Assembly: GCA_016839765.1 (NCBI GenBank)
Contig: JAEOTP010000007.1
Span: forward strand, 96,151 to 160,150
Direction: 5' to 3'
Origin: Promethearchaeota archaeon
Lineage (GTDB): Archaea; Asgardarchaeota; Lokiarchaeia; Sigyniarchaeales; SOKP01
Length of the DNA stretch: 64,000 nucleotides
The notes below the pieces were generated by a model. The model saw only the letters and a list, made by a program, of their open reading frames with translations. It was not told the origin of the DNA and searched no databases. Both the position numbers and the translations under genes were made by a program. Numbering within the stretch: the first letter of the stretch is position 1; the number at the start of each line of letters is the position of its first letter. Shown in pieces: positions 1 through 64,000 of the stretch.

Positions 1-1018
1 ATATCTTATGTTCAATTGGTGGAATAGTTAAAATTGATATTGTTTCACTTAACTCTCCGTATAGATTGTTTCTTAGATAATTTCCTACACTCTGCTCAAA
101 GCCAAATAGAGAAATAAAAACAATTTGGGGATATATGTGATTATATCGCTTAAAATCTTTCTTATGCATTAAATGAGTAAAATTTTTTACTTCCTCTAAT
201 AACTTTAGCATCTGAATTAATCTTAATTGTGATTTTCTTTTATGGGCAAAAATAAAAGTAATTTTAAGATTGCCCGCTTCTTTTTTTACTTCATCTAAAT
301 TTTGTTTTTGGAAGTTATTATTAATTCTTTTAAAAGGCGTTCCTGAACTTTTTTCTTCTTCACTTATGATTAAATCAGCAATTCGCTGAGAATAAGCATT
401 TTGTAAAGCAAAATCATAATTTCTAAATACTTTTAAAGAGTTATTTTTAACTGTTATAAATTTATTCTCTAATAGATCAATATAGTGGTGATATATATCA
501 TGCCATGATTCCCAAGATCCGTCAATATCAACTAAAGAGAAATGATATTTTCTCAATCCATCATTATAATTATATCTCTCATGTAATGAATCTAACAACT
601 TTATTAATATATCTTTTTCAATTTCAATCAATTGATTTTGGAAATATTTATCTATTCTCTTAATTTTTAAATTAGCAAATACATAGTTATTCTCATGTTC
701 TTTCCTATTTTTAATTAAATTATGTAAAGTCTTTCCTAATGGTTGTTTAGATTTAATAGTATTCTTCGATGAATTATGATCCTTTAGGATTTGATTGTTA
801 TATAAAGCTAAAATAGAAAAAGAAGTTCGATTCTTTGATTTATTAATGGAACTACGTATAATTACGGATTGATCATTTCTATTTGTACCTATGATTAATA
901 AATTAAGGTCATCTGTATAAGAATTCTTATCAATTTCAAAGCTTTTATTAATTATATTTTTTATGAGCGAAAAAACGTCATCTAGTCTAAATATTTTTTC
1001 AATTGTATGAACTCTCAT
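1..1018 (-). CDS. Uncharacterised protein of at least 339 aa, 3' end beyond the window; possible degenerate PD-(D/E)XK nuclease-like domain
   Basis: Translated by hand: open frame from ATG at 1018 (MRVHTIEKIFRLDD...) to position 1 with no stop. GGTGA SD-like motif just upstream. Contains RIADLIISEEEK and IVFISLFGFEQSV segments. Confidence 0.75.
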   Translation of the reverse strand, partial: MRVHTIEKIFRLDDVFSLIKNIINKSFEIDKNSYTDDLNLLIIGTNRNDQSVIIRSSINKSKNRTSFSILALYNNQILKDHNSSKNTIKSKQPLGKTLHNLIKNRKEHENNYVFANLKIKRIDKYFQNQLIEIEKDILIKLLDSLHERYNYNDGLRKYHFSLVDIDGSWESWHDIYHHYIDLLENKFITVKNNSLKVFRNYDFALQNAYSQRIADLIISEEEKSSGTPFKRINNNFQKQNLDEVKKEAGNLKITFIFAHKRKSQLRLIQMLKLLEEVKNFTHLMHKKDFKRYNHIYPQIVFISLFGFEQSVGNYLRNNLYGELSETISILTIPPIEHKI

Positions 1019-1193
1019 TTATTTTTCACCTATCTTTTAATTTTATTATTTTAAAGAAATTTTTTAAACAGTAAGGAGAGGAATGGGAGATTGGTCACAC
1101 GATTATTTATACAAAAAGCTCCATTCCCTCAACTATTTGAAGATCTTCTATTTAAATTATCAACTTACTGATAAACTCTTTTGCCCATTCTTC

Positions 1194-1445
1194 TTAATTA
1201 TAAGAGAAAAAATAAATAGAATCTGCTAAATTAAATTCTTCAATCTTAATATCATTTATTATTCCTTTTTTGTATGCAAGAGATAAAGGTATCTTGACTA
1301 CAAGTTTATATTCGTCCAAATATAAATTATTATAAAAAATTCTTTCATTTTTATTAAAATCAATAAATTTATTTACAAAATTATCTATAATTGGCTTTCT
1401 TTTAACATTTTTAAATCTAGTATACATCTTCTTATTTTTATTCAT
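1194..1445 (-). CDS. Small hypothetical protein (83 aa)
   Basis: ORF track; same strand as the downstream large ORF; no motif recognised. Confidence 0.45.
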   Translation of the reverse strand: MNKNKKMYTRFKNVKRKPIIDNFVNKFIDFNKNERIFYNNLYLDEYKLVVKIPLSLAYKKGIINDIKIEEFNLADSIYFFSYN

Positions 1446-1869
1446 TGAAACATCTCTAATTCAAGTTAAATTTCCTGTTATCTCAATTGCGACATACCTT
1501 CTTAAAAGAAACAAAATGACAGTTTTCTGTTTTCATTATCAAAATAATGATAATGCTCTAAGAAATATGATTAAAAGAGTAAATCAGAAATTTCAAATTT
1601 TTAATAATTTTAAATTTCTTATATGTTTGAAGTAATAATATTTATAATAATATTTAAATTTATCGCTAAATAGTTCTAAATTCTTAATGCTTTACAGAAA
1701 TAAATTTTTATTTTACTAAAATTTTAGAGCTAAATCTCCTTTAACCCTTTCTCCCATAAATCCTCCCATTTGGCTAATAATTTCCTTTATTACTATTTTT
1801 AATAGTTTGGGACAACTTTTAAAAAGAAAAGTCACTTTTCACACTTTGTTACATTGTTAGGTTTTATTA

Positions 1870-2826
1870 TTACGCCACAGTTAGTACTACATTTCCCTTT
1901 TTGTGCCCTTTATCGACATACCTGTGAGCCTCGGCAATTTGTTCCAAGGGATAGCGTCTATCTATGGCCGATTTTATCTTTCCCGCTTCAATAAGCTCTT
2001 TGAGGAAGATTAGATCTTCAGTACTTTGCTTCATTATCCCCTTTTTAACTGTCACGTATGTCCCGTTCGGAGTTAGTGCTTTCTTGCAATTTGAAAATGA
2101 GTTTTTTCCAACGGCATCAAAAATAACATCATAGGTCTGACTGCTTTTGGTAAAATCCTCTTTAGTGTAATCAATTACCTTATCGGCTCCCAGGGATCTC
2201 ACCAATTCTACATTCGTGGTACTGCATACCCCGATAACTTCTGCCCCAAAGTACTTGGCAAGCTGTACCGCAAACGTACCTACGCTTCCAGAAGCTCCAT
2301 AGATGAGGACTTTTTGTCGGCTCTGAATATTTGCTTTATCTCTAAGATAATGCAATGCGGTTAATCCCCCAATAAGAACGGCGGCTGCTTCCTCATGGGT
2401 CATGTTGACCGGTTTTATTGCCACCACGTTATTTCCAAGCATTTTATTTGTGGATGATGGTTCTTCAGGCAAGCACGCGTACTCGGCATAAGAACCAAAA
2501 TCCAACCCGGTGGTAGTTCCAAAAATTTGGTCCCCTTTCTTAAATAGTGTTACGTCCTTGCCTATTGATTCAATTTCCCCGGCTAGCTCCGTCCCTAGAA
2601 TGGTTCTTTTAGGTTTTCTGAGACCAAACCTTATTCGTGCGAAGAGCCGTACCAAGGGAGAGAAATTTCTCATGCCATTTCGAAGAATTACGTCCGCTAC
2701 TGTTACTGTTGTCGCATGTATTCTTATCAGTACTTCATTTTCCTTGGGAGTAGGTTTTTCTACTTCTTTGAGCTGAAGAACATCCGGAGGCCCGTATTTT
2801 GTGCATACAATCGCTTTCATTTTCAT
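1870..2826 (-). CDS. MDR-family NAD(P)-dependent oxidoreductase (quinone oxidoreductase-like)
   Basis: [15 protein letters not shown] start, GASGSVG dinucleotide-binding loop, [18 protein letters not shown] end. Confidence 0.9.
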
Positions 2827-3169
2827 ATATAATAAGAATAATCAGTAATTTATTATATCTTCCAAATCGAGCCCAAGATTAAATCTAACAAATTTGGAAT
2901 GTAGATACAAAACTTTCATTAGATACTATTTGTTTTCACAAAACAGAGTTTTATAAATCATCCAGAGATTTAAATGAAGTTTTTATAATCTCGAATGTTA
3001 AGTATGATTTAATTTTAAAGATCAATAATATACATCAACAACACATACATTCAATAAAAAATTTATATTAATTCTTTTATAAATATTAAAAATTTATACT
3101 CTTATAGCTTTTTAATAATTAGGATTATATATTAAAATTAAAATACACAATATTCTAAGCGATAGAAGA

Positions 3170-4501
3170 TTGGTTCGACCTCTAACTGAAGGAAATATAT
3201 GCCTCCGATGTAAAGGAGCGCGATTATTATGTGGTAAAAAAACGTGCCCTATTCTTTTAAAGAAATCTGTATTAAAATCAATGGTACCATTCAAATTAGA
3301 CTCAACTATCAGAGATGTAGAAATTTTTGGCGCCAGCCCTCCAGGAGTATTTATAGGGCATTTTAATTATCCTAATGTTTACATCGGACCTTTAGTTCCC
3401 TTTCAAGAATTTGATTTGAAATTGAATATTTCGGATAATTTCATCCTTGATGCACCAGAATTATGGTTTGGAAAAGAAATGGTTGATATTATTCGTTATA
3501 GGAGCAGTCTAGTACGCAATAATTTTAAAACAAATGTTCGAGTAGGTCGCACAGGCAGAAAAAATACTCCCTCTATTAAAGTTCAAAAGTTATTAGATGC
3601 CTCCCAAGAATTAGCTATGGCGGCAAGACCCGTAGATACTGAAACAAAGCTAGGAAAAATGAATTTTAGAATGTTAATGGATAATCATGCTCCACCTATT
3701 GGACCCACTGGGATGACTGAAAAAATTGAAATCACAGAAAATGTAAAGGTACATCCAAAAGTAGATTATTGTGTATCGGATACAGATTTGAAAGCTACTA
3801 ATGCGGTTTCTGAGTACTTATACTTTGATGGTCATGTTCCAGAATCAACAATTAGGAGGATTTTTTCTGCAGGATTACTTGGTCAAAAGAGCATTAGAAG
3901 ACTTGTACCAACGCGTTGGAGCATAACTGCTGTAGATGACATTATCTCGAAAGCTTTAATTAAAGAAATTAAAAAATTTCCAGAAATCGATAATTTTCGG
4001 ATTTTTGAATCAACCTATTTAGATAACCATTTCAAGATTCTTCTCTTTCCTGGTAAGTTTATGTATGAAATGAATGAAGTATGGGCTCCTAATACGCTAT
4101 GGAATATAGCTCTCGATGGTAATACTCGGAGGTTAAAACCTCAAATAATGACGGATTTTGAATTTTATCAAGGCAGAAAAAAATATGCGAGTAACATAAC
4201 TGGTGCGTATTATGCTGCGCGAAAATCGATTTGTGAATATCTTTATAATATTAAAAGGCAAGCAAGAGTATTAATATTCAGAGAAGTTTCTGGGGGATAC
4301 GTTGTGCCTCTTGGCGTGTGGGTTATAAGAGAAACGTGTAGAAACGCTATGTATACCACCGAACCAATCCTTCTGGATAATTTTAACGATGCTATTACCA
4401 AAATGGCTGAAGGGTTCATGGTGGATTTCAAATATTGGAAAAAGAGTAGTAAATTAATAAATTTCATCAAAAAACAGAGATCCATCTATGAATATTTATA
4501 A
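3170..4501 (+). CDS. nreA: Archaeal DNA repair protein NreA (Nre family)
   Basis: N-terminal CLRCKG..LCGKKTCP, SPPGVFIG..YPNVYIGP, RRLVPTRWSITAVD; C-terminal PIP-box-like QRSIYEYL; TTG start. Confidence 0.9.
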   Translation: MVRPLTEGNICLRCKGARLLCGKKTCPILLKKSVLKSMVPFKLDSTIRDVEIFGASPPGVFIGHFNYPNVYIGPLVPFQEFDLKLNISDNFILDAPELWFGKEMVDIIRYRSSLVRNNFKTNVRVGRTGRKNTPSIKVQKLLDASQELAMAARPVDTETKLGKMNFRMLMDNHAPPIGPTGMTEKIEITENVKVHPKVDYCVSDTDLKATNAVSEYLYFDGHVPESTIRRIFSAGLLGQKSIRRLVPTRWSITAVDDIISKALIKEIKKFPEIDNFRIFESTYLDNHFKILLFPGKFMYEMNEVWAPNTLWNIALDGNTRRLKPQIMTDFEFYQGRKKYASNITGAYYAARKSICEYLYNIKRQARVLIFREVSGGYVVPLGVWVIRETCRNAMYTTEPILLDNFNDAITKMAEGFMVDFKYWKKSSKLINFIKKQRSIYEYL

Positions 4502-4590
4502 TATACTTCTTTTTTCTATTTAAACTAAATATTAAGTTTAATTTTTCCTAAGAAAGGAATTTTCCTATTTTTTATAGTTTTATTTATTAA

Positions 4591-5481
4591 ATGAACAGAT
4601 GGTTTAACGTGATTTGGAAAACAAAAATAAATCAAATAACAAGTACAAAATATCCTCTCATAATGGCTGCATTTGCTCGAATAAGTAGTATAGATTTTGC
4701 AGCAGCATTTTCTAATGTAGGAGGATTAGGGATAATTACAGCCTTAAATTTTAAAATTGACATTTTCAAGAAAGAATTACAAAGAATGCAATCATTAACA
4801 GATAAACCTTTTGGAGTTAATATTACTGTTGTTCCTCCTAAAGCAAGACTTGAGAGATATACTGAAGATGATTATCTAAAATATGTTGAAGTAGCACTCA
4901 ACGAAGGAGTTAAAATATTTACCACTTCAGCGTATCAGGCATCTTTCATAGGAAAAAGAGTACATGAAGCAGGAGGTTATTGGTTTCACAAATGTTCTCT
5001 AATTAGGCATGCTATTTCAGCTGAAAGAGTTGGAGCAGACGCTATTACTTTAACTGGTCTAGAAGCTGCTGGTTTTAAAAATCCTTATCAACATTCTACA
5101 TTAGTTAATATAACTGTAGCGAAAAGAATATTAAAAGTACCAATAATTGCTGCGGGAGGTATAGGAGATGCGCGTGGGTTTCTAGGAGCATTAGCTATGG
5201 GAGCAGATGCGATTTGTTTGGGGACTGCTATCTTGTTGACTAAAGAAAGTCCTCTCCCATTACATCTAAAGGATGACTGGTTAAATACAGATATTTTATT
5301 AGAAGATTATTACAAAAAACTGTATCATTTCTCTCTAAAAGGAACACGCGTACCCTCACCTGCTACAGCGTTTATCATTAATGAAGTTTCTTTAAAGGAT
5401 TTTATTGAAAGTTTAATTGATAGGGCAGAAAAGATTTTAAGAACATGGGGTTTCACAAAAGAAGAATTTAACTGTATATAA
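4591..5481 (+). CDS. Nitronate monooxygenase / FabK-like FMN oxidoreductase
   Basis: GGLGII, KPFGVNI, GLEAAG, PIIAAGGIGDARG, MGADAICLGT; start may be GTG at 4609. Confidence 0.85.
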   Translation: MNRWFNVIWKTKINQITSTKYPLIMAAFARISSIDFAAAFSNVGGLGIITALNFKIDIFKKELQRMQSLTDKPFGVNITVVPPKARLERYTEDDYLKYVEVALNEGVKIFTTSAYQASFIGKRVHEAGGYWFHKCSLIRHAISAERVGADAITLTGLEAAGFKNPYQHSTLVNITVAKRILKVPIIAAGGIGDARGFLGALAMGADAICLGTAILLTKESPLPLHLKDDWLNTDILLEDYYKKLYHFSLKGTRVPSPATAFIINEVSLKDFIESLIDRAEKILRTWGFTKEEFNCI

Positions 5482-5612
5482 ACTTATTTCTGATTTTAAA
5501 ATAATAGCTTAAAATCTTATTTACTATATTGAAAATATTTTTAAATTTATTTTATTTAAAGAGAATATCATTAAATTTTATATGTTATCCATTTGGAATT
5601 AGAGGATAAATT

Positions 5613-6827
5613 ATGTCAAATAAATCTATAGTATATTGGGCCCCACCAAATGAAATTAGTGCTATATCTTATGACAAGGAAAAAATGCTATCTAATAATT
5701 TAGTAAAAACGCGATTAATTTTGGATAAAATTTTAGATCATATTAATTCTGGAGATAAAGTAGGAGTAAAACTTCATTTTGGAGAAGCTCACAATACTCG
5801 TTATTTACGTCATGATTATATTCGCGAAGTTGTGGAAGCTATTAAATCAAAAGGAGGCATTCCCACACTTATAGAAACTCAAGGTTTAGGGATGTACATT
5901 CAGCAAATAAATATTTCTGAAAATTATTCGGTTTTTCTCGGACACCGGAAAACAAAAGCTGATCACGAAAAAATAGCACATCTTCATGGGTTTTCAGAGT
6001 CAATAATCGGAGCTCCAATAAAATTCATTGATGGTGAAAAAGGTATAGAAAGTAAAATTATAAAAATTGATGGAATTCATTTTAAAGAAGTTCACGTAGC
6101 GGCAGGTCTTTTTGAATATGATAAAATTGTAGTAGCATCTCACTTTAAGGGACATCCACAGGCTGCTTTTGGAGGGGCATTAAAACAGCTTGGAGTTGGT
6201 TGTATAACTAAACACCACAAATATGCACTTCATTTTATCGGTGATTTAAGTATAAATACAGAAATTTGTAATATATCTAAATGTTCTCAAGAATGTATTG
6301 AAGCATGTCCAGTAGGAGCAATAAAAATCGAGAATGAATCTGCAGTAATAGACAATTCTCTATGTGTGTATTGTACAGCTTGTTTAGAAAGTTGTCCTGT
6401 AAGAAAAGCAATAAATAGAACATTTAATACTAACGAGAGTGAATTTAACATTATGGCAGAAAAAGTCATTGATAATGCCACAGCTGTTATTAATTCCTTT
6501 GGTCCTGAAAATATTCGGTTTATCAATTTTGCGTTTGATATACCTCTTATGTGCGATTGTGTAGTTAACGCTAATATGCCTATAATACCTGATCTTGGTA
6601 TCTTTGGTTCAAAAGACCCTGTAGCCATAGATAAGGCCTGTGTTGATGCTGAAATTAATGCCCCTGGACTTCCAATCTTGAATGAAGATGGTCAATGGAC
6701 AGAACCACTTTCTATTGGGATTGAAAAAATTAACGCAATGAGTAATTATCTCGATACATCTTGGCAAATTGACGCAGCAATCAAAAATGGACTTGGATCT
6801 AAAGAATATGAGTTAGTAAAAATATAA
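5613..6827 (+). CDS. DUF362 domain Fe-S protein with ferredoxin insert
   Basis: VGVKLHFGE, SHFKGH, GGALKQLGVGC, two 4Fe-4S motifs (C..CIEACP; CVYCTACLESCP), CDC, DPVAIDKAC. Confidence 0.85.
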   Translation: MSNKSIVYWAPPNEISAISYDKEKMLSNNLVKTRLILDKILDHINSGDKVGVKLHFGEAHNTRYLRHDYIREVVEAIKSKGGIPTLIETQGLGMYIQQINISENYSVFLGHRKTKADHEKIAHLHGFSESIIGAPIKFIDGEKGIESKIIKIDGIHFKEVHVAAGLFEYDKIVVASHFKGHPQAAFGGALKQLGVGCITKHHKYALHFIGDLSINTEICNISKCSQECIEACPVGAIKIENESAVIDNSLCVYCTACLESCPVRKAINRTFNTNESEFNIMAEKVIDNATAVINSFGPENIRFINFAFDIPLMCDCVVNANMPIIPDLGIFGSKDPVAIDKACVDAEINAPGLPILNEDGQWTEPLSIGIEKINAMSNYLDTSWQIDAAIKNGLGSKEYELVKI

Positions 6828-6913
6828 AACTAATCCAATTTTTTTTAAATTTTTTTTAATTCATTCTAAAATTTACAAATATTTTTGCTTCTATCTGTTC
6901 AATTTGTTTGATA

Positions 6914-6931
6914 TAAATAGGTACCAATTTA
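6914..6931. promoter_or_regulatory. 18-bp palindrome upstream of the 7041-10851 operon (candidate operator)
   Basis: TAAATAGGTACCAATTTA is self-complementary with one mismatch and lies just before a BRE/TATA-like GATAAAAGTTTAAAA. Confidence 0.35.
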
Positions 6932-7040
6932 GATAAAAGTTTAAAACTTTAAATGGAATCATCTCAAATATATCATTTAAATATTAAACAAAAATAATAA
7001 AAAATATTAAAAAAACATTTAATAATTTGGTGATGAATTT

Positions 7041-8261
7041 ATGGCTCTCGCGGGAGAAAAAGTAGGACTTCCTTCTGCTGACGAAGCTCCTATGATTGTT
7101 ATGGCTCGATATAAACAGCCACTTGCAGGATTTCTATCAATTTTAATTGTTTTTATCATAAGTTGGATAACATGGTTAATATTTTTTGATCCTCGTTGGC
7201 ATAACCCCATGCCATCATCGGATGTTCGTATGGAAGTAACAGCATGGGCAACAGTTATTGGTGGTTTTGGATTAATTGGAGTAGTTTGGGCAATTTGGTT
7301 CGAAAATTGGCCTTATTATAACTGGTTTCGTACTCCTTGGAAAGTGGGGCTAGTAGGTACTGCTATTAATGCTGTAATCATTATTATTTTTACTTTTGTA
7401 CTTCTACCCTTCTTTAATTCAATATATGGTAGTCAAATAACAGATCCATACATAGCATGGTTTGTCGGGGCATCAATTTTTGGTGCTTTAAGTGGATCAT
7501 GTTTTTCTTTTGGTGTTCTTTGGGTTGCTGGAACTATGTATTGGCCCTTTTTCAAAATAAAACAACCAAAGCGTGGAATTATCGTGTGGATTATTGGTAC
7601 TGCTATAATGATACTTGTATGGTTTTTATTATTCTTTCCAGCGGGAAATCGAGTGGCTACTTCTGAGGCTTCAGCGGTACAACCTATTACCTTCTTTCCT
7701 AGTTATGCATTTTCACTTGGTTGGACGCAATGGATAATCTTTTTTTCACTTCTCACTCTAATGGTATTTGAATATTGGCCATGGAGCAAGTTAGGTAGAA
7801 AACAACCATTTATAGGGATGATTGCTTTTGGAGCTTGTGTATTATTAGGTTTATTGTTTAATTGGCTTGGACGTTATATTGCTCAATTTATTTTCGATCC
7901 TTTTTTTCAAGCAATTGGTGGAGTGCCTGTTGATGAGGTATCGCAATTAAAAGGGTGGTATATGATGCATATTACATATGCTATATTTCTTATATGTGCG
8001 GTTGTATTGGTATCATTGTTCTTTGACAATTGGCCAAAAAAATATTCACAGTGGAAGAATTTTCTTTTTCGATTTTTGCTGGTCATAGCTATTGGGACAG
8101 CGACTTTTCTAGCTTATTATCTTTTATCTCCAATTCTATTTGGAGACACCACAAATTACTGGGAAATGAATCCTACTCCATTTGTCTTGTGGTTTCTTTG
8201 GATTGAAATATTGTTCGCTTATGTCTGGAGAAAATGGCCTATTTATAGAGCAGTAGGGTGA
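7041..8261 (+). CDS. Polytopic membrane protein with five WP repeats; putative transporter
   Basis: About 10 hydrophobic segments; repeated FENWP, TMYWP, FEYWP, FDNWP, WRKWP; 9 bp upstream of the acyl-CoA ligase. Confidence 0.7.
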   Translation: MALAGEKVGLPSADEAPMIVMARYKQPLAGFLSILIVFIISWITWLIFFDPRWHNPMPSSDVRMEVTAWATVIGGFGLIGVVWAIWFENWPYYNWFRTPWKVGLVGTAINAVIIIIFTFVLLPFFNSIYGSQITDPYIAWFVGASIFGALSGSCFSFGVLWVAGTMYWPFFKIKQPKRGIIVWIIGTAIMILVWFLLFFPAGNRVATSEASAVQPITFFPSYAFSLGWTQWIIFFSLLTLMVFEYWPWSKLGRKQPFIGMIAFGACVLLGLLFNWLGRYIAQFIFDPFFQAIGGVPVDEVSQLKGWYMMHITYAIFLICAVVLVSLFFDNWPKKYSQWKNFLFRFLLVIAIGTATFLAYYLLSPILFGDTTNYWEMNPTPFVLWFLWIEILFAYVWRKWPIYRAVG

Positions 8262-8270
8262 TTATGCAAT

Positions 8271-9821
8271 TTGGTTAAGGCGGGAAAATATTTAATCCCA
8301 GATGAATTCACTTGGATTGGAGATTGGGCAAAACGACGTGCAATATTAACTCCAAATCGTGAAGCGATATTCGATAATATTGAGAAAAACCTATATACAT
8401 ATAATGACCTTAACTTAAGAGCAAACCAGTTAGCTCGCGTTTTATTGAATGAAGGGATATCTAAGGGAGATCGTGTAGCTATGTTTTCTACTAATAGAAT
8501 TGAATGCCTGGACCTTTTTTTAGCAACAGGAAAAATAGGAGCAATTCTTGTTCCATTTAACGTGAGATTATCAATTCAAGAACTAAAGTATTTAATCAAT
8601 AAAACAAGCCCTTCAATTTTTTTCTATGAATCCAAATTAAATGAAAAAGTTTCGCAGATTAAAAAAGAAGATTTAATTAAAAAAAACGTTGTTATGGGAA
8701 AAAAATCAATATTAGGGGATTCTACTACAAATACTTTAACAGGAAAAGTTTCAAGCTCAGAAGTTGAGCGCCCTATAATGAATTTTGAAGACCCTCATCT
8801 TATATTATTTACAGGGGGTACAACAGGACTTCCTAAAGGAGCGACCCTCCCTCATAGATTAATCTTTTGGAATTCTGTGAATACAATTCTTTCATGGAGT
8901 TTAAAACCAGATGATATTCAACCATTATTATTTCCTCTGTTTCACACTGGAGGTTGGAACGTTCTCTTAGTTCCTTTTTACCACCTTGGAGCAAAAACAA
9001 TACTAATGGGAGATTTTGATCCTGAAAAAACAATCAATCTCATTGAAAAAGAAAAATGCACTATTGTGATCGGAGTTCCCACAATGTTCCATATGATGGC
9101 TAAAAATTCACTTTTCGATGAAAACAAATTTGGATCAGTAAGAATCTTTATATCTGGAGGGGCTCCATGTCCCGTTGCAATTATGGAAAAGTACTGGGCA
9201 AAAGATAAACTGTTTAAAATGGGATATGGATTAACAGAAGTAGGTCCTAACAATTTCTATCTTCCTGAAGATAAAATTAAACAAAAACCAACTTCTGTAG
9301 GTTTACCGGTATTTCATTGTGATATGAAAATTATCAATACAAAGACAGATAAAATAGTAAAACAAGGAGAAGTTGGAGAACTCTTACTTAAAGGTCCTCA
9401 TATATTTTCAGGGTATTGGGATGAGCCTGAAGAAACTGCAAAAACTATAGAATCTAATGGATGGGTTCATACTGGAGATCTAGCCATGCAAGATGATGAA
9501 GGTTTTTTTTATATTGTCGGACGTAGAAAAGAGATGTATATTAGTGGAGGGGAAAATGTTTTTCCCGTTGAAATTGAAGAACTATTATTTAAACATCCTG
9601 CCATTGACCTTGCAGCTGTTATTGGAGTACCGGACGAGAAATGGGGTGAAGTAGGAAAAGCCTTTCTTACTTTAAAATCAGGTCAAAAATTAACTACAGA
9701 AGAAATCAAAGATTATTTAACAGAAAGATTAGCTAAGTATAAAATACCTAAATATTATGAAATAAGAGATTCGTTACCTACAAGTGCAACTGGTAAAATT
9801 TTAAAACGAGAATTAGAATAA
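8271..9821 (+). CDS. Acyl-CoA synthetase (AMP-forming, long-chain fatty acid--CoA ligase family)
   Basis: FTGGTTGLPKG AMP-binding loop, GYGLTE, TGDLA, GRRKEMYISGGENVFP, GKILK. Confidence 0.92.
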   Translation: MVKAGKYLIPDEFTWIGDWAKRRAILTPNREAIFDNIEKNLYTYNDLNLRANQLARVLLNEGISKGDRVAMFSTNRIECLDLFLATGKIGAILVPFNVRLSIQELKYLINKTSPSIFFYESKLNEKVSQIKKEDLIKKNVVMGKKSILGDSTTNTLTGKVSSSEVERPIMNFEDPHLILFTGGTTGLPKGATLPHRLIFWNSVNTILSWSLKPDDIQPLLFPLFHTGGWNVLLVPFYHLGAKTILMGDFDPEKTINLIEKEKCTIVIGVPTMFHMMAKNSLFDENKFGSVRIFISGGAPCPVAIMEKYWAKDKLFKMGYGLTEVGPNNFYLPEDKIKQKPTSVGLPVFHCDMKIINTKTDKIVKQGEVGELLLKGPHIFSGYWDEPEETAKTIESNGWVHTGDLAMQDDEGFFYIVGRRKEMYISGGENVFPVEIEELLFKHPAIDLAAVIGVPDEKWGEVGKAFLTLKSGQKLTTEEIKDYLTERLAKYKIPKYYEIRDSLPTSATGKILKRELE

Positions 9822-9831
9822 GGGTTGTAGC

Positions 9832-10851
9832 ATGAAGTTTCGTCCTGTTGGGTTAGAATCATGGGGTATATATCTTCCTAAAGAAAGACATTCTAGTGAT
9901 TACATTTCAAAAGAAACAGGAATTCCGAAGGTGATTCTTGAAGATAAATTTGGGCTTAAAAGTAAAACTGTTCCGGGTCCTGAAGACCATACAGTGGCAA
10001 TGGGAGCAAAAGCAAGTTTTCAAGCACTTGAAAGAGCAAGAATTACTCCTAATGACATTGATATTATTATTTGGGCAGGTGAGGTTTATGCAGAAAGACC
10101 TATGATGACATATGGAATAAAACTTCAAAAATTTTTAGGGAATCCTACTCATCCTTGGGCTTTTGATATAAATCAAAGATGCGGTACTTTTCTAGTTGGT
10201 ATGTTGTTGGCCAAAAGCTTGATTCAAACCGATCCCGAAATTAATAGAATTTTAGTAGCTAGTGGGTATAGAAATTCTGATTTAATTAATTACAAAAATC
10301 CGAGATCACGTTTTATGATAAGCCTCGCCGCAAGTGGGGCCGCAGCTGTAATAAAAGGTGATTCTAATAAAAATGAAATATTAGGTATATCTGCAATTTC
10401 TGATGGAAGATTTGCTGATGATGTTTATGTACCTGCTGGGGGAACTGAATATCCTATTTCTGCTGAAGCAATTGAGCAAGATTTAATCTATCTAGATGTT
10501 CCAGATCCAGACGGATTAAAAGAGCGTTTAGATAATTTTTCTATGGCTTCATTTGTCAAAGTTATCGATGATGCTCTTAAAAAATCGGGTTATAAAAGAG
10601 AAGATATTGGCTATTTAGCTCTGCTTCACATGAAGAGGAGTGCATTTGAGTATGTTGCTAATGCTATTGGAGTCGATCCCTACAAACAAGCTACATATTT
10701 TGAGGATATTGGACATAATGGTCAAAATGACGGAATAATCTCTTTGGAATATGGCATAAAAAGTGGGAAGATTAGTGATGGAGACATAGTAGTTTTGACG
10801 GCAGCAGGAATAGGATGGGCTTGGAATGCAGGAGTAATTAAGTGGGGATAA
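9832..10851 (+). CDS. 3-oxoacyl-ACP synthase III-like (FabH-like) condensing enzyme
   Basis: AFDINQRCGTF (catalytic Cys), LHMKRS, GHNGQND, GDIVVLTAAGIGWAW. Confidence 0.85.
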   Translation: MKFRPVGLESWGIYLPKERHSSDYISKETGIPKVILEDKFGLKSKTVPGPEDHTVAMGAKASFQALERARITPNDIDIIIWAGEVYAERPMMTYGIKLQKFLGNPTHPWAFDINQRCGTFLVGMLLAKSLIQTDPEINRILVASGYRNSDLINYKNPRSRFMISLAASGAAAVIKGDSNKNEILGISAISDGRFADDVYVPAGGTEYPISAEAIEQDLIYLDVPDPDGLKERLDNFSMASFVKVIDDALKKSGYKREDIGYLALLHMKRSAFEYVANAIGVDPYKQATYFEDIGHNGQNDGIISLEYGIKSGKISDGDIVVLTAAGIGWAWNAGVIKWG

Positions 10852-10878
10852 ATTTTTTAAGAATTAAAAAATTTTTTT

Positions 10879-11655
10879 TTATTTTTTCCAAAACGAGATT
10901 GTAAGATCATTAAATTCTTTTGGATGATCTAGTATAGTTAAATGTCCTGCATCAGGGATAATAACCAATTCTGATTGAGGTAACCATTCATGAATCATTT
11001 CACTTGCCCACACAGGACAAGTTATATCTTTTTTACCGACTAATACTAACACTGGAAAATTTAATGTTTTTAAATTCTCACAAATATTTACTCCTGCAGA
11101 ACCCATGGTTGCTTGAATTAAATCCTTTTTTGTCATATGATCTATAACCATTTTTTTTACAATTTGAGCCGTTTTCTCATCGTAAGGAATCAAACCTCGT
11201 ACACTGATACCTGATGCAAAATCATCAACCTTATAAGTGTTGATACGACCAAGAACATCTGTCATGGCTTCTTGGCTTACGAAACAGAAACCATCTGCCA
11301 CCACCATTTTTTTAACATGAGAAGGATAAAGTATAGGATATGCTAGAGCAATTATCCCCCCAAGAGAATGTCCAACCAAATAAAGGTCTGTTGTCCAATT
11401 TAAATGATTAAGTAGAGCATGTAAATCTTCAGCATAATTTCTTACTGTAAATCTCTTTTTAGGTTTTGTTGTTCTTCCATGACCTCTAAGATCATAACGT
11501 AAAACATGAAATTCCGTTTCAAAAACAGGCAATTGTTTATACCAACAATCACTATTAATGAATAGACCATGAATTAATACCATTTTGGGTTTATTACGAT
11601 CCCCACTTATTTCATAAGCAATTTCAAACCCTTTTTCAGGAGAATAGAATTCCAC
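10879..11655 (-). CDS. Alpha/beta hydrolase (enol-lactonase/esterase-like)
   Basis: LIHG, YDLRGHG, GHSLGG nucleophile elbow, GKKD, AGH. Confidence 0.88.
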   Translation of the reverse strand: MEFYSPEKGFEIAYEISGDRNKPKMVLIHGLFINSDCWYKQLPVFETEFHVLRYDLRGHGRTTKPKKRFTVRNYAEDLHALLNHLNWTTDLYLVGHSLGGIIALAYPILYPSHVKKMVVADGFCFVSQEAMTDVLGRINTYKVDDFASGISVRGLIPYDEKTAQIVKKMVIDHMTKKDLIQATMGSAGVNICENLKTLNFPVLVLVGKKDITCPVWASEMIHEWLPQSELVIIPDAGHLTILDHPKEFNDLTISFWKK

Positions 11656-11843
11656 TAGTTAACACCATATACTATTTTTTATTCCTTAAAATACAGATTA
11701 TCTTTGAGTTCTAATAAACTTTAATTAAAAATAAATGAAAAATAAATCTAAGTAGATGGGAGTTAGAAATATTTATATAGCTGACTAGTAAAATATAGAT
11801 TAATTAGAATTTTAATATAAAAAATCAATTGAAAGGGTTTATA

Positions 11844-12728
11844 ATGAAAAAATTAAAAGTAACTCTCTTGGCCGTTATTTTTATAAGTATCGCTTTTTCA
11901 TTTACTCCGCCAGTACTTCCTCAAGTTGGGACCTATACATTTCATGGGGCTGCGGGAAATGAAAAAATATTAGAAGTAAGGGTTGCTGATAATTCAAGTC
12001 TCGAAGATCTTTTCGGTGCAGGCTATGCTTCAATCTTAGAGGGTTTTTTTGATCCAGGATGCTTAATTGTAGGAGCACAAAAGAAATCTTTAGTCACAGC
12101 AGTAAATTTTAGTGCTAAATTTGATCCGTTAACTTATATTTTTCCAACTCCTGGGCCTATAGTTGATGTAGCTGAATACAACACAAGTAATTGGGATTGG
12201 ACAACAGGGGCTTTTAGTTCAACTCCAGATTCAATCGGGGACATCGTAATAAGTTTCTACGATCCAACAGAACTAACACAATTCATTAACAATTTTTATG
12301 TCACATGGGGTGGTTTTTTGGGGGTAGGGAATATACCCTATAATATTTCTACTCATACTGCTGGTGCCTTCTTGGCTCAATTACCAACACCAGTAGCCCA
12401 ATATTTAGGCGCATTGGTATGGGAACCTGATTGGACAAATATTGGTAACACTATTGTACACAATGCAGCAGCTCTTGATTATATCTTTGGAACGGCTATT
12501 CAATATCTAGAAGATTGTACAGAGACTTGGACCTATGATGGTACATATGGAGCATGGATTGGCTATAATATTTTAGATAATGAATCTAATACTATTTATG
12601 AATTCTCAATTGAATTGCCTGCTGCTGCCGAAATTCCCGGTTATGAGCTTACAATTATTTTAGGCGTGGCTACACTGACATCAATCGGTTTAATATCTGT
12701 TTTGATGAAAAAGAAAAATAATAATTAA
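11844..12728 (+). CDS. Secreted/surface protein with C-terminal IPGY (Loki-CTERM-like) sorting signal
   Basis: MKKLKV.. signal peptide (ATG 11844 preferred over TTG 11829); C-terminus EIPGYE + TM helix + KKK. Confidence 0.8.
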   Translation: MKKLKVTLLAVIFISIAFSFTPPVLPQVGTYTFHGAAGNEKILEVRVADNSSLEDLFGAGYASILEGFFDPGCLIVGAQKKSLVTAVNFSAKFDPLTYIFPTPGPIVDVAEYNTSNWDWTTGAFSSTPDSIGDIVISFYDPTELTQFINNFYVTWGGFLGVGNIPYNISTHTAGAFLAQLPTPVAQYLGALVWEPDWTNIGNTIVHNAAALDYIFGTAIQYLEDCTETWTYDGTYGAWIGYNILDNESNTIYEFSIELPAAAEIPGYELTIILGVATLTSIGLISVLMKKKNNN

Positions 12729-12770
12729 ACTTCAAAATTTTTTTTTATTTTATAATATTTTAAATGCAAT

Positions 12771-13520
12771 TTATTTATCAGAACTTTTTTTAAATAAATT
12801 TTTAAAAATTTTAATTCGCCCAGTTGTTATACCACGTGATAAATACATAAATGGAGTATCTATAACTCCAAAAAACCACTTAGTAATGATTTGTCCTAAT
12901 ATCATTTCCCCGATAAGTATTAAAGGATAATCTCCCATAAAGGCAATAGTTATGAAAAGCACGCTGTCTAAAGCTAATGTTGGTATATCACTGAAGACAT
13001 TCCTGATCCACAAATTCTTATCTTTAGTCAATTTTTTAAGTTTTGCATATATCACGGCATCAAGATTTTCTGTTATAATGAATGCGATCCACGATGCTGC
13101 TGTTATTCGTAAAGTTGAGCCAAAGAAACTTATCCAATATTGTTGAGTTGTTGTTGGATCGCCCCCCCAAAAGGGTGCTGGAATTATCTCAATACTAAAC
13201 CAAATAAATATCGACATAAAGATTTGAGTAATAAATGCGATGAAGATCATTCTATGTGTTCTTTTTCGCCCGAAATTTTCATTTACCATGTCTGTAATCT
13301 GAAATGTAAATGGAAAAATAAGAACTGCTACCGGAGCTGTAATTTGAAAAGTTCCGATGCTGAAGTCTCCAATTTTTGCCGCAATTATTTGAGAAATTGT
13401 TATAAATAAAATATAAAAGGCAATTGCTACATCTTCTTTTTGCTGAGTTTTAATATACTGGCTTATAAAGAGCGTTGAGATGAAAATCGTAATAATCCAT
13501 ATTAATAATATTAACCACAT
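12771..13520 (-). CDS. Queuosine/archaeosine precursor transporter (YhhQ/Vut_1 family)
   Basis: IIAAK, FPFTFQITDMVNENFG, LRITAASWIAF, WIRN, DSVLFITIAF, DTPFMY. Confidence 0.85.
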   Translation of the reverse strand: MWLILLIWIITIFISTLFISQYIKTQQKEDVAIAFYILFITISQIIAAKIGDFSIGTFQITAPVAVLIFPFTFQITDMVNENFGRKRTHRMIFIAFITQIFMSIFIWFSIEIIPAPFWGGDPTTTQQYWISFFGSTLRITAASWIAFIITENLDAVIYAKLKKLTKDKNLWIRNVFSDIPTLALDSVLFITIAFMGDYPLILIGEMILGQIITKWFFGVIDTPFMYLSRGITTGRIKIFKNLFKKSSDK

Positions 13521-13720
13521 TTCAATCGACTTATTTCAATTTTTAAAATAATAATAAAATTTTATTTATCCTGCTTTTTAAAATAATCTCTTAGTAGATT
13601 ATTAAATAAAGTTGAATGTTATATAAACAATGTATTTTTATTTTACTTCATATTTTATCATGGGATAATTGGAGGTAAGAAATTATCAAAAATAACTTAG
13701 TTAAAACTATTTTAGATTTA

Positions 13721-14998
13721 TTGTCTGAATTTACTGAAGGAAAAACTCAAATTATTAAAGAAGAGAAGAGGTATAATCCTCAAATTATCCATTATTATAA
13801 CGAAATTATCAGAAATTGGAATAAATTAAATTTTATTGTCCAAAAGACACTTAGATCATTGGAAAAATCCAATGAGGATAGGTCTTATACCAATGAGCTA
13901 TTATTGCTTGCTACATATCGGTTAATATTTGAAAAAGTAGACATTGAAACAATTATCAAAGAAATGGGCCAAAAAAATGACTTTATTTCATTCTTAGAAA
14001 AGCTAAAAACATTTTCTTGGAAACTTGCATTAAAGGGTAAAAGTAAACTTGAAAAATTAAGCATTAAGGAAGCAATTCCTAGCTTTTTTATTGAACATCT
14101 AGTACCGGTAATGAACTTTGATTTTTTAAAAGAAAATATTAAATATATGAATCAGTATACATCTCAGAAGAATATTACCTTTAGAATTAATACATTACCT
14201 AATGATTCATTAGAATCATTAAAAAATTCAATAGAAAAAGAATTTAATGAAAATAATATAAAAATTAGGCAAGATGCTAAAATTCCACTTATATTTCATA
14301 CATCACTTAAAAACAAAAGAAGAATTCTTCTTAGCGATTGGTATAGAAATGGTAAATTAATTTTTCAAGATAAAGCATCTTTTTTAATTATTCAATTATT
14401 ATCACCCCAATCAGGAGATTTTATTTGCGATATGTGTGCTGCCCCTGGAATTAAATCTAGTTTAATTGCTCAATTAACTAAAAATGAAGCTAAGATTATC
14501 TGTAATGATTTTAATAATAAACGATTGAAATTTACTAAGTTTTTTTTGAATTTTTTAAAGGTGTCGAATATTTTTTTAATCAATTCAGATGGAACAAACT
14601 TTCCTGTTAATTTAAAAACTAAATTTGATAGAATGTTGATTGATGCTCCTTGTACAGGTAGTGGAACTTTTTTATCAAATCCAGAACTTAAATGGCGTCA
14701 AAATCCAACATTTCTTCATCAAAATATTGTATTTCAAGAAAAATTACTAGAATCAGGATTAAAATATCTAAAGCCTAACGGTATATTAATTTATTCTACT
14801 TGTAGTTTGTATCCTGAAGAAGGAGAATTACAAATTATAAAGTTTAAAGAAGCCTTAGAACCTTTAACTGTACCAAAATGGTTTTCACCTAGTTATAAAA
14901 TTAATAATGTGGAATTGAAAGGTACAGGAAGATTATTTCCAGCAATTCATAAGACCCAAGGATTTTTTGTGGGTAAATTCAAAAAAAAGGAAAAATAA
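13721..14998 (+). CDS. RsmB/NOP2-family RNA m5C methyltransferase
   Basis: FQDKAS, DMCAAPGIK, DAPCTGSG, YSTCS. Confidence 0.9.
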   Translation: MSEFTEGKTQIIKEEKRYNPQIIHYYNEIIRNWNKLNFIVQKTLRSLEKSNEDRSYTNELLLLATYRLIFEKVDIETIIKEMGQKNDFISFLEKLKTFSWKLALKGKSKLEKLSIKEAIPSFFIEHLVPVMNFDFLKENIKYMNQYTSQKNITFRINTLPNDSLESLKNSIEKEFNENNIKIRQDAKIPLIFHTSLKNKRRILLSDWYRNGKLIFQDKASFLIIQLLSPQSGDFICDMCAAPGIKSSLIAQLTKNEAKIICNDFNNKRLKFTKFFLNFLKVSNIFLINSDGTNFPVNLKTKFDRMLIDAPCTGSGTFLSNPELKWRQNPTFLHQNIVFQEKLLESGLKYLKPNGILIYSTCSLYPEEGELQIIKFKEALEPLTVPKWFSPSYKINNVELKGTGRLFPAIHKTQGFFVGKFKKKEK

Positions 14999-15036
14999 TA
15001 TAAATTATTACTTTTTCAATTCAGTAGGTTATTTAA

Positions 15037-15849
15037 ATGGTTAATAATAAGAAAAAATTCTGGACTATAAGTGAAATTGATGCAACTGGTGTGAGAGGGC
15101 CTCATGAAATAGAATTAAAAAACATTAGTAATGCTAAATACCATAATTTCATTAATATTGACCAAGAAAAACTCTTAAAGATTGTAAACGAAGATTTAGG
15201 AGCAAAAATTGAAAATATGGGATTAAATGAAGATTGGACTATAACAATTGAAATGTTTCCTCAAGTAAAAATTCATATAATTTATAGTTATTTTGGTGAT
15301 GAATTTGGTGACATCGAAGCAGAATTTAAATTTTTATTTTCTGGCGAACATGCAAATATGGTTCCAGGTGAAGATAGTGCCACATTTATAGATGTTATAA
15401 TAGATTTCTTAGAAAGAAGGATTAAAGAAGAAGAACCTTTTGGTAAAAATTATGAAAAGAAATCTGAGTTAATGGAAAAGGTTCTAATTCAGAGAGCTAA
15501 CCCTTTTTCATTATTAGTTGAAAAGGATCTCGAAAAACTTGCAGAATTTATAGGAGCTAAAGTATGGAAAACTAAAGGTGGATGGAAAATTAAAAGACAA
15601 ATCTTTCCAAAAATCTTTACAGAAATAACATGGGATTACCAGAATGGATTAGATATTTCCTTCTTTGGAGATAATTTATCAAAGAATATAAGCAGTTATC
15701 ATGGAGAATTAATCGGGATTTTCACCATAAATCACATTTTGAGATATATAACAATTCGAAATGAAGAGAAAGATTTACCAGATATTTGCTATATGATGTT
15801 TTCTCGGCATTACACAAAAGCTAAAAATTGGAATCATAGAACTCGATAA
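15037..15849 (+). CDS. Uncharacterised protein with two similar domains (DUF3786-like)
   Basis: Internal repeat GAK..W.I....FP....I..(Y/W); GDEFGDIEAEFKFLF resembles DUF3786 from memory. Confidence 0.5.
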   Translation: MVNNKKKFWTISEIDATGVRGPHEIELKNISNAKYHNFINIDQEKLLKIVNEDLGAKIENMGLNEDWTITIEMFPQVKIHIIYSYFGDEFGDIEAEFKFLFSGEHANMVPGEDSATFIDVIIDFLERRIKEEEPFGKNYEKKSELMEKVLIQRANPFSLLVEKDLEKLAEFIGAKVWKTKGGWKIKRQIFPKIFTEITWDYQNGLDISFFGDNLSKNISSYHGELIGIFTINHILRYITIRNEEKDLPDICYMMFSRHYTKAKNWNHRTR

Positions 15850-15892
15850 TCTTTTCCTTCCTTAAAAAAAAATTAATAAAAAGAATAAAATT

Positions 15893-16450
15893 TTATTCAA
15901 TTGTCCAAATTACTGTTCTTCCTTTCTTTTTGAACCTTTTAACTTTTTTAGCACTTTCTAAATCGGACATAACTTTCCAAATTTGAGAGTTGCTTAGCTT
16001 AAAATACCTTCTTAATTCTGGTGTTGACATTTGAGTGCCGTTTAAAAGGTTTATTATTAATCTCTTAATCTCATCAACAGTATCTTCGTCTGAACTATCT
16101 GAATCTTCCTCAGAGTCATTATCATTTACTTCCATTTCATCAATTATCCTCAAAGCAATTTTATTTAATTCTTTTAAGTTATTTTCAATACCCTGGGGTT
16201 TCATAAATAAGCAACATAATTCTAAGTCTCTTGGAAAAGCTACTATATAAAATTTGTCGTATAGTATTGCTCTTGGTTTTTTTCCTGCATTTCCTCCTCG
16301 AAATGCAAGATAAAAATTCATAGCAAAATCATCTAATTTCAATAGCTTAGCACTATTACTATATCCTCGTTTCCATTTAAGAAATGGACCATCAATCATA
16401 TCAAATCCAATAAGAGCAGCCCCAAAAAGTTCTTTTTCATTAAAATGCAA
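15893..16450 (-). CDS. Longin/uDENN-like N-domain + acidic linker + winged-helix domain
   Basis: GFDMIDGP (F-x4-GP); acidic linker DNDSEEDSDSSDED; wHTH MSTPELRRYFKLSNSQIWKVMSDLE..KVKR..GRTVIW; TTG start with GGAGG SD inside the GTPase gene. Confidence 0.65.
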   Translation of the reverse strand: MHFNEKELFGAALIGFDMIDGPFLKWKRGYSNSAKLLKLDDFAMNFYLAFRGGNAGKKPRAILYDKFYIVAFPRDLELCCLFMKPQGIENNLKELNKIALRIIDEMEVNDNDSEEDSDSSDEDTVDEIKRLIINLLNGTQMSTPELRRYFKLSNSQIWKVMSDLESAKKVKRFKKKGRTVIWTIE

Positions 16451-16985
16451 TTTCTTTCATCCTCCTTTTAGCAATTTTTTCTAATTCTTTTTTTATAATA
16501 TTCATAAGTTTACGACGTTCAGCGGGATTAATTGCTGTAAGGCCATATGTTTTTACATGAAGTATATCTTCTACTCTTTTAGGTTCCATTCTTCCATCAT
16601 TTTTCGCTAAATCCTGCTTATTGGCAATCACTATTATAGGGCAGTTATTCTCGACAAAATGGGTTGCATAATTAATTAATTCGCGAGATTTTAGAACATT
16701 TTTCGGTGATGAATCGGTTACTACAAAAAGGAGATCTGAACCTAATAAATGATCCCTGCTGCAAGATTGTAGATAACCTTGCTGTCCAGCGAAATCCCAT
16801 AACTTGATGGTAAAACTATCAAACTTTACAGTCTTTAAGTCAAACCCATGGGTGGGTAGATAAATTCTATCAATTGTATTTTTAGAAAGCAATTTTAAAA
16901 TTGTAGTTTTACCAACAGCGGGAGATCCAATTATGCTAACCTTGTAAAGATTATGTAATTCAGAACTCAACATCTTATTAATCAA
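16440..16985 (-). CDS. Small Ras-superfamily GTPase (Arf/Rab-like, Asgard type)
   Basis: G1 GSPAVGKTT, G2 PTHG, G3 WDFAGQ, G4 NKQD, G5-like TAI. Confidence 0.92.
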   Translation of the reverse strand: MINKMLSSELHNLYKVSIIGSPAVGKTTILKLLSKNTIDRIYLPTHGFDLKTVKFDSFTIKLWDFAGQQGYLQSCSRDHLLGSDLLFVVTDSSPKNVLKSRELINYATHFVENNCPIIVIANKQDLAKNDGRMEPKRVEDILHVKTYGLTAINPAERRKLMNIIKKELEKIAKRRMKEIAF

Positions 16986-17095
16986 AAAAAAAGAATTTGT
17001 TTAAAGTTAAAAGAACTCATAGTTTATATGAATCTGGATAATATCTACATATCATGGAAGCATTTAAGGAAAAATAAAGTAAATATTGAACTTTC

Positions 17096-19006
17096 TTATA
17101 TAGAAATATTTCCAAAAGTTATGTTGTAATAGAATAATAAAATCAATAATGAGAAAAAAGTAGGTAAAATAAGACTATACGTTAACAACTTCTGAGAAAC
17201 CCTAATACATTCTTGAAGCGTATTCATGATTGCATCAAAATATTTTGGATCTCCCCAAATCTTTACGTTTTCTATTTCAGAGGAGTAGTAACTAAATTCA
17301 ACCTTGGTTAAATTCTTCTCGGCTTTTGCTATTAATTCTTCGAGTTTTGTTAAGATATATTCTAATTTAATTTTCTCTCCTATTGGCGAATAACCTCTAC
17401 TAGTGAATTGTCTAGCAACAGTATGGCTATCACTGGTAGTTACTTCACCTAATACTATGCCTCTATTTTGGAGCATATTTAAAATAAAGGATCGGATATC
17501 CACATAAGCATTGTTAGCATCAAAATGGACTAACACTGTTTTTTGATCTGTAGTTAAGTTTTTAAAAAGATGAACAACTATACCACCAGAGCCTATCCCA
17601 TCACGTTCAGAATACTCGCTCAATGAATCTTTGGCTACTCCATATTTAATTTCGCTTGATATTGAATTTACTTTTTTTTTACTTGAGATTAAGAAATTTT
17701 CACTCACCTTTATTAAATCTTTCCCTTCAATAGTATCCTTTTTAATTAAAACTTCGTCTCCAATTATTGAATTATGAGAGTCGATTATGAGTATATCATG
17801 ATATCCAAGAGAATGAGCAATTTCATTTATATTTTCACCAATCTCTGCCTCAATATCATCCGAAGGTAAAGGATGCCTTGTAAGGAAAATAATAGGAACA
17901 TCGCCAATTTCCGTTCCAATTAGTTTAGCAGAGTTATGCATTTTTCTTGATAAATTATTAATCTTTTTAATCCATTTTATATTTTCACTGGATTCAATGT
18001 ATTTTACATCCTTTCTAATTCTAGTTAAAACTTTTTCGAGTTCTTTATGATTAGTTAGATTATGTGAATGATCATTAGTAGTATGATAAACAGTTGTGCC
18101 AGAGATGTTATTGAACATACTATAAATACGAGATGGTAAATCTGAGGAACCACATGTTTTAAAAGGGCCAAAATGAATATCTGGGATTATAAATAAACCT
18201 TTTAACTTTTCAGAATTTACATTTCTAATCGCCAAATATTGAATTTTTACCTTTGATTCTATACCAATTATATCAAAAAAATCTTCAATTAAATCATCAT
18301 TATCCTTTGTCATCATAGACAATACAAAAGCCCTTATAAAAGGGTAGCCTCCTATACCAGTCACTCTCTTATATACGTTGCTAACGTTGGACATCGCTCT
18401 TGCATATGGTATAGCAAAAATTAAAGCACAGGATATGAAAAAAACGCTTGCTCTAATAAGAAATAAAAACCATAATTGGGCTGTTAATATACTATATAAA
18501 ATAATCCCGATTATAGGCTGAATTAATGCTAAGATTAGATTTCCATATTTTCCAACAGTTGTAAATGAATAATAGATGACATAAGCTATAATGTATGAGA
18601 CAATAGTTCCTAAAATAAAAAACATTTCTTGGAATGTAATATTTCTAAGAAAAACAGCTAACAGTTGACCTATAATTAATGATGCTCCCAAAATAACACT
18701 TATAAAGGTGTTAAGTTGTAAAGCCCAACCATTAGGCGGTGGTTTTAATATGGGAGCTCTTTTGGAATAATAATAAATTGAAATAAAAGCTCCTGCACCT
18801 GAAATGGAATAAAAAATCAGAAGAACAAAAAAAAAGAAATAAAAATTCCAAATACTCGTATAAATAGAATTTAAGAAAAATGATAATATTCCAAATACAA
18901 ATGGTATACTGAAAAAAAGGGAAATAGCTAATCGTTTAGTCCCAAAAAAATCCATATATGAAATTATTCCTGGTATTTGACGAGAGGGTGGTTTTTGCGT
19001 TAACAT
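17096..19006 (-). CDS. DUF2070-family archaeal membrane protein
   Basis: N-terminal TM bundle; PDIHFGPF..GSS.LP, H...HSHN, DSHN, DANN, TSDSH motifs; C-terminal TM. Confidence 0.8.
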   Translation of the reverse strand: MLTQKPPSRQIPGIISYMDFFGTKRLAISLFFSIPFVFGILSFFLNSIYTSIWNFYFFFFVLLIFYSISGAGAFISIYYYSKRAPILKPPPNGWALQLNTFISVILGASLIIGQLLAVFLRNITFQEMFFILGTIVSYIIAYVIYYSFTTVGKYGNLILALIQPIIGIILYSILTAQLWFLFLIRASVFFISCALIFAIPYARAMSNVSNVYKRVTGIGGYPFIRAFVLSMMTKDNDDLIEDFFDIIGIESKVKIQYLAIRNVNSEKLKGLFIIPDIHFGPFKTCGSSDLPSRIYSMFNNISGTTVYHTTNDHSHNLTNHKELEKVLTRIRKDVKYIESSENIKWIKKINNLSRKMHNSAKLIGTEIGDVPIIFLTRHPLPSDDIEAEIGENINEIAHSLGYHDILIIDSHNSIIGDEVLIKKDTIEGKDLIKVSENFLISSKKKVNSISSEIKYGVAKDSLSEYSERDGIGSGGIVVHLFKNLTTDQKTVLVHFDANNAYVDIRSFILNMLQNRGIVLGEVTTSDSHTVARQFTSRGYSPIGEKIKLEYILTKLEELIAKAEKNLTKVEFSYYSSEIENVKIWGDPKYFDAIMNTLQECIRVSQKLLTYSLILPTFFSLLILLFYYNITFGNISI

Positions 19007-19138
19007 TTAGGGCATTAAAAAGATATATTCTTATAATAATATTTTTTCTGTTACTATATTTAATAATTTAAATTCAAATTTGTATAATTATCTTTTTTAT
19101 TTAACAAATTATAAATAATTATAAAAATAATAAAAATT

Positions 19139-20191
19139 ATGTCGGAAGATATACAAACATTACAGAGATTCGCATTTAAAAGTTTTGGTGGAGTTCTCTC
19201 CGATGGATACGTTTTGTTTGCTAAGAATTGGCTAAAAATCATTGGTCCCATGGCGTTTTTTTTAATTATTTCTATAATACTGAAAAATCTTCTCTTACCT
19301 GATTTAATTTGGAATTTAGATCTACTTGAACCTCAAGTAAGTGCTATTCTAAATAAATCAACTATAAATGATGCAGATATACAGATACTTTTACGTTTCA
19401 TGTTATTATTTTTTGGTAGTTTTATTTTACAAGGAATTATTGGAGCATTTTTTACTGTAATAGCCATGTGTTCAATAAGCAGTTATCTTTTAAAGAGATA
19501 TAAAGAGATTGAGGTTGACTTCATTAAAGAATTCAAATCATCTTTTAATTCAAAATTATTTATAGTATTACTTCTTATTGGAATTGTAGTCCCTTTAGGG
19601 ATTTTTTTACTCTATATACCAAGTATATTTATATTTGGATTTTATATTTTTTCAATATTTACTTATAAAAATCAAAATGAAACCATAAAAGAAGCGCGAT
19701 CTATTGCTAAAGGCTCATTTTGGAAAATAATAGGAGTATTTTTCATACCTATTATAATAATATTTACAATTAACTTCTTTTTTCAGATGATTTTAGATTT
19801 TATTATTCCAATTGATGAGATAACTTATTTATCATGGTATAATCCTAGTAGCAGGAACTATGGAATGATAATTTTGTATGATTTTCTCTATAATAATTTC
19901 TTTAATATTCTCTTAGGTCCATTATTTATTTGTTTCCTCACAGTTTTATATACATCATCAAAAGCTAAAAAAGTAGCGATATCCCAATATAGAGAACAAC
20001 CTGTTTCAATGAAGTATCGATATTCAGAACCTGTAACATCTAGATTATATTCTGATAAAATGGAAATAGAAAAACCAAGAGTAAATCACAAATTTAGTTC
20101 AGGTTTTTATTGTCCTTTTTGTGGAAAATTTATGGAGAAGAAATTCGAAAAATGTCCATATTGTAATGAACCTTTAGATTTTAGTTTTTAA
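19139..20191 (+). CDS. Multi-pass membrane protein with C-terminal zinc ribbon
   Basis: 5-6 TM segments; S....KGSFWKI; tail CPFCG..CPYC. Confidence 0.7.
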   Translation: MSEDIQTLQRFAFKSFGGVLSDGYVLFAKNWLKIIGPMAFFLIISIILKNLLLPDLIWNLDLLEPQVSAILNKSTINDADIQILLRFMLLFFGSFILQGIIGAFFTVIAMCSISSYLLKRYKEIEVDFIKEFKSSFNSKLFIVLLLIGIVVPLGIFLLYIPSIFIFGFYIFSIFTYKNQNETIKEARSIAKGSFWKIIGVFFIPIIIIFTINFFFQMILDFIIPIDEITYLSWYNPSSRNYGMIILYDFLYNNFFNILLGPLFICFLTVLYTSSKAKKVAISQYREQPVSMKYRYSEPVTSRLYSDKMEIEKPRVNHKFSSGFYCPFCGKFMEKKFEKCPYCNEPLDFSF

Positions 20192-20209
20192 TAATAAAAA
20201 TAGGAGAAA

Positions 20210-21004
20210 ATGATGTATATCAACATTATAAAAAAATTCGATTTAAAGACTGAAGAAATTCATAATCCAGTAGTCCTTATAGGTTGGCCTGGAATTGCTT
20301 TAGTTGCAAAATTAGCTATAACGTCAATAAAAGACTCTATTAAAGCAAAAGAGTTCTTGAATATAGAATATTTTGATTTTCCTCCCAAATCAAATGTAGA
20401 AAAGGGTAAATTAGAAATTCCAACAGCAGAAGTATATTATAAATCTAGACCTGGAAAAAAGGAAAATGACTTATTTATATTAACAGCTAATTACCAACCT
20501 CAAACTCCTGAGGGTGTTTTTGAGTTTTCTCAAAAATTTTGTGAAGAAATGGATAAAATAACAGAAGGAAAAATCACCATGTATGTAAGTACTGGTGCAA
20601 TGGTTTCAGATAAAATTAGAGATGAACCAATGGTTCATGTGTGTGGTACTGATCATGAAGTCGTGAAATCTTTTTTAAAACAGAAAGACACAAAAATTAT
20701 GGACGGTGGAGTAATAGCTGGAGCCAATGGGATTTTACCTGCTTGGGCAGGACAAAAGGGATTTGCACCTGGAATTTGTTTATTAGCAGAAACATTACCC
20801 TTACCTATGATGTCTTTAGATCCTCGAGCTTCGAAAGCTTTAGTTACAATACTTAAAGATTACTTTAATATTGAAATGGGATTTGAAGAATTAGATAAAA
20901 AAATTGAAGAAATGGAAAGTGTGATTGAGTCTTATAAGAAGCAAGCAGAACATTTCATGAAAGGTGCCCGAGAAGATAGAGGATCGGATTCATACTTCCG
21001 TTAA
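20210..21004 (+). CDS. PAC2-family proteasome assembly chaperone-like protein
   Basis: GWPGIALVAKLA, QP, IAGANGIL, GICLLAET, DPRASKAL; ends SYFR. Confidence 0.85.
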   Translation: MMYINIIKKFDLKTEEIHNPVVLIGWPGIALVAKLAITSIKDSIKAKEFLNIEYFDFPPKSNVEKGKLEIPTAEVYYKSRPGKKENDLFILTANYQPQTPEGVFEFSQKFCEEMDKITEGKITMYVSTGAMVSDKIRDEPMVHVCGTDHEVVKSFLKQKDTKIMDGGVIAGANGILPAWAGQKGFAPGICLLAETLPLPMMSLDPRASKALVTILKDYFNIEMGFEELDKKIEEMESVIESYKKQAEHFMKGAREDRGSDSYFR

Positions 21005-21204
21005 AGAAGCATAAACCTTTTCGAAATATAATTTAAAACATACGATTTATAATAAATAAATTAAAGATAAAATCTTTTTTGAATTAATTGATAATTCTTC
21101 TACTAGATTTGACATATTTTTTACAAGAGATAACAATTTAAATAGTTATCAATTTTAATATCTAACAAAATTAATATTTTAAATCTATTTAATAGGAGTT
21201 TCAT

Positions 21205-23217
21205 ATGAAATTTTTCAAATTATTCGAACCTTTGAAAATTAATAACATGACTATATCAAATCGTATAGTTATGCCCGCAATAAATCTCAATTATGCTAAT
21301 GATGGTTTTATTACGCAAAAACTAATTGATTTTTACGTTGAAAGGGCAAAGGGAGGTGCTGCTATGCTTATTGTGGGGGGTTGTTATATAGATCTTTATG
21401 CAAAAGGACATCCAATGATGATTTCTATAGAAAATGATAAATATCTTCCAATGTTAACCGAGTTAACTAAAGCTGTGCATAATGCAAGGAGTGATGTTAA
21501 AGTTTGTTGCCAATTATACCACGGTGGTGCCTATACTTACCCACAGATAATTGGAAGAGCCCCCATTGCTCCCTCTGCGGTATATAGCAAATTTAGTAAG
21601 GCGACCCCTCGAGAAATGACTCTTGATGATATTAAAAATGAGCAACAAGCATTTGTGGAAGCAACATTACGTGCTAAAAAGGCAGGTTTTGATGCAGTTG
21701 AGATTTGTGCTAATGCTGGCTATTTAATGGATCAGTTTCTTTCACCTTTAAAAAATAAAAGAACAGATGAATATGGTGGAGTTCTTGAGAATCGGATAAG
21801 ATTTCCAATTGAAACAATTGAACTAATGAGATCAAGTGCAGAAGATTTTAATATTGGATATCGTATTTCAGGAGATGATTTTGTACCAGGAAGTAATACT
21901 TATAAAGAAAAAGCAATAATCGCTGAAATATTAGGAAAACATTTGGATTATCTTAATGTTACTGGAGGGTGGCATGTTACGAAAACACCTCAAACCACTA
22001 TGGATGTTCCCGAAGGATGTTATACTTATTTAGCGGAAAATATTAAGAAACATGTATCTATTCCTGTTTTCGCTTCCAATAGAATCAACATCCCGGAATT
22101 GGCTGAAAACATATTAATGGCTGGTAAGGCAGATGCAATTTGTATGGGCAGAACTCTGATAGCTGATCCTTATTTGCCAATAAAGGCAAAAAGAGGTGAA
22201 TTAAGAGATATAATGAATTGTGTTGGGTGTAACCAGGGATGTTTTGATAGTATTTTTAAATTATCATCCGTTACTTGTTTAAGAAATGCTAGAGCGGGAA
22301 ATGAAGCTCGAACTGAGTTGAAACCTTTAAAAGAGAAGAAAAAGGTTATGGTGATTGGTTCTGGACCTGGAGGACTGGAAGCTGCACGTGTAGCCGCAAT
22401 GAGAGGGCATGATGTACATATTTTTGAAAAAGAAGATAAAATTGGTGGGCTTATAAATATAATTTGGGTACCACCTGGCAGAAATGAATTTAAACGAATG
22501 ATTGAAAATTACACATATTGGATTCAGAAATATGGAATAACTGTACACTTGCAAGAAAAAGTTAATCTCGATAAAATTAAAGAATATAACCCAGATGTAG
22601 TATTTGTAGCTACTGGTTCAAAACCTATTTTGCCACCAATTACAGGTATAGACCGAGGAAATGTGTACTGGGCTAACCTTGTATTTAGTGGAGATGCTCC
22701 CATAGGCAAAAATAGTGTTATAATCGGCGGTGGTGCAACCGGTATTGAATTAGCAATTTATTTAGCTAAATATGGAGCACTAAGTCGTGAAGCTTTTGAC
22801 TTTCTTACATTTTACAAAGCATTAGAGCCTGACGTTGCCTTAAATATGCTCCATGGGGCAAGAAATAAAGTCACTGTTTTAGAGCAATTACCTAAACTTG
22901 GTTCAGCTTTAGGAAAAACAACTAAATGGGTTATGTTAGATAAATGTGATGCTTTAGGGATTAAAATGCTTACTAGTGTAAATGTTACTGAAATTGGTCA
23001 GAATTATGTGTCCTATATGGATGCTAATGATACTGAACAGGTTATTAATGATGTTGATATGGTATATTATGCAACGGGAGTAAAACCAAATGATAATCTT
23101 TACAGTGAATTAAAGGAACTTGGCACTTATAGCGTTGTGAAAATTGGTGATGCTAAAAAACCTGAAACCGTTATGGAAGCTGTGAGTAGGGGTTATAAGG
23201 TAGGAAATAGTATATAA
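21205..23217 (+). CDS. 2,4-dienoyl-CoA reductase-like NADH:flavin oxidoreductase (OYE + FAD domain)
   Basis: NRIVMPA, ERAKGG, GYLMDQFLSP..NKRTDEYGG, CVGCNQGC Fe-S motif, GSGPGG, GGGATG. Confidence 0.88.
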   Translation: MKFFKLFEPLKINNMTISNRIVMPAINLNYANDGFITQKLIDFYVERAKGGAAMLIVGGCYIDLYAKGHPMMISIENDKYLPMLTELTKAVHNARSDVKVCCQLYHGGAYTYPQIIGRAPIAPSAVYSKFSKATPREMTLDDIKNEQQAFVEATLRAKKAGFDAVEICANAGYLMDQFLSPLKNKRTDEYGGVLENRIRFPIETIELMRSSAEDFNIGYRISGDDFVPGSNTYKEKAIIAEILGKHLDYLNVTGGWHVTKTPQTTMDVPEGCYTYLAENIKKHVSIPVFASNRINIPELAENILMAGKADAICMGRTLIADPYLPIKAKRGELRDIMNCVGCNQGCFDSIFKLSSVTCLRNARAGNEARTELKPLKEKKKVMVIGSGPGGLEAARVAAMRGHDVHIFEKEDKIGGLINIIWVPPGRNEFKRMIENYTYWIQKYGITVHLQEKVNLDKIKEYNPDVVFVATGSKPILPPITGIDRGNVYWANLVFSGDAPIGKNSVIIGGGATGIELAIYLAKYGALSREAFDFLTFYKALEPDVALNMLHGARNKVTVLEQLPKLGSALGKTTKWVMLDKCDALGIKMLTSVNVTEIGQNYVSYMDANDTEQVINDVDMVYYATGVKPNDNLYSELKELGTYSVVKIGDAKKPETVMEAVSRGYKVGNSI

Positions 23218-23290
23218 CTAACTTTTATGAATTTATTAATTCTTGTTTTTTTATTTTATAAAATTTATAAAATAGGAAATTAATTTTTTA

Positions 23291-24286
23291 TTGATCATAT
23301 TGGAAGAAACCAAATCGAATATTCCGTTAAATGATTTAAAAAATAGGCTATCCTCCAATTTAAAAGACATTAATGAGAGGTCAAGAAATTATATCAAAGA
23401 CGTAATAACCCTTATTCATAAAGAAATTGGAATTAATAAGATTTTGTCCATAATGTTGTTTGGAAGTCAGAGATCTGAGAAAAAACAAGAAAGGTCTCTG
23501 ATATCTGACTGTGATTTACTTTTTATCTTCAAAAATCGAGTATCAAATAGGCATATTAGAGAAATTGAAAAATATTTAATTGCCTTAGAAGTAAAACATA
23601 AATTTAAATTACCGAATCCTTCATTACTTAATAATATCTTAGGGGTTATTCAATATTCAACAGGAATGTTCGTTAGCCATTTTTTAACGAAACAAAAATT
23701 CTGGGAACAGGCTAATTTCCATAAAATATTTCATGTAAATAAAGTGTTTTCTGCGTTATTTGCTCCTCGGAATATTGTATTAAGTAATGTTATTGATAAT
23801 TGTACTGTTCTTTATGGAGAAGATTTAAGAAATAATATAAAACCTCGCATTAAAATTTCAATTAAAGAGATGTTTAAAAGTACAGTGATGAATTTATTCA
23901 TATCATTTTTTGCTCTTATAATATTCCCTTTAAAAAAAATTAATTCAATAAAGTATCAGTTGGAGGCGATAAAATGGACTTTAAGGACTGCAAATTATTA
24001 TTGCTTTGAAGATACTGAGACTCTTATTTATATAATTAATAGATTTATTTCTCTCGAATCTTATGCATCCCAAATAAAATCAAAACACTTTTTTAATAAA
24101 TTCCTCCAATTAAGGAAAAAACCTCAAAATATTTTTAATTTTATGCTACGGTCTCCTATCAGAATTATTAAAATTCACGTTAAAGCAATCATTTACAAAA
24201 AGCTAGTTAAAAAAAATCTAATAAAAGTGCCCATAAAACGTAGGGACCAAATCATTACAGGTCAAACCTTCCCTATACAGTTTTAA
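23291..24286 (+). CDS. Pol-beta superfamily nucleotidyltransferase domain protein
   Basis: IMLFGS...SDCDLLFIF (hG[GS]..DxD signature) plus helical C-terminal domain. Confidence 0.65.
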   Translation: MIILEETKSNIPLNDLKNRLSSNLKDINERSRNYIKDVITLIHKEIGINKILSIMLFGSQRSEKKQERSLISDCDLLFIFKNRVSNRHIREIEKYLIALEVKHKFKLPNPSLLNNILGVIQYSTGMFVSHFLTKQKFWEQANFHKIFHVNKVFSALFAPRNIVLSNVIDNCTVLYGEDLRNNIKPRIKISIKEMFKSTVMNLFISFFALIIFPLKKINSIKYQLEAIKWTLRTANYYCFEDTETLIYIINRFISLESYASQIKSKHFFNKFLQLRKKPQNIFNFMLRSPIRIIKIHVKAIIYKKLVKKNLIKVPIKRRDQIITGQTFPIQF

Positions 24287-24363
24287 ATAGAGAAAATAAA
24301 AAGTTTTAATAATTTTAGAATTCTATAAATAATTATTAAGGATAAATCAAATGCTTTTTTAAA

Positions 24364-24909
24364 ATGGAAAGCAACAGTATTGACATTAGAGAATTATTTT
24401 TAGATATTTTAGAAATAGTTAAGTTTGAACTTCGGTTTTATACCATTAAAGAGAGTCCGATGTTTGAGCGAATTGTGAAAACAAGAGTGTTCCAACAAAA
24501 ACTCCAAAGACTTAAGGATTTCATCAATGCGTATTTCGAAATAATGTATAAAGACGAAGATAGTCCCATTAATCAAGCCGCTCTTCGTGCTCAATTAGAT
24601 AATATTGCCAGAATTACTAATTATTACAACGATTTATCTGATTTTTATAAAGACCATACAAAAACTCTTATCACCAAAGAGAAGCTCCAGGGTCTAATAG
24701 ATTACAGCCATATTGAAATTTTATTCCTTATCTTTACTAATATCATAGACTGGGAACATTACAAAAGCAGTTTAATTTTTCCACATAATAAGAGTAAAGA
24801 AAAATTATTAAAAGAATTTTTAAGTAAAATTGCGAGTTCAGATATAAAAAACCTTGAAGATTTAGTTGATCTTGAGCAATCAATTGAGAGCTTTGTAGCA
24901 AATATTTAG
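24364..24909 (+). CDS. Hypothetical helical protein
   Basis: 181-aa ORF with protein-like composition. Confidence 0.6.
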   Translation: MESNSIDIRELFLDILEIVKFELRFYTIKESPMFERIVKTRVFQQKLQRLKDFINAYFEIMYKDEDSPINQAALRAQLDNIARITNYYNDLSDFYKDHTKTLITKEKLQGLIDYSHIEILFLIFTNIIDWEHYKSSLIFPHNKSKEKLLKEFLSKIASSDIKNLEDLVDLEQSIESFVANI

Positions 24910-25117
24910 ATTTAATTATAACTACTCTTTTTAAAATTTTTAATGCACGTTCAAGAATTTTTAATTTTCAACATTCTCTTGTGAAATTCAGTCAAAAATA
25001 TTTTTATAGTCGAAGAAGTATGTCTAGTAAGAATAGTAAATAATAGTTGGAATTATTTTCAGAATCGTACATTCTGAAATCTATCAGATTATAGAAGTGT
25101 ACATAGGTATCAATTCA

Positions 25118-25423
25118 ATGGATTGCATAGCTCAAATTATGGAATTTTATCACAATAAAGCAAAAAGTGCTCATGATCCAGTTCAATTTAATAGAGTTTG
25201 GTTAAGCAAGATTTTGATAAAATTAATGAATAATTTTAATGGTAAAGCTACACCAGAGGATAATTTCCAACTTCGGAGTTGTTTAATTTTATTGATTAAT
25301 TTATTTTCAAACAATGATACTACTGATCACTATAATAAAAAAGGAAAAGGAAGTAAAGAACTCTCTGCTAAGGAAAAAGAATTTTTTAAAGAACTCTTAG
25401 CGAAAGAATTTCTTAATAATTAA
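25118..25423 (+). CDS. Hypothetical protein
   Basis: ORF track 25097-25423; ATG 25118 follows an AGGT SD-like motif. Confidence 0.6.
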   Translation: MDCIAQIMEFYHNKAKSAHDPVQFNRVWLSKILIKLMNNFNGKATPEDNFQLRSCLILLINLFSNNDTTDHYNKKGKGSKELSAKEKEFFKELLAKEFLNN

Positions 25424-25445
25424 TTCGATATTTTTTTGAATTTTA

Positions 25446-27731
25446 TTAAAAAACTTTTAATTCTGCTTCTTTCCATTTATCATATTCATTAAAAATAGTA
25501 TCAATTTTATCCAAAATCTTTTTAAGTGTTTTTTTTGTGTCTTTATTTTGACCAAACGTATCAGTAATTACATTATATATATTAACATTAAATTCTAAAG
25601 TTAGGTCAGAGATTTTTTCTAAGTCTTCTTTATTAATTCCGTTTTCCTCTAATTGTTTAAAAATATCTTCAAATTCCTGTCTTAATCGATTTGTTGCTAT
25701 TAATGATTTAGAACATTTTTTAAAAAATTGCTTTTCTTTTTCATAAACTAATTGATCTTCTTCAGATAAATCTGAAGTACCATTAATCACTTCTAATCTT
25801 TCATTAAGGAGATTTATTACTCTTTCATAGGTTTTAATTGCATCCAAAATCTTAACCATGCTCTTAATTAAATTATTTTTCCTTAATAGTCGTGCTTCTA
25901 TTATTTTTAAATTAGCATCTTCATAATAAATCTGCAATTCTCCGAATGTGCTTTTTTCTCCTTCAGCAATTTTTAATACTATCTGTTTTAGATCTTCATT
26001 ATGTAAACTTCTTTCTTTCTGTGATAAATCATCACTTTCTAGTAAGTTATAAATCTGATTTGCCATACTTTTTATCGAGGTTGCTTTAATGTTTAGCTCC
26101 CGCGCTTTTTGTTCAATATTGGTTATGCTCCTAAATTCACCTTCTTTTTCACAGTAATTAAAAATTATAATAGCTTCACTAATTAACTTGTTAAATTTTT
26201 CAGGACTAGTCAATATATAATATTTAGCATCTTGAACTTTTTGAATTGCTCTATCCATTTGAATTTCTAATTCAAAAATATAGTCTAATAAACCAACTTG
26301 TTTTCGTTCAGATAGAATCATCGATTTGGTGGTTAAATCCTTTCCAACGCTCCGACTGGCAAAAATCCATAAAATACACGCTGGTATCCACAAAAACACA
26401 GAAATAAACATCATATTATATATTCCACTATTATTAAACATACCATTCAAAAATGATATTAAGAAATAAGACACAAATAAAGTAAGTCCCTTTCCAATTT
26501 GCTCAGAAAGGTTTAAGAACGAAATAGACGTTCCTCTATGTTCGGGTAAATTGATATCAATCATAACAGCATTTCTATTCGCTACTGGACCAGCAATTAG
26601 AATTGTACCAATAAGCCCAAAAATAAAATAATAAATATAATTGGGATATTTCGAAAAAATTTCTCCTAATGTTAAGAAAATATAATTGGCAAGTTCAGAT
26701 GTTGGAATTGGACTAGGATAAGTAATATTTAAAATAGTTATACTAACAGGCTTAATAAGAAGCAGTGTAACTAGATAGAAAGGGAAAGCACTGATCATAC
26801 AAACCATTGCCAGTCTTGTTCTATTTTTCTTATTTTTTCGATATAAAATATCTCCTAAATAGGAAAGAACTAAATTTCCAATAATATATCCAATACCTAA
26901 TATACCTGCTAAGATAGTAGCGGTTTGTAACCGAATTTGTAGTGGTAAATCATTTAAATAATATAATGTTAACATTGAGGTTAGAAAATATATTGTAACT
27001 GTTCCGGGAATAATAGAAAAAAAGCTTTGGTAGATGAGATATCGATTCGTCTTTTTTTTTAAGATTTTAGATAGATCTTTTTTTGAAATAGTATAACTAT
27101 ATTCAAGATTTAGTTCCGTTAAGTCTAATAATTCAGCCTCACTTACACCACGTTTGGGTATTTTAACAAAAAAAAGAAAAAATACTATGGCTATACTTAT
27201 ACCAGATAACAAAAAGAATGGGAATCTCCATGTTAAGATTGGACCAATAAATGATGATAAAGCTTGTCCAACTCCATTTGAGACTGAACTTAAAATTGCT
27301 AAAGTACCAAACCAACCAGATCGTTCATCAGGCGGAATAGCATCAGAAATGATAGAGTATCCTACTGGTAATACACAACCCAGACCTGCTCCACTTAACA
27401 TCCTTGAAACTACCAACATAATGTAGCTCGTTGAAAAGCCAGTTAGGGCCATTCCAAATGTCCAGGAAAATGCTCCTGCCATTATAACTTTTGTTCTATC
27501 AATCCGATCAGTATAATAACCCCACAATAAAGCAAAAAAAGCGCTTACCACTATAAAAAAAGCATCTGGAATTGCTAATAATGCCTCTGGAATATTAAAT
27601 TCTAATTGAATAGCTGCATAACTAGGGATCAGCATATTAGCACATGCTATTGATACAAATAACAATAACATTACTAATAAAATTGGAGTTAAATCCTTCA
27701 GTTTAATTTTTGTTAATTTAAAGCGTCCAAT
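25446..27731 (-). CDS. MFS transporter fused to a ~290-aa soluble helical tail; probable ATT start at 27731
   Basis: MFS motif A WGYYTDRIDRTK, second GDILYRK; frame stays open 5' of ATG 27671 and includes the start of TM1 (LTPILLVMLL); AAGGT precedes ATT 27731. Confidence 0.8.
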   Translation of the reverse strand: MGRFKLTKIKLKDLTPILLVMLLLFVSIACANMLIPSYAAIQLEFNIPEALLAIPDAFFIVVSAFFALLWGYYTDRIDRTKVIMAGAFSWTFGMALTGFSTSYIMLVVSRMLSGAGLGCVLPVGYSIISDAIPPDERSGWFGTLAILSSVSNGVGQALSSFIGPILTWRFPFFLLSGISIAIVFFLFFVKIPKRGVSEAELLDLTELNLEYSYTISKKDLSKILKKKTNRYLIYQSFFSIIPGTVTIYFLTSMLTLYYLNDLPLQIRLQTATILAGILGIGYIIGNLVLSYLGDILYRKNKKNRTRLAMVCMISAFPFYLVTLLLIKPVSITILNITYPSPIPTSELANYIFLTLGEIFSKYPNYIYYFIFGLIGTILIAGPVANRNAVMIDINLPEHRGTSISFLNLSEQIGKGLTLFVSYFLISFLNGMFNNSGIYNMMFISVFLWIPACILWIFASRSVGKDLTTKSMILSERKQVGLLDYIFELEIQMDRAIQKVQDAKYYILTSPEKFNKLISEAIIIFNYCEKEGEFRSITNIEQKARELNIKATSIKSMANQIYNLLESDDLSQKERSLHNEDLKQIVLKIAEGEKSTFGELQIYYEDANLKIIEARLLRKNNLIKSMVKILDAIKTYERVINLLNERLEVINGTSDLSEEDQLVYEKEKQFFKKCSKSLIATNRLRQEFEDIFKQLEENGINKEDLEKISDLTLEFNVNIYNVITDTFGQNKDTKKTLKKILDKIDTIFNEYDKWKEAELKVF

Positions 27732-27879
27732 AAGCTTAACCTTTCTAATTTTGTTATATTTAATAACATTAGAGAATTAAAAAAGCTTTCAAACCGATAA
27801 TTTTTTAAGTAATGCTCTTAATTTTAATAAAATTTGATAAAAGGAAAACAAATTTATTCAATTATAGGAAAAAAATTAT

Positions 27880-28569
27880 TTATAAAGACATGTAATAATC
27901 CAAAGCTGAATCAATGTGAATTTCTATTGTATCTAATAATTTCAATTTACAATCTTTTTGTTTTAGTATCAATGGAAGCTCAGTACATCCTAAAATTACT
28001 CCATCTACATCATAATTACTTATAATCTCTAATAATCTTTGTCTACTTTCTGAATTAAGTATGCCAATAACTAATTCGTCAAATATGATATTATCTATCT
28101 CGTTTTGCTCTTTATCTAATGGGGTTATTACCTTCATCCCGACTGCGTTGAATTCTTCTTGGTAAAAGGTAGATTGCATGGTAAATTTGATACCTAATAA
28201 TAGCAATTTCCTCATATTTTCTTTCTTTGCCTTTTCTGCCGTTGCTTTTACTATGCTAAGAAGTGGAACCTTTGCCCGACTCTTCAAATCTTCATAAACT
28301 GCGTGAGGAGAATTGGCGGCCATGTATATAAAATCTACTCCTGCATTCTCTAATGAGTTTATTCCTTCCATTAAATATTCTATATACTTTTCTTTTTTTT
28401 TTCCCAGCTCATAATCTATTACTTTTTGAAAATTTAGACTAAATATAACAACTTCCGGATAAGAATAATTATGTTCTTTTTCATAGTATTTCTCCAAGAA
28501 TAATTGGTAATATTTTAAGGTAGATTCATATGACATTCCTCCAAGCAATCCAACCCTAGCATTTTTCAT
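27880..28569 (-). CDS. Aspartate/glutamate racemase family protein
   Basis: GLLGGMSYESTLKYY, AANSPH, LLLGIKFTM, ILGCTELPL. Confidence 0.88.
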   Translation of the reverse strand: MKNARVGLLGGMSYESTLKYYQLFLEKYYEKEHNYSYPEVVIFSLNFQKVIDYELGKKKEKYIEYLMEGINSLENAGVDFIYMAANSPHAVYEDLKSRAKVPLLSIVKATAEKAKKENMRKLLLLGIKFTMQSTFYQEEFNAVGMKVITPLDKEQNEIDNIIFDELVIGILNSESRQRLLEIISNYDVDGVILGCTELPLILKQKDCKLKLLDTIEIHIDSALDYYMSL

Positions 28570-28798
28570 TTTTTTAACCTTTTAGTTTATGATCTGTTTT
28601 AATTGATACTTGAATAATAAAATTGCATTGTTTTTATCAATACTAGGTTCTTAAAAATTGAATATATCTAAATTTTCGTGAAATGCCGATTTATTTAGAT
28701 TTTATGGTGTATTTCAATAAAAAGTGATTAAAAGGTATACTTATTTTAATTTAGAACAAATTGTTGTTTAAATATATTTAATACAATCTAAATTTAGT

Positions 28799-29275
28799 AT
28801 GGAAGATGAAAATATAGAAACTCTTAAAAATTTTCTAGTAGGAAAAGAGAAAGAAAAAAAACTTAAAAAATGCACTAAATGTAAGCAAACTTTTCCTGCT
28901 ACGTCTGAATTTTTCTATAAACATAGCAGCAGAAAAGATGGTCTTGATTCTTGGTGTAAAGAGTGTAAGAGAGAATATGATAATAAACATTATAAAATAA
29001 AGAACTACAATATTACAATTAAAGAATATAACAAATTAATAAAAAAACAGAATAATAGATGTGCAATATGTGGTATTGATTTTGATTTTCTTGATAAAAT
29101 TAGGAACTACAACAAAGTTCCAGGGATTGGTAAACCAAGAATAGATCATGATCACAAAAGAGGAAAAATAAGAGGGCTTTTATGCGATGATTGTAATACT
29201 GCGTTAGGAATATTCCAAGAAAATCCTCTAATTTTAATTAAGGCAATTAAATATATACAAAAACATAAAAAATAA
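28799..29275 (+). CDS. Endonuclease VII-family (His-Me finger) nuclease with N-terminal zinc finger
   Basis: CTKC..CKEC; QNNRCAICG..IDHDHKRGKIRGLLCDDCNTALG. Confidence 0.85.
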   Translation: MEDENIETLKNFLVGKEKEKKLKKCTKCKQTFPATSEFFYKHSSRKDGLDSWCKECKREYDNKHYKIKNYNITIKEYNKLIKKQNNRCAICGIDFDFLDKIRNYNKVPGIGKPRIDHDHKRGKIRGLLCDDCNTALGIFQENPLILIKAIKYIQKHKK

Positions 29276-29576
29276 AAAAAATTAGCTCCCCTAAATCAAG
29301 TAATATTGATTCTTTTTAATCTCTTTAAAGGACTTTTGAGTTTTTTATTTAACGGAGTTTTTATTATCATTAATTCCAATAACAGCAACTAGCGACACTT
29401 CCTTTTTATTTAACTTATATAAGCGTCTTATGTAGAATTTAAATGTGCCGATTTCGCGTTTTAATATATTGCTTTAGATAATATTTCAATAAATATCTAG
29501 ATATTACAATCTAAATTTTAAAATTCATAGTAAAAGCAAGAAATATCCCAAACAAATAACTTTTTTAGCTATTAAA

Positions 29577-29680
29577 TGGTGGAGCTGGGGGGAATTGAAC
29601 CCCCGGCCTTACGCATGCCAAGCGTACGATCTTCCATTTATCCTGAGGTTTAAAATTATCTCAGTCTAATCCACAGCCCC
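29577..29680 (-). tRNA. tRNA-Ala(GGC) with a 29-nt D-loop intron (29637-29665), CCA encoded
   Basis: Acceptor GGGGCTG/CAGCTCC with G3:U70; anticodon arm TACGC-TTGGCAT-GCGTA; T arm GGGGG-TTCAATT-CCCCC; removing the insert gives D arm GATT-AGTGGAA-GATC and a 75-nt tRNA. Confidence 0.92.
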
Positions 29681-29801
29681 TCTTGTTATAAAATGTAAAT
29701 GTTGAGAAAAGCCGACAGTAAGATAAACTAATCATTAATCTTAAAAAAAAATTATGTTTTTTTGAAATATTAAAAAAATAAATAAATAGCTATTTTATTA
29801 T

Positions 29802-32800
29802 TTGATACCTATGAAAAAAAATTTTATCAATCTAAAAAAAATACTTATTACAACAGTACTAATAATAACTGTATTAACACCGGTTTTTGGAATTAATGCT
29901 TTTTTCAGTCAAAATAGACTTTCTGGGGAAAACCTGAAGTTTGATATTAATACTTTAAATTTACCTTCAGAATTACAATCAATCTCAAAATCTTCTATTC
30001 AAAATTTAGACTCTGATAAAAGCATTTTTGATGAGGATTTAAATCAATACCTAAAGGCCAAGACTTTTGAACAAAATCCTGAAGAAAAAGTAAAAATAAT
30101 AATTTTATTTGATGACAGAACTGATAAATTGGGGAGAATTAACGCAATTAATTCAGTATTAGATAATTATGAAATGATCGCTAATTATGATATAATTCCT
30201 GGAATTTATTTATCGTGTGATCCAAATGAATTAATTTCAAAAGCAGATCAACTAAAAGAAGTTAGTTCCCTTCAAAAGATCTATAAATCAAAACTTTATA
30301 CGCTAGATTCTACCGCAAATCTAAAATCAAGCGCATTAGATAGTGGAAATTATCCCAATTGGTGGATACCAGCTATAGATGCAGAAAATCTAGTCTATGA
30401 TGGCTCTGGTGTAAGAGTTGCAGTAATTGATTCTGGTATATATGATCATCCGAATTTAAATCTTATATTAAGCCGAAATTTTGTCTATGGGGAAAGTCAA
30501 TTTGAAATAAACGATACTAATGGACATGGTACACATTGCGCGGGGATAATTGGTGGTGATGGAAGTAGTTCAGGTGGAGAATATAGAGGGGTTGCTCCGG
30601 GGGTATCCTTAATTAACGCAAGAGCGGGAAATGCTGCGGGATATTTAGAAGAAGGTGATATTATTAGTGCAATTAATTGGAGTGTTCATCCTGCTGGTGC
30701 TGATGCAGATATAATTTCCATGAGTTTTGGAGGTGGCTTTCCGGATCCTAATGAACCTTTCACAAAAGCAATTGAGAGTGCTGCTCAAAACTATGGAGTA
30801 ATCCTGGTATCATCAGCAGGTAATTCTGGTCCAGACTACCTTACTGGTGGTTCACCGGCTTCAGGGTCTTATATAATTTCAGTAGGAGCTAGTGATAGCG
30901 ATAACGAACTTGCTTCTTTTAGTAGTTGGGGCCCGACATATTCTTATATAGGGTTTCCTGATGTACTAGCACCGGGAGTAGATATTATTTCAACAGAAGC
31001 ACCAAACACAGTGATTTCTGATGAACAACGCTATAAGCAAGAATTTTTTGATTACTCAGGTAATGCAGATTATATCCCTCTAAGTGGAACAAGTATGGCT
31101 TGCCCCATGGTGGCTGGAGCATTGGCGATTTTAAAAGATGCTTATCCCACCATTAATCCTGGGACTGCAAGGATTGCCTTGTTAGAAGGAGCGACAAAAT
31201 TAGCAGAGCATAATTTCCTGAAATATGGTGCTGGAATCATTAATGTTTCTAAATCATTAGAAATTCTAAACCAAATCAGCATAGAAAGAGGGAATGTAAA
31301 TAATATCACTAAAATATTTCCAGATGAAATACCACTTAAACCATATGACTTATTACATTTCCCAGGTGATCATCAAACATTCAATTTGACTTTACTTGCA
31401 GGTATAGGGATTACATATGATATAAATATCCCATCTGATATTGAAGGACTCTCAGTTTCTTTAGATAAACCTCAAATACTGTTTACTAATGTAAGTGTTG
31501 GTTTTATTACACTTGATATTAAAATAAATATGGATGCGGAACCTGGTATTAGAACATTTGAACTAAATGTAACTTCAGGATCTACGTTATATGATTCAAT
31601 TGAGATTTCAATTAATGTGAAACTACCAGAATACAAAATACTGATGGAATCATATCATGGTTTAAATGATTGGTTTCCGGAACTTTCTTTTTATCAAATG
31701 AGATTTTATGATGCAATGGATTACCTTTCAGAATTAAATATTTCAATTGATTATGGTGCAGAATATTGGATGCCTTACTATAATAAGGATACTGATAATA
31801 CATTATTAACTGAAGAAAAATTAGCTCAATACGATTTAATCGTATTACAGAATCCAATATTGCCTTTTAGTCCATTGGAGATGAACAATATTAAAGACTA
31901 TTTTGATAATGGAGGTAATATTCTTTTCCTGGGGACAAGATATCAAGATCTTTGTTCAGAGAATCTAAATGAATTATTTAATCATCTTCAGCTTGGTCTT
32001 CAAATTAATGAGGAAAATATAGACTACACTACTTGGTTAGGAATTGGATTCCAGACAAACATGGGAAGTGTTACTAATTTAAATTCCTCTGTAATTTTTG
32101 ATGAAGTTGATAAATTCGCATGGTCTTATGGAAATACATTTACTACTTTGGGAAATATAGACTCGATTGCTTCAATTGGTGATAGAACCGTTGCGGCAGC
32201 TTATGATGAGTCATCTCCAGGGAAAGGGAAATTTGTTGCATTTGGCGATCTACATTGGTTAACAAATTCTTTTACAGAATCAAATTATCAACAAGATCAC
32301 ACTAATTTGCTTACTAATTTAATGGGGGACTTTTTTGGCCAAGAAGATATCTCTATTAAATTAGCATTAAATTCGGAATGGACATCAAATCCTCAAATCA
32401 ATTTTTCTGTGTATGTAAAAGATCAAATAGCAGATATTCCTATAGCTTCTATTATATTAAATTCTAATTTGACTTTAACTGTCGAGAATGATGGATATTT
32501 AGAAAAGATAGCATTAAATTCGCTTTCCGATGGAATTGCTGTAAATTATACCTATAGTTTGCCAAAATCAAGTGATAAACCTTATGTAATTACCCTAAAC
32601 TTAACTTTAGGTTCGAAAGTATACAGTAAAACAACGAAAGTGCTCTATTACGATATTAATAAAATGCCTCAGATCAATTCACTATCAATGGATAATTCAG
32701 TTTTCAGAGATGGTAGTCCATTATCAATTACAGCTCAGTTAGATCAAGCAAATTATGATGTTACGGCATATTTGAGTTTATATTCTTACGGAGTTGATTA

Positions 32801-33821
32801 TTATGATACTTTTTATTATTTAACTCATCCTCTCTATAATTCTAGGAAAACTCTGAATAAGACGCTTAATAATTTTAACAATAATCCACCAACGACATAT
32901 ACTACAAGTTATACTCCTACTATGAATGATCCTGCAGGATTTGCAATTATTTATATAGTACCAAAAAATACAACATCGAATTACTATAATCCTTTTTCAC
33001 AGCGTTATAAATCCTCGATTTTAAATAGCCCTCCTGAATTTGATGAATTTAATTCAACATTTACAATTGATGATTCTATAGAAATAACATTTGATGAATC
33101 AACTTCATATATGTATCAAGTAACTCAAGGGGATCTCATTAATTTCAGAGTTGACACCTATGATTCAGTCTTTTATGAAGATCAAGATAGTTCTAATATG
33201 CATGTTTTCGTTAACTTTTTCATGTGCACTGTTGTACAATTTGGGGGGGATAATTATATAATATTAATTTTTCCAAATGTATTTCCTCTAACAGAACTTA
33301 GTTATCAAAGTGCTTCTGATACTCATCATGGAACGTTTGAAATTCCTTATAATGTACAATATTCAACTATTAGTGGAATAAAATCAATTTCGACAGAAAC
33401 AAATTTTGATCAATATACCTATGAAGGATATTTAGCAGTATTATGGATTACTGTAATAGATAGTGATGGTGGGACTAATGTATTTATTATTGCGCTCGAT
33501 ATTCAACCAGGTCCCGTCCCCTTTGATTTAGTCTTTGCATTAGTTATAGCAGTTATAGTAATAGTAAGCGTTTTGATAGTTTTGATGCTGGTGTTAAGAA
33601 AGATGAAGAAATCACGAAAAGTAAGCAAAGAAGCTCCGCATGAGTATTATCAACCTTACACGCCACAGGAATACAAACCATATCAACCTTCAGGAGATCA
33701 AGATACAATAACACCTATTTACCAAAGGTCATTAGGCTTTTGCCCTTATTGTGGATACAAACTAGGGACACTCAAAAATTTCTGTCCAAATTGTGGAAAA
33801 CCACTTCAATTTAAGGATTAA
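29802..33821 (+). CDS. Membrane-anchored S8 subtilisin-like serine protease (site-1-protease-like architecture) with cytoplasmic zinc ribbon
   Basis: Signal peptide, propeptide, VAVIDSG, HGTHCAG, AGNSG, GTSMACP, C-terminal TM, CPYCG..CPNCG. Confidence 0.9.
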   Translation: MIPMKKNFINLKKILITTVLIITVLTPVFGINAFFSQNRLSGENLKFDINTLNLPSELQSISKSSIQNLDSDKSIFDEDLNQYLKAKTFEQNPEEKVKIIILFDDRTDKLGRINAINSVLDNYEMIANYDIIPGIYLSCDPNELISKADQLKEVSSLQKIYKSKLYTLDSTANLKSSALDSGNYPNWWIPAIDAENLVYDGSGVRVAVIDSGIYDHPNLNLILSRNFVYGESQFEINDTNGHGTHCAGIIGGDGSSSGGEYRGVAPGVSLINARAGNAAGYLEEGDIISAINWSVHPAGADADIISMSFGGGFPDPNEPFTKAIESAAQNYGVILVSSAGNSGPDYLTGGSPASGSYIISVGASDSDNELASFSSWGPTYSYIGFPDVLAPGVDIISTEAPNTVISDEQRYKQEFFDYSGNADYIPLSGTSMACPMVAGALAILKDAYPTINPGTARIALLEGATKLAEHNFLKYGAGIINVSKSLEILNQISIERGNVNNITKIFPDEIPLKPYDLLHFPGDHQTFNLTLLAGIGITYDINIPSDIEGLSVSLDKPQILFTNVSVGFITLDIKINMDAEPGIRTFELNVTSGSTLYDSIEISINVKLPEYKILMESYHGLNDWFPELSFYQMRFYDAMDYLSELNISIDYGAEYWMPYYNKDTDNTLLTEEKLAQYDLIVLQNPILPFSPLEMNNIKDYFDNGGNILFLGTRYQDLCSENLNELFNHLQLGLQINEENIDYTTWLGIGFQTNMGSVTNLNSSVIFDEVDKFAWSYGNTFTTLGNIDSIASIGDRTVAAAYDESSPGKGKFVAFGDLHWLTNSFTESNYQQDHTNLLTNLMGDFFGQEDISIKLALNSEWTSNPQINFSVYVKDQIADIPIASIILNSNLTLTVENDGYLEKIALNSLSDGIAVNYTYSLPKSSDKPYVITLNLTLGSKVYSKTTKVLYYDINKMPQINSLSMDNSVFRDGSPLSITAQLDQANYDVTAYLSLYSYGVDYYDTFYYLTHPLYNSRKTLNKTLNNFNNNPPTTYTTSYTPTMNDPAGFAIIYIVPKNTTSNYYNPFSQRYKSSILNSPPEFDEFNSTFTIDDSIEITFDESTSYMYQVTQGDLINFRVDTYDSVFYEDQDSSNMHVFVNFFMCTVVQFGGDNYIILIFPNVFPLTELSYQSASDTHHGTFEIPYNVQYSTISGIKSISTETNFDQYTYEGYLAVLWITVIDSDGGTNVFIIALDIQPGPVPFDLVFALVIAVIVIVSVLIVLMLVLRKMKKSRKVSKEAPHEYYQPYTPQEYKPYQPSGDQDTITPIYQRSLGFCPYCGYKLGTLKNFCPNCGKPLQFKD

Positions 33822-33867
33822 ATATCCTCTTTTTTATTTTTAATTTTTAATCTTTCCTTATTTATTT

Positions 33868-34569
33868 TTAAATAACTAAAACAGTTCCATCTTTTTGTCC
33901 TATATAAGCTTTTGAGGCCATTTTTATAAATAGCCCACAATCCACTACTCCAGGTATGCTTAAAAGTTTTTTTTCCAGTTCCATTGGATTTTGTATAATA
34001 CCAAAATCAACATCTATGATAAAATTCCCATTATCAGTTATTAAAGGTCCAGATTTTGCTTTAGCCATCCTAAGTTTAGGTTTTCCACCTAATAATTCCA
34101 TTTTTTTCATAATGGGAGTGTATGCCATCGGAATAACTTCAACTGGAACTCCAAATCTCCAATTTTCTCCTAAACTTTCTGACTTTTTTCTGAAGTCTGC
34201 TATAATCACTAACTTTTTTGAATTAGAAGCAAGAATTTTTTCTTGAACTAAACAACCCCCTCCTCCCTTTATTAAATTTAGTTTTTTATCAATTTCATCA
34301 GCGCCATCAATATCTAAATCAATTTCAAGGAATTGATCGAGAGATGCTAGAGTTAATCCATTTTCCAAAATTAATTGATAAGATTGGAAGGAAGAAGGAA
34401 TGCATTTTAAGTTCAAATTATTTTCTTTATTTAATTCGGCTATTTTTCTTACAGCATATACAATTGTAGAACCACTACCGATACCAATAACCATATTACT
34501 TTTTACATTATCTTCCACCGCTTTTATAGCAGCTTTTTTTTTCCCAATTTCTATTAAATCATCACTCAT
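33868..34569 (-). CDS. rpiA: Ribose-5-phosphate isomerase A
   Basis: GIGSGST, DGADE, IKGGGG, EKI, TDNGN, IPGVVDCGLF. Confidence 0.95.
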   Translation of the reverse strand: MSDDLIEIGKKKAAIKAVEDNVKSNMVIGIGSGSTIVYAVRKIAELNKENNLNLKCIPSSFQSYQLILENGLTLASLDQFLEIDLDIDGADEIDKKLNLIKGGGGCLVQEKILASNSKKLVIIADFRKKSESLGENWRFGVPVEVIPMAYTPIMKKMELLGGKPKLRMAKAKSGPLITDNGNFIIDVDFGIIQNPMELEKKLLSIPGVVDCGLFIKMASKAYIGQKDGTVLVI

Positions 34570-34589
34570 CTAAATCATCCCTAACCTTA

Positions 34590-35006
34590 TTATAATAAAT
34601 TCAAAATTCTTAAGGCTAAATAAGCTGCATTATCACCTCTATCGATTCCCACACATGCTACTGGAACCCGAGGAGGCATCTGAACAATTGATAATAAAGC
34701 ATCTAATCCTCCCAATTTTGCACTAACAGGAACTCCAATTACAGGTTTTTCTGTTTTAGATGCTATTACTCCTGGTAATGCTGCAGATAAACCCGCAACG
34801 GCAATATAAACTAATGCTTTACAAGACTTTAAATAATCATCTAATTTCTCTGGATCTCGATGAGCAGAAATTATTTGCAAATCATAAGGTATATTGTTCT
34901 CTTTTAAAATTTTTTCAGCCTTCTCATAAACCTCCTTATCAGATGTACTACCCGCAATTATTGAAACTAGTGTTTTATTTTCATTATTTGCGCGTGAATT
35001 AGTCAT
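34590..35006 (-). CDS. purE: N5-carboxyaminoimidazole ribonucleotide mutase / AIR carboxylase
   Basis: [38 protein letters not shown]. Confidence 0.93.
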
Positions 35007-35216
35007 ATTTTATCTAAAATTTTTAATAATAAAAATAATTCTAAAACAGCCTTAATAATTACATATTAAATTATCAAAAAGATTAATAAAATTATCAATA
35101 TTTCCACTTTCCATTATCAAAAACTTTAATATCTCTTTATAATTTCTTATTGCAAAATACAAAATTAATTAGAAATAAATTAAAAACACGTTAAAAATTA
35201 AGAGGTTTAATCTAAA

Positions 35217-36527
35217 ATGGAAACTAAAGAAGTATGGCTTATTGATTACGCCAGAACAGCTTTTTCTCGATCAAGACCAGGAGCTCCTGAGCGGGATGTA
35301 TTTGGAGACCAAAGAGCAGATGAATTAGTTGCTCAATTATTAATGAAATTTTTTGATGAAAAGTTAGCAAAAAAAGGGATTGAAAAGAAGGATGTTGATG
35401 AATATGTTGTTGGAGCGGCTATGGGTGTTGGAGAGAATTGGACTTATGGGGGTCGATTGCCTCTTTTTATGGCAAGCTTTCCAGTTACAACTCCTGGATT
35501 GTTCGTAGATCGTCAATGTGGTAGCGCTGGATCCGCTTTCCATGTAGGAGCTATGGAAATTATGACTGGGTATAGTAAATGTACATTAGCCATGGGCTTT
35601 GAACATATGACTCGTATAGGTATGGATTTAAAAAGTAATCCACATATTAAACCTAACTTACTAATGATTAACAAAAGTAGTAAATGGTATCGACCAGAAT
35701 ATGATCTTTTGACTACAACTAATATGATTTCAACAGCCCAAAAGTTGTATGAATATCTTACTCCTGCGTATACAAAAGAAGATTTAGATAAATTTGGAGT
35801 AAGAAGTCATAATTTAACTGTTGAGAATCAGGAAAAAGGATGGTTTGATGGTGAAATTATCCCAATTGAAGGTTATAAAGCTGGCAATCCTGAAGAAAAA
35901 ATGATGATTACAAAAGATATGGCTGCTCGAAAATCTGATTTAGCAACTGTTGCAGGATTACGACGCCTTTCTAAACCATTTTATTTAAAGAAAAATTGGA
36001 AAGGGGAAGATATAGGAGGAAAGCAAGGATATATTGAAAGAGAAGGCGGGAAAGACGGCGTAATTACACCAGGTAATTCTAGTCCTCTAAATGCAGGTGC
36101 TACCGCTACTGTACTAATGGAAGCTGAAGAAGCTAAAAAAAGAGGGCTTGAGCCAATGGCTAGAGTAGTAAGTATAGGCTGGGCAGGAGTAGATCCGACA
36201 ATTATGGGATGGGGGCCAATTCCTGCATCTGAAATGGCTTTAAAGCATGCTGGATTAACAGCTGATCAAATTGATTACTGGGAAATTAATGAAGCTTTTA
36301 CAGTCGTAACACTTGGGTGTATGCATTATTTTAACATTCCTGAAGAAAAAGTTAACATTATGGGAGGTGCAACTGCTATTGGACATCCATTAGGCGCTAC
36401 AATGGTTAGATTACCAGGTACACTTGCCCGCATCCTTAATGATAAAAAAGCTAAATATGGAATAGCTAATGCATGTTGTGGTGGCGGTCAAGGAGTAGCA
36501 ATTCTACTTGAAAACCTTAACGTATAA
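35217..36527 (+). CDS. Acetyl-CoA C-acyltransferase (thiolase)
   Basis: DRQCGS, EINEAF, GHPLGATM, CCGGGQG. Confidence 0.93.
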   Translation: METKEVWLIDYARTAFSRSRPGAPERDVFGDQRADELVAQLLMKFFDEKLAKKGIEKKDVDEYVVGAAMGVGENWTYGGRLPLFMASFPVTTPGLFVDRQCGSAGSAFHVGAMEIMTGYSKCTLAMGFEHMTRIGMDLKSNPHIKPNLLMINKSSKWYRPEYDLLTTTNMISTAQKLYEYLTPAYTKEDLDKFGVRSHNLTVENQEKGWFDGEIIPIEGYKAGNPEEKMMITKDMAARKSDLATVAGLRRLSKPFYLKKNWKGEDIGGKQGYIEREGGKDGVITPGNSSPLNAGATATVLMEAEEAKKRGLEPMARVVSIGWAGVDPTIMGWGPIPASEMALKHAGLTADQIDYWEINEAFTVVTLGCMHYFNIPEEKVNIMGGATAIGHPLGATMVRLPGTLARILNDKKAKYGIANACCGGGQGVAILLENLNV

Positions 36528-36597
36528 GACTAGACCCTGCTTTTTAATAATTTTTTTTTTTAAATTATTTGTTAATATATTGATGAAATTATTCTAA

Positions 36598-37215
36598 TTA
36601 AAATCGTTCTCCACATTTATCACAGAATTTAGCTCCCACTCTATTAAAATTACCGCATTTTTTACAAATTATATGGGACTCAATTTTTTGTGATTCATTT
36701 TCAAAAGCATTTATTTTTAAAATTTCTAATTTCTGGCGAATATCTCTTGATGCTTGAAGAGCATATGTAAAATTCTTATTATAACTTAAAGCTTTTTCAT
36801 AATATTGTAATGCAGTCTCTAACTCCCCTTTTTGAACTTCATACAACAAACCTATGTTATAATAGCAATACATATAATCAGGTTTTATTTGAATTGCTCT
36901 CTTATAAGCAATTAAAGCATCTTCAGTTTTATTTAGATTGAAATATGCAATACCTAAATTATACCACGCTCTATAATTATTAGGATCTAAATCAATGATT
37001 TTATTAAAACATTCAGCAGCTTTCTCATAATCAAGCACCCATTCGTCATTAAGGTGCCCTCCATAATCAAATAAAACTTCAACGAGAACACTTTTAACAA
37101 TTTCAGAATGGCGATCATTTTCAAAAAGGGGCTCTAAAATTTTTAAAGCATCTTCAAATTTCTCCTTTTTCTTAAACTCGATTGCTTTATTTATAAGATC
37201 TTTTTGTTGAGACAA
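36598..37215 (-). CDS. TPR-repeat protein with C-terminal zinc ribbon
   Basis: AWYNLGIAY, YYNIGLLY TPRs; CKKCG..FCDKCG. Confidence 0.85.
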   Translation of the reverse strand: MSQQKDLINKAIEFKKKEKFEDALKILEPLFENDRHSEIVKSVLVEVLFDYGGHLNDEWVLDYEKAAECFNKIIDLDPNNYRAWYNLGIAYFNLNKTEDALIAYKRAIQIKPDYMYCYYNIGLLYEVQKGELETALQYYEKALSYNKNFTYALQASRDIRQKLEILKINAFENESQKIESHIICKKCGNFNRVGAKFCDKCGERF

Positions 37216-37499
37216 GATAATTTCTCAAGTAATAGAATTATTTAAATTCTAATAATGAAGAAATATCTATTAATTATATCATTATCATTTATTCAAAAAT
37301 AATATCTAAAGTAAATTTTTCCTATGTACTAAATCATCACTATTAAATTTGCACAGCTTGATCAAAGCAAACCATACTATAAACGATTAAATACATTTTA
37401 TTTGGTTAAATTATAGAAATGTTTAAATATAAAACTATTACATTATGACTTACACAAGAAATCAATGAAAATTACTTTAATTAGAAAGGTGAAATGAAA

Positions 37500-37706
37500 A
37501 TGCCCGTTTATAAAAGTATACAACTTGTTGGAACTAGCGATAAGAATTGGGCTGATGCAGTTAAAAATTGTTACGATGAAGCAAAGAAATCTCTACGGGG
37601 TATACGAAATATCCAAATTATAGAAAGTGATGTAAAGGTAAAAGAGGATCAAGATAAATTAATATATCGCGTGCGTGTGCAAGTAAATTTTCAGATCGAG
37701 CGATAA
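37500..37706 (+). CDS. Dodecin (flavin-binding protein)
   Basis: VYKSIQLVGTSDKNWADAV..A.KSLR..YRVRVQVNF; AGGTGA SD favours ATG 37500 over 37494. Confidence 0.88.
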   Translation: MPVYKSIQLVGTSDKNWADAVKNCYDEAKKSLRGIRNIQIIESDVKVKEDQDKLIYRVRVQVNFQIER

Positions 37707-37872
37707 ACCAATTCATTATGAAATAATATTAAAATTTTTTTTTTCTCTTTATTTACAAATTTACGAGTTTTCTTGACTCCTACTTTTTTAAGAATATAAT
37801 TTTAAATATATAGGTTTTTTAAAAATTAATATTTAAATGGAATGTCTTAATAGTTAATTAGTATAAATTATT

Positions 37873-37977
37873 ATGCAAATCCTCGAAGCTTATGGCGGAT
37901 ATATAATAGGTGGCCTTATACTTTTGACAATCTTAATTATCTGCTGTATTATTCATAACCGTTTAATTAAAAAATGA
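37873..37977 (+). CDS. Putative 34-aa single-pass membrane microprotein (not in ORF track)
   Basis: MQILEAYGGYIIGGLILLTILIICCIIHNRLIKK*; one TM helix followed by a basic tail. Confidence 0.5.
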   Translation: MQILEAYGGYIIGGLILLTILIICCIIHNRLIKK

Positions 37978-38008
37978 GAGTAATTAAAAGGAGGATTCGC
38001 AATCTTTT

Positions 38009-38464
38009 CTAGATTTTATTTTCATACCAAACATGTTCAGACTTTTTTGCTCCAATCTTTAAGAGAACACTTCTTAAAGCTCCATCTGAATCAGGGCAAA
38101 TAATAAAGACTTTATCATGTTTAAGTGTTTTCTTAATATATAATTGAAGTTCGCGAATGATCATTTCTTCTATACCTTTTTTGTAGGAATCTTCTTTTCT
38201 AGTTAAAACTTGGTGAATCAAAGCTCTATCGTTACCTAAATAATCTATAAAAGATGTATATGTGCCCCAGCCAACAATTTTACCATCTTCTTTAGCAATA
38301 ATCATTGAATTCCTATATTGAAGATCAAGAGCTCTTCTATTTAATTCTCTCTCAAATTTTTGCCAATGGGAATAGAAATATGATTTATTTTCAATAAAAT
38401 CTTCAAAAATTTCCTTAAGTTCATCTTTATCTAATCGTGGGTCATATCTATCGATAACAATCAT
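38009..38464 (-). CDS. GNAT-family acetyltransferase-like protein
   Basis: IIAKEDGKIVGW, IHQVLT...KKGI motif A-like segment. Confidence 0.65.
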   Translation of the reverse strand: MIVIDRYDPRLDKDELKEIFEDFIENKSYFYSHWQKFERELNRRALDLQYRNSMIIAKEDGKIVGWGTYTSFIDYLGNDRALIHQVLTRKEDSYKKGIEEMIIRELQLYIKKTLKHDKVFIICPDSDGALRSVLLKIGAKKSEHVWYENKI

Positions 38465-38597
38465 AAATAATTTTCACTTGAAAAGGAATTATTTGTCAAT
38501 GTATTATAATTCGTTTAATTAATATTAGTTTTATAAGATAATTTTTCTTTAATAAAAATTCTTTTTTATAATTTAAACTATTATAATCTAATATATT

Positions 38598-39110
38598 ATG
38601 AAGCAAAAAGATAAAGAAAAAATATCTATTCCCTTTCAAAAATTAAGAGAGGGAGTAATTCTTCCTAAAGCATCGAAACCTGGAGATGCTGGTGCTGATG
38701 CACGAATTTCCGGGTTTAAAAAAATAATTAAAAATGGTGATAAAAAAGAATTAAGTGATATTGAAACCGATTCTTATACTTTAAAACCATTAGAAAGGAT
38801 AGCATGTCCTTTAGGCTTCGCAACTGCTATTCCAGAAGGGTATTACTTTAAAGTAGTCCCTCGAAGCGGATTAGCACTATGGGAGGGAATCTCTATTGTC
38901 AATAGTCCTGGAACAATAGATTCTGGTTATAGAAATGAGTGGATGGCAATTGTAGTTAATTTATCGAATAAAGATGTTACTTTGAAAAAAGGAGATAGAA
39001 TCTGTCAAATAATTTTGGGAAAAATGCATGAGTACAAAGTTACTGAAGTGGATAGATTACCAGATTCACAACGAGGATTAGGAGGATTTGGTTCTACTGG
39101 CAAATCATAA
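38598..39110 (+). CDS. dut: Trimeric dUTP diphosphatase
   Basis: AGAD, PRSG, GTIDSGYR, GDRICQ, RGLGGFGSTG. Confidence 0.95.
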   Translation: MKQKDKEKISIPFQKLREGVILPKASKPGDAGADARISGFKKIIKNGDKKELSDIETDSYTLKPLERIACPLGFATAIPEGYYFKVVPRSGLALWEGISIVNSPGTIDSGYRNEWMAIVVNLSNKDVTLKKGDRICQIILGKMHEYKVTEVDRLPDSQRGLGGFGSTGKS

Positions 39111-39127
39111 TAATGGTGAAAAAATAG

Positions 39128-39991
39128 ATGAATACTAAAAAAATAGAAGGAACACAAATTGAGTATGGGTCTGTCCAATATACTATGTTAGGTCCATTAT
39201 GGGCGCGTGCTTCATATACGCAGAAGTACCCAGAATTGTTGGATGATAAAAAAGCTGTTGAGATTTACAATAATGTTGATATAGATCTCTCTGAGTATGA
39301 AGATTATCTACAAGAGTGGCGCGCATTAGGGTTAATGATGAGGGCAAAATGTTTCGATATTGCTTTAAAGAAATATATGGAAAAATATCCTGAAGTAACT
39401 GTCGTGAACCTTGGTTGTGGATTGGATACTACATTTTTTCGAGTAGATAATGGAAGAATCAAATGGTTTGACCTTGATCTACCTAATGCTATTGAATTTC
39501 GAAATAAATTCATTTCTGAGTCTCCTCGAAATAAATTTATTGCTAAATCTATATTAGACCATAGTTGGTTTGATGATGTTGAATTTAACAAGGAAAAGGG
39601 TATTTTTTTCATTGGTGGAGGGTTCATCTATTATTTTAAAGAGGAAGAAATAAAAGATTTATTTATAAAAATGGCACACCGCTTTCCAAAAGGTCAGATC
39701 ATCATTGATACAATTTCTAAAATTGCAATAAGGATTACGGAAAAAAGAATAAAAAAATATATAAAACAAGGTAAACTGAAGAGTGATGAAGTGCCGCATT
39801 GGATTTTTAGTGTTGGTAACCCGAAAAAAGTATTTCCTAAATGGTCGAATAAGATAAAAGTCCTAGATTGGCACTTGGGTTGGGATATAGTCTCCCAAAA
39901 TCCAAATTGGGATAAAAAAACACTTAAAATGATAAGATTGGTAAAGTTATTTAAAACTGGAAAGATAGTCTTATTAGGTTTTACTGATTAA
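39128..39991 (+). CDS. Class I SAM-dependent methyltransferase (LCM/TcmP-like)
   Basis: TMLGPLWARA, VVNLGCGLDT, WFDLDLP. Confidence 0.85.
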   Translation: MNTKKIEGTQIEYGSVQYTMLGPLWARASYTQKYPELLDDKKAVEIYNNVDIDLSEYEDYLQEWRALGLMMRAKCFDIALKKYMEKYPEVTVVNLGCGLDTTFFRVDNGRIKWFDLDLPNAIEFRNKFISESPRNKFIAKSILDHSWFDDVEFNKEKGIFFIGGGFIYYFKEEEIKDLFIKMAHRFPKGQIIIDTISKIAIRITEKRIKKYIKQGKLKSDEVPHWIFSVGNPKKVFPKWSNKIKVLDWHLGWDIVSQNPNWDKKTLKMIRLVKLFKTGKIVLLGFTD

Positions 39992-40113
39992 ATCTTTTTT
40001 ATTTTGCTAAAATTTGGTTGAATTCAATTTTTACAAAAATTCAAATTTTTTACTTTATTTGCTTTATTATAACTTTTCATAGATTTTCATATATATTCAT
40101 ATAGGTCTAAGAT

Positions 40114-41637
40114 TTGTCTAAAAATAGCAAAAAGTTACCATACAAAGATCATTTTTTGTACAAGATCTTAAATCCTAAGACAATTGCAATATTTGGAGCA
40201 AATAATAACTTATTAACTACAATGGGTTCTATGCAACTTCGAAATATACGTTCTGGAAGGGGTTTAGATAATAATATTTATCCTATACATCCTCGATTAG
40301 AAAAAGTTCAAGGTTATAAAGCATATAAATCAGTATTAGATTTACCTATTGTTCCAGATATGGCTTTCTTAATATTGCCAACCAATGTAGTCCCTGAAGT
40401 CATGGAAGAATGTGGAAAAAAAGGAATTAAAAATCTTCTTATAACTTCAGGTGGTTTTAGAGAAAGTGGTACTAATGGAATTGAATTATCAGAGAAAATC
40501 GATGAGATTGCTAAAAAATATGATATAAGATTTATCGGTCCTAATTGTTTAGGCATTTATAATGGTTGGTATGGATACCCTGAAAAAGAAAAAGCATATT
40601 TTAATACGTTTTGGCCCTATGTTATTCCTCAAAGAGGAAATGTTTCAATAGTAAGCCAATCTGGTACAATTGCAGCTCAAATTTTTTGGCATGCTAAGGA
40701 AATGGGTGTTAAAATTAGCAAATCAATTTCAGTTGGAAATGAAAGAAATACTGATATGGTGGATTGCCTAGAATATTTAAAAAATGATCTACAAACGGAT
40801 GTAATAGGTATATATATCGAAGAAATAAAAAGAGGAAAAGAATTCATCCAATTAGCTAAAAATGTTACTCCAAATAAACCAATAGTCGCAATATACGCCG
40901 GAGGTACTGAAGCAGCGATAAGATCTATAATGAGTCATACGGGATCAATAGGAGGAAGTCAAAAAATATATGATTCAGTTTTTAAAGAAACAGGAATAAT
41001 TTCAACTGATCTAATATTGGATTTCCTTTATTATTTAAGAACTCTCTCTTTTGCTAAAAGTTATAATGTGTTTCCAAAAGGTAAAAGAGTAGCAATTGTG
41101 ACTGATTCAGGAGGAAGTGGGACTATGATGGCTAAAATGGCAGAAGTATATGGATTAAATGTACCTGAATTCTCAAATAGTCTTAAGGCAGAGATTTTAG
41201 AACTAATCCCTCCAACGGCAAGTGCTAATAATCCTATAGATGTAACTTTTGATGTTAATTTTATAAATTTATTTTACAAATTTCCAAAAATTCTGATGAA
41301 ATCAGGAGAAATAGATAGCATAATTGTTTATGGAGTTTTTGATTTTGATGAGGTAATGGATACTATAGAAAAATCTGGGATGATAATTGATGAAAAAATG
41401 AGAAGTATAAATATTATGGTTGATAATGCCGTATTAAAACCAATAAAACGTCTAATGAAGAAATATACTGTCCCGGTTTTTTATGCAGGACCTTTTCCTT
41501 ACAAATATTCATGGTTTCAAAAATTTATCTCTTATGATGTTCCTATTTTTGAATTATGGGATCATCCTACAAAATGCCTTTCAATTCTAACTGAATATTC
41601 AGATTATCGTTTAATGTTTACAAATCCTAAGCAATAA
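40114..41637 (+). CDS. ADP-forming acyl-CoA synthetase alpha subunit, paralog 1
   Basis: CoA-binding domain, GGFRE, GPNCLG, SQSG, SHTGS phospho-His, NPID. Confidence 0.88.
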   Translation: MSKNSKKLPYKDHFLYKILNPKTIAIFGANNNLLTTMGSMQLRNIRSGRGLDNNIYPIHPRLEKVQGYKAYKSVLDLPIVPDMAFLILPTNVVPEVMEECGKKGIKNLLITSGGFRESGTNGIELSEKIDEIAKKYDIRFIGPNCLGIYNGWYGYPEKEKAYFNTFWPYVIPQRGNVSIVSQSGTIAAQIFWHAKEMGVKISKSISVGNERNTDMVDCLEYLKNDLQTDVIGIYIEEIKRGKEFIQLAKNVTPNKPIVAIYAGGTEAAIRSIMSHTGSIGGSQKIYDSVFKETGIISTDLILDFLYYLRTLSFAKSYNVFPKGKRVAIVTDSGGSGTMMAKMAEVYGLNVPEFSNSLKAEILELIPPTASANNPIDVTFDVNFINLFYKFPKILMKSGEIDSIIVYGVFDFDEVMDTIEKSGMIIDEKMRSINIMVDNAVLKPIKRLMKKYTVPVFYAGPFPYKYSWFQKFISYDVPIFELWDHPTKCLSILTEYSDYRLMFTNPKQ

Positions 41638-41741
41638 TCTTATCAAAATTAGCCTTGCTTGAGTATATAAGTAAAATAAAAATTCAAATTAACCTATTAA
41701 TTTTTCAAATCAATATTAGTTATTTTTTTATTTTATAAAAA

Positions 41742-43247
41742 TTGACAGAAATTAATGAAAATCCGTTAATGGATCATTTTTTACATCCATTTCTCAATCC
41801 AAAAAGTATCTGTGTGTTTGGAGCTAACAATGAATTTCTATCCACAATGGGTGCAATGCAACTTAGATATATTATCTTTGGAGGCTTTCCAAGAAATCAA
41901 ATTTTTCCTATACATCTGCGACTTGAAGAGATTCAAGGTTTAAAGGCCTATAAAAGTGTTTTAGATTTACCCGAAACTCCAGAATTAGCTTTTATAATTC
42001 TACGTCCAGATATCGTCCCCCAAGTTCTTGAAGAGTGCGGACAAAAAGGAATAAAGCATGTTATTATAACTTCGGGGGGATTTCGGGAGATTGGGAACAT
42101 CAATTTATATAAAAAAATAGTCCAAATTGCGAATAATTATAACATTAGATTTATTGGTCCCAATTGCCTTGGTGTGTATAATGCTTGGTATAGATTTCCA
42201 GAATTAGAAGATGCTTGCTTTAATACAATGTGGATTTATGCTACACCAGAAAAAGGTAATATTTCGATAATAGGTCAATCAGGAACAGTTGCATCACATA
42301 TTTTTTGGATATGTCGGGAAATGGGTGTTAAAATTGGGAAATCAATTTCAATTGGAAATGAGGACAACATCGATACAGTCGATTTCCTAGAATATTTTCG
42401 AGAGGACCCACAAACTAATGTGATCGGGATCTATATTGAAGAGATTAAGAGAGGAAAGGAATTTATTGAGCTTGCTAAAAAAGTTGTACCTGAAAAACCC
42501 ATTATAGCGATTTATGCTGGTGGTACTGAAGCGGCATCAAGATCAATAATGGGCCACACAGGTTCAATTGCTGGAGATGACAAAATTTTTGAATCTGTAT
42601 TTAAAGATACAGGGATAATCTCTACAATCTCAATTAAAGATTGGATGTATTATTTAAGAACATTTTCAACTGGGATATTTCCTAATGGAAATAGATTAGG
42701 CATAATAACTGATTCTGGTGGTTGTGGAGCAATGATGGCTAAAGCTAGCGAGAAACTTGGCTTGAACGTTCCAGAATTTTCAGAGGAGTTAAGGTCAAAA
42801 TTAAAGAAATATGTCCCTGACGTGGCTAATATTGATAATCCACTAGATTTAACTTTCCAATTCAACCAATATAACTTGTATATCAAAATTCCTAAGCTAA
42901 TGATTAACTCAGGAGAAGTAGATGGAATTATCCTCTATGCGGTATTTGGTTTTGAAGAAGTATTGGATATAATTAAGGAATCGGGCGGTAAAACGTATGA
43001 AGAGTTTGATATTTCAAATGATATGATGAAACGAATCTACTTAAAGCCAATTCAACGATTAGTAAGGAAAAAAAAAGTACCTATTTTATATATAGGGCCA
43101 CAAGGATATAATAATCCATGGGTAAGAGAATTTATTAAAGCGAATCTCCCAATATTCGATTTATGGGATATGCCTGTGAAGTGTTTTGCAGTATTAGCAA
43201 AATATTCAAAATATTGCAAAAAATTATCTACAGATCTTAGACAATAG
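41742..43247 (+). CDS. ADP-forming acyl-CoA synthetase alpha subunit, paralog 2
   Basis: GGFRE, GPNCLG, GQSG, GHTGS, NPLD; tandem duplicate of the upstream gene. Confidence 0.88.
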   Translation: MTEINENPLMDHFLHPFLNPKSICVFGANNEFLSTMGAMQLRYIIFGGFPRNQIFPIHLRLEEIQGLKAYKSVLDLPETPELAFIILRPDIVPQVLEECGQKGIKHVIITSGGFREIGNINLYKKIVQIANNYNIRFIGPNCLGVYNAWYRFPELEDACFNTMWIYATPEKGNISIIGQSGTVASHIFWICREMGVKIGKSISIGNEDNIDTVDFLEYFREDPQTNVIGIYIEEIKRGKEFIELAKKVVPEKPIIAIYAGGTEAASRSIMGHTGSIAGDDKIFESVFKDTGIISTISIKDWMYYLRTFSTGIFPNGNRLGIITDSGGCGAMMAKASEKLGLNVPEFSEELRSKLKKYVPDVANIDNPLDLTFQFNQYNLYIKIPKLMINSGEVDGIILYAVFGFEEVLDIIKESGGKTYEEFDISNDMMKRIYLKPIQRLVRKKKVPILYIGPQGYNNPWVREFIKANLPIFDLWDMPVKCFAVLAKYSKYCKKLSTDLRQ

Positions 43248-43342
43248 CACGAACATTGTATTTTAAAATAATATTATAATACAATTATTCTCTTATTTTT
43301 AAAAAAGAACATATTTATAACTTTAAGTTCAATAAACTTAAA

Positions 43343-43411
43343 GAGATTTGGGCAGAATTTAAAGGGAGATATAAAGGTTCTACTTTTTTCGTCACACTCC
43401 CTAATAAGTAA
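43343..43411 (+). pseudogene. Remnant of a sensor histidine kinase C-terminus (HATPase_c)
   Basis: Frame reads EIWAEFKGRYKGSTFFVTLPNK*, matching the IWAES..G.GSTF.FTLP terminus; no upstream kinase sequence. Confidence 0.6.
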
Positions 43412-43559
43412 TGAGGAATAATAAATTGAATTGAATCAAAATAAATTAAAAATTAAAAAACGGCAATTCCTATTCCACTAATTTTTTATATGATTTCTAT
43501 TCTATTATAATTAGGATTTTTCATATCATAATAAAAAAAATAAAATGTGATACTTTTAT

Positions 43560-44558
43560 TTGTCGTTAGATTTCTTCAATCCTCCATCTGCGATTTTAGC
43601 TTCCGGTAGTAAGAAAGGTGTGGATATCGGAGGCTCAAAATTAATTGTGAGTATTGATAGTAATCATAATTTTTATAATGAAGGCTTAATTTACACAGAA
43701 ATGTCTTGGGCTGCTTTTTATGAAGAAAAAGGATTAGAAGATCAAATAGACACATTTACAACTACAGAATTTGATTCAATCCGCGAAAATCCTGATGCTT
43801 TAAATGATGCAATTATCAAAACCATTTATCAAATAATTAACAACAGGAAGATATTTTATGGTATTGCTGATTTTGAAGTGGATGCTTTTCTAGATGCAAA
43901 TGTTTCAGTTGTACCCAGTTTAAAACTAGATTATAAAATTATAAATAAATTAATGGAGGCTCATAAAACATCTAGAGAAAAAGAACTGTTTCCAAACATT
44001 CTGAATGAAGAAGGAGTAAGAAAAATAAAGATTGAATTTCAAGGGACTAAAAGGGATAATATACACTTAAAAGGATCAAATTTAGAAGATTTAATAAATA
44101 AATTACGATTAGCAAAAGGTTTTGCTGTGGGATTAGTTTGTACTTCTAGAAATGCTGCAAACCTCTATATCATGAGTGATAATATAGTTTTTAATAAGAA
44201 TGAATTTCCTGAGATCTATATTGATGAAGAAAATATTAAAATCATTGAATATGGAATAAAGAAAAAAATATTATTTCCAATTAGTTGGTTTCGATTAGAT
44301 GTGGGAATACGATCGTTGGAAACCTTAGAATTATGGAACACTATAAAAGATAATTCCGAATTAAATAAAGCATTAAGTCATTATGAACGTTACATAAATG
44401 CTTTAGTTTATAAAAAATTCAAACCTGTAGCAGAATCACAAAAGATTGGCGTCAATTTGGAAGAAGATTTTTATACCATGACTCCAAAAGAAAGAAAAAG
44501 AGCCTTAAAGGATATGGAGGAAGCAATAAAAACCCTTACAGAACACTATAAGGACTAA
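43560..44558 (+). CDS. Hypothetical protein (332 aa)
   Basis: Long ORF, TTG start; no family recognised. Confidence 0.7.
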   Translation: MSLDFFNPPSAILASGSKKGVDIGGSKLIVSIDSNHNFYNEGLIYTEMSWAAFYEEKGLEDQIDTFTTTEFDSIRENPDALNDAIIKTIYQIINNRKIFYGIADFEVDAFLDANVSVVPSLKLDYKIINKLMEAHKTSREKELFPNILNEEGVRKIKIEFQGTKRDNIHLKGSNLEDLINKLRLAKGFAVGLVCTSRNAANLYIMSDNIVFNKNEFPEIYIDEENIKIIEYGIKKKILFPISWFRLDVGIRSLETLELWNTIKDNSELNKALSHYERYINALVYKKFKPVAESQKIGVNLEEDFYTMTPKERKRALKDMEEAIKTLTEHYKD

Positions 44559-44562
44559 AAAG

Positions 44563-44868
44563 TTAACCCTTTAATATTTTTGGAGCTTTGAAAAAGCCAT
44601 CCTTTTTATGTTCAGCATTCTTTAATGCTTCTTCATTACTCAAGGATTTTTTAGGTATGTCTTCTCGAAACACATTTTGTAAACCCTCGATGGGATGGGT
44701 CATTGGTTTAATATTTTCAGTATCTAAATCATTTAATTTATTAAAATAAACCAGAATCTCACTCAATTGCTTGACTAACTTGCTTTTTTCTTCTTCTTTT
44801 AAATCTAATAAAGCTAATTTAGAGATATATTCTAAAGTATCTTCGGAAATTTCTTCCTTTTCTGGCAT
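44563..44868 (-). CDS. gatC: Asp-tRNA(Asn)/Glu-tRNA(Gln) amidotransferase subunit C
   Basis: ISKLALL, DTENIKPMTHP, NVFRED, ALKNA, DGFFKAPKI. Confidence 0.92.
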   Translation of the reverse strand: MPEKEEISEDTLEYISKLALLDLKEEEKSKLVKQLSEILVYFNKLNDLDTENIKPMTHPIEGLQNVFREDIPKKSLSNEEALKNAEHKKDGFFKAPKILKG

Positions 44869-44952
44869 AATGAAAATGAAAAGTATTCATTTGATTATTT
44901 TCTATAAAATATAATAATAAGAAATTTTTATCTATTACTTTTTTAATATAAT

Positions 44953-45306
44953 ATGAATGATAAAGAAGATCTAAGGAATGAAATACCCGAATATGTTTAC
45001 ATTGCCCTTGCGCGTAGGGGAATGGAAAAGATTTCATTAGACCAATGCTTTTTAAAAAATTGTGATAATGAGGACCCAAAGTTGTTAGAACCTTTCAAAA
45101 AGGAAGAATATGAAGAAGTTAACAAACAAACTAAAAAGATCTATATTAAATGTAAAAAATGTAATGGTATTTTTATATTAAAACTAGAAACTTTAAAAGA
45201 AGTAGCCAAATCTACTAAACATGAAGGAGAAGAACCTTTATCTATGGGTTTAGTTTATGCATTAGACGAAAAAGGAAAAAATTTAGGACATATTGGTTAT
45301 TTTTAA
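44953..45306 (+). CDS. Small putative zinc-binding protein
   Basis: C-x4-C and CKKC; ends GHIGYF. Confidence 0.6.
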   Translation: MNDKEDLRNEIPEYVYIALARRGMEKISLDQCFLKNCDNEDPKLLEPFKKEEYEEVNKQTKKIYIKCKKCNGIFILKLETLKEVAKSTKHEGEEPLSMGLVYALDEKGKNLGHIGYF

Positions 45307-45446
45307 AAGTATTCTCTTTTATATTTTCATGATGATATAACTTTTTTAATGTATTTTGATAATTACTTATAGATAATACATAAAATAGAATTAAATACTC
45401 ATACTCATTTTAAATTAATATTAAAAACTCGAAGAAAATAACGTAT

Positions 45447-47174
45447 ATGTCGAATAAGTTAGGAGAAGAAAATCTATTAAGGAAAAAGGTATGGAAAATA
45501 ATCAATTTGATACAGGCAAATCAATTATTCGTCCATTCTAAAAATTTGGAAATTAAATACTTCAACGAGGATAGTGAGCAAGTAAAGACACAGATTTTAC
45601 CTGAAATATTATCCCTCTGTGTATTAAATGCATTAGTCCCGAATTCAGCAATGCTACTGATCGGAGGTCATGGTGGAGGAAAAACAACTATTTGTAAATT
45701 ACTGGGACGTATGTTTACTGGAAGTTCCCTTCAAGAAATTGAAAATTCAATTATTAGAGGCCATCCTCAACTTACAGAAGAAAAATTAGTTGGTACCCTG
45801 AAATTAGGAAAATTGATGCATGATGGAGAAGAAGTAGTTGTTTGGCGACAATTCATAACAAATTTTTGGAAAGTTATTGATGAAGTTAATAGACTAACCC
45901 CTTATGCGCAAGATATATTGTTATCTCTTCTTGCTGAAGGGACTGTTAAGTATTACGATGAAATTACTACTATTCAGAAGTATTGCCTATATGCTACCAT
46001 CAACCCTCAAGATGTTGGTACATTTGAATTATCTCAACCATTTTTAGACAGATATGGTATATCCGTTCCAATATCAATGCCAACCAGCTCCGATTTAGAG
46101 CTAATATTGAAGGGAAAAGATGAAAAATATAGTGGTTGGGATGAATTAATTCAAGTCCCTAAAGTTTTAACAATTGACGAACTAATGGAGATCTGGTATT
46201 TTGTTAATAAAATACCTTTTGAAAATAAGGTCAATAATTATATCCATGCCATTGTAAGAGAGTTTACTCTCTGTGATCGAATTGATAAAGGAAACTCAGA
46301 GAACCTTAAGCCAAGTAAAGGACTATGCTCAGGGTGCCACTTTGACACAACACAGAATATTTGTAATAAAATAGATTCAATACTAAGCGTTAGAGTAGCA
46401 AAAGACTTACTAAGATACTCTAAAGCCTTAACATGGCTGATGAATTTAAATAAAATAGATGTTAATATAGTAAATACTATAGCTCCTTATGTAATTTCCC
46501 ATAGGGTTATCTATTCAAATAGGGAGTTGGATAAAGCACCTTACTGGGGAAATAGATATGAATTCTCAAGAGGAATTTTGAATTTAATTCAAAAGAAGTT
46601 TATTAACCGTGAAATATGTTATCAAATAACAGAAAAATTTAGGGATGGAATTGCTGAAAAAGAAGAATTAACTACATTAAAAAATTACAAAAAGAATGAT
46701 TTAATCGTAAAGTTTGATTTACTCCCCTTTGTTAATAATGTCAATGATAAGAAATATTCAACTTTAGCTCAAAAAATAATAAATTCTGCAAAGAGAGGGA
46801 ATATTAAAGAATTAGCTGAATTAAGGAATACATTGACCGAAGATATGACTTTTCCGAATAGAGCTTATTTAATAAATTTATGTAATCAAGAACTTTATAA
46901 ACAAACAGTTACAGATTATGTTTTTAAATATATGAATCGAGATGAAGTATGGGCAGATATAGCTGCAGAATTTCCAAATTTAGATAAGCCTATAAAAGAA
47001 GCTCTAATTAGAAGACAAACAAAGCAAATTAGAACCGAAGATTTATTAATAGAAATCAATGTAAGTGGAATAAATGAGGATTCCTTAGTAAATATTCAGA
47101 TATCTGGGGGTAGTGAAGCCTTAAAGTTGAGATCTATATTAGATAATTTAAGTTATATTCAAAAAGAGGAATAA
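45447..47174 (+). CDS. MoxR-family AAA+ ATPase
   Basis: Walker A GGHGGGKT, Walker B IDEVNR, ATINP, FLDRY, SVR. Confidence 0.88.
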   Translation: MSNKLGEENLLRKKVWKIINLIQANQLFVHSKNLEIKYFNEDSEQVKTQILPEILSLCVLNALVPNSAMLLIGGHGGGKTTICKLLGRMFTGSSLQEIENSIIRGHPQLTEEKLVGTLKLGKLMHDGEEVVVWRQFITNFWKVIDEVNRLTPYAQDILLSLLAEGTVKYYDEITTIQKYCLYATINPQDVGTFELSQPFLDRYGISVPISMPTSSDLELILKGKDEKYSGWDELIQVPKVLTIDELMEIWYFVNKIPFENKVNNYIHAIVREFTLCDRIDKGNSENLKPSKGLCSGCHFDTTQNICNKIDSILSVRVAKDLLRYSKALTWLMNLNKIDVNIVNTIAPYVISHRVIYSNRELDKAPYWGNRYEFSRGILNLIQKKFINREICYQITEKFRDGIAEKEELTTLKNYKKNDLIVKFDLLPFVNNVNDKKYSTLAQKIINSAKRGNIKELAELRNTLTEDMTFPNRAYLINLCNQELYKQTVTDYVFKYMNRDEVWADIAAEFPNLDKPIKEALIRRQTKQIRTEDLLIEINVSGINEDSLVNIQISGGSEALKLRSILDNLSYIQKEE

Positions 47175-47185
47175 ATTAAGATTTT

Positions 47186-48850
47186 ATGTTAAACGGAAAA
47201 CATACAAACGGAAGAAAAAACTTAAAGCAAAAGGAAAAAGAATTAGTTGAATTAGCGCATATAGCTTGGAATAAAACATTGAAAGAGTATTATTATCCTC
47301 CATTAAATGAACCTAATTTTGTTTTTGATTATACACATAAAGAAGGTTTTTATATTGATCCAGATCATCAATGGCAGATTACTATGAATTTATCTAATAT
47401 ACCACTTTTAGCAGATCGTAAAGATTATATAAATTATTTTCATGCTATCTCCCTACATGAAGTCTCACATTATGTTATAATCCCTTATGATGGATTTATT
47501 AATGCGAAACTATTAAAAGCCGCCATGAAACATGTAAATAGAAATTATGCTCCAATCATCGTAAATCTTTTTGCTGATCTCATTATTGATACTAAATTAT
47601 ATAAAAAATATCCCGAATTGATTTATTGGGAGCTAAAAAAAACATACCAACATATTCAAGCTAATTATAAAAATAAATTAAGTGAATTTACCAGGTTTTT
47701 ATTTCACACTTATGAGCACATTTTGGGTGTAGAATTGTTAGAAAACCATCCTAATTCTTCAATAATTAATTTAGCTGAAAAAGTTGCTGATATTGTATTA
47801 AAAAAGTTTGAAGATGATACTTTATGGGAAAAAAAGGTTGAAAAAATTGCAAATATCTTGAAAGATTTAATTTCAAACACCTTTACCTTAAAAGGTTCAG
47901 GAAAAACTATAGATTTTCCAGAAGATATTTTAGAAATTATGGATAATCCATTAGAAAATAAAAATTCAGATAAGATAAAAGAGAAAGATGAAGAAGAACT
48001 ACGACAAAAAGCAGAAAAATTTGCTAAAGAGACACCATATTCTGAATTTGGAGCGCCAGCTAGTCAAGCTGGTTTATTAATTGATAAAAATCCTTTAGCG
48101 ACATGGTATCGAGGTTTGGCAAGAAATTTAATTGAAATTAAAATTTTTGAAGAAAAATCAGGAGGTAAGATGCCTGTTTATCCTGAACCGTGGCGAGTTG
48201 GCGAACCAATAGAAGAATTGGATGTAGTACAAACAGTGTTGACAAGTCCAATAATTATCCCAAATATCACTACTAGAAAGTGGTCTAAAAAAGAAGGTTT
48301 AGGATATTTAATCGAGAAACAGATTCCTGATTTACTATTAGTTATTGATTCATCAGGATCTATGAATTGGAATTATTCAACTAAAAATCCGAGAGGCCAA
48401 TATCATACTGCTTTAGTTGCTTCATTTGCGGCACTTCATTATGCTGCTAGTAGAGGTATAAAATTTAGCGTAATCAACTTTTCTAATAAACCAGACATTT
48501 GTGAATGGACTAAGAACTATCATGATGCAGAGAGAATTTTATTGAAATATCAAGGTGGTGGCACACAATTACCTGTTAATGCTGTTTTTAAGCAATGTAA
48601 AAAAGCCGAGAGAAAGGTTTTGGTTCTTATCATCACTGATTTTGCAATATATAATTGGGGCGCTGCTAAAAAAACTTTAATAGAATTATCAGAAATAGGT
48701 CATAAAATTGTAGGTTTTTTTATAGGTTCCGCTAAGATACCTAAAAGTCGATTTAAGAATCTCCTCGATAAGGTCACTTTTTATGCAATTAAAAATGAGA
48801 AAATGCTAATTAACTTGGTAATTGAAGAAGTAAAAAAGTATTACTTATAA
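47186..48850 (+). CDS. vWA domain protein with N-terminal HExxH metallopeptidase-like domain
   Basis: LHEVSH; MIDAS DSSGS...GGGT...ITD; 11 bp after the MoxR gene. Confidence 0.85.
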   Translation: MLNGKHTNGRKNLKQKEKELVELAHIAWNKTLKEYYYPPLNEPNFVFDYTHKEGFYIDPDHQWQITMNLSNIPLLADRKDYINYFHAISLHEVSHYVIIPYDGFINAKLLKAAMKHVNRNYAPIIVNLFADLIIDTKLYKKYPELIYWELKKTYQHIQANYKNKLSEFTRFLFHTYEHILGVELLENHPNSSIINLAEKVADIVLKKFEDDTLWEKKVEKIANILKDLISNTFTLKGSGKTIDFPEDILEIMDNPLENKNSDKIKEKDEEELRQKAEKFAKETPYSEFGAPASQAGLLIDKNPLATWYRGLARNLIEIKIFEEKSGGKMPVYPEPWRVGEPIEELDVVQTVLTSPIIIPNITTRKWSKKEGLGYLIEKQIPDLLLVIDSSGSMNWNYSTKNPRGQYHTALVASFAALHYAASRGIKFSVINFSNKPDICEWTKNYHDAERILLKYQGGGTQLPVNAVFKQCKKAERKVLVLIITDFAIYNWGAAKKTLIELSEIGHKIVGFFIGSAKIPKSRFKNLLDKVTFYAIKNEKMLINLVIEEVKKYYL

Positions 48851-48878
48851 TATCAATAAATATAATGAAATCATTCAG

Positions 48879-49142
48879 TTATTTTTGTTTATTAACATCT
48901 CGCAGATATATTTTCATGAAATATCTCTGACTTTCACAGTACATTAATCTTTGTTTTGGATTTAAGTGTGCGCATCTTTGTAATATAGTTTGGATTTCTT
49001 CGAGTAGTTTAAAGTTATCAATTCTGGTTTTTTCTCGTAATTCTCTAATTTCGGATTGTATTTCATTACTGATTGTTGAATCATTAAACAAATCTTTAAG
49101 GCTGAGAACTGGGTCAGATTCACCTATTTTTGTACTAATCAT
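48879..49142 (-). CDS. Hypothetical protein
   Basis: ORF track 48879-49211; internal ATG 49142 (MISTKIG) lies downstream of a TATA-like element. Confidence 0.5.
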   Translation of the reverse strand: MISTKIGESDPVLSLKDLFNDSTISNEIQSEIRELREKTRIDNFKLLEEIQTILQRCAHLNPKQRLMYCESQRYFMKIYLRDVNKQK

Positions 49143-49237
49143 AAGCTTTACTTTTAAAGAACGTGTTTTATATAAATATGTGGATATTTTCCACGTATAT
49201 ATAAAGAACATATAAGTTCTTCTTTTGAAGTTAAGTG

Positions 49238-49260
49238 ATATGCAGATGTTATCTGCATAT
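49238..49260. promoter_or_regulatory. Perfect 10-bp inverted repeat (operator or hairpin)
   Basis: ATATGCAGAT-GTT-ATCTGCATAT in the intergenic gap. Confidence 0.5.
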
Positions 49261-49346
49261 TTTAAAAAAATGATAATGCTGATTACAAGGCGATCACAAC
49301 AAAATTTTTTAGTTATTGTTGATAAATGAATAGCTGATTGGCTTTA

Positions 49347-49994
49347 TTAAAAATTTTTGTCGACCCATTCTTCAAATTTTACGTTTCTAAGTTGCTCAGC
49401 CCATAATACTTTAATATTTGGCTCCTGTGGTAAGAATTTCTCATTTTTCAGAAGTTCATACAATTTTTCAACAGCTTTTTCAACTAATATTTCATATAAA
49501 GGAATCTTTTCTTTAATCTCAGCCATATGTTTTTCCATTTCATTTTTTGTTTCTTTTATGATCTTAATCCATGCTTGTGAGAACTTACTTATGTAATTAT
49601 CGATTTCAGCCAAATTTTCGAACTTTAAAATAGGAAAAGACAGTTTATATTTGTCATTGCTTTTATATATTAAATGATACCATTCTAAATTTAACAGATG
49701 ATTTTCTAATGTCTCTCTAGTCCATTGATAACTCACCTGACAGTCATATTCATCCTTAGTAATAAGTAAAGGTTTTGGAGAAAAATTTATAATATCATAA
49801 AGTTCATTAAATGATTTTGCTCCATCTGCTAAGAATATTAGGATCTCTCTTCTAACTCTATTTTCTAAAACCCATGGTATTTCTCCCTCATCCCATGGCT
49901 TAATAGAGGCAAAATCAAACCAAGGTTGGATCTCATCAACATGAATTTTTCCAACAAACTTATAATTATGATATATTGTATTTTCTTTCATCAT
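49347..49994 (-). CDS. Winged-helix (ArsR-like) putative transcriptional regulator
   Basis: LENRVRREILIFLADGAKSFNEL..TLENHLLNLEWYHLI. Confidence 0.6.
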   Translation of the reverse strand: MMKENTIYHNYKFVGKIHVDEIQPWFDFASIKPWDEGEIPWVLENRVRREILIFLADGAKSFNELYDIINFSPKPLLITKDEYDCQVSYQWTRETLENHLLNLEWYHLIYKSNDKYKLSFPILKFENLAEIDNYISKFSQAWIKIIKETKNEMEKHMAEIKEKIPLYEILVEKAVEKLYELLKNEKFLPQEPNIKVLWAEQLRNVKFEEWVDKNF

Positions 49995-50019
49995 TACTTC
50001 CTTAATTTTTAGATTTTGA

Positions 50020-50538
50020 TTATAACACTTTCACTATTTCAGGGACTAATAACCATCCCTTTCTCCCGTGTATAATTTTTCCCTCTTCATCTATTACAAA
50101 TTGGCCGGGTCCCTGTTTTTCCCATCCTTCATATTCTCCATGTTCTATACCTAATTTCATTGCTTCTTTTAATTTACTTCTAACTTCCGCTACTGCGCCT
50201 GCTGTCATTAACCCCAAACCATACTCTGCATACAATTCATCTTTAGAGGAGGGAATGACTGGAAAGTCTATTTTATATTTATCTATATATTCTTTGGCAA
50301 CTTTTTCCCCTGATTGAGTTATATACAAGATTTTTGCTCCTTTTACTCTGATTTTATCTATATCTTCTAGAAAGATATTAAGATCTAATTGACAAATTGG
50401 GCATCCAAAATAACGAGAAAAAATTAAAACAATTTTTTGTTTACCAATCAATTCTTCTAAATCAATTATTCCAGCATTATAGGATTCTACTTTAAATAAT
50501 GGAGCATAATCTCCCTCTTTAATCTTCTCTTTATCCAT
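50020..50538 (-). CDS. Peroxiredoxin-like (AhpC/TSA) thioredoxin-fold protein
   Basis: GDYAPLF, FSRYFGCPIC, LYAEYGL, QGPGQFVID..G.I. Confidence 0.82.
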   Translation of the reverse strand: MDKEKIKEGDYAPLFKVESYNAGIIDLEELIGKQKIVLIFSRYFGCPICQLDLNIFLEDIDKIRVKGAKILYITQSGEKVAKEYIDKYKIDFPVIPSSKDELYAEYGLGLMTAGAVAEVRSKLKEAMKLGIEHGEYEGWEKQGPGQFVIDEEGKIIHGRKGWLLVPEIVKVL

Positions 50539-50586
50539 TTTAATTCATCTTTTATTATTAATCATATAGTTTAAATTTTCATTAAT

Positions 50587-51546
50587 TTATTCTTTTAACA
50601 TTGCCTCAATTAATATTTCTGTGGCTTCATCTTCCGTTAATCCTTTAGCCATTAGCTCATCAAGCCACTTCTGAGGAAATCTTCCTAAAGAAGCTTCATG
50701 AGATATACTTGAAGTTGGATCTATTGCTCTTATAAACGGACGAGCTCTACATATAGAACCTTTTCCTAAAACTATTTCACTACATTCTACATGACCATTG
50801 CAATGAGGAGCATTTCCTTCAGTTACACCATACATCAAAACTTCGCCTCCATTTCTAGCTACTGCTTTCATTTTTATGACACTCCGGGCATTTTCTCCCT
50901 CCAGAAATACCGAATCTCTAATTCTGATAGAATCTTTTTTACTTTTTCCATAGGCTTTAATATTCGATCTTATTATACTATTCTGCATCGCATAAATATC
51001 TATCATAATTTTTACCTTACCTGGGGTGCCCTGTGTTAAATTAAAGTTATTTTCAAAAACACTATTCTCACCAATATACATATATCCCACTGGAGCTACT
51101 AATGCACCAGAATTTTCACCATGATAATGTGTTTCACTATAATTAAAATTACAATTTTTCCCAATATAAAAATGGCCAAACATCTTGTGAATAAGTCCAT
51201 TAGCCTTCGGAAAGGAGCAATGGGCTTGCACTTTTACACTTGTATTATCCTCTGCTATAATTCTAGGAAAAATCTCTTGGACTCCCGTTTCTTTGTTTAC
51301 GCCAAAACATAAATGAACTGGTTCCTCATGTTTAGTTCCTTCTTTAATAATAATATCAGCAACTATTCCGTTGGGAATTTCACGACCTTTCAAAATAATC
51401 CCCTCTACTTGATCAACGCCAGCAATTTTATTAAAATTTAAAAGTAATTTAGCCCCACCTCCATGACCGGGTATAAAATCCTTAATATCAATACTGTAAT
51501 CTTCTAAACTTTGTAAAATCTCTTGAGGATATTCGTTTCTTCTCAT
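50587..51546 (-). CDS. sufB: SufB/SufD-family Fe-S scaffold (SmsB-like)
   Basis: PVHLCFG, AHCSFP, ETHYHG, GHVECSEI, HEASLG, GLTEDEA. Confidence 0.85.
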   Translation of the reverse strand: MRRNEYPQEILQSLEDYSIDIKDFIPGHGGGAKLLLNFNKIAGVDQVEGIILKGREIPNGIVADIIIKEGTKHEEPVHLCFGVNKETGVQEIFPRIIAEDNTSVKVQAHCSFPKANGLIHKMFGHFYIGKNCNFNYSETHYHGENSGALVAPVGYMYIGENSVFENNFNLTQGTPGKVKIMIDIYAMQNSIIRSNIKAYGKSKKDSIRIRDSVFLEGENARSVIKMKAVARNGGEVLMYGVTEGNAPHCNGHVECSEIVLGKGSICRARPFIRAIDPTSSISHEASLGRFPQKWLDELMAKGLTEDEATEILIEAMLKE

Positions 51547-52346
51547 AACAATCCTTCCTCTCTAAAAATTCTGTCAATATATTCGTCATCAAAACATTTT
51601 CCTCCATTTTTAAACAGAGCCCTTTTACAAAATTCCTTTAATCCCGCTTTAGCACAGTATTTTACCATTACTATAGGAAATTCATCAGTTAATATAGCAT
51701 CTCCTCTCCATAATAAGGTTCCATAATCGGCCACCATTCCAATATCTTCTCTGTGTGTGATTAATAGAATTGTCATGTTTAATGCCTTGATCTTATTGAA
51801 AATATTTAAGAAATCTTCAATAACAATCATATCTAAACCAGAATCGGGTTCATCCAAAATTATTAATTTTGGTCTCATCGCGATAGCAGCTGCTAATTCT
51901 ACTCTCTTTCTTTCCCCTCCACTTAAGGTTTCATCAATTATTCTATTATAATATCGTTCAGGCTCTAAGTTAACAGTTCTTAAAGCTTCCTTAACCTTTT
52001 CTTGTAAATTGCTTTTATCTTTAATACCCAAAGTAATATATTTAAAGACGGTTAATCCATCTATACGAGCAGGTTCTTGCCATGCTAGAGTAATTCCTAA
52101 TTTAGCACGTTCAGTAAGACTCATATTTGTTATATCTATTCCATCAAAGTATATTTTACCTTGAGAGATTCTATAAGAGTTCAAACCCATTATTGTATAT
52201 GCTAATGTTGATTTTCCAGAACCATTTGGACCTATAACTGCATGTATTGATCCTTCTCTTACCTCAAAAGAAACGTTGTTAACGATTACACATTTTTGGT
52301 CAAGGGTGGGAATAGTAACATTCTTAAGTTCTAAAAGTATATTCAT
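51543..52346 (-). CDS. sufC: SufC-like ABC ATPase (SmsC-like)
   Basis: GPNGSGKSTLAYTIMG, LAWQEP, LSGGERKR, LDEPDSG, ITH; Cys-rich C-terminus; overlaps sufB start. Confidence 0.88.
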   Translation of the reverse strand: MNILLELKNVTIPTLDQKCVIVNNVSFEVREGSIHAVIGPNGSGKSTLAYTIMGLNSYRISQGKIYFDGIDITNMSLTERAKLGITLAWQEPARIDGLTVFKYITLGIKDKSNLQEKVKEALRTVNLEPERYYNRIIDETLSGGERKRVELAAAIAMRPKLIILDEPDSGLDMIVIEDFLNIFNKIKALNMTILLITHREDIGMVADYGTLLWRGDAILTDEFPIVMVKYCAKAGLKEFCKRALFKNGGKCFDDEYIDRIFREEGLL

Positions 52347-52552
52347 AGCCTCTTCTTTATTATTATAGAATAAATATTTCTAATATGTAGTTTATTGATT
52401 TATAAAAAATAAAATTTGTCTATTTTATAATTAGATAGAAGTCTTACTTTTATTAACATATTAAAGATTTATAATAGATTAATTTTAATATTGTAGGATT
52501 CACTAAATAATATTGAATTAAGAAAAATACTAATAAGTAAAATAATAAAGAT

Positions 52553-53356
52553 GTGCCTTCATTGGTAAAAAAAGAATATATATGTGAAAAAGGGAAAAAA
52601 AGTTCAATAGTGATTTATGATTTTTCTACTGAGATTAAACCTGGTTCAACGATGATTTTAGGTTTTGCAGGAATTGGATTGATAGGGCCGATAGTTGCTA
52701 ACGCTTTAATAGAACAGTTACCTGATATAAAGGAAATCGGTTTTGTTACAAGCGATTATCTTCCCCCCATCAGTGTCTTTTATGATGGTGTATTGAAACA
52801 CCCTTTTCGGCTTTACTATTCTCCACAGAAAAATTTAATCATAGGAATTTCAGAAGTACCATTTCAAGTGAGTGCAGCTTATAATGATCTCTCAAAGACC
52901 ATTAATAATTGGGCTTTATCTGAAGATGTAAGAGCTAAAGAAATTGTAATTTTCCAAGGAATTCCCCAACGTGGAATAATAGACGATTATCCAGTGTATT
53001 ATGCTGCCGAATCACACATGATAGAGCAATTAGAGAAATACGGTTTGAAAAAAGTTGAGAAAGGAATAATCGTAGGACCAGAGGCAACAGTACTTAATGA
53101 AGCTTTAGCAAACAAATTACAAGCTTTTGCGCTTTTTACTCCTGTCCTTGAAATACCTACACCAGAAGGAGCGGCTTCTATATTAGAGGTTCTAAACCAA
53201 ATGTACAATTTAAATATCGATACATCCAAATTAATTGAAGAAGGAAAAGAAATGAAAGCTAAAATGTTAGAATTGGCTGAAAAAGCGCAACAATTTCAAA
53301 GACAACAGCAATTACCAGAGGAACCAAAAGAGAGATATACTCAATATTTTCAATAA
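52553..53356 (+). CDS. PAC2-family proteasome assembly chaperone-like protein, paralog 2
   Basis: GFAGIGLIGPI, PPIS, HPFRLY, GIIVGP, PTPEGAA; ends QYFQ; GTG start. Confidence 0.85.
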   Translation: MPSLVKKEYICEKGKKSSIVIYDFSTEIKPGSTMILGFAGIGLIGPIVANALIEQLPDIKEIGFVTSDYLPPISVFYDGVLKHPFRLYYSPQKNLIIGISEVPFQVSAAYNDLSKTINNWALSEDVRAKEIVIFQGIPQRGIIDDYPVYYAAESHMIEQLEKYGLKKVEKGIIVGPEATVLNEALANKLQAFALFTPVLEIPTPEGAASILEVLNQMYNLNIDTSKLIEEGKEMKAKMLELAEKAQQFQRQQQLPEEPKERYTQYFQ

Positions 53357-53505
53357 AAATAACTTTCTTTTTAATTTTTTTTTCTATGGCTTAAATTATA
53401 ATAATTTAATAATTCATAAAGGCGAATTTTAAAATTTTTTAATAATTGTCTAATTTAAACTTACTTTGATTTTATCTAGAGAGTATTTTTTTGAGGTAAT
53501 AAGTT

Positions 53506-53946
53506 ATTAAAGAGAAATTTATTCCAGTTCAAATAGACCAAGAACTTTGTTTAAGATGCGAAAGATGTTTACGGGCATGTAAAGCTAAAGCGATATATTT
53601 TGAGCATAGTATTAGAAGAGTTGATTATGAAATGTGTAAAGCATGCCTAAATTGTGTCCAGGTGTGTCCTAGGAATGCAATTGAAGTAACTTCGATACTT
53701 CATCCAGATCAAATAGTAAGTATTAAAATAGACCATGAAAAATGCAGTATGTGTGAAAAGTGCCTCGATAAAAATGGAATATTTTGCCCCAAAAATCTCT
53801 TCTATAAAGCAATTGTGAAGAAAGTGGGAAGGGAAGAAGAAGGAATTAGATATAAGTTTAGGGAAATCATAAAATGTCGAGGTTGTTTGAAGTGTGAATT
53901 ATCATGCCCAGAAAGGGCAATACAACCCGTAAAATATGAAGTTTAA
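53506..53946 (+). CDS. Polyferredoxin (four 4Fe-4S motifs), probable ATT start
   Basis: In-frame CLRCERCLRAC lies upstream of ATG 53632; frame bounded by TAATAA 53497-53502; GAGGT SD 8 nt before ATT 53506; further CKACLNCVQVCP, CSMCEKC..CP, CRGCLKCELSCP. Confidence 0.85.
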   Translation: MKEKFIPVQIDQELCLRCERCLRACKAKAIYFEHSIRRVDYEMCKACLNCVQVCPRNAIEVTSILHPDQIVSIKIDHEKCSMCEKCLDKNGIFCPKNLFYKAIVKKVGREEEGIRYKFREIIKCRGCLKCELSCPERAIQPVKYEV

Positions 53947-53955
53947 GGTTTATTT

Positions 53956-54513
53956 TTAACTTTTCTCATTAATCTTTTTCAAAATAAGGGGTTTAATTTC
54001 TGAGAAGTCAGAAATTATGTGGATTCCTTCCATTTTTTTTAATCTTTTGATATTTTCGATTTCAATATCTCTAATTTTCAACGTTAAAGGACTGCCATCA
54101 GGTCTAGTAGTTGATATTGGTTCTAAATCTTGATCTGAAGGAAAAACATATACAATTACACCCCCTTTAATAGCTTGGGCAACACAATTAGTAATTAATG
54201 TATCAGCTATCCCATATGCGATTTTTGCTACGCTATTTGCTGATACGGGACAAACCAAAAACATATCATAATTTCCGAGTTGTAAAGGTCCAGCATAGAA
54301 AGGAACATTAGGAGTTTTTTCAGTTTTTACCTTTTTAACGGCCTCAGTTAACTCAATCCATAATTTATACCATTTTACAACTGCTGCTCCTTCTTTAGAA
54401 AGAATAACAGTTAAATCAACATCGTAATTATTTTGTAATTCTCTCATTAGATTAATTGACTCTTTTAAAATATATCCTGTCCCAGTTATCCCCCACATAA
54501 GAGAGAAGACCAT
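53956..54513 (-). CDS. Archaeal flavoprotein (AfpA/HFCD family; dihydromethanopterin reductase-like)
   Basis: WGITGTG, VVKWY, PVSANSVAKIAYGIADTLITN, PSD. Confidence 0.8.
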   Translation of the reverse strand: MVFSLMWGITGTGYILKESINLMRELQNNYDVDLTVILSKEGAAVVKWYKLWIELTEAVKKVKTEKTPNVPFYAGPLQLGNYDMFLVCPVSANSVAKIAYGIADTLITNCVAQAIKGGVIVYVFPSDQDLEPISTTRPDGSPLTLKIRDIEIENIKRLKKMEGIHIISDFSEIKPLILKKINEKS

Positions 54514-54663
54514 TTATTAATCAGCTCGTTCTATTTAAAATTATTAAAATTTTATTTTTACAAGAATTAATATTAATATAAAAACTCTCATTAAACGAAT
54601 TATTAATTTAAGCTTAATTCTTATTTAAATATGAGATTAATAAGTATACGAACATGATTTATC

Positions 54664-55851
54664 ATGACTCGTTCAAGATACGTTTATTTGGATAATGCGG
54701 CGACAACACCAATGGATCCAAAAGTTATTGATGAAATAAATATGCATTTCAAAGAAACTTATGGAAATTCATCAAGTTTACATTCTATGGGTCAAAAAGC
54801 CGGACAAATATTAGAAAAATCACGAGAAATTATAGCATCATTAATTAATGCAAAACCTGAAGAAATATTTTTTACATCTTCAGGAACGGAGGCAGATAAT
54901 CTGGCAATTATTGGAGTTGCAAGAAAAAATCGAGAAAAAGGAAATCATATCATCACAAGTTCTATTGAACACCATGCTGTGGAAAATCCATGTAAGGAAT
55001 TAGAAAAAGAAGGATTTAAGGTAACTTTTTTATCTGTAGATAAAGATGGTTTAATTAATCTTAATGAATTGGAGCAAAAAGTTACTGATAAAACAATTTT
55101 AATTACTATTATGTTTGCTAATAACGAAATTGGCTCAATCCAACTGATAAAAGAAATAGGAGCGATTGCCAGAAAACATGACGTCATTTTTCATACAGAC
55201 GCAGTTCAGGCTTTTGGGAAGGTTCCTATTGATGTTAATGACATGAATATAGATTTATTATCTGCTAGTGCTCATAAACTATATGGACCAAAAGGAATAG
55301 GATTATTATATATAAGAGAAAAAGGTATAAGGAAAGGTTGGGGTAAGTTTATTAAACCTCTTTTATTCGGAGGCGGGCATGAAAGAGAAATGAGACCAAG
55401 TACAGTAGCAGTACCATTAATAGCGGGATTTGCTAAGGCTGTGGAGATAGCAAAACAAGAAATGTCTCAAGAAGCAGAGAGACAGACAAAATTAAGAGAC
55501 AAAATCATTAATTGGGTTCTTGAGAATATTAAAGATTCATATCTTAATGGACATCCGAAACAAAGACTCCCCAATAATGTAAATTTAGGATTTAGATATA
55601 TCGAAGGAGAATCTATTGTTTTAGATTTAGATATGGAAGGTATTGCTACCTCAACAGGTTCCGCATGTTCATCAAAATCATTAGACCCCTCTCATGTATT
55701 ATTGGCAATTGGCTTAAAACCAGAAGAAGCTCATGGTTCTTTAAGAATAAGCTTAAGTAAATTTATTAAGGAAGAGGACGTAAATTATTTATTAGAAACA
55801 CTTCCTCACGTTATTGAAAGACTTCGAAAAATCTCACCATTAAGAAAATAG
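54664..55851 (+). CDS. iscS: Cysteine desulfurase, IscS/NifS type
   Basis: YLDNAATT, IEHHAV, HTDAVQA, SAHKLYGPKG, STGSACSS. Confidence 0.93.
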   Translation: MTRSRYVYLDNAATTPMDPKVIDEINMHFKETYGNSSSLHSMGQKAGQILEKSREIIASLINAKPEEIFFTSSGTEADNLAIIGVARKNREKGNHIITSSIEHHAVENPCKELEKEGFKVTFLSVDKDGLINLNELEQKVTDKTILITIMFANNEIGSIQLIKEIGAIARKHDVIFHTDAVQAFGKVPIDVNDMNIDLLSASAHKLYGPKGIGLLYIREKGIRKGWGKFIKPLLFGGGHEREMRPSTVAVPLIAGFAKAVEIAKQEMSQEAERQTKLRDKIINWVLENIKDSYLNGHPKQRLPNNVNLGFRYIEGESIVLDLDMEGIATSTGSACSSKSLDPSHVLLAIGLKPEEAHGSLRISLSKFIKEEDVNYLLETLPHVIERLRKISPLRK

Positions 55852-55881
55852 GAAGTCGAAGGTAAAACAATAATTCAAGAT

Positions 55882-57174
55882 TTAACCAAAAAATAAACTT
55901 AATAGAAATAAATATCCAATCGATAATATTATATGAATTATTGCAAAAGTTGCTCCTACTTTTAATAAACGTTTAAAGTTCATATTCTCAACATCATATT
56001 TCTGAGCAATTTTTAACGTCATCATATCACATGCTGCTCCTTGAGGAATAAGATTTCCACCAAGATTTATTCCAATTATAAATGAGTATAATAAAGGAAT
56101 TGAAGGGAAACTTCCTTGTAAAAATTCTATTATGGGTATAAAGATTAAGGCAGTAGGTGTATTTGCTACAAAACCGGATATTAAGCTTACTATAATTAAA
56201 ATTACAAGACTTAGCATAAAGGGATTTAATACATCGAAGGGAATTCCTGTAAATAATTCTTCAAAACCTGCTGCTGTCAAGCAACCGATTACAACATATA
56301 AAGAAATAAAAAAGAAAATAATTTCCCACTCTACGTCTTTAAGAAGATCACTCGTGTTTTTCTTAGTATACTTTTTATTAATCAGAATTAAGATAAATGC
56401 GGATATTGCTGCCGTCAAATAAAGTAACGGCAAAATTGCAAATAATATTATTGTAATGATTATTCCAATGCTATTAATATAAAATAATTTTTTATTTGAA
56501 ATCATTACATCTGAATCTACTAACTCTAATACAAATCGTTTTTGGTCTTGTTCAATTTCAGGTTCTTTTTTAAGAAAGAATTTATCTATTAAATAGACAG
56601 TTATAAATAAAAGTAAAAAAGAGAATCCCCAATAGTACACTATAAAATATAAAGTATCCAATCCAAAAGCAACAGAAATTATAATATTCTCTCCACTTGA
56701 AAAAGGCGTAATGATAGAACCTATATTTATACAAATTGTCATCCCCAATAAATATGTTCCAGCTCTTATTCTCAAGAATCGACATAATCGAATAACAACT
56801 GGAGCTAAAATTAGCACAACGACAACATCACTAATGATCGCCGCAAGTAATGTAGTTATTAAACAAATAAGATAGAAAAAAATTCTTCTGTTCCCTTTTG
56901 AAAATTTAAAGAGTTTTACCGCCAAAAATTCTAAAATATTAGAATTCTGAGCGAGTTTTGTGATAATACTCATACATAAAATAACAATGATGGCTTCAAA
57001 CTCAATATATTCAATAAAAATTTTAAAATCTATATCTTCTGTTAGGCCTGTTATAGTAGCTGCCATAAAGCAGCCTAATAATGAAATTGCTACAAAATCT
57101 AAATTCTTAGATGCATAACTAATTAATATGATTGCAAATATGCAAAAAATTATAATTAAAAGGATTAAATTCAT
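55882..57174 (-). CDS. SLC13/ArsB/NhaD-type (IT superfamily) transporter
   Basis: About 11 TMs; NIGSIITP, VEWEIIFFF, SGFVANTP, NLGGNLIPQGAA. Confidence 0.8.
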   Translation of the reverse strand: MNLILLIIIFCIFAIILISYASKNLDFVAISLLGCFMAATITGLTEDIDFKIFIEYIEFEAIIVILCMSIITKLAQNSNILEFLAVKLFKFSKGNRRIFFYLICLITTLLAAIISDVVVVLILAPVVIRLCRFLRIRAGTYLLGMTICINIGSIITPFSSGENIIISVAFGLDTLYFIVYYWGFSFLLLFITVYLIDKFFLKKEPEIEQDQKRFVLELVDSDVMISNKKLFYINSIGIIITIILFAILPLLYLTAAISAFILILINKKYTKKNTSDLLKDVEWEIIFFFISLYVVIGCLTAAGFEELFTGIPFDVLNPFMLSLVILIIVSLISGFVANTPTALIFIPIIEFLQGSFPSIPLLYSFIIGINLGGNLIPQGAACDMMTLKIAQKYDVENMNFKRLLKVGATFAIIHIILSIGYLFLLSLFFG

Positions 57175-57362
57175 ACGATTATATTGAAAAACTGATTATA
57201 AAAATAATTAGTATAGAAGTCAAGCAGCAATTTAAAATTATTTAATTTTAATAAATTCAAATAGAATTTCTAATTCTTGATTTCTTTAGATAGAATTCAG
57301 AAATCTAAGTGCAAAAAGACATTAATAAATAGTATTAGCATAAAAAAAGATATATTAATACA

Positions 57363-59309
57363 TTAATCGGAATTTTTATGTATACCTAATCTTCGTTCAG
57401 AAGTATTTAAAATTTTAATTAGCATATCTTTATAAGACAAACCATCAAATTTCGCCATTTTTGCGAGATGTCCATCCCAGCACCATCCTGGGTTAGGATT
57501 AACTTCTAAAAGCTTTGGATTTCCTTCGCCATCTAGTCTCCAATCAAAACGAGCGTAATCTCTACATTCTAACCTTTCGAATAGTTTTAAAGAGCAACTT
57601 TCAATAATTTGAATAGTATCTTCTGGAAGTTCTGCTGGAATCGATTTAAGATTCCAATAAGGAGAATCTGGTAACCATTTAGCCTCATACCCACAAATGT
57701 TTGGTAAGTCAGGTGGCAAACTTGAGTAATCCTCTTCAATTATTGGAAGTACTAAATAGTCATCTGGGGGATTTCCAATAATACCTAAAGTTAAATCCTT
57801 GCCAGGAAGAAATTGTTCAATCAATATTGGTTTGTCATATCCAAATCTTTCTCTAATATCTGTAATCGCGTTTAAAAGTTGTTCTCCATTATTAACTACA
57901 CTTTTTTGCGTAATACCAAAGCTAGAATCTCCAAAATTTGGTTTTACAATTGCTGGGAAATATAAAGGTAAATCTATAATTTTATCTTCGGGTTTTATGT
58001 AAATCGCTTCTGGTACAGGAATTTCTAATTCCTTAGCAATCCCTCGAATTAATGATTTATCATAACAAAATGCTAGGCACTGAGGCCCAGAACCTGTGTA
58101 AGGAATATTTAAAATTTCTAATAGAGCTGGCACATGTAATTCCTTTCTAGCCTCGTTTAAATAGCCCTCATCACATAAATTAAAAGCATAATCGACTTTT
58201 CCTTTCATTTTTTCTATATCATTAATTAGAGTATCATGATTGCTTAAATAAGAGAAATAATATCCTTTTAATTCTTTTAAAGCTGCTTTTAATTGGTCTA
58301 TTGTGTAAAAATCATCATCATCAAAAAGGGTAGATGGTTTAAGTGTATCCGGCTTACTGGGATCACCAAAAATCACGACAACTTTCTTTTCGATTGGCGA
58401 TACTTTTCTTTTAATTTCAGTCCATTCTTTTTTAACTATAGCACTAACTATTATCCTCCTTTCCATCATACCTAAATCTTGTTGTCTTTGTGAATCAGGT
58501 GTGATTGTCCCATGAAATTTAATATCACTAAAACCTAATTTTTCTAAGATTTCAGAAATACTTTTTCTAGAATATAGCCTTTCAGCATAAAATTGATCTA
58601 CTAATACTCCTTTATTTACATGATTTATAACTTCTCGAGAAATAAGTCTTTGCTTATCTAGAGATAATGAGCGTTCTCGGCAGACAAAATAATTTTTATC
58701 AATCCATTCCCAAGAGCGAGATTGAAAATTATCTTTTAAATATTCTCCATCGGTTAGATCAATTAGAATTTTTCCCCATGGTTTTAAAATACGAAATACT
58801 TCCTTTAAAACTTGATAATCATCTTTTATAGATTCAAAATAACCAAAACTATTTCCCAATATCATAAGAATATCAAAAGAATCAGGAGGATAAGGTAATT
58901 TGCGTGCATCGCCCTCACGAAATTTACAAATTAATCCTAATTTTTTAACATTTGATTTAGCTTTTTGTATTAAGTATCTTGATCGATCTAATCCCTCAAC
59001 ATTTTCAAAACCTCGTTTAGCTAATTCAATTGAATGTCTACCTTGACCACAACAAAGATCTAAAATATAATGATCTGGGCGAATTCCTAACACTTTGGAA
59101 AAAAAGCTAACTTCAAATGAGGTGATATTTTGATCTTCAACAACATCTCCGTCAGTTTTTAAATAATAAGCATTAAAGATATTTTTCCACCAATCTTTCT
59201 TTACAAATTCCTCCAAATTAGAGACAGGTCCAAGACAAATAGGTTTTGAAGCCTGATTTCCATTTATTACCGATTTTTTCTTACTTATATTATTTTCTCT
59301 TAATATCAT
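57363..59309 (-). CDS. Class I SAM methyltransferase fused to a D-Ala-D-Ala-ligase-like ATP-grasp domain
   Basis: LDLCCGQGRH, GDAR, GNSFGYF, LKPWG; then FNLCDEG, IPYTGS, IVKP..GDSSFGI, EQFLPG, RDYARFDWR, LEVNPNPG. Confidence 0.88.
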   Translation of the reverse strand: MILRENNISKKKSVINGNQASKPICLGPVSNLEEFVKKDWWKNIFNAYYLKTDGDVVEDQNITSFEVSFFSKVLGIRPDHYILDLCCGQGRHSIELAKRGFENVEGLDRSRYLIQKAKSNVKKLGLICKFREGDARKLPYPPDSFDILMILGNSFGYFESIKDDYQVLKEVFRILKPWGKILIDLTDGEYLKDNFQSRSWEWIDKNYFVCRERSLSLDKQRLISREVINHVNKGVLVDQFYAERLYSRKSISEILEKLGFSDIKFHGTITPDSQRQQDLGMMERRIIVSAIVKKEWTEIKRKVSPIEKKVVVIFGDPSKPDTLKPSTLFDDDDFYTIDQLKAALKELKGYYFSYLSNHDTLINDIEKMKGKVDYAFNLCDEGYLNEARKELHVPALLEILNIPYTGSGPQCLAFCYDKSLIRGIAKELEIPVPEAIYIKPEDKIIDLPLYFPAIVKPNFGDSSFGITQKSVVNNGEQLLNAITDIRERFGYDKPILIEQFLPGKDLTLGIIGNPPDDYLVLPIIEEDYSSLPPDLPNICGYEAKWLPDSPYWNLKSIPAELPEDTIQIIESCSLKLFERLECRDYARFDWRLDGEGNPKLLEVNPNPGWCWDGHLAKMAKFDGLSYKDMLIKILNTSERRLGIHKNSD

Positions 59310-60142
59310 TTTAAATTTTTATTTTTTAGTAAGTAATTTATATAAAAATCTATGTCCCATAATTAAACCAAAAATGACCTTTTTCATTTTATAAAGAAAA
59401 TCTCGAATATCTTTAATGCTCAAAACATTTAATTTCAAATAACCAATCTTTAATCTGTTTCGCATTTATACTTTTTTCTTAATTTGTATTTTGGTTTAAT
59501 TTTTAATAATAAACTTTATTAATTTTTTAAAGATTGCTTGAAGGTAGAAATAGCAAATAATCTATTTAAATTTTTTCATTTCTACTTTAATTAGAAAATA
59601 ATATTATTAAAATTATATTTTTTCTTAAGCTTAACTTTAAGTATCCTATAAAGCCAATATAAAACAATTAATTATAATAACTTCCTTCTCATAACTTAAT
59701 TTAATATTTAGGAAAAACATTCGTCAAAAAAAGCAGATTTACATTTCTAATATTTCATAGTCAAGCATTTTTTTCCTAAAATCTAAACATTGGAGTAAAA
59801 AGTAGATAGTTATAATTTGAAATATTAAAAAGTAATAATTTTATTAATTGTATTCCACTTTTTAGGAGCTAAATGGAATACTTAGTATATCTTAAGAAAT
59901 CAACTACAATATTATCTTAAATAAAGAATAAATTCTTTCAATTAGTAAAATTTATATCATAAATGTATTTTGCCACAAATATTTGCTTAAGAATGTATTC
60001 ATTTTTTAGATAGAAGAAGTAATTTTTCTGAATTATTTTATAAATTAAAAACATTTATATATTATTTTTATTTCTAATGGTACTTGAATGTATATATTAT
60101 TTATAATAATATTAAAAATAATCTAAAAAGGAGCTGAGAAAA

Positions 60143-60283
60143 GTGAATAATGCATATGGAATAGGATTAAAAAAAGATGAAGAGGATGAAGACTGGGATG
60201 ATGAGGATATTGATGAAGACGATGATATGGATGAAGATGAGGATATTGATGAAGACGAAGATTGGGATGAAGACGATTATTAA
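60143..60283 (+). CDS. 46-aa hyperacidic microprotein (not in ORF track)
   Basis: GTG start 9 nt after AGGAG; MNNAYGIGLKKDEEDEDWDDEDIDEDDDMDEDEDIDEDEDWDEDDY*. Confidence 0.7.
   Translation: MNNAYGIGLKKDEEDEDWDDEDIDEDDDMDEDEDIDEDEDWDEDDY
60200..60258 (+). repeat. 23-bp direct repeat inside the acidic microprotein gene
   Basis: GATGAGGATATTGATGAAGACGA at 60200-60222 and 60236-60258. Confidence 0.8.
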
Positions 60284-60393
60284 TTAATTTAAAAAGAATT
60301 CGTTGATAATTAAACTCTAATCAAATTAAAATTTTATTTAAAGATACTTGTTTTAGAAAAAAAATTTAATGGTAAGGAATATTTTGATAATAC

Positions 60394-61062
60394 ATGTCGA
60401 AATTAGATAATCCAAAATATTTAGCAATTCTAATATTAATTGGAGGAAAAAGTACACGTTTTGGTACTGAAAGAGCAGTAGTAGAATTATTTGGAAAGCC
60501 CTTAATTTTACACCAAATAGAAACTTTATCTGAATTCGATCAGGATATTTTCGCAGTTGCTCACTCGGGCGAACAAATATTTAACTATAAGCAGCAAATT
60601 GAATTTCCAAGAGAAATTACATTTATTGTTGATGATCGCGAGATATTTAACCATACTAATATCTATAAGCCTATGTTAGGAATTTACTCGGGTTTTAAGG
60701 AATTGTTGGGACAAGGTTTCGAAAAGGCATTCGTTTTATCATGTGACATGCCTTTAATCAAGCCAGAAGTCATAGAATATATGATAAGGCAATCTGAAGG
60801 TTATGAATGTGCATTGCCAAGATGGGAAAATGGATTTTTAGAGCCCTATTTTGCTATATATCCTGTAGAGAAAGGTTTTCAAAAAGCAAAGGAAATTCTC
60901 ACGACTGAGAATTATGGATTACTTAACTTGATCGATAAGAACTGGAATATCAATTATATTTCTGTTGAAGAAAAAATCCAACCTTTAGATAAAAATTTAG
61001 TAAGTTTAATCAATATTAAAGGACCAATAGATTTAGTGAAATTAACGAAATTATATCAATAG
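60394..61062 (+). CDS. mobA: Molybdenum cofactor guanylyltransferase
   Basis: ILIGGKSTRFG, PMLGIYSG, LSCDMP, EPYFAIY, INI. Confidence 0.85.
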   Translation: MSKLDNPKYLAILILIGGKSTRFGTERAVVELFGKPLILHQIETLSEFDQDIFAVAHSGEQIFNYKQQIEFPREITFIVDDREIFNHTNIYKPMLGIYSGFKELLGQGFEKAFVLSCDMPLIKPEVIEYMIRQSEGYECALPRWENGFLEPYFAIYPVEKGFQKAKEILTTENYGLLNLIDKNWNINYISVEEKIQPLDKNLVSLINIKGPIDLVKLTKLYQ

Positions 61063-61077
61063 ATAACTCAACTATCA

Positions 61078-61305
61078 TTGTTAAGAAGAAATATGCTTTT
61101 ATTGATACAACAAATTTCCTCCTCAGACGCTTTATTAATTTTAATATTAATAATATTATCTCTAATTAGCTTAGTAATTTTAATAAAAACAATAATCGCA
61201 GAATTAAAACAGCCTTCAACTGAACAAGAAATATTAATTTTTATAATGGGTTTTATTTTGATTCTAATGTTATCGCTAATTATAGCTCTGCTTAAAAGTT
61301 TTTAA
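61078..61305 (+). CDS. Small two-TM membrane protein
   Basis: Two hydrophobic helices joined by a short polar loop. Confidence 0.5.
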   Translation: MLRRNMLLLIQQISSSDALLILILIILSLISLVILIKTIIAELKQPSTEQEILIFIMGFILILMLSLIIALLKSF

Positions 61306-61527
61306 GATTTAGTAGAAAAATTAATAATCCAAATACATTTCTTTCCATTGAACAAGGACAATGAGTTAAGAGTGGCAACTTTCCTCCAAGAGAACAGAAT
61401 CGTTGGTATTTATCAAGAAGCTGTAAGGTTTATTACAATTTCTATTAATATAACATTAATTAATTAATTTTAATAGGAAGTATGAAAATTCGTAAGAATT
61501 TTTTGATAAGATGATTTGATTTAATTA

Positions 61528-63858
61528 ATGGTTGATGAGGAATTAAAATTTTTTGATAAATCAATTATTTTACAAAAAAAAGAAGAATTAGATTCTTCTT
61601 TTAAAATAAGATCATATAAGGATAAATTAAAACTAATGAAACAAAAAAGAATTCCTCAAAAACCGATAAAAGAAGTTATAGAGAACCTCTTTTTAAGAAA
61701 TAGCTTAATTTCCAAGAAAACCAAAAATTCTATTTCTAAAGTTATTTATTGTCAAGAAGATCGGATTGTTATCGTTGTTACTAAATCAGGAAAAGATATT
61801 ATCTATAATCGAGACAAATTAATTCAAAAATATGGTTGGTTCTTTTATATAGCAAAATCAGAAAAGAAGCAAAAGGAAAAAAAAAAAGAACTAAAAAAAG
61901 AAGAACAAACAATTAGCACTGAGACTTACCAATATGATGATAACTCCATTGTCATTGAAGAAAAGCTTAATATGCGTTCTCTTTATAATACAAAAGAATA
62001 TTTTCATTATAAAAAGCTTATGGAATCTAACAATACAGTTCAAATTCCAATCAATGATGTTTTAGACGACTTTTTTCTTAAGTATAACAAAATCCCTCAT
62101 AAAGAGAAGAAATCTATTAAAAAAATAATTTATTATCAAGAAGAAAGAGTTATTGTCATCAAATCATTAATCGGAGATATCATGTATGAAAATCTAGAGG
62201 AAATCGTGAGAAATTATGGTTGGTATTTTTACATAACAGGAATTCCGGTAGGAGATAGTGAAATTTCGATAGCTATTGATAAAATAGAGAAGAAGTATGA
62301 TGAAACTTATTTTAATGAAATTTCTCTTATAAATAGTCCAGCTAAATCAAATAATGCTCGAATAACGATCTATCCTATAGTTCTTAAACCAAATCATAAT
62401 TGCCATATCCTAAGTTTAGGAAACTTAAATCTTCTGTTGGATTGTGGACTAACAGAGCCAAATGAAGAAGAAGAAATTGAAGGAGATTTAAGACATATCG
62501 AATATTATTTACAAAATCTACCTGAGATAATAAATGAAGAAATAAGAAGAAAATCAGAAAATGAAATTGCAGATATTATATCAATTGAGGAAAATTTAGA
62601 AAATTCTATTGAATTAAAAAAATCTGAAAAAGAAAAAAATAACGTTATTAGTGAACCAAAAATCGATGCGATCTTCCTTTCTCATAGTCATTATGATCAT
62701 GTTTCTGGTTTAAAGGAATTAATTAGGATGTATCCTGAAGTTCCAATTTTATGTTCGAGAATTTCTTTAGATTTATATCTTCTTAGAGATTCTAATTTTC
62801 TAAAACAAGAATCCCATGAAGAGATTGAAGAAGAAGAATACCGAAATGTTGTGAGAAATGTAATTTACGTAGAAAATGGGATAAAATTAAGGTTTAAGGA
62901 AAGAGGATGTTATCTTTCTTTTTACCATGCAGGTCATATGCCTGGTGCCTTGATGCTTCTTGCAAAAGTAAAAGATTTTAGATTTTTATATACTGGAGAT
63001 TATACATACCATGACATAACCCCATTTGCAGGGACAAGAAGATTTTTAGGACAAATATCACGTCCTATTGATTATCTCTTAATTGATGGAACTAGTGCTA
63101 ATGAAGATTATGGTAATTTATCTGATCAATTTCATAGTCTTATTCTATTTTTGGAGCAAAAAGCAGAGTATGAGGATAATGTTCTAATTGGAGCGGATCC
63201 ATCAAGCTTAGCTATCACTTTTATGCTGACCTTTTGGAGATATTTTAGGAAATTACAATTAAGAAAAGATTTCAAGAAACGCCCCAATATTTATGTAGAT
63301 ATGATGGTACGGAAAAACATTCAGGTAATTAACCATAGATATGAGTATATATATGGACCAATATCAAATTTAATTCGTGAAAAAGCAAACCCATTTAATA
63401 GCATTAAATTTAGATGGTTTGATCATGAAGATTTAGATTTTTTAAGAAAGAAAAATAATATCATTATTTCTCATCCTCCAGATCTTTCATATGGAATCAT
63501 TAGAAATATTATCAACGTAATTGGACGTAATCCGCATAATCTAGTATTTCTGGCAGGTTCAATTAATGAAAAACCTGGTGAAGACCTAATCCAGGGGAGT
63601 GATGAAATTCTATTCTCAGAGACGTGGAAGGTGCCATTTAGAGCCTTTTTAATCAATACTTTTGTTCCCTCTCTAAAAATAAAACTACATGCTGACAAGA
63701 ATCAATTAACTGAAATGGTAAAGACTCTTGAACCAAAGGAAGTTTGTTTTTTTCATCAATCTGCTAAAAAATTAATAAATATAGTAGATTATGTTAAAGA
63801 ACTCGGCGTTGAAAAAGTATCTTTACCAAAAAAGAGAAGACTTTCAATATTAAATTAG
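61528..63858 (+). CDS. Beta-CASP metallo-beta-lactamase ribonuclease with duplicated KH-like N-terminal domains
   Basis: LLDCG, SHSHYDH, AGHMPGA, YTGDY, motif B LHAD, motif C FFH. Confidence 0.85.
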   Translation: MVDEELKFFDKSIILQKKEELDSSFKIRSYKDKLKLMKQKRIPQKPIKEVIENLFLRNSLISKKTKNSISKVIYCQEDRIVIVVTKSGKDIIYNRDKLIQKYGWFFYIAKSEKKQKEKKKELKKEEQTISTETYQYDDNSIVIEEKLNMRSLYNTKEYFHYKKLMESNNTVQIPINDVLDDFFLKYNKIPHKEKKSIKKIIYYQEERVIVIKSLIGDIMYENLEEIVRNYGWYFYITGIPVGDSEISIAIDKIEKKYDETYFNEISLINSPAKSNNARITIYPIVLKPNHNCHILSLGNLNLLLDCGLTEPNEEEEIEGDLRHIEYYLQNLPEIINEEIRRKSENEIADIISIEENLENSIELKKSEKEKNNVISEPKIDAIFLSHSHYDHVSGLKELIRMYPEVPILCSRISLDLYLLRDSNFLKQESHEEIEEEEYRNVVRNVIYVENGIKLRFKERGCYLSFYHAGHMPGALMLLAKVKDFRFLYTGDYTYHDITPFAGTRRFLGQISRPIDYLLIDGTSANEDYGNLSDQFHSLILFLEQKAEYEDNVLIGADPSSLAITFMLTFWRYFRKLQLRKDFKKRPNIYVDMMVRKNIQVINHRYEYIYGPISNLIREKANPFNSIKFRWFDHEDLDFLRKKNNIIISHPPDLSYGIIRNIINVIGRNPHNLVFLAGSINEKPGEDLIQGSDEILFSETWKVPFRAFLINTFVPSLKIKLHADKNQLTEMVKTLEPKEVCFFHQSAKKLINIVDYVKELGVEKVSLPKKRRLSILN

Positions 63859-63946
63859 ATTTTTTACATCCAAGAATAACTATTAAAAAGTTAGTTTAAT
63901 AATTCTTATTTAGATATCAAATTAATAATTCTCAGGTTGAATCAAT

Positions 63947-64000
63947 ATTTACTCAGAAAAAGTGATGGATCATTTCAGAAATCCTCGAAATATGGGAGAA
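63947..64000 (+). CDS. iscU: IscU/NifU-type Fe-S scaffold, 5' part only; probable ATT start
   Basis: Reads (I)YSEKVMDHFRNPRNMGE, the classic IscU N-terminus; in-frame TGA at 63938; AGGT SD-like motif at 63934. Confidence 0.85.
   Translation, partial: MYSEKVMDHFRNPRNMGE

Follow-up and report, generated by a model that had tools for sequence, protein, structure and literature searches.

Shine-Dalgarno-led ATT, ATA and ATC codons as probable translation starts in a genus of Loki-type Asgard archaea

[quoted passage not shown] In bacteria, infC, the gene for IF3, starts with AUU or AUA and E. coli pcnB provides a further case; like the genes described below, these place a near-cognate AUU behind a Shine-Dalgarno (SD) element (PMC4705826; PMC2830850; 10.1101/063800). 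IF3 limits its own synthesis via its AUU start (PMC4705826), yet E. coli, with an AUU-started IF3, has only two confirmed AUU genes (10.1101/063800), so feedback of this kind does not by itself force genome-wide use. The infC, cvfC1, ccpN and citZ genes of S. aureus carry AUA or AUU behind an extended SD and keep them among relatives, in a low-GC setting as here (PMC13009471). Deinococcus dnaA (ATC), rpsL (CTG) and infC (ATA) draw on the same codon set and were likewise found through conserved N-termini that annotation had cut off (PMC2830850). Among the Asgard archaea themselves, the atubA gene of a Kari lineage has a likely ATT start behind a ribosome-binding site and, as in the present genome, a truncated database protein (PMC13394414).

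The window, the whole stretch of 64,000 nucleotides analyzed here, comes from an uncultured Loki-type Asgard archaeon of a different family from the cultured P. syntrophicum MK-D1 (assembly 3.32 Mb, 29.7% GC). It ends where its contig (C96) ends, within the first 18 codons of iscU (NifU_N; 63947..64000, forward strand); the remainder of the gene did not turn up in the rest of the assembly. The original prediction, made from the letters alone, was that the ATT at 63947..63949 occupies the initiator Met position. This is borne out: the ATT is followed by Y-S-E-K-V-M-D-H-F-R-N-P-R-N (motif YSEKVMDHFRNPRN), residue 1 pairs in an alignment with residue 1 of the solved archaeal IscU 4eb5_C, and in other families the iscU homologues carry ATG here. 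The full-length orthologue L020 matches PF01592 (NifU_N) with E 3.9e-48 over residues 2-126 (profile positions 2-125 of 127). Among 23 syntenic orthologues in the genus the start codon is ATT in 14, ATC in four, ATA in three and TTG in two, never ATG; all of these codons are one base from ATG, and a tree based on the upstream gene requires at least eight changes of start codon. That upstream gene, of the metallo-beta-lactamase/beta-CASP type (61528..63858, forward strand), served as the synteny anchor and lies upstream of iscU in 22/22 orthologous loci. On the other side, most relatives have an HMA-domain heavy-metal ATPase-like gene 3' of iscU, often TTG-started by eye, which the contig break hides here. 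Codons 2-6 read Y, S, E/D, K, V in 23/23 orthologues and differ almost only by synonymous changes, a hallmark of translation, and codons -6 to -1 show no conservation and are rich in stops. The in-frame TGA three codons 5' of the ATT (63938-63940) and the AGGT 9 nt before it (63934-63937) are both present as predicted, and together make up a weak SD-like element, AGGTTGA (63934..63940, forward strand), whose TGA recurs as codon -3 in 15/23 orthologues. The better register is GTTGA at 63936-63940, because the relatives conserve G(G/T)TGA 5-7 nt before the start codon. No RNA structure was found at the iscU start (z +2.4).

The iscU ATT lies only 54 nt from the contig end, as would suit an assembly error, and genes of this kind might also be pseudogenes that have lost their starts; we consider either explanation extremely improbable. 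An error at iscU is very unlikely because the two closest relatives are identical to the last 99 nt of the window at 92/99 and 93/99 nt and both have ATT. Furthermore, 22 other genomes contain intact iscU frames of 123-129 codons with the same class of start codon, and aIF1, a single copy of which was found in this genome, has the same type of start. A different reading is that iscU is translated from the in-frame GTG at 63962 or ATG at 63965, and the other genes from downstream ATGs, the ATT being incidental. Codon 7 is indeed ATG in 20/23 orthologues; however, it is Leu in the other 3/23, two of which are ATC-starting genes, and one ATC-starting iscU has TTA there and its first standard start at codon 16. 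The position of the GTG is GTG in only 2/23, the SD would sit more than 20 nt from such a start, codons 2-6 are constrained at the protein level, and ferredoxin and aIF1 would lose metal-binding cysteines. YS(E/D)KV is present in all relatives and neither GTG 63962 nor ATG 63965 is conserved across them, so that the comparison of codons in the 23 orthologues largely refutes a downstream start, which we hold to be very improbable. It should be noted that the genome has a second IscU (L002, G000:C17:77070-77438), ATG-started and found order-wide, whose 259 aa include ~140 aa of C-terminal extension, and a third, NifU-like gene (C35:11224) whose start was called as ATT.

The arrangement of SD and ATT had also been predicted at 53506 and 27731 in the window, and both cases survive orthologue comparison, each with one ATG orthologue. 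The first is a polyferredoxin of 146 aa (53506..53946, forward strand) with GAGGT (53493..53497) 8 nt 5' of the ATT, the AGGT of which is kept in most orthologues, and with in-frame TAA TAA just 5'. Its start codon in 15 genomes is ATT in 12, ATC in two and ATG in one. The first ATG (53632) lies 42 codons 3', beyond the first CxxCxxCxxxC motif, and a start there would delete a full Fe-S motif. The second is an MFS transporter of 761 aa (25446..27731, reverse strand), in which AGGT (27739..27742, reverse strand) precedes the ATT by 7 nt, the frame holds no standard start as far back as the stop, the next ATG is 20 codons 3' and the model described below gives a posterior of 0.93. Across 22 genomes the codon is ATT in 11, ATA in eight, ATC in two and ATG in one. 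In several relatives the SD itself contains a GTG or TTG in frame, which makes the start ambiguous in those copies. Two further candidates in the window are uncertain, an ATC (13685..13687, forward strand; posterior 0.5) behind GGAGGT and 12 codons 5' of the called TTG 13721, and an ATA (59286..59288, reverse strand; posterior 0.83) with an in-frame ATG 7 codons 5'. The expectation that gene callers would truncate such proteins is correct for the public record of this contig, in which the ferredoxin has 104 aa and the MFS protein 741 aa, and fails for the ferredoxin of some relatives: their NCBI records give it the full 146 aa, those of others 137 aa, so annotation guided by homology does recover the ATT start in some cases.

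The same type of start is found in the gene for the factor that normally rejects AUU. The aIF1/SUI1 gene (G000:C91:35178-35519, reverse strand; locus L062:1450-1791) is present, intact and in the single copy found, and starts with ATT. Over 80 loci the aIF1 start codon is ATT in 77 and ATC in three, with neither ATA nor ATG, and in 80/80 there is no standard start 5' of the Zn knuckle. Most internal Ile columns use the three codons freely, and codon 6 (Ile) is also ATT in 72/80, which weakens the claim of special ATT conservation at codon 1. The aIF1 SD itself holds an in-frame TTG-TGA start-stop pair, 4-5 codons 5' and kept across most of the genus, and second, divergent aIF1 copies occur at L054 (G005) and L057 (G007), with apparent ATT starts behind GAGGTG. 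In iscU, ferredoxin, MFS and aIF1 (80/80) alike, the stretch that separates the upstream stop in frame from the conserved N-terminus contains no ATG, GTG or TTG, and the SDs are complementary to the 16S 3' end (read from genus relatives) at start-type spacing, that of iscU being weak. On these comparisons we regard the start assignments as very probably correct.

The genome-wide count proposed with the original prediction yields about 7%, and we conclude from sequence that very probably about 7% of genes in the genus (bounds 2-8%) start at ATT, ATA or ATC (collectively ATH), ATT being used more than GTG. A start model fitted by EM over 2,441 long frames, in which 61 codons were allowed and the 58 non-standard ones had an equal small prior, gave ATG 75.6%, TTG 10.7%, ATT 4.2%, ATA 2.6%, GTG 2.4%, ATC 1.0% and CTG 0.6%. 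In a control in which random codons took the place of true starts, the model recovered them without bias to ATH. On samples of ~250 genes the EM was unstable, with ATH estimates from 0.6 to 8.6%, and with 0 or 7% for one genome (G030) depending on the set-up, and it was therefore replaced by a likelihood-ratio test in which context was trained on ATG/GTG/TTG only, a junk class was added, and the 58 codons were then admitted singly. Five codons, each one base from ATG, improved the model (2dLL: ATT 67, ATA 35, CTG 21, ATC 12.5, ACG 10.9; the sixth codon reached 2.6), with joint shares of 3.8, 2.2, 0.6, 0.9 and 0.3%, respectively, and the junk class shrank from 9.1% to 1.3%. A model-free frame test looked behind strong SDs that have no standard start within reach: ATH occupies 92/252 of the in-frame positions there and 36/498 of the out-of-frame ones (p 2.5e-22), and Ile makes up 10.5% of interior codons. 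An SD 4-mer precedes 36% of ATG, 62% of TTG, 76% of GTG and 89% of ATH calls; there is some circularity in the last figure, since the SD is among the features by which the model calls starts. Single calls are fallible, since the model miscalled aIF1 (AAG 0.84, ATT 0.11) and left the ferredoxin out. The strict floor is 48 genes (2%) with an ATH start, at a posterior above 0.8, that lack a standard start both upstream and within 10 codons. That the genome-wide share amounts to several per cent is, to judge from these sequence tests, a conclusion we hold with good confidence. In this sediment genus, which has been sampled very widely, gene callers restricted to ATG/GTG/TTG would truncate or miss ~50-190 proteins in each genome, and some of the truncated proteins lose Fe-S or Zn ligands, with effects on structure prediction and heterologous expression.

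In 147 orthologue pairs, the codon opposite an ATG-anchored start is TTG in six, GTG in six, ATT in four and ATA in two, and never TTA or CTN, though these are common opposite internal Met; conversely, 2/5 ATH genes in the pairwise data have ATG in the partner. A count of forced N-termini (19/371 orthologue pairs) was too noisy and was dropped as an estimate, as shadow frames and AT-rich sequence upstream can pass for conservation. Such data bear on whether the weak starts are merely tolerated or are selected, gene by gene, for low or regulated expression, as with cvfC1 and ccpN in S. aureus. Selection could explain why ATG is so rare in genes whose start codon changes frequently (iscU 0/23, ferredoxin 1/15, MFS 1/22), and AUA and AUU starts in S. 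aureus give ~10% of the AUG output (PMC13009471). However, with a GC content of ~30% few ATG would be expected even if the ATN codons drifted freely, kin are not independent in the orthologue counts, and single ATG orthologues do exist, as do the ATG partners of two of the five paired genes. We therefore consider selection as the general cause rather doubtful, and it can hold for some genes alongside a low stringency of initiation.

The trait is unevenly distributed among related archaea. Two other genomes of the genus (G018 and G008) have 5.5% ATH starts (n=546), and G030, from another family and with an aIF1 that starts with ATA, has ATT at 2.5% and CTG at 0.9% (joint 2dLL 22, n=430). In MK-D1 and G032, which have the same GC and an aIF1 that starts with TTG, the ATH share is lower, 0.9% and 0% (joint 2dLL 3.2 and 0; n=269 and 242), in samples that, as throughout this comparison, cover about a tenth of each genome. 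The frame test in these two shows a weak ATH excess, p ~0.03 versus interior Ile and not significant versus the other frames, and they contain a few plausible-looking ATH candidates. The ATH signal appears to go with an ATT or ATA start of aIF1 (G000, G018+G008, G030), and the two genomes with TTG show little of it, a contrast that is suggestive only because of the weak residual excess in MK-D1 and G032 and because it is drawn from three lineages. MK-D1, with little or no signal, serves as a control and not as a test organism, and the contrast between the genus and a related cultured species makes the origin of strict AUG selection testable.

The original prediction had suggested inspecting aIF1, aIF1A and aIF2 for substitutions; in aIF1 none is obvious in loop 1, which reads KWGR in both G000 and MK-D1 and whose K/R variation does not track with the ATH trait. 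The corresponding residues in P. abyssi aIF1 are R31-Y32-K34 (PMC6237735). Nor does aIF1 show the change expected of a loss of fidelity of the Sui type, being neither absent nor altered at its ribosome-binding loop. The 16S anti-SD of the genus, read from relatives since G000 has none assembled, ends in the usual GAUCACCUCCU. The initiator tRNA gene has the normal identity elements (A1:U72, CAT anticodon, three G:C pairs), and no obvious substitution was found in these elements, the anti-SD or aIF1 loop 1; nor was an initiator with an Ile anticodon seen in the incompletely detected tRNA set. The initiator tRNA-Met gene (G000:C91:11313-11447, forward strand) was missed by ARAGORN and has two apparent introns: one interrupts the gene at the usual 37/38 site, and the other, ~31 nt long, lies in the variable loop region. 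ARAGORN also reports a tRNA-Sec (TCA) gene at G000:C34:4361-4453, and several frames in hydrogenase/Hdr-like genes end at an apparent TGA.

Animal mitochondria have a wobble-expanded initiator tRNA with a modified C34. The starts described here could be real and yet be caused by such a tRNA, or by a changed aIF2, aIF1A or ribosomal P site. Third-position variants (~7%) do far exceed CTG and ACG together (~1%), and G000 has two aIF1A paralogues (L337 on C47 and L341 on C63, both ATG-started and with long basic N-terminal tails), as do 13/26 other genomes of the genus, compared with one copy in the three other-family genomes searched. Nevertheless, the significance of CTG and ACG and the abundance of TTG fit a general relaxation, ATT and ATA are also expected from AT-biased mutation, and the initiator tRNA gene and the anti-SD look ordinary. 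We consider this explanation unlikely.

Relaxed start selection in this lineage, as originally predicted, is supported by both the orthologues and the genome-wide test, and its cause is something we infer. Based on the start positions, the codon spectrum, the link to the SD, the start of aIF1 itself and the lineage contrast, as read from the sequences, we put forward a hypothetical mechanism, SD-positioned near-cognate initiation at AUU, AUA and AUC by the ordinary Met-tRNAi under low aIF1 stringency, to which we give a probability of roughly 0.7. We propose that the SD element fixes the P site on a near-cognate codon (AUU, AUA, AUC, rarely CUG or ACG), where the ordinary initiator Met-tRNAi (CAU) would pair with one mismatch so that the protein begins with Met. 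These starts would be tolerated in that aIF1, the normal rejector of AUU, is too scarce or too permissive, and its own AUU start may hold aIF1 at a level at which AUU still works, like bacterial IF3. AT-biased mutation could then move SD-led genes between ATG, TTG and ATT/ATA/ATC. The incorporation of Met, the efficiency of initiation and aIF1 feedback as the cause are the parts of this scheme that we infer, and we would give even odds that the level of aIF1 is the main cause of the relaxation. More tentatively still, the start codon of aIF1 (ATT/ATA versus TTG/ATG) might predict near-cognate use across Asgard lineages, with AUU feedback pinning fidelity low, a proposal we think somewhat less probable than its opposite. 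If true, aIF1 feedback would connect, through an archaeal case, the autoregulation of bacterial IF3 with that of eukaryotic eIF1, and would shape a whole proteome.

One of the closest parallels is infC, which like aIF1 is a fidelity-factor gene with its own AUU start; IF3 and aIF1 have unrelated folds, however, and autoregulation is known for the former and only proposed for the latter. The known systems also differ from the present one in extent. E. coli has two confirmed AUU genes compared with the ~170-190 ATH genes estimated here. In S. aureus there are four genes, established by Ribo-seq and reporters (PMC13009471), whereas here several per cent of genes are involved, as judged from sequence, and the exchange among ATT, ATA, ATC and TTG and the often short SDs are features of this lineage, unlike S. 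aureus. Deinococcus has at least four such genes, a number called unusually many, two of them with peptide evidence (PMC2830850). The Kari atubA case is one gene from another Asgard lineage, described as rare and with no genome-wide claim (PMC13394414). Compared with archaeal initiation as reviewed, the same factors are present (aIF1, aIF1A and an initiator tRNA with A1:U72) and initiation is SD-led, but ATT is estimated to be used more than GTG, and the lineage thus departs from the description of archaeal starts as AUG, GUG and UUG with aIF1 rejecting AUU. The literature searched, the coverage of which is incomplete, contained no account of ATH starts used across a lineage or of archaeal aIF1 autoregulation. 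What appears to be new in this genus, judged by its genomes, is both the scale, with several per cent of genes affected, and the lability, with start codons exchanging freely within the near-cognate set.
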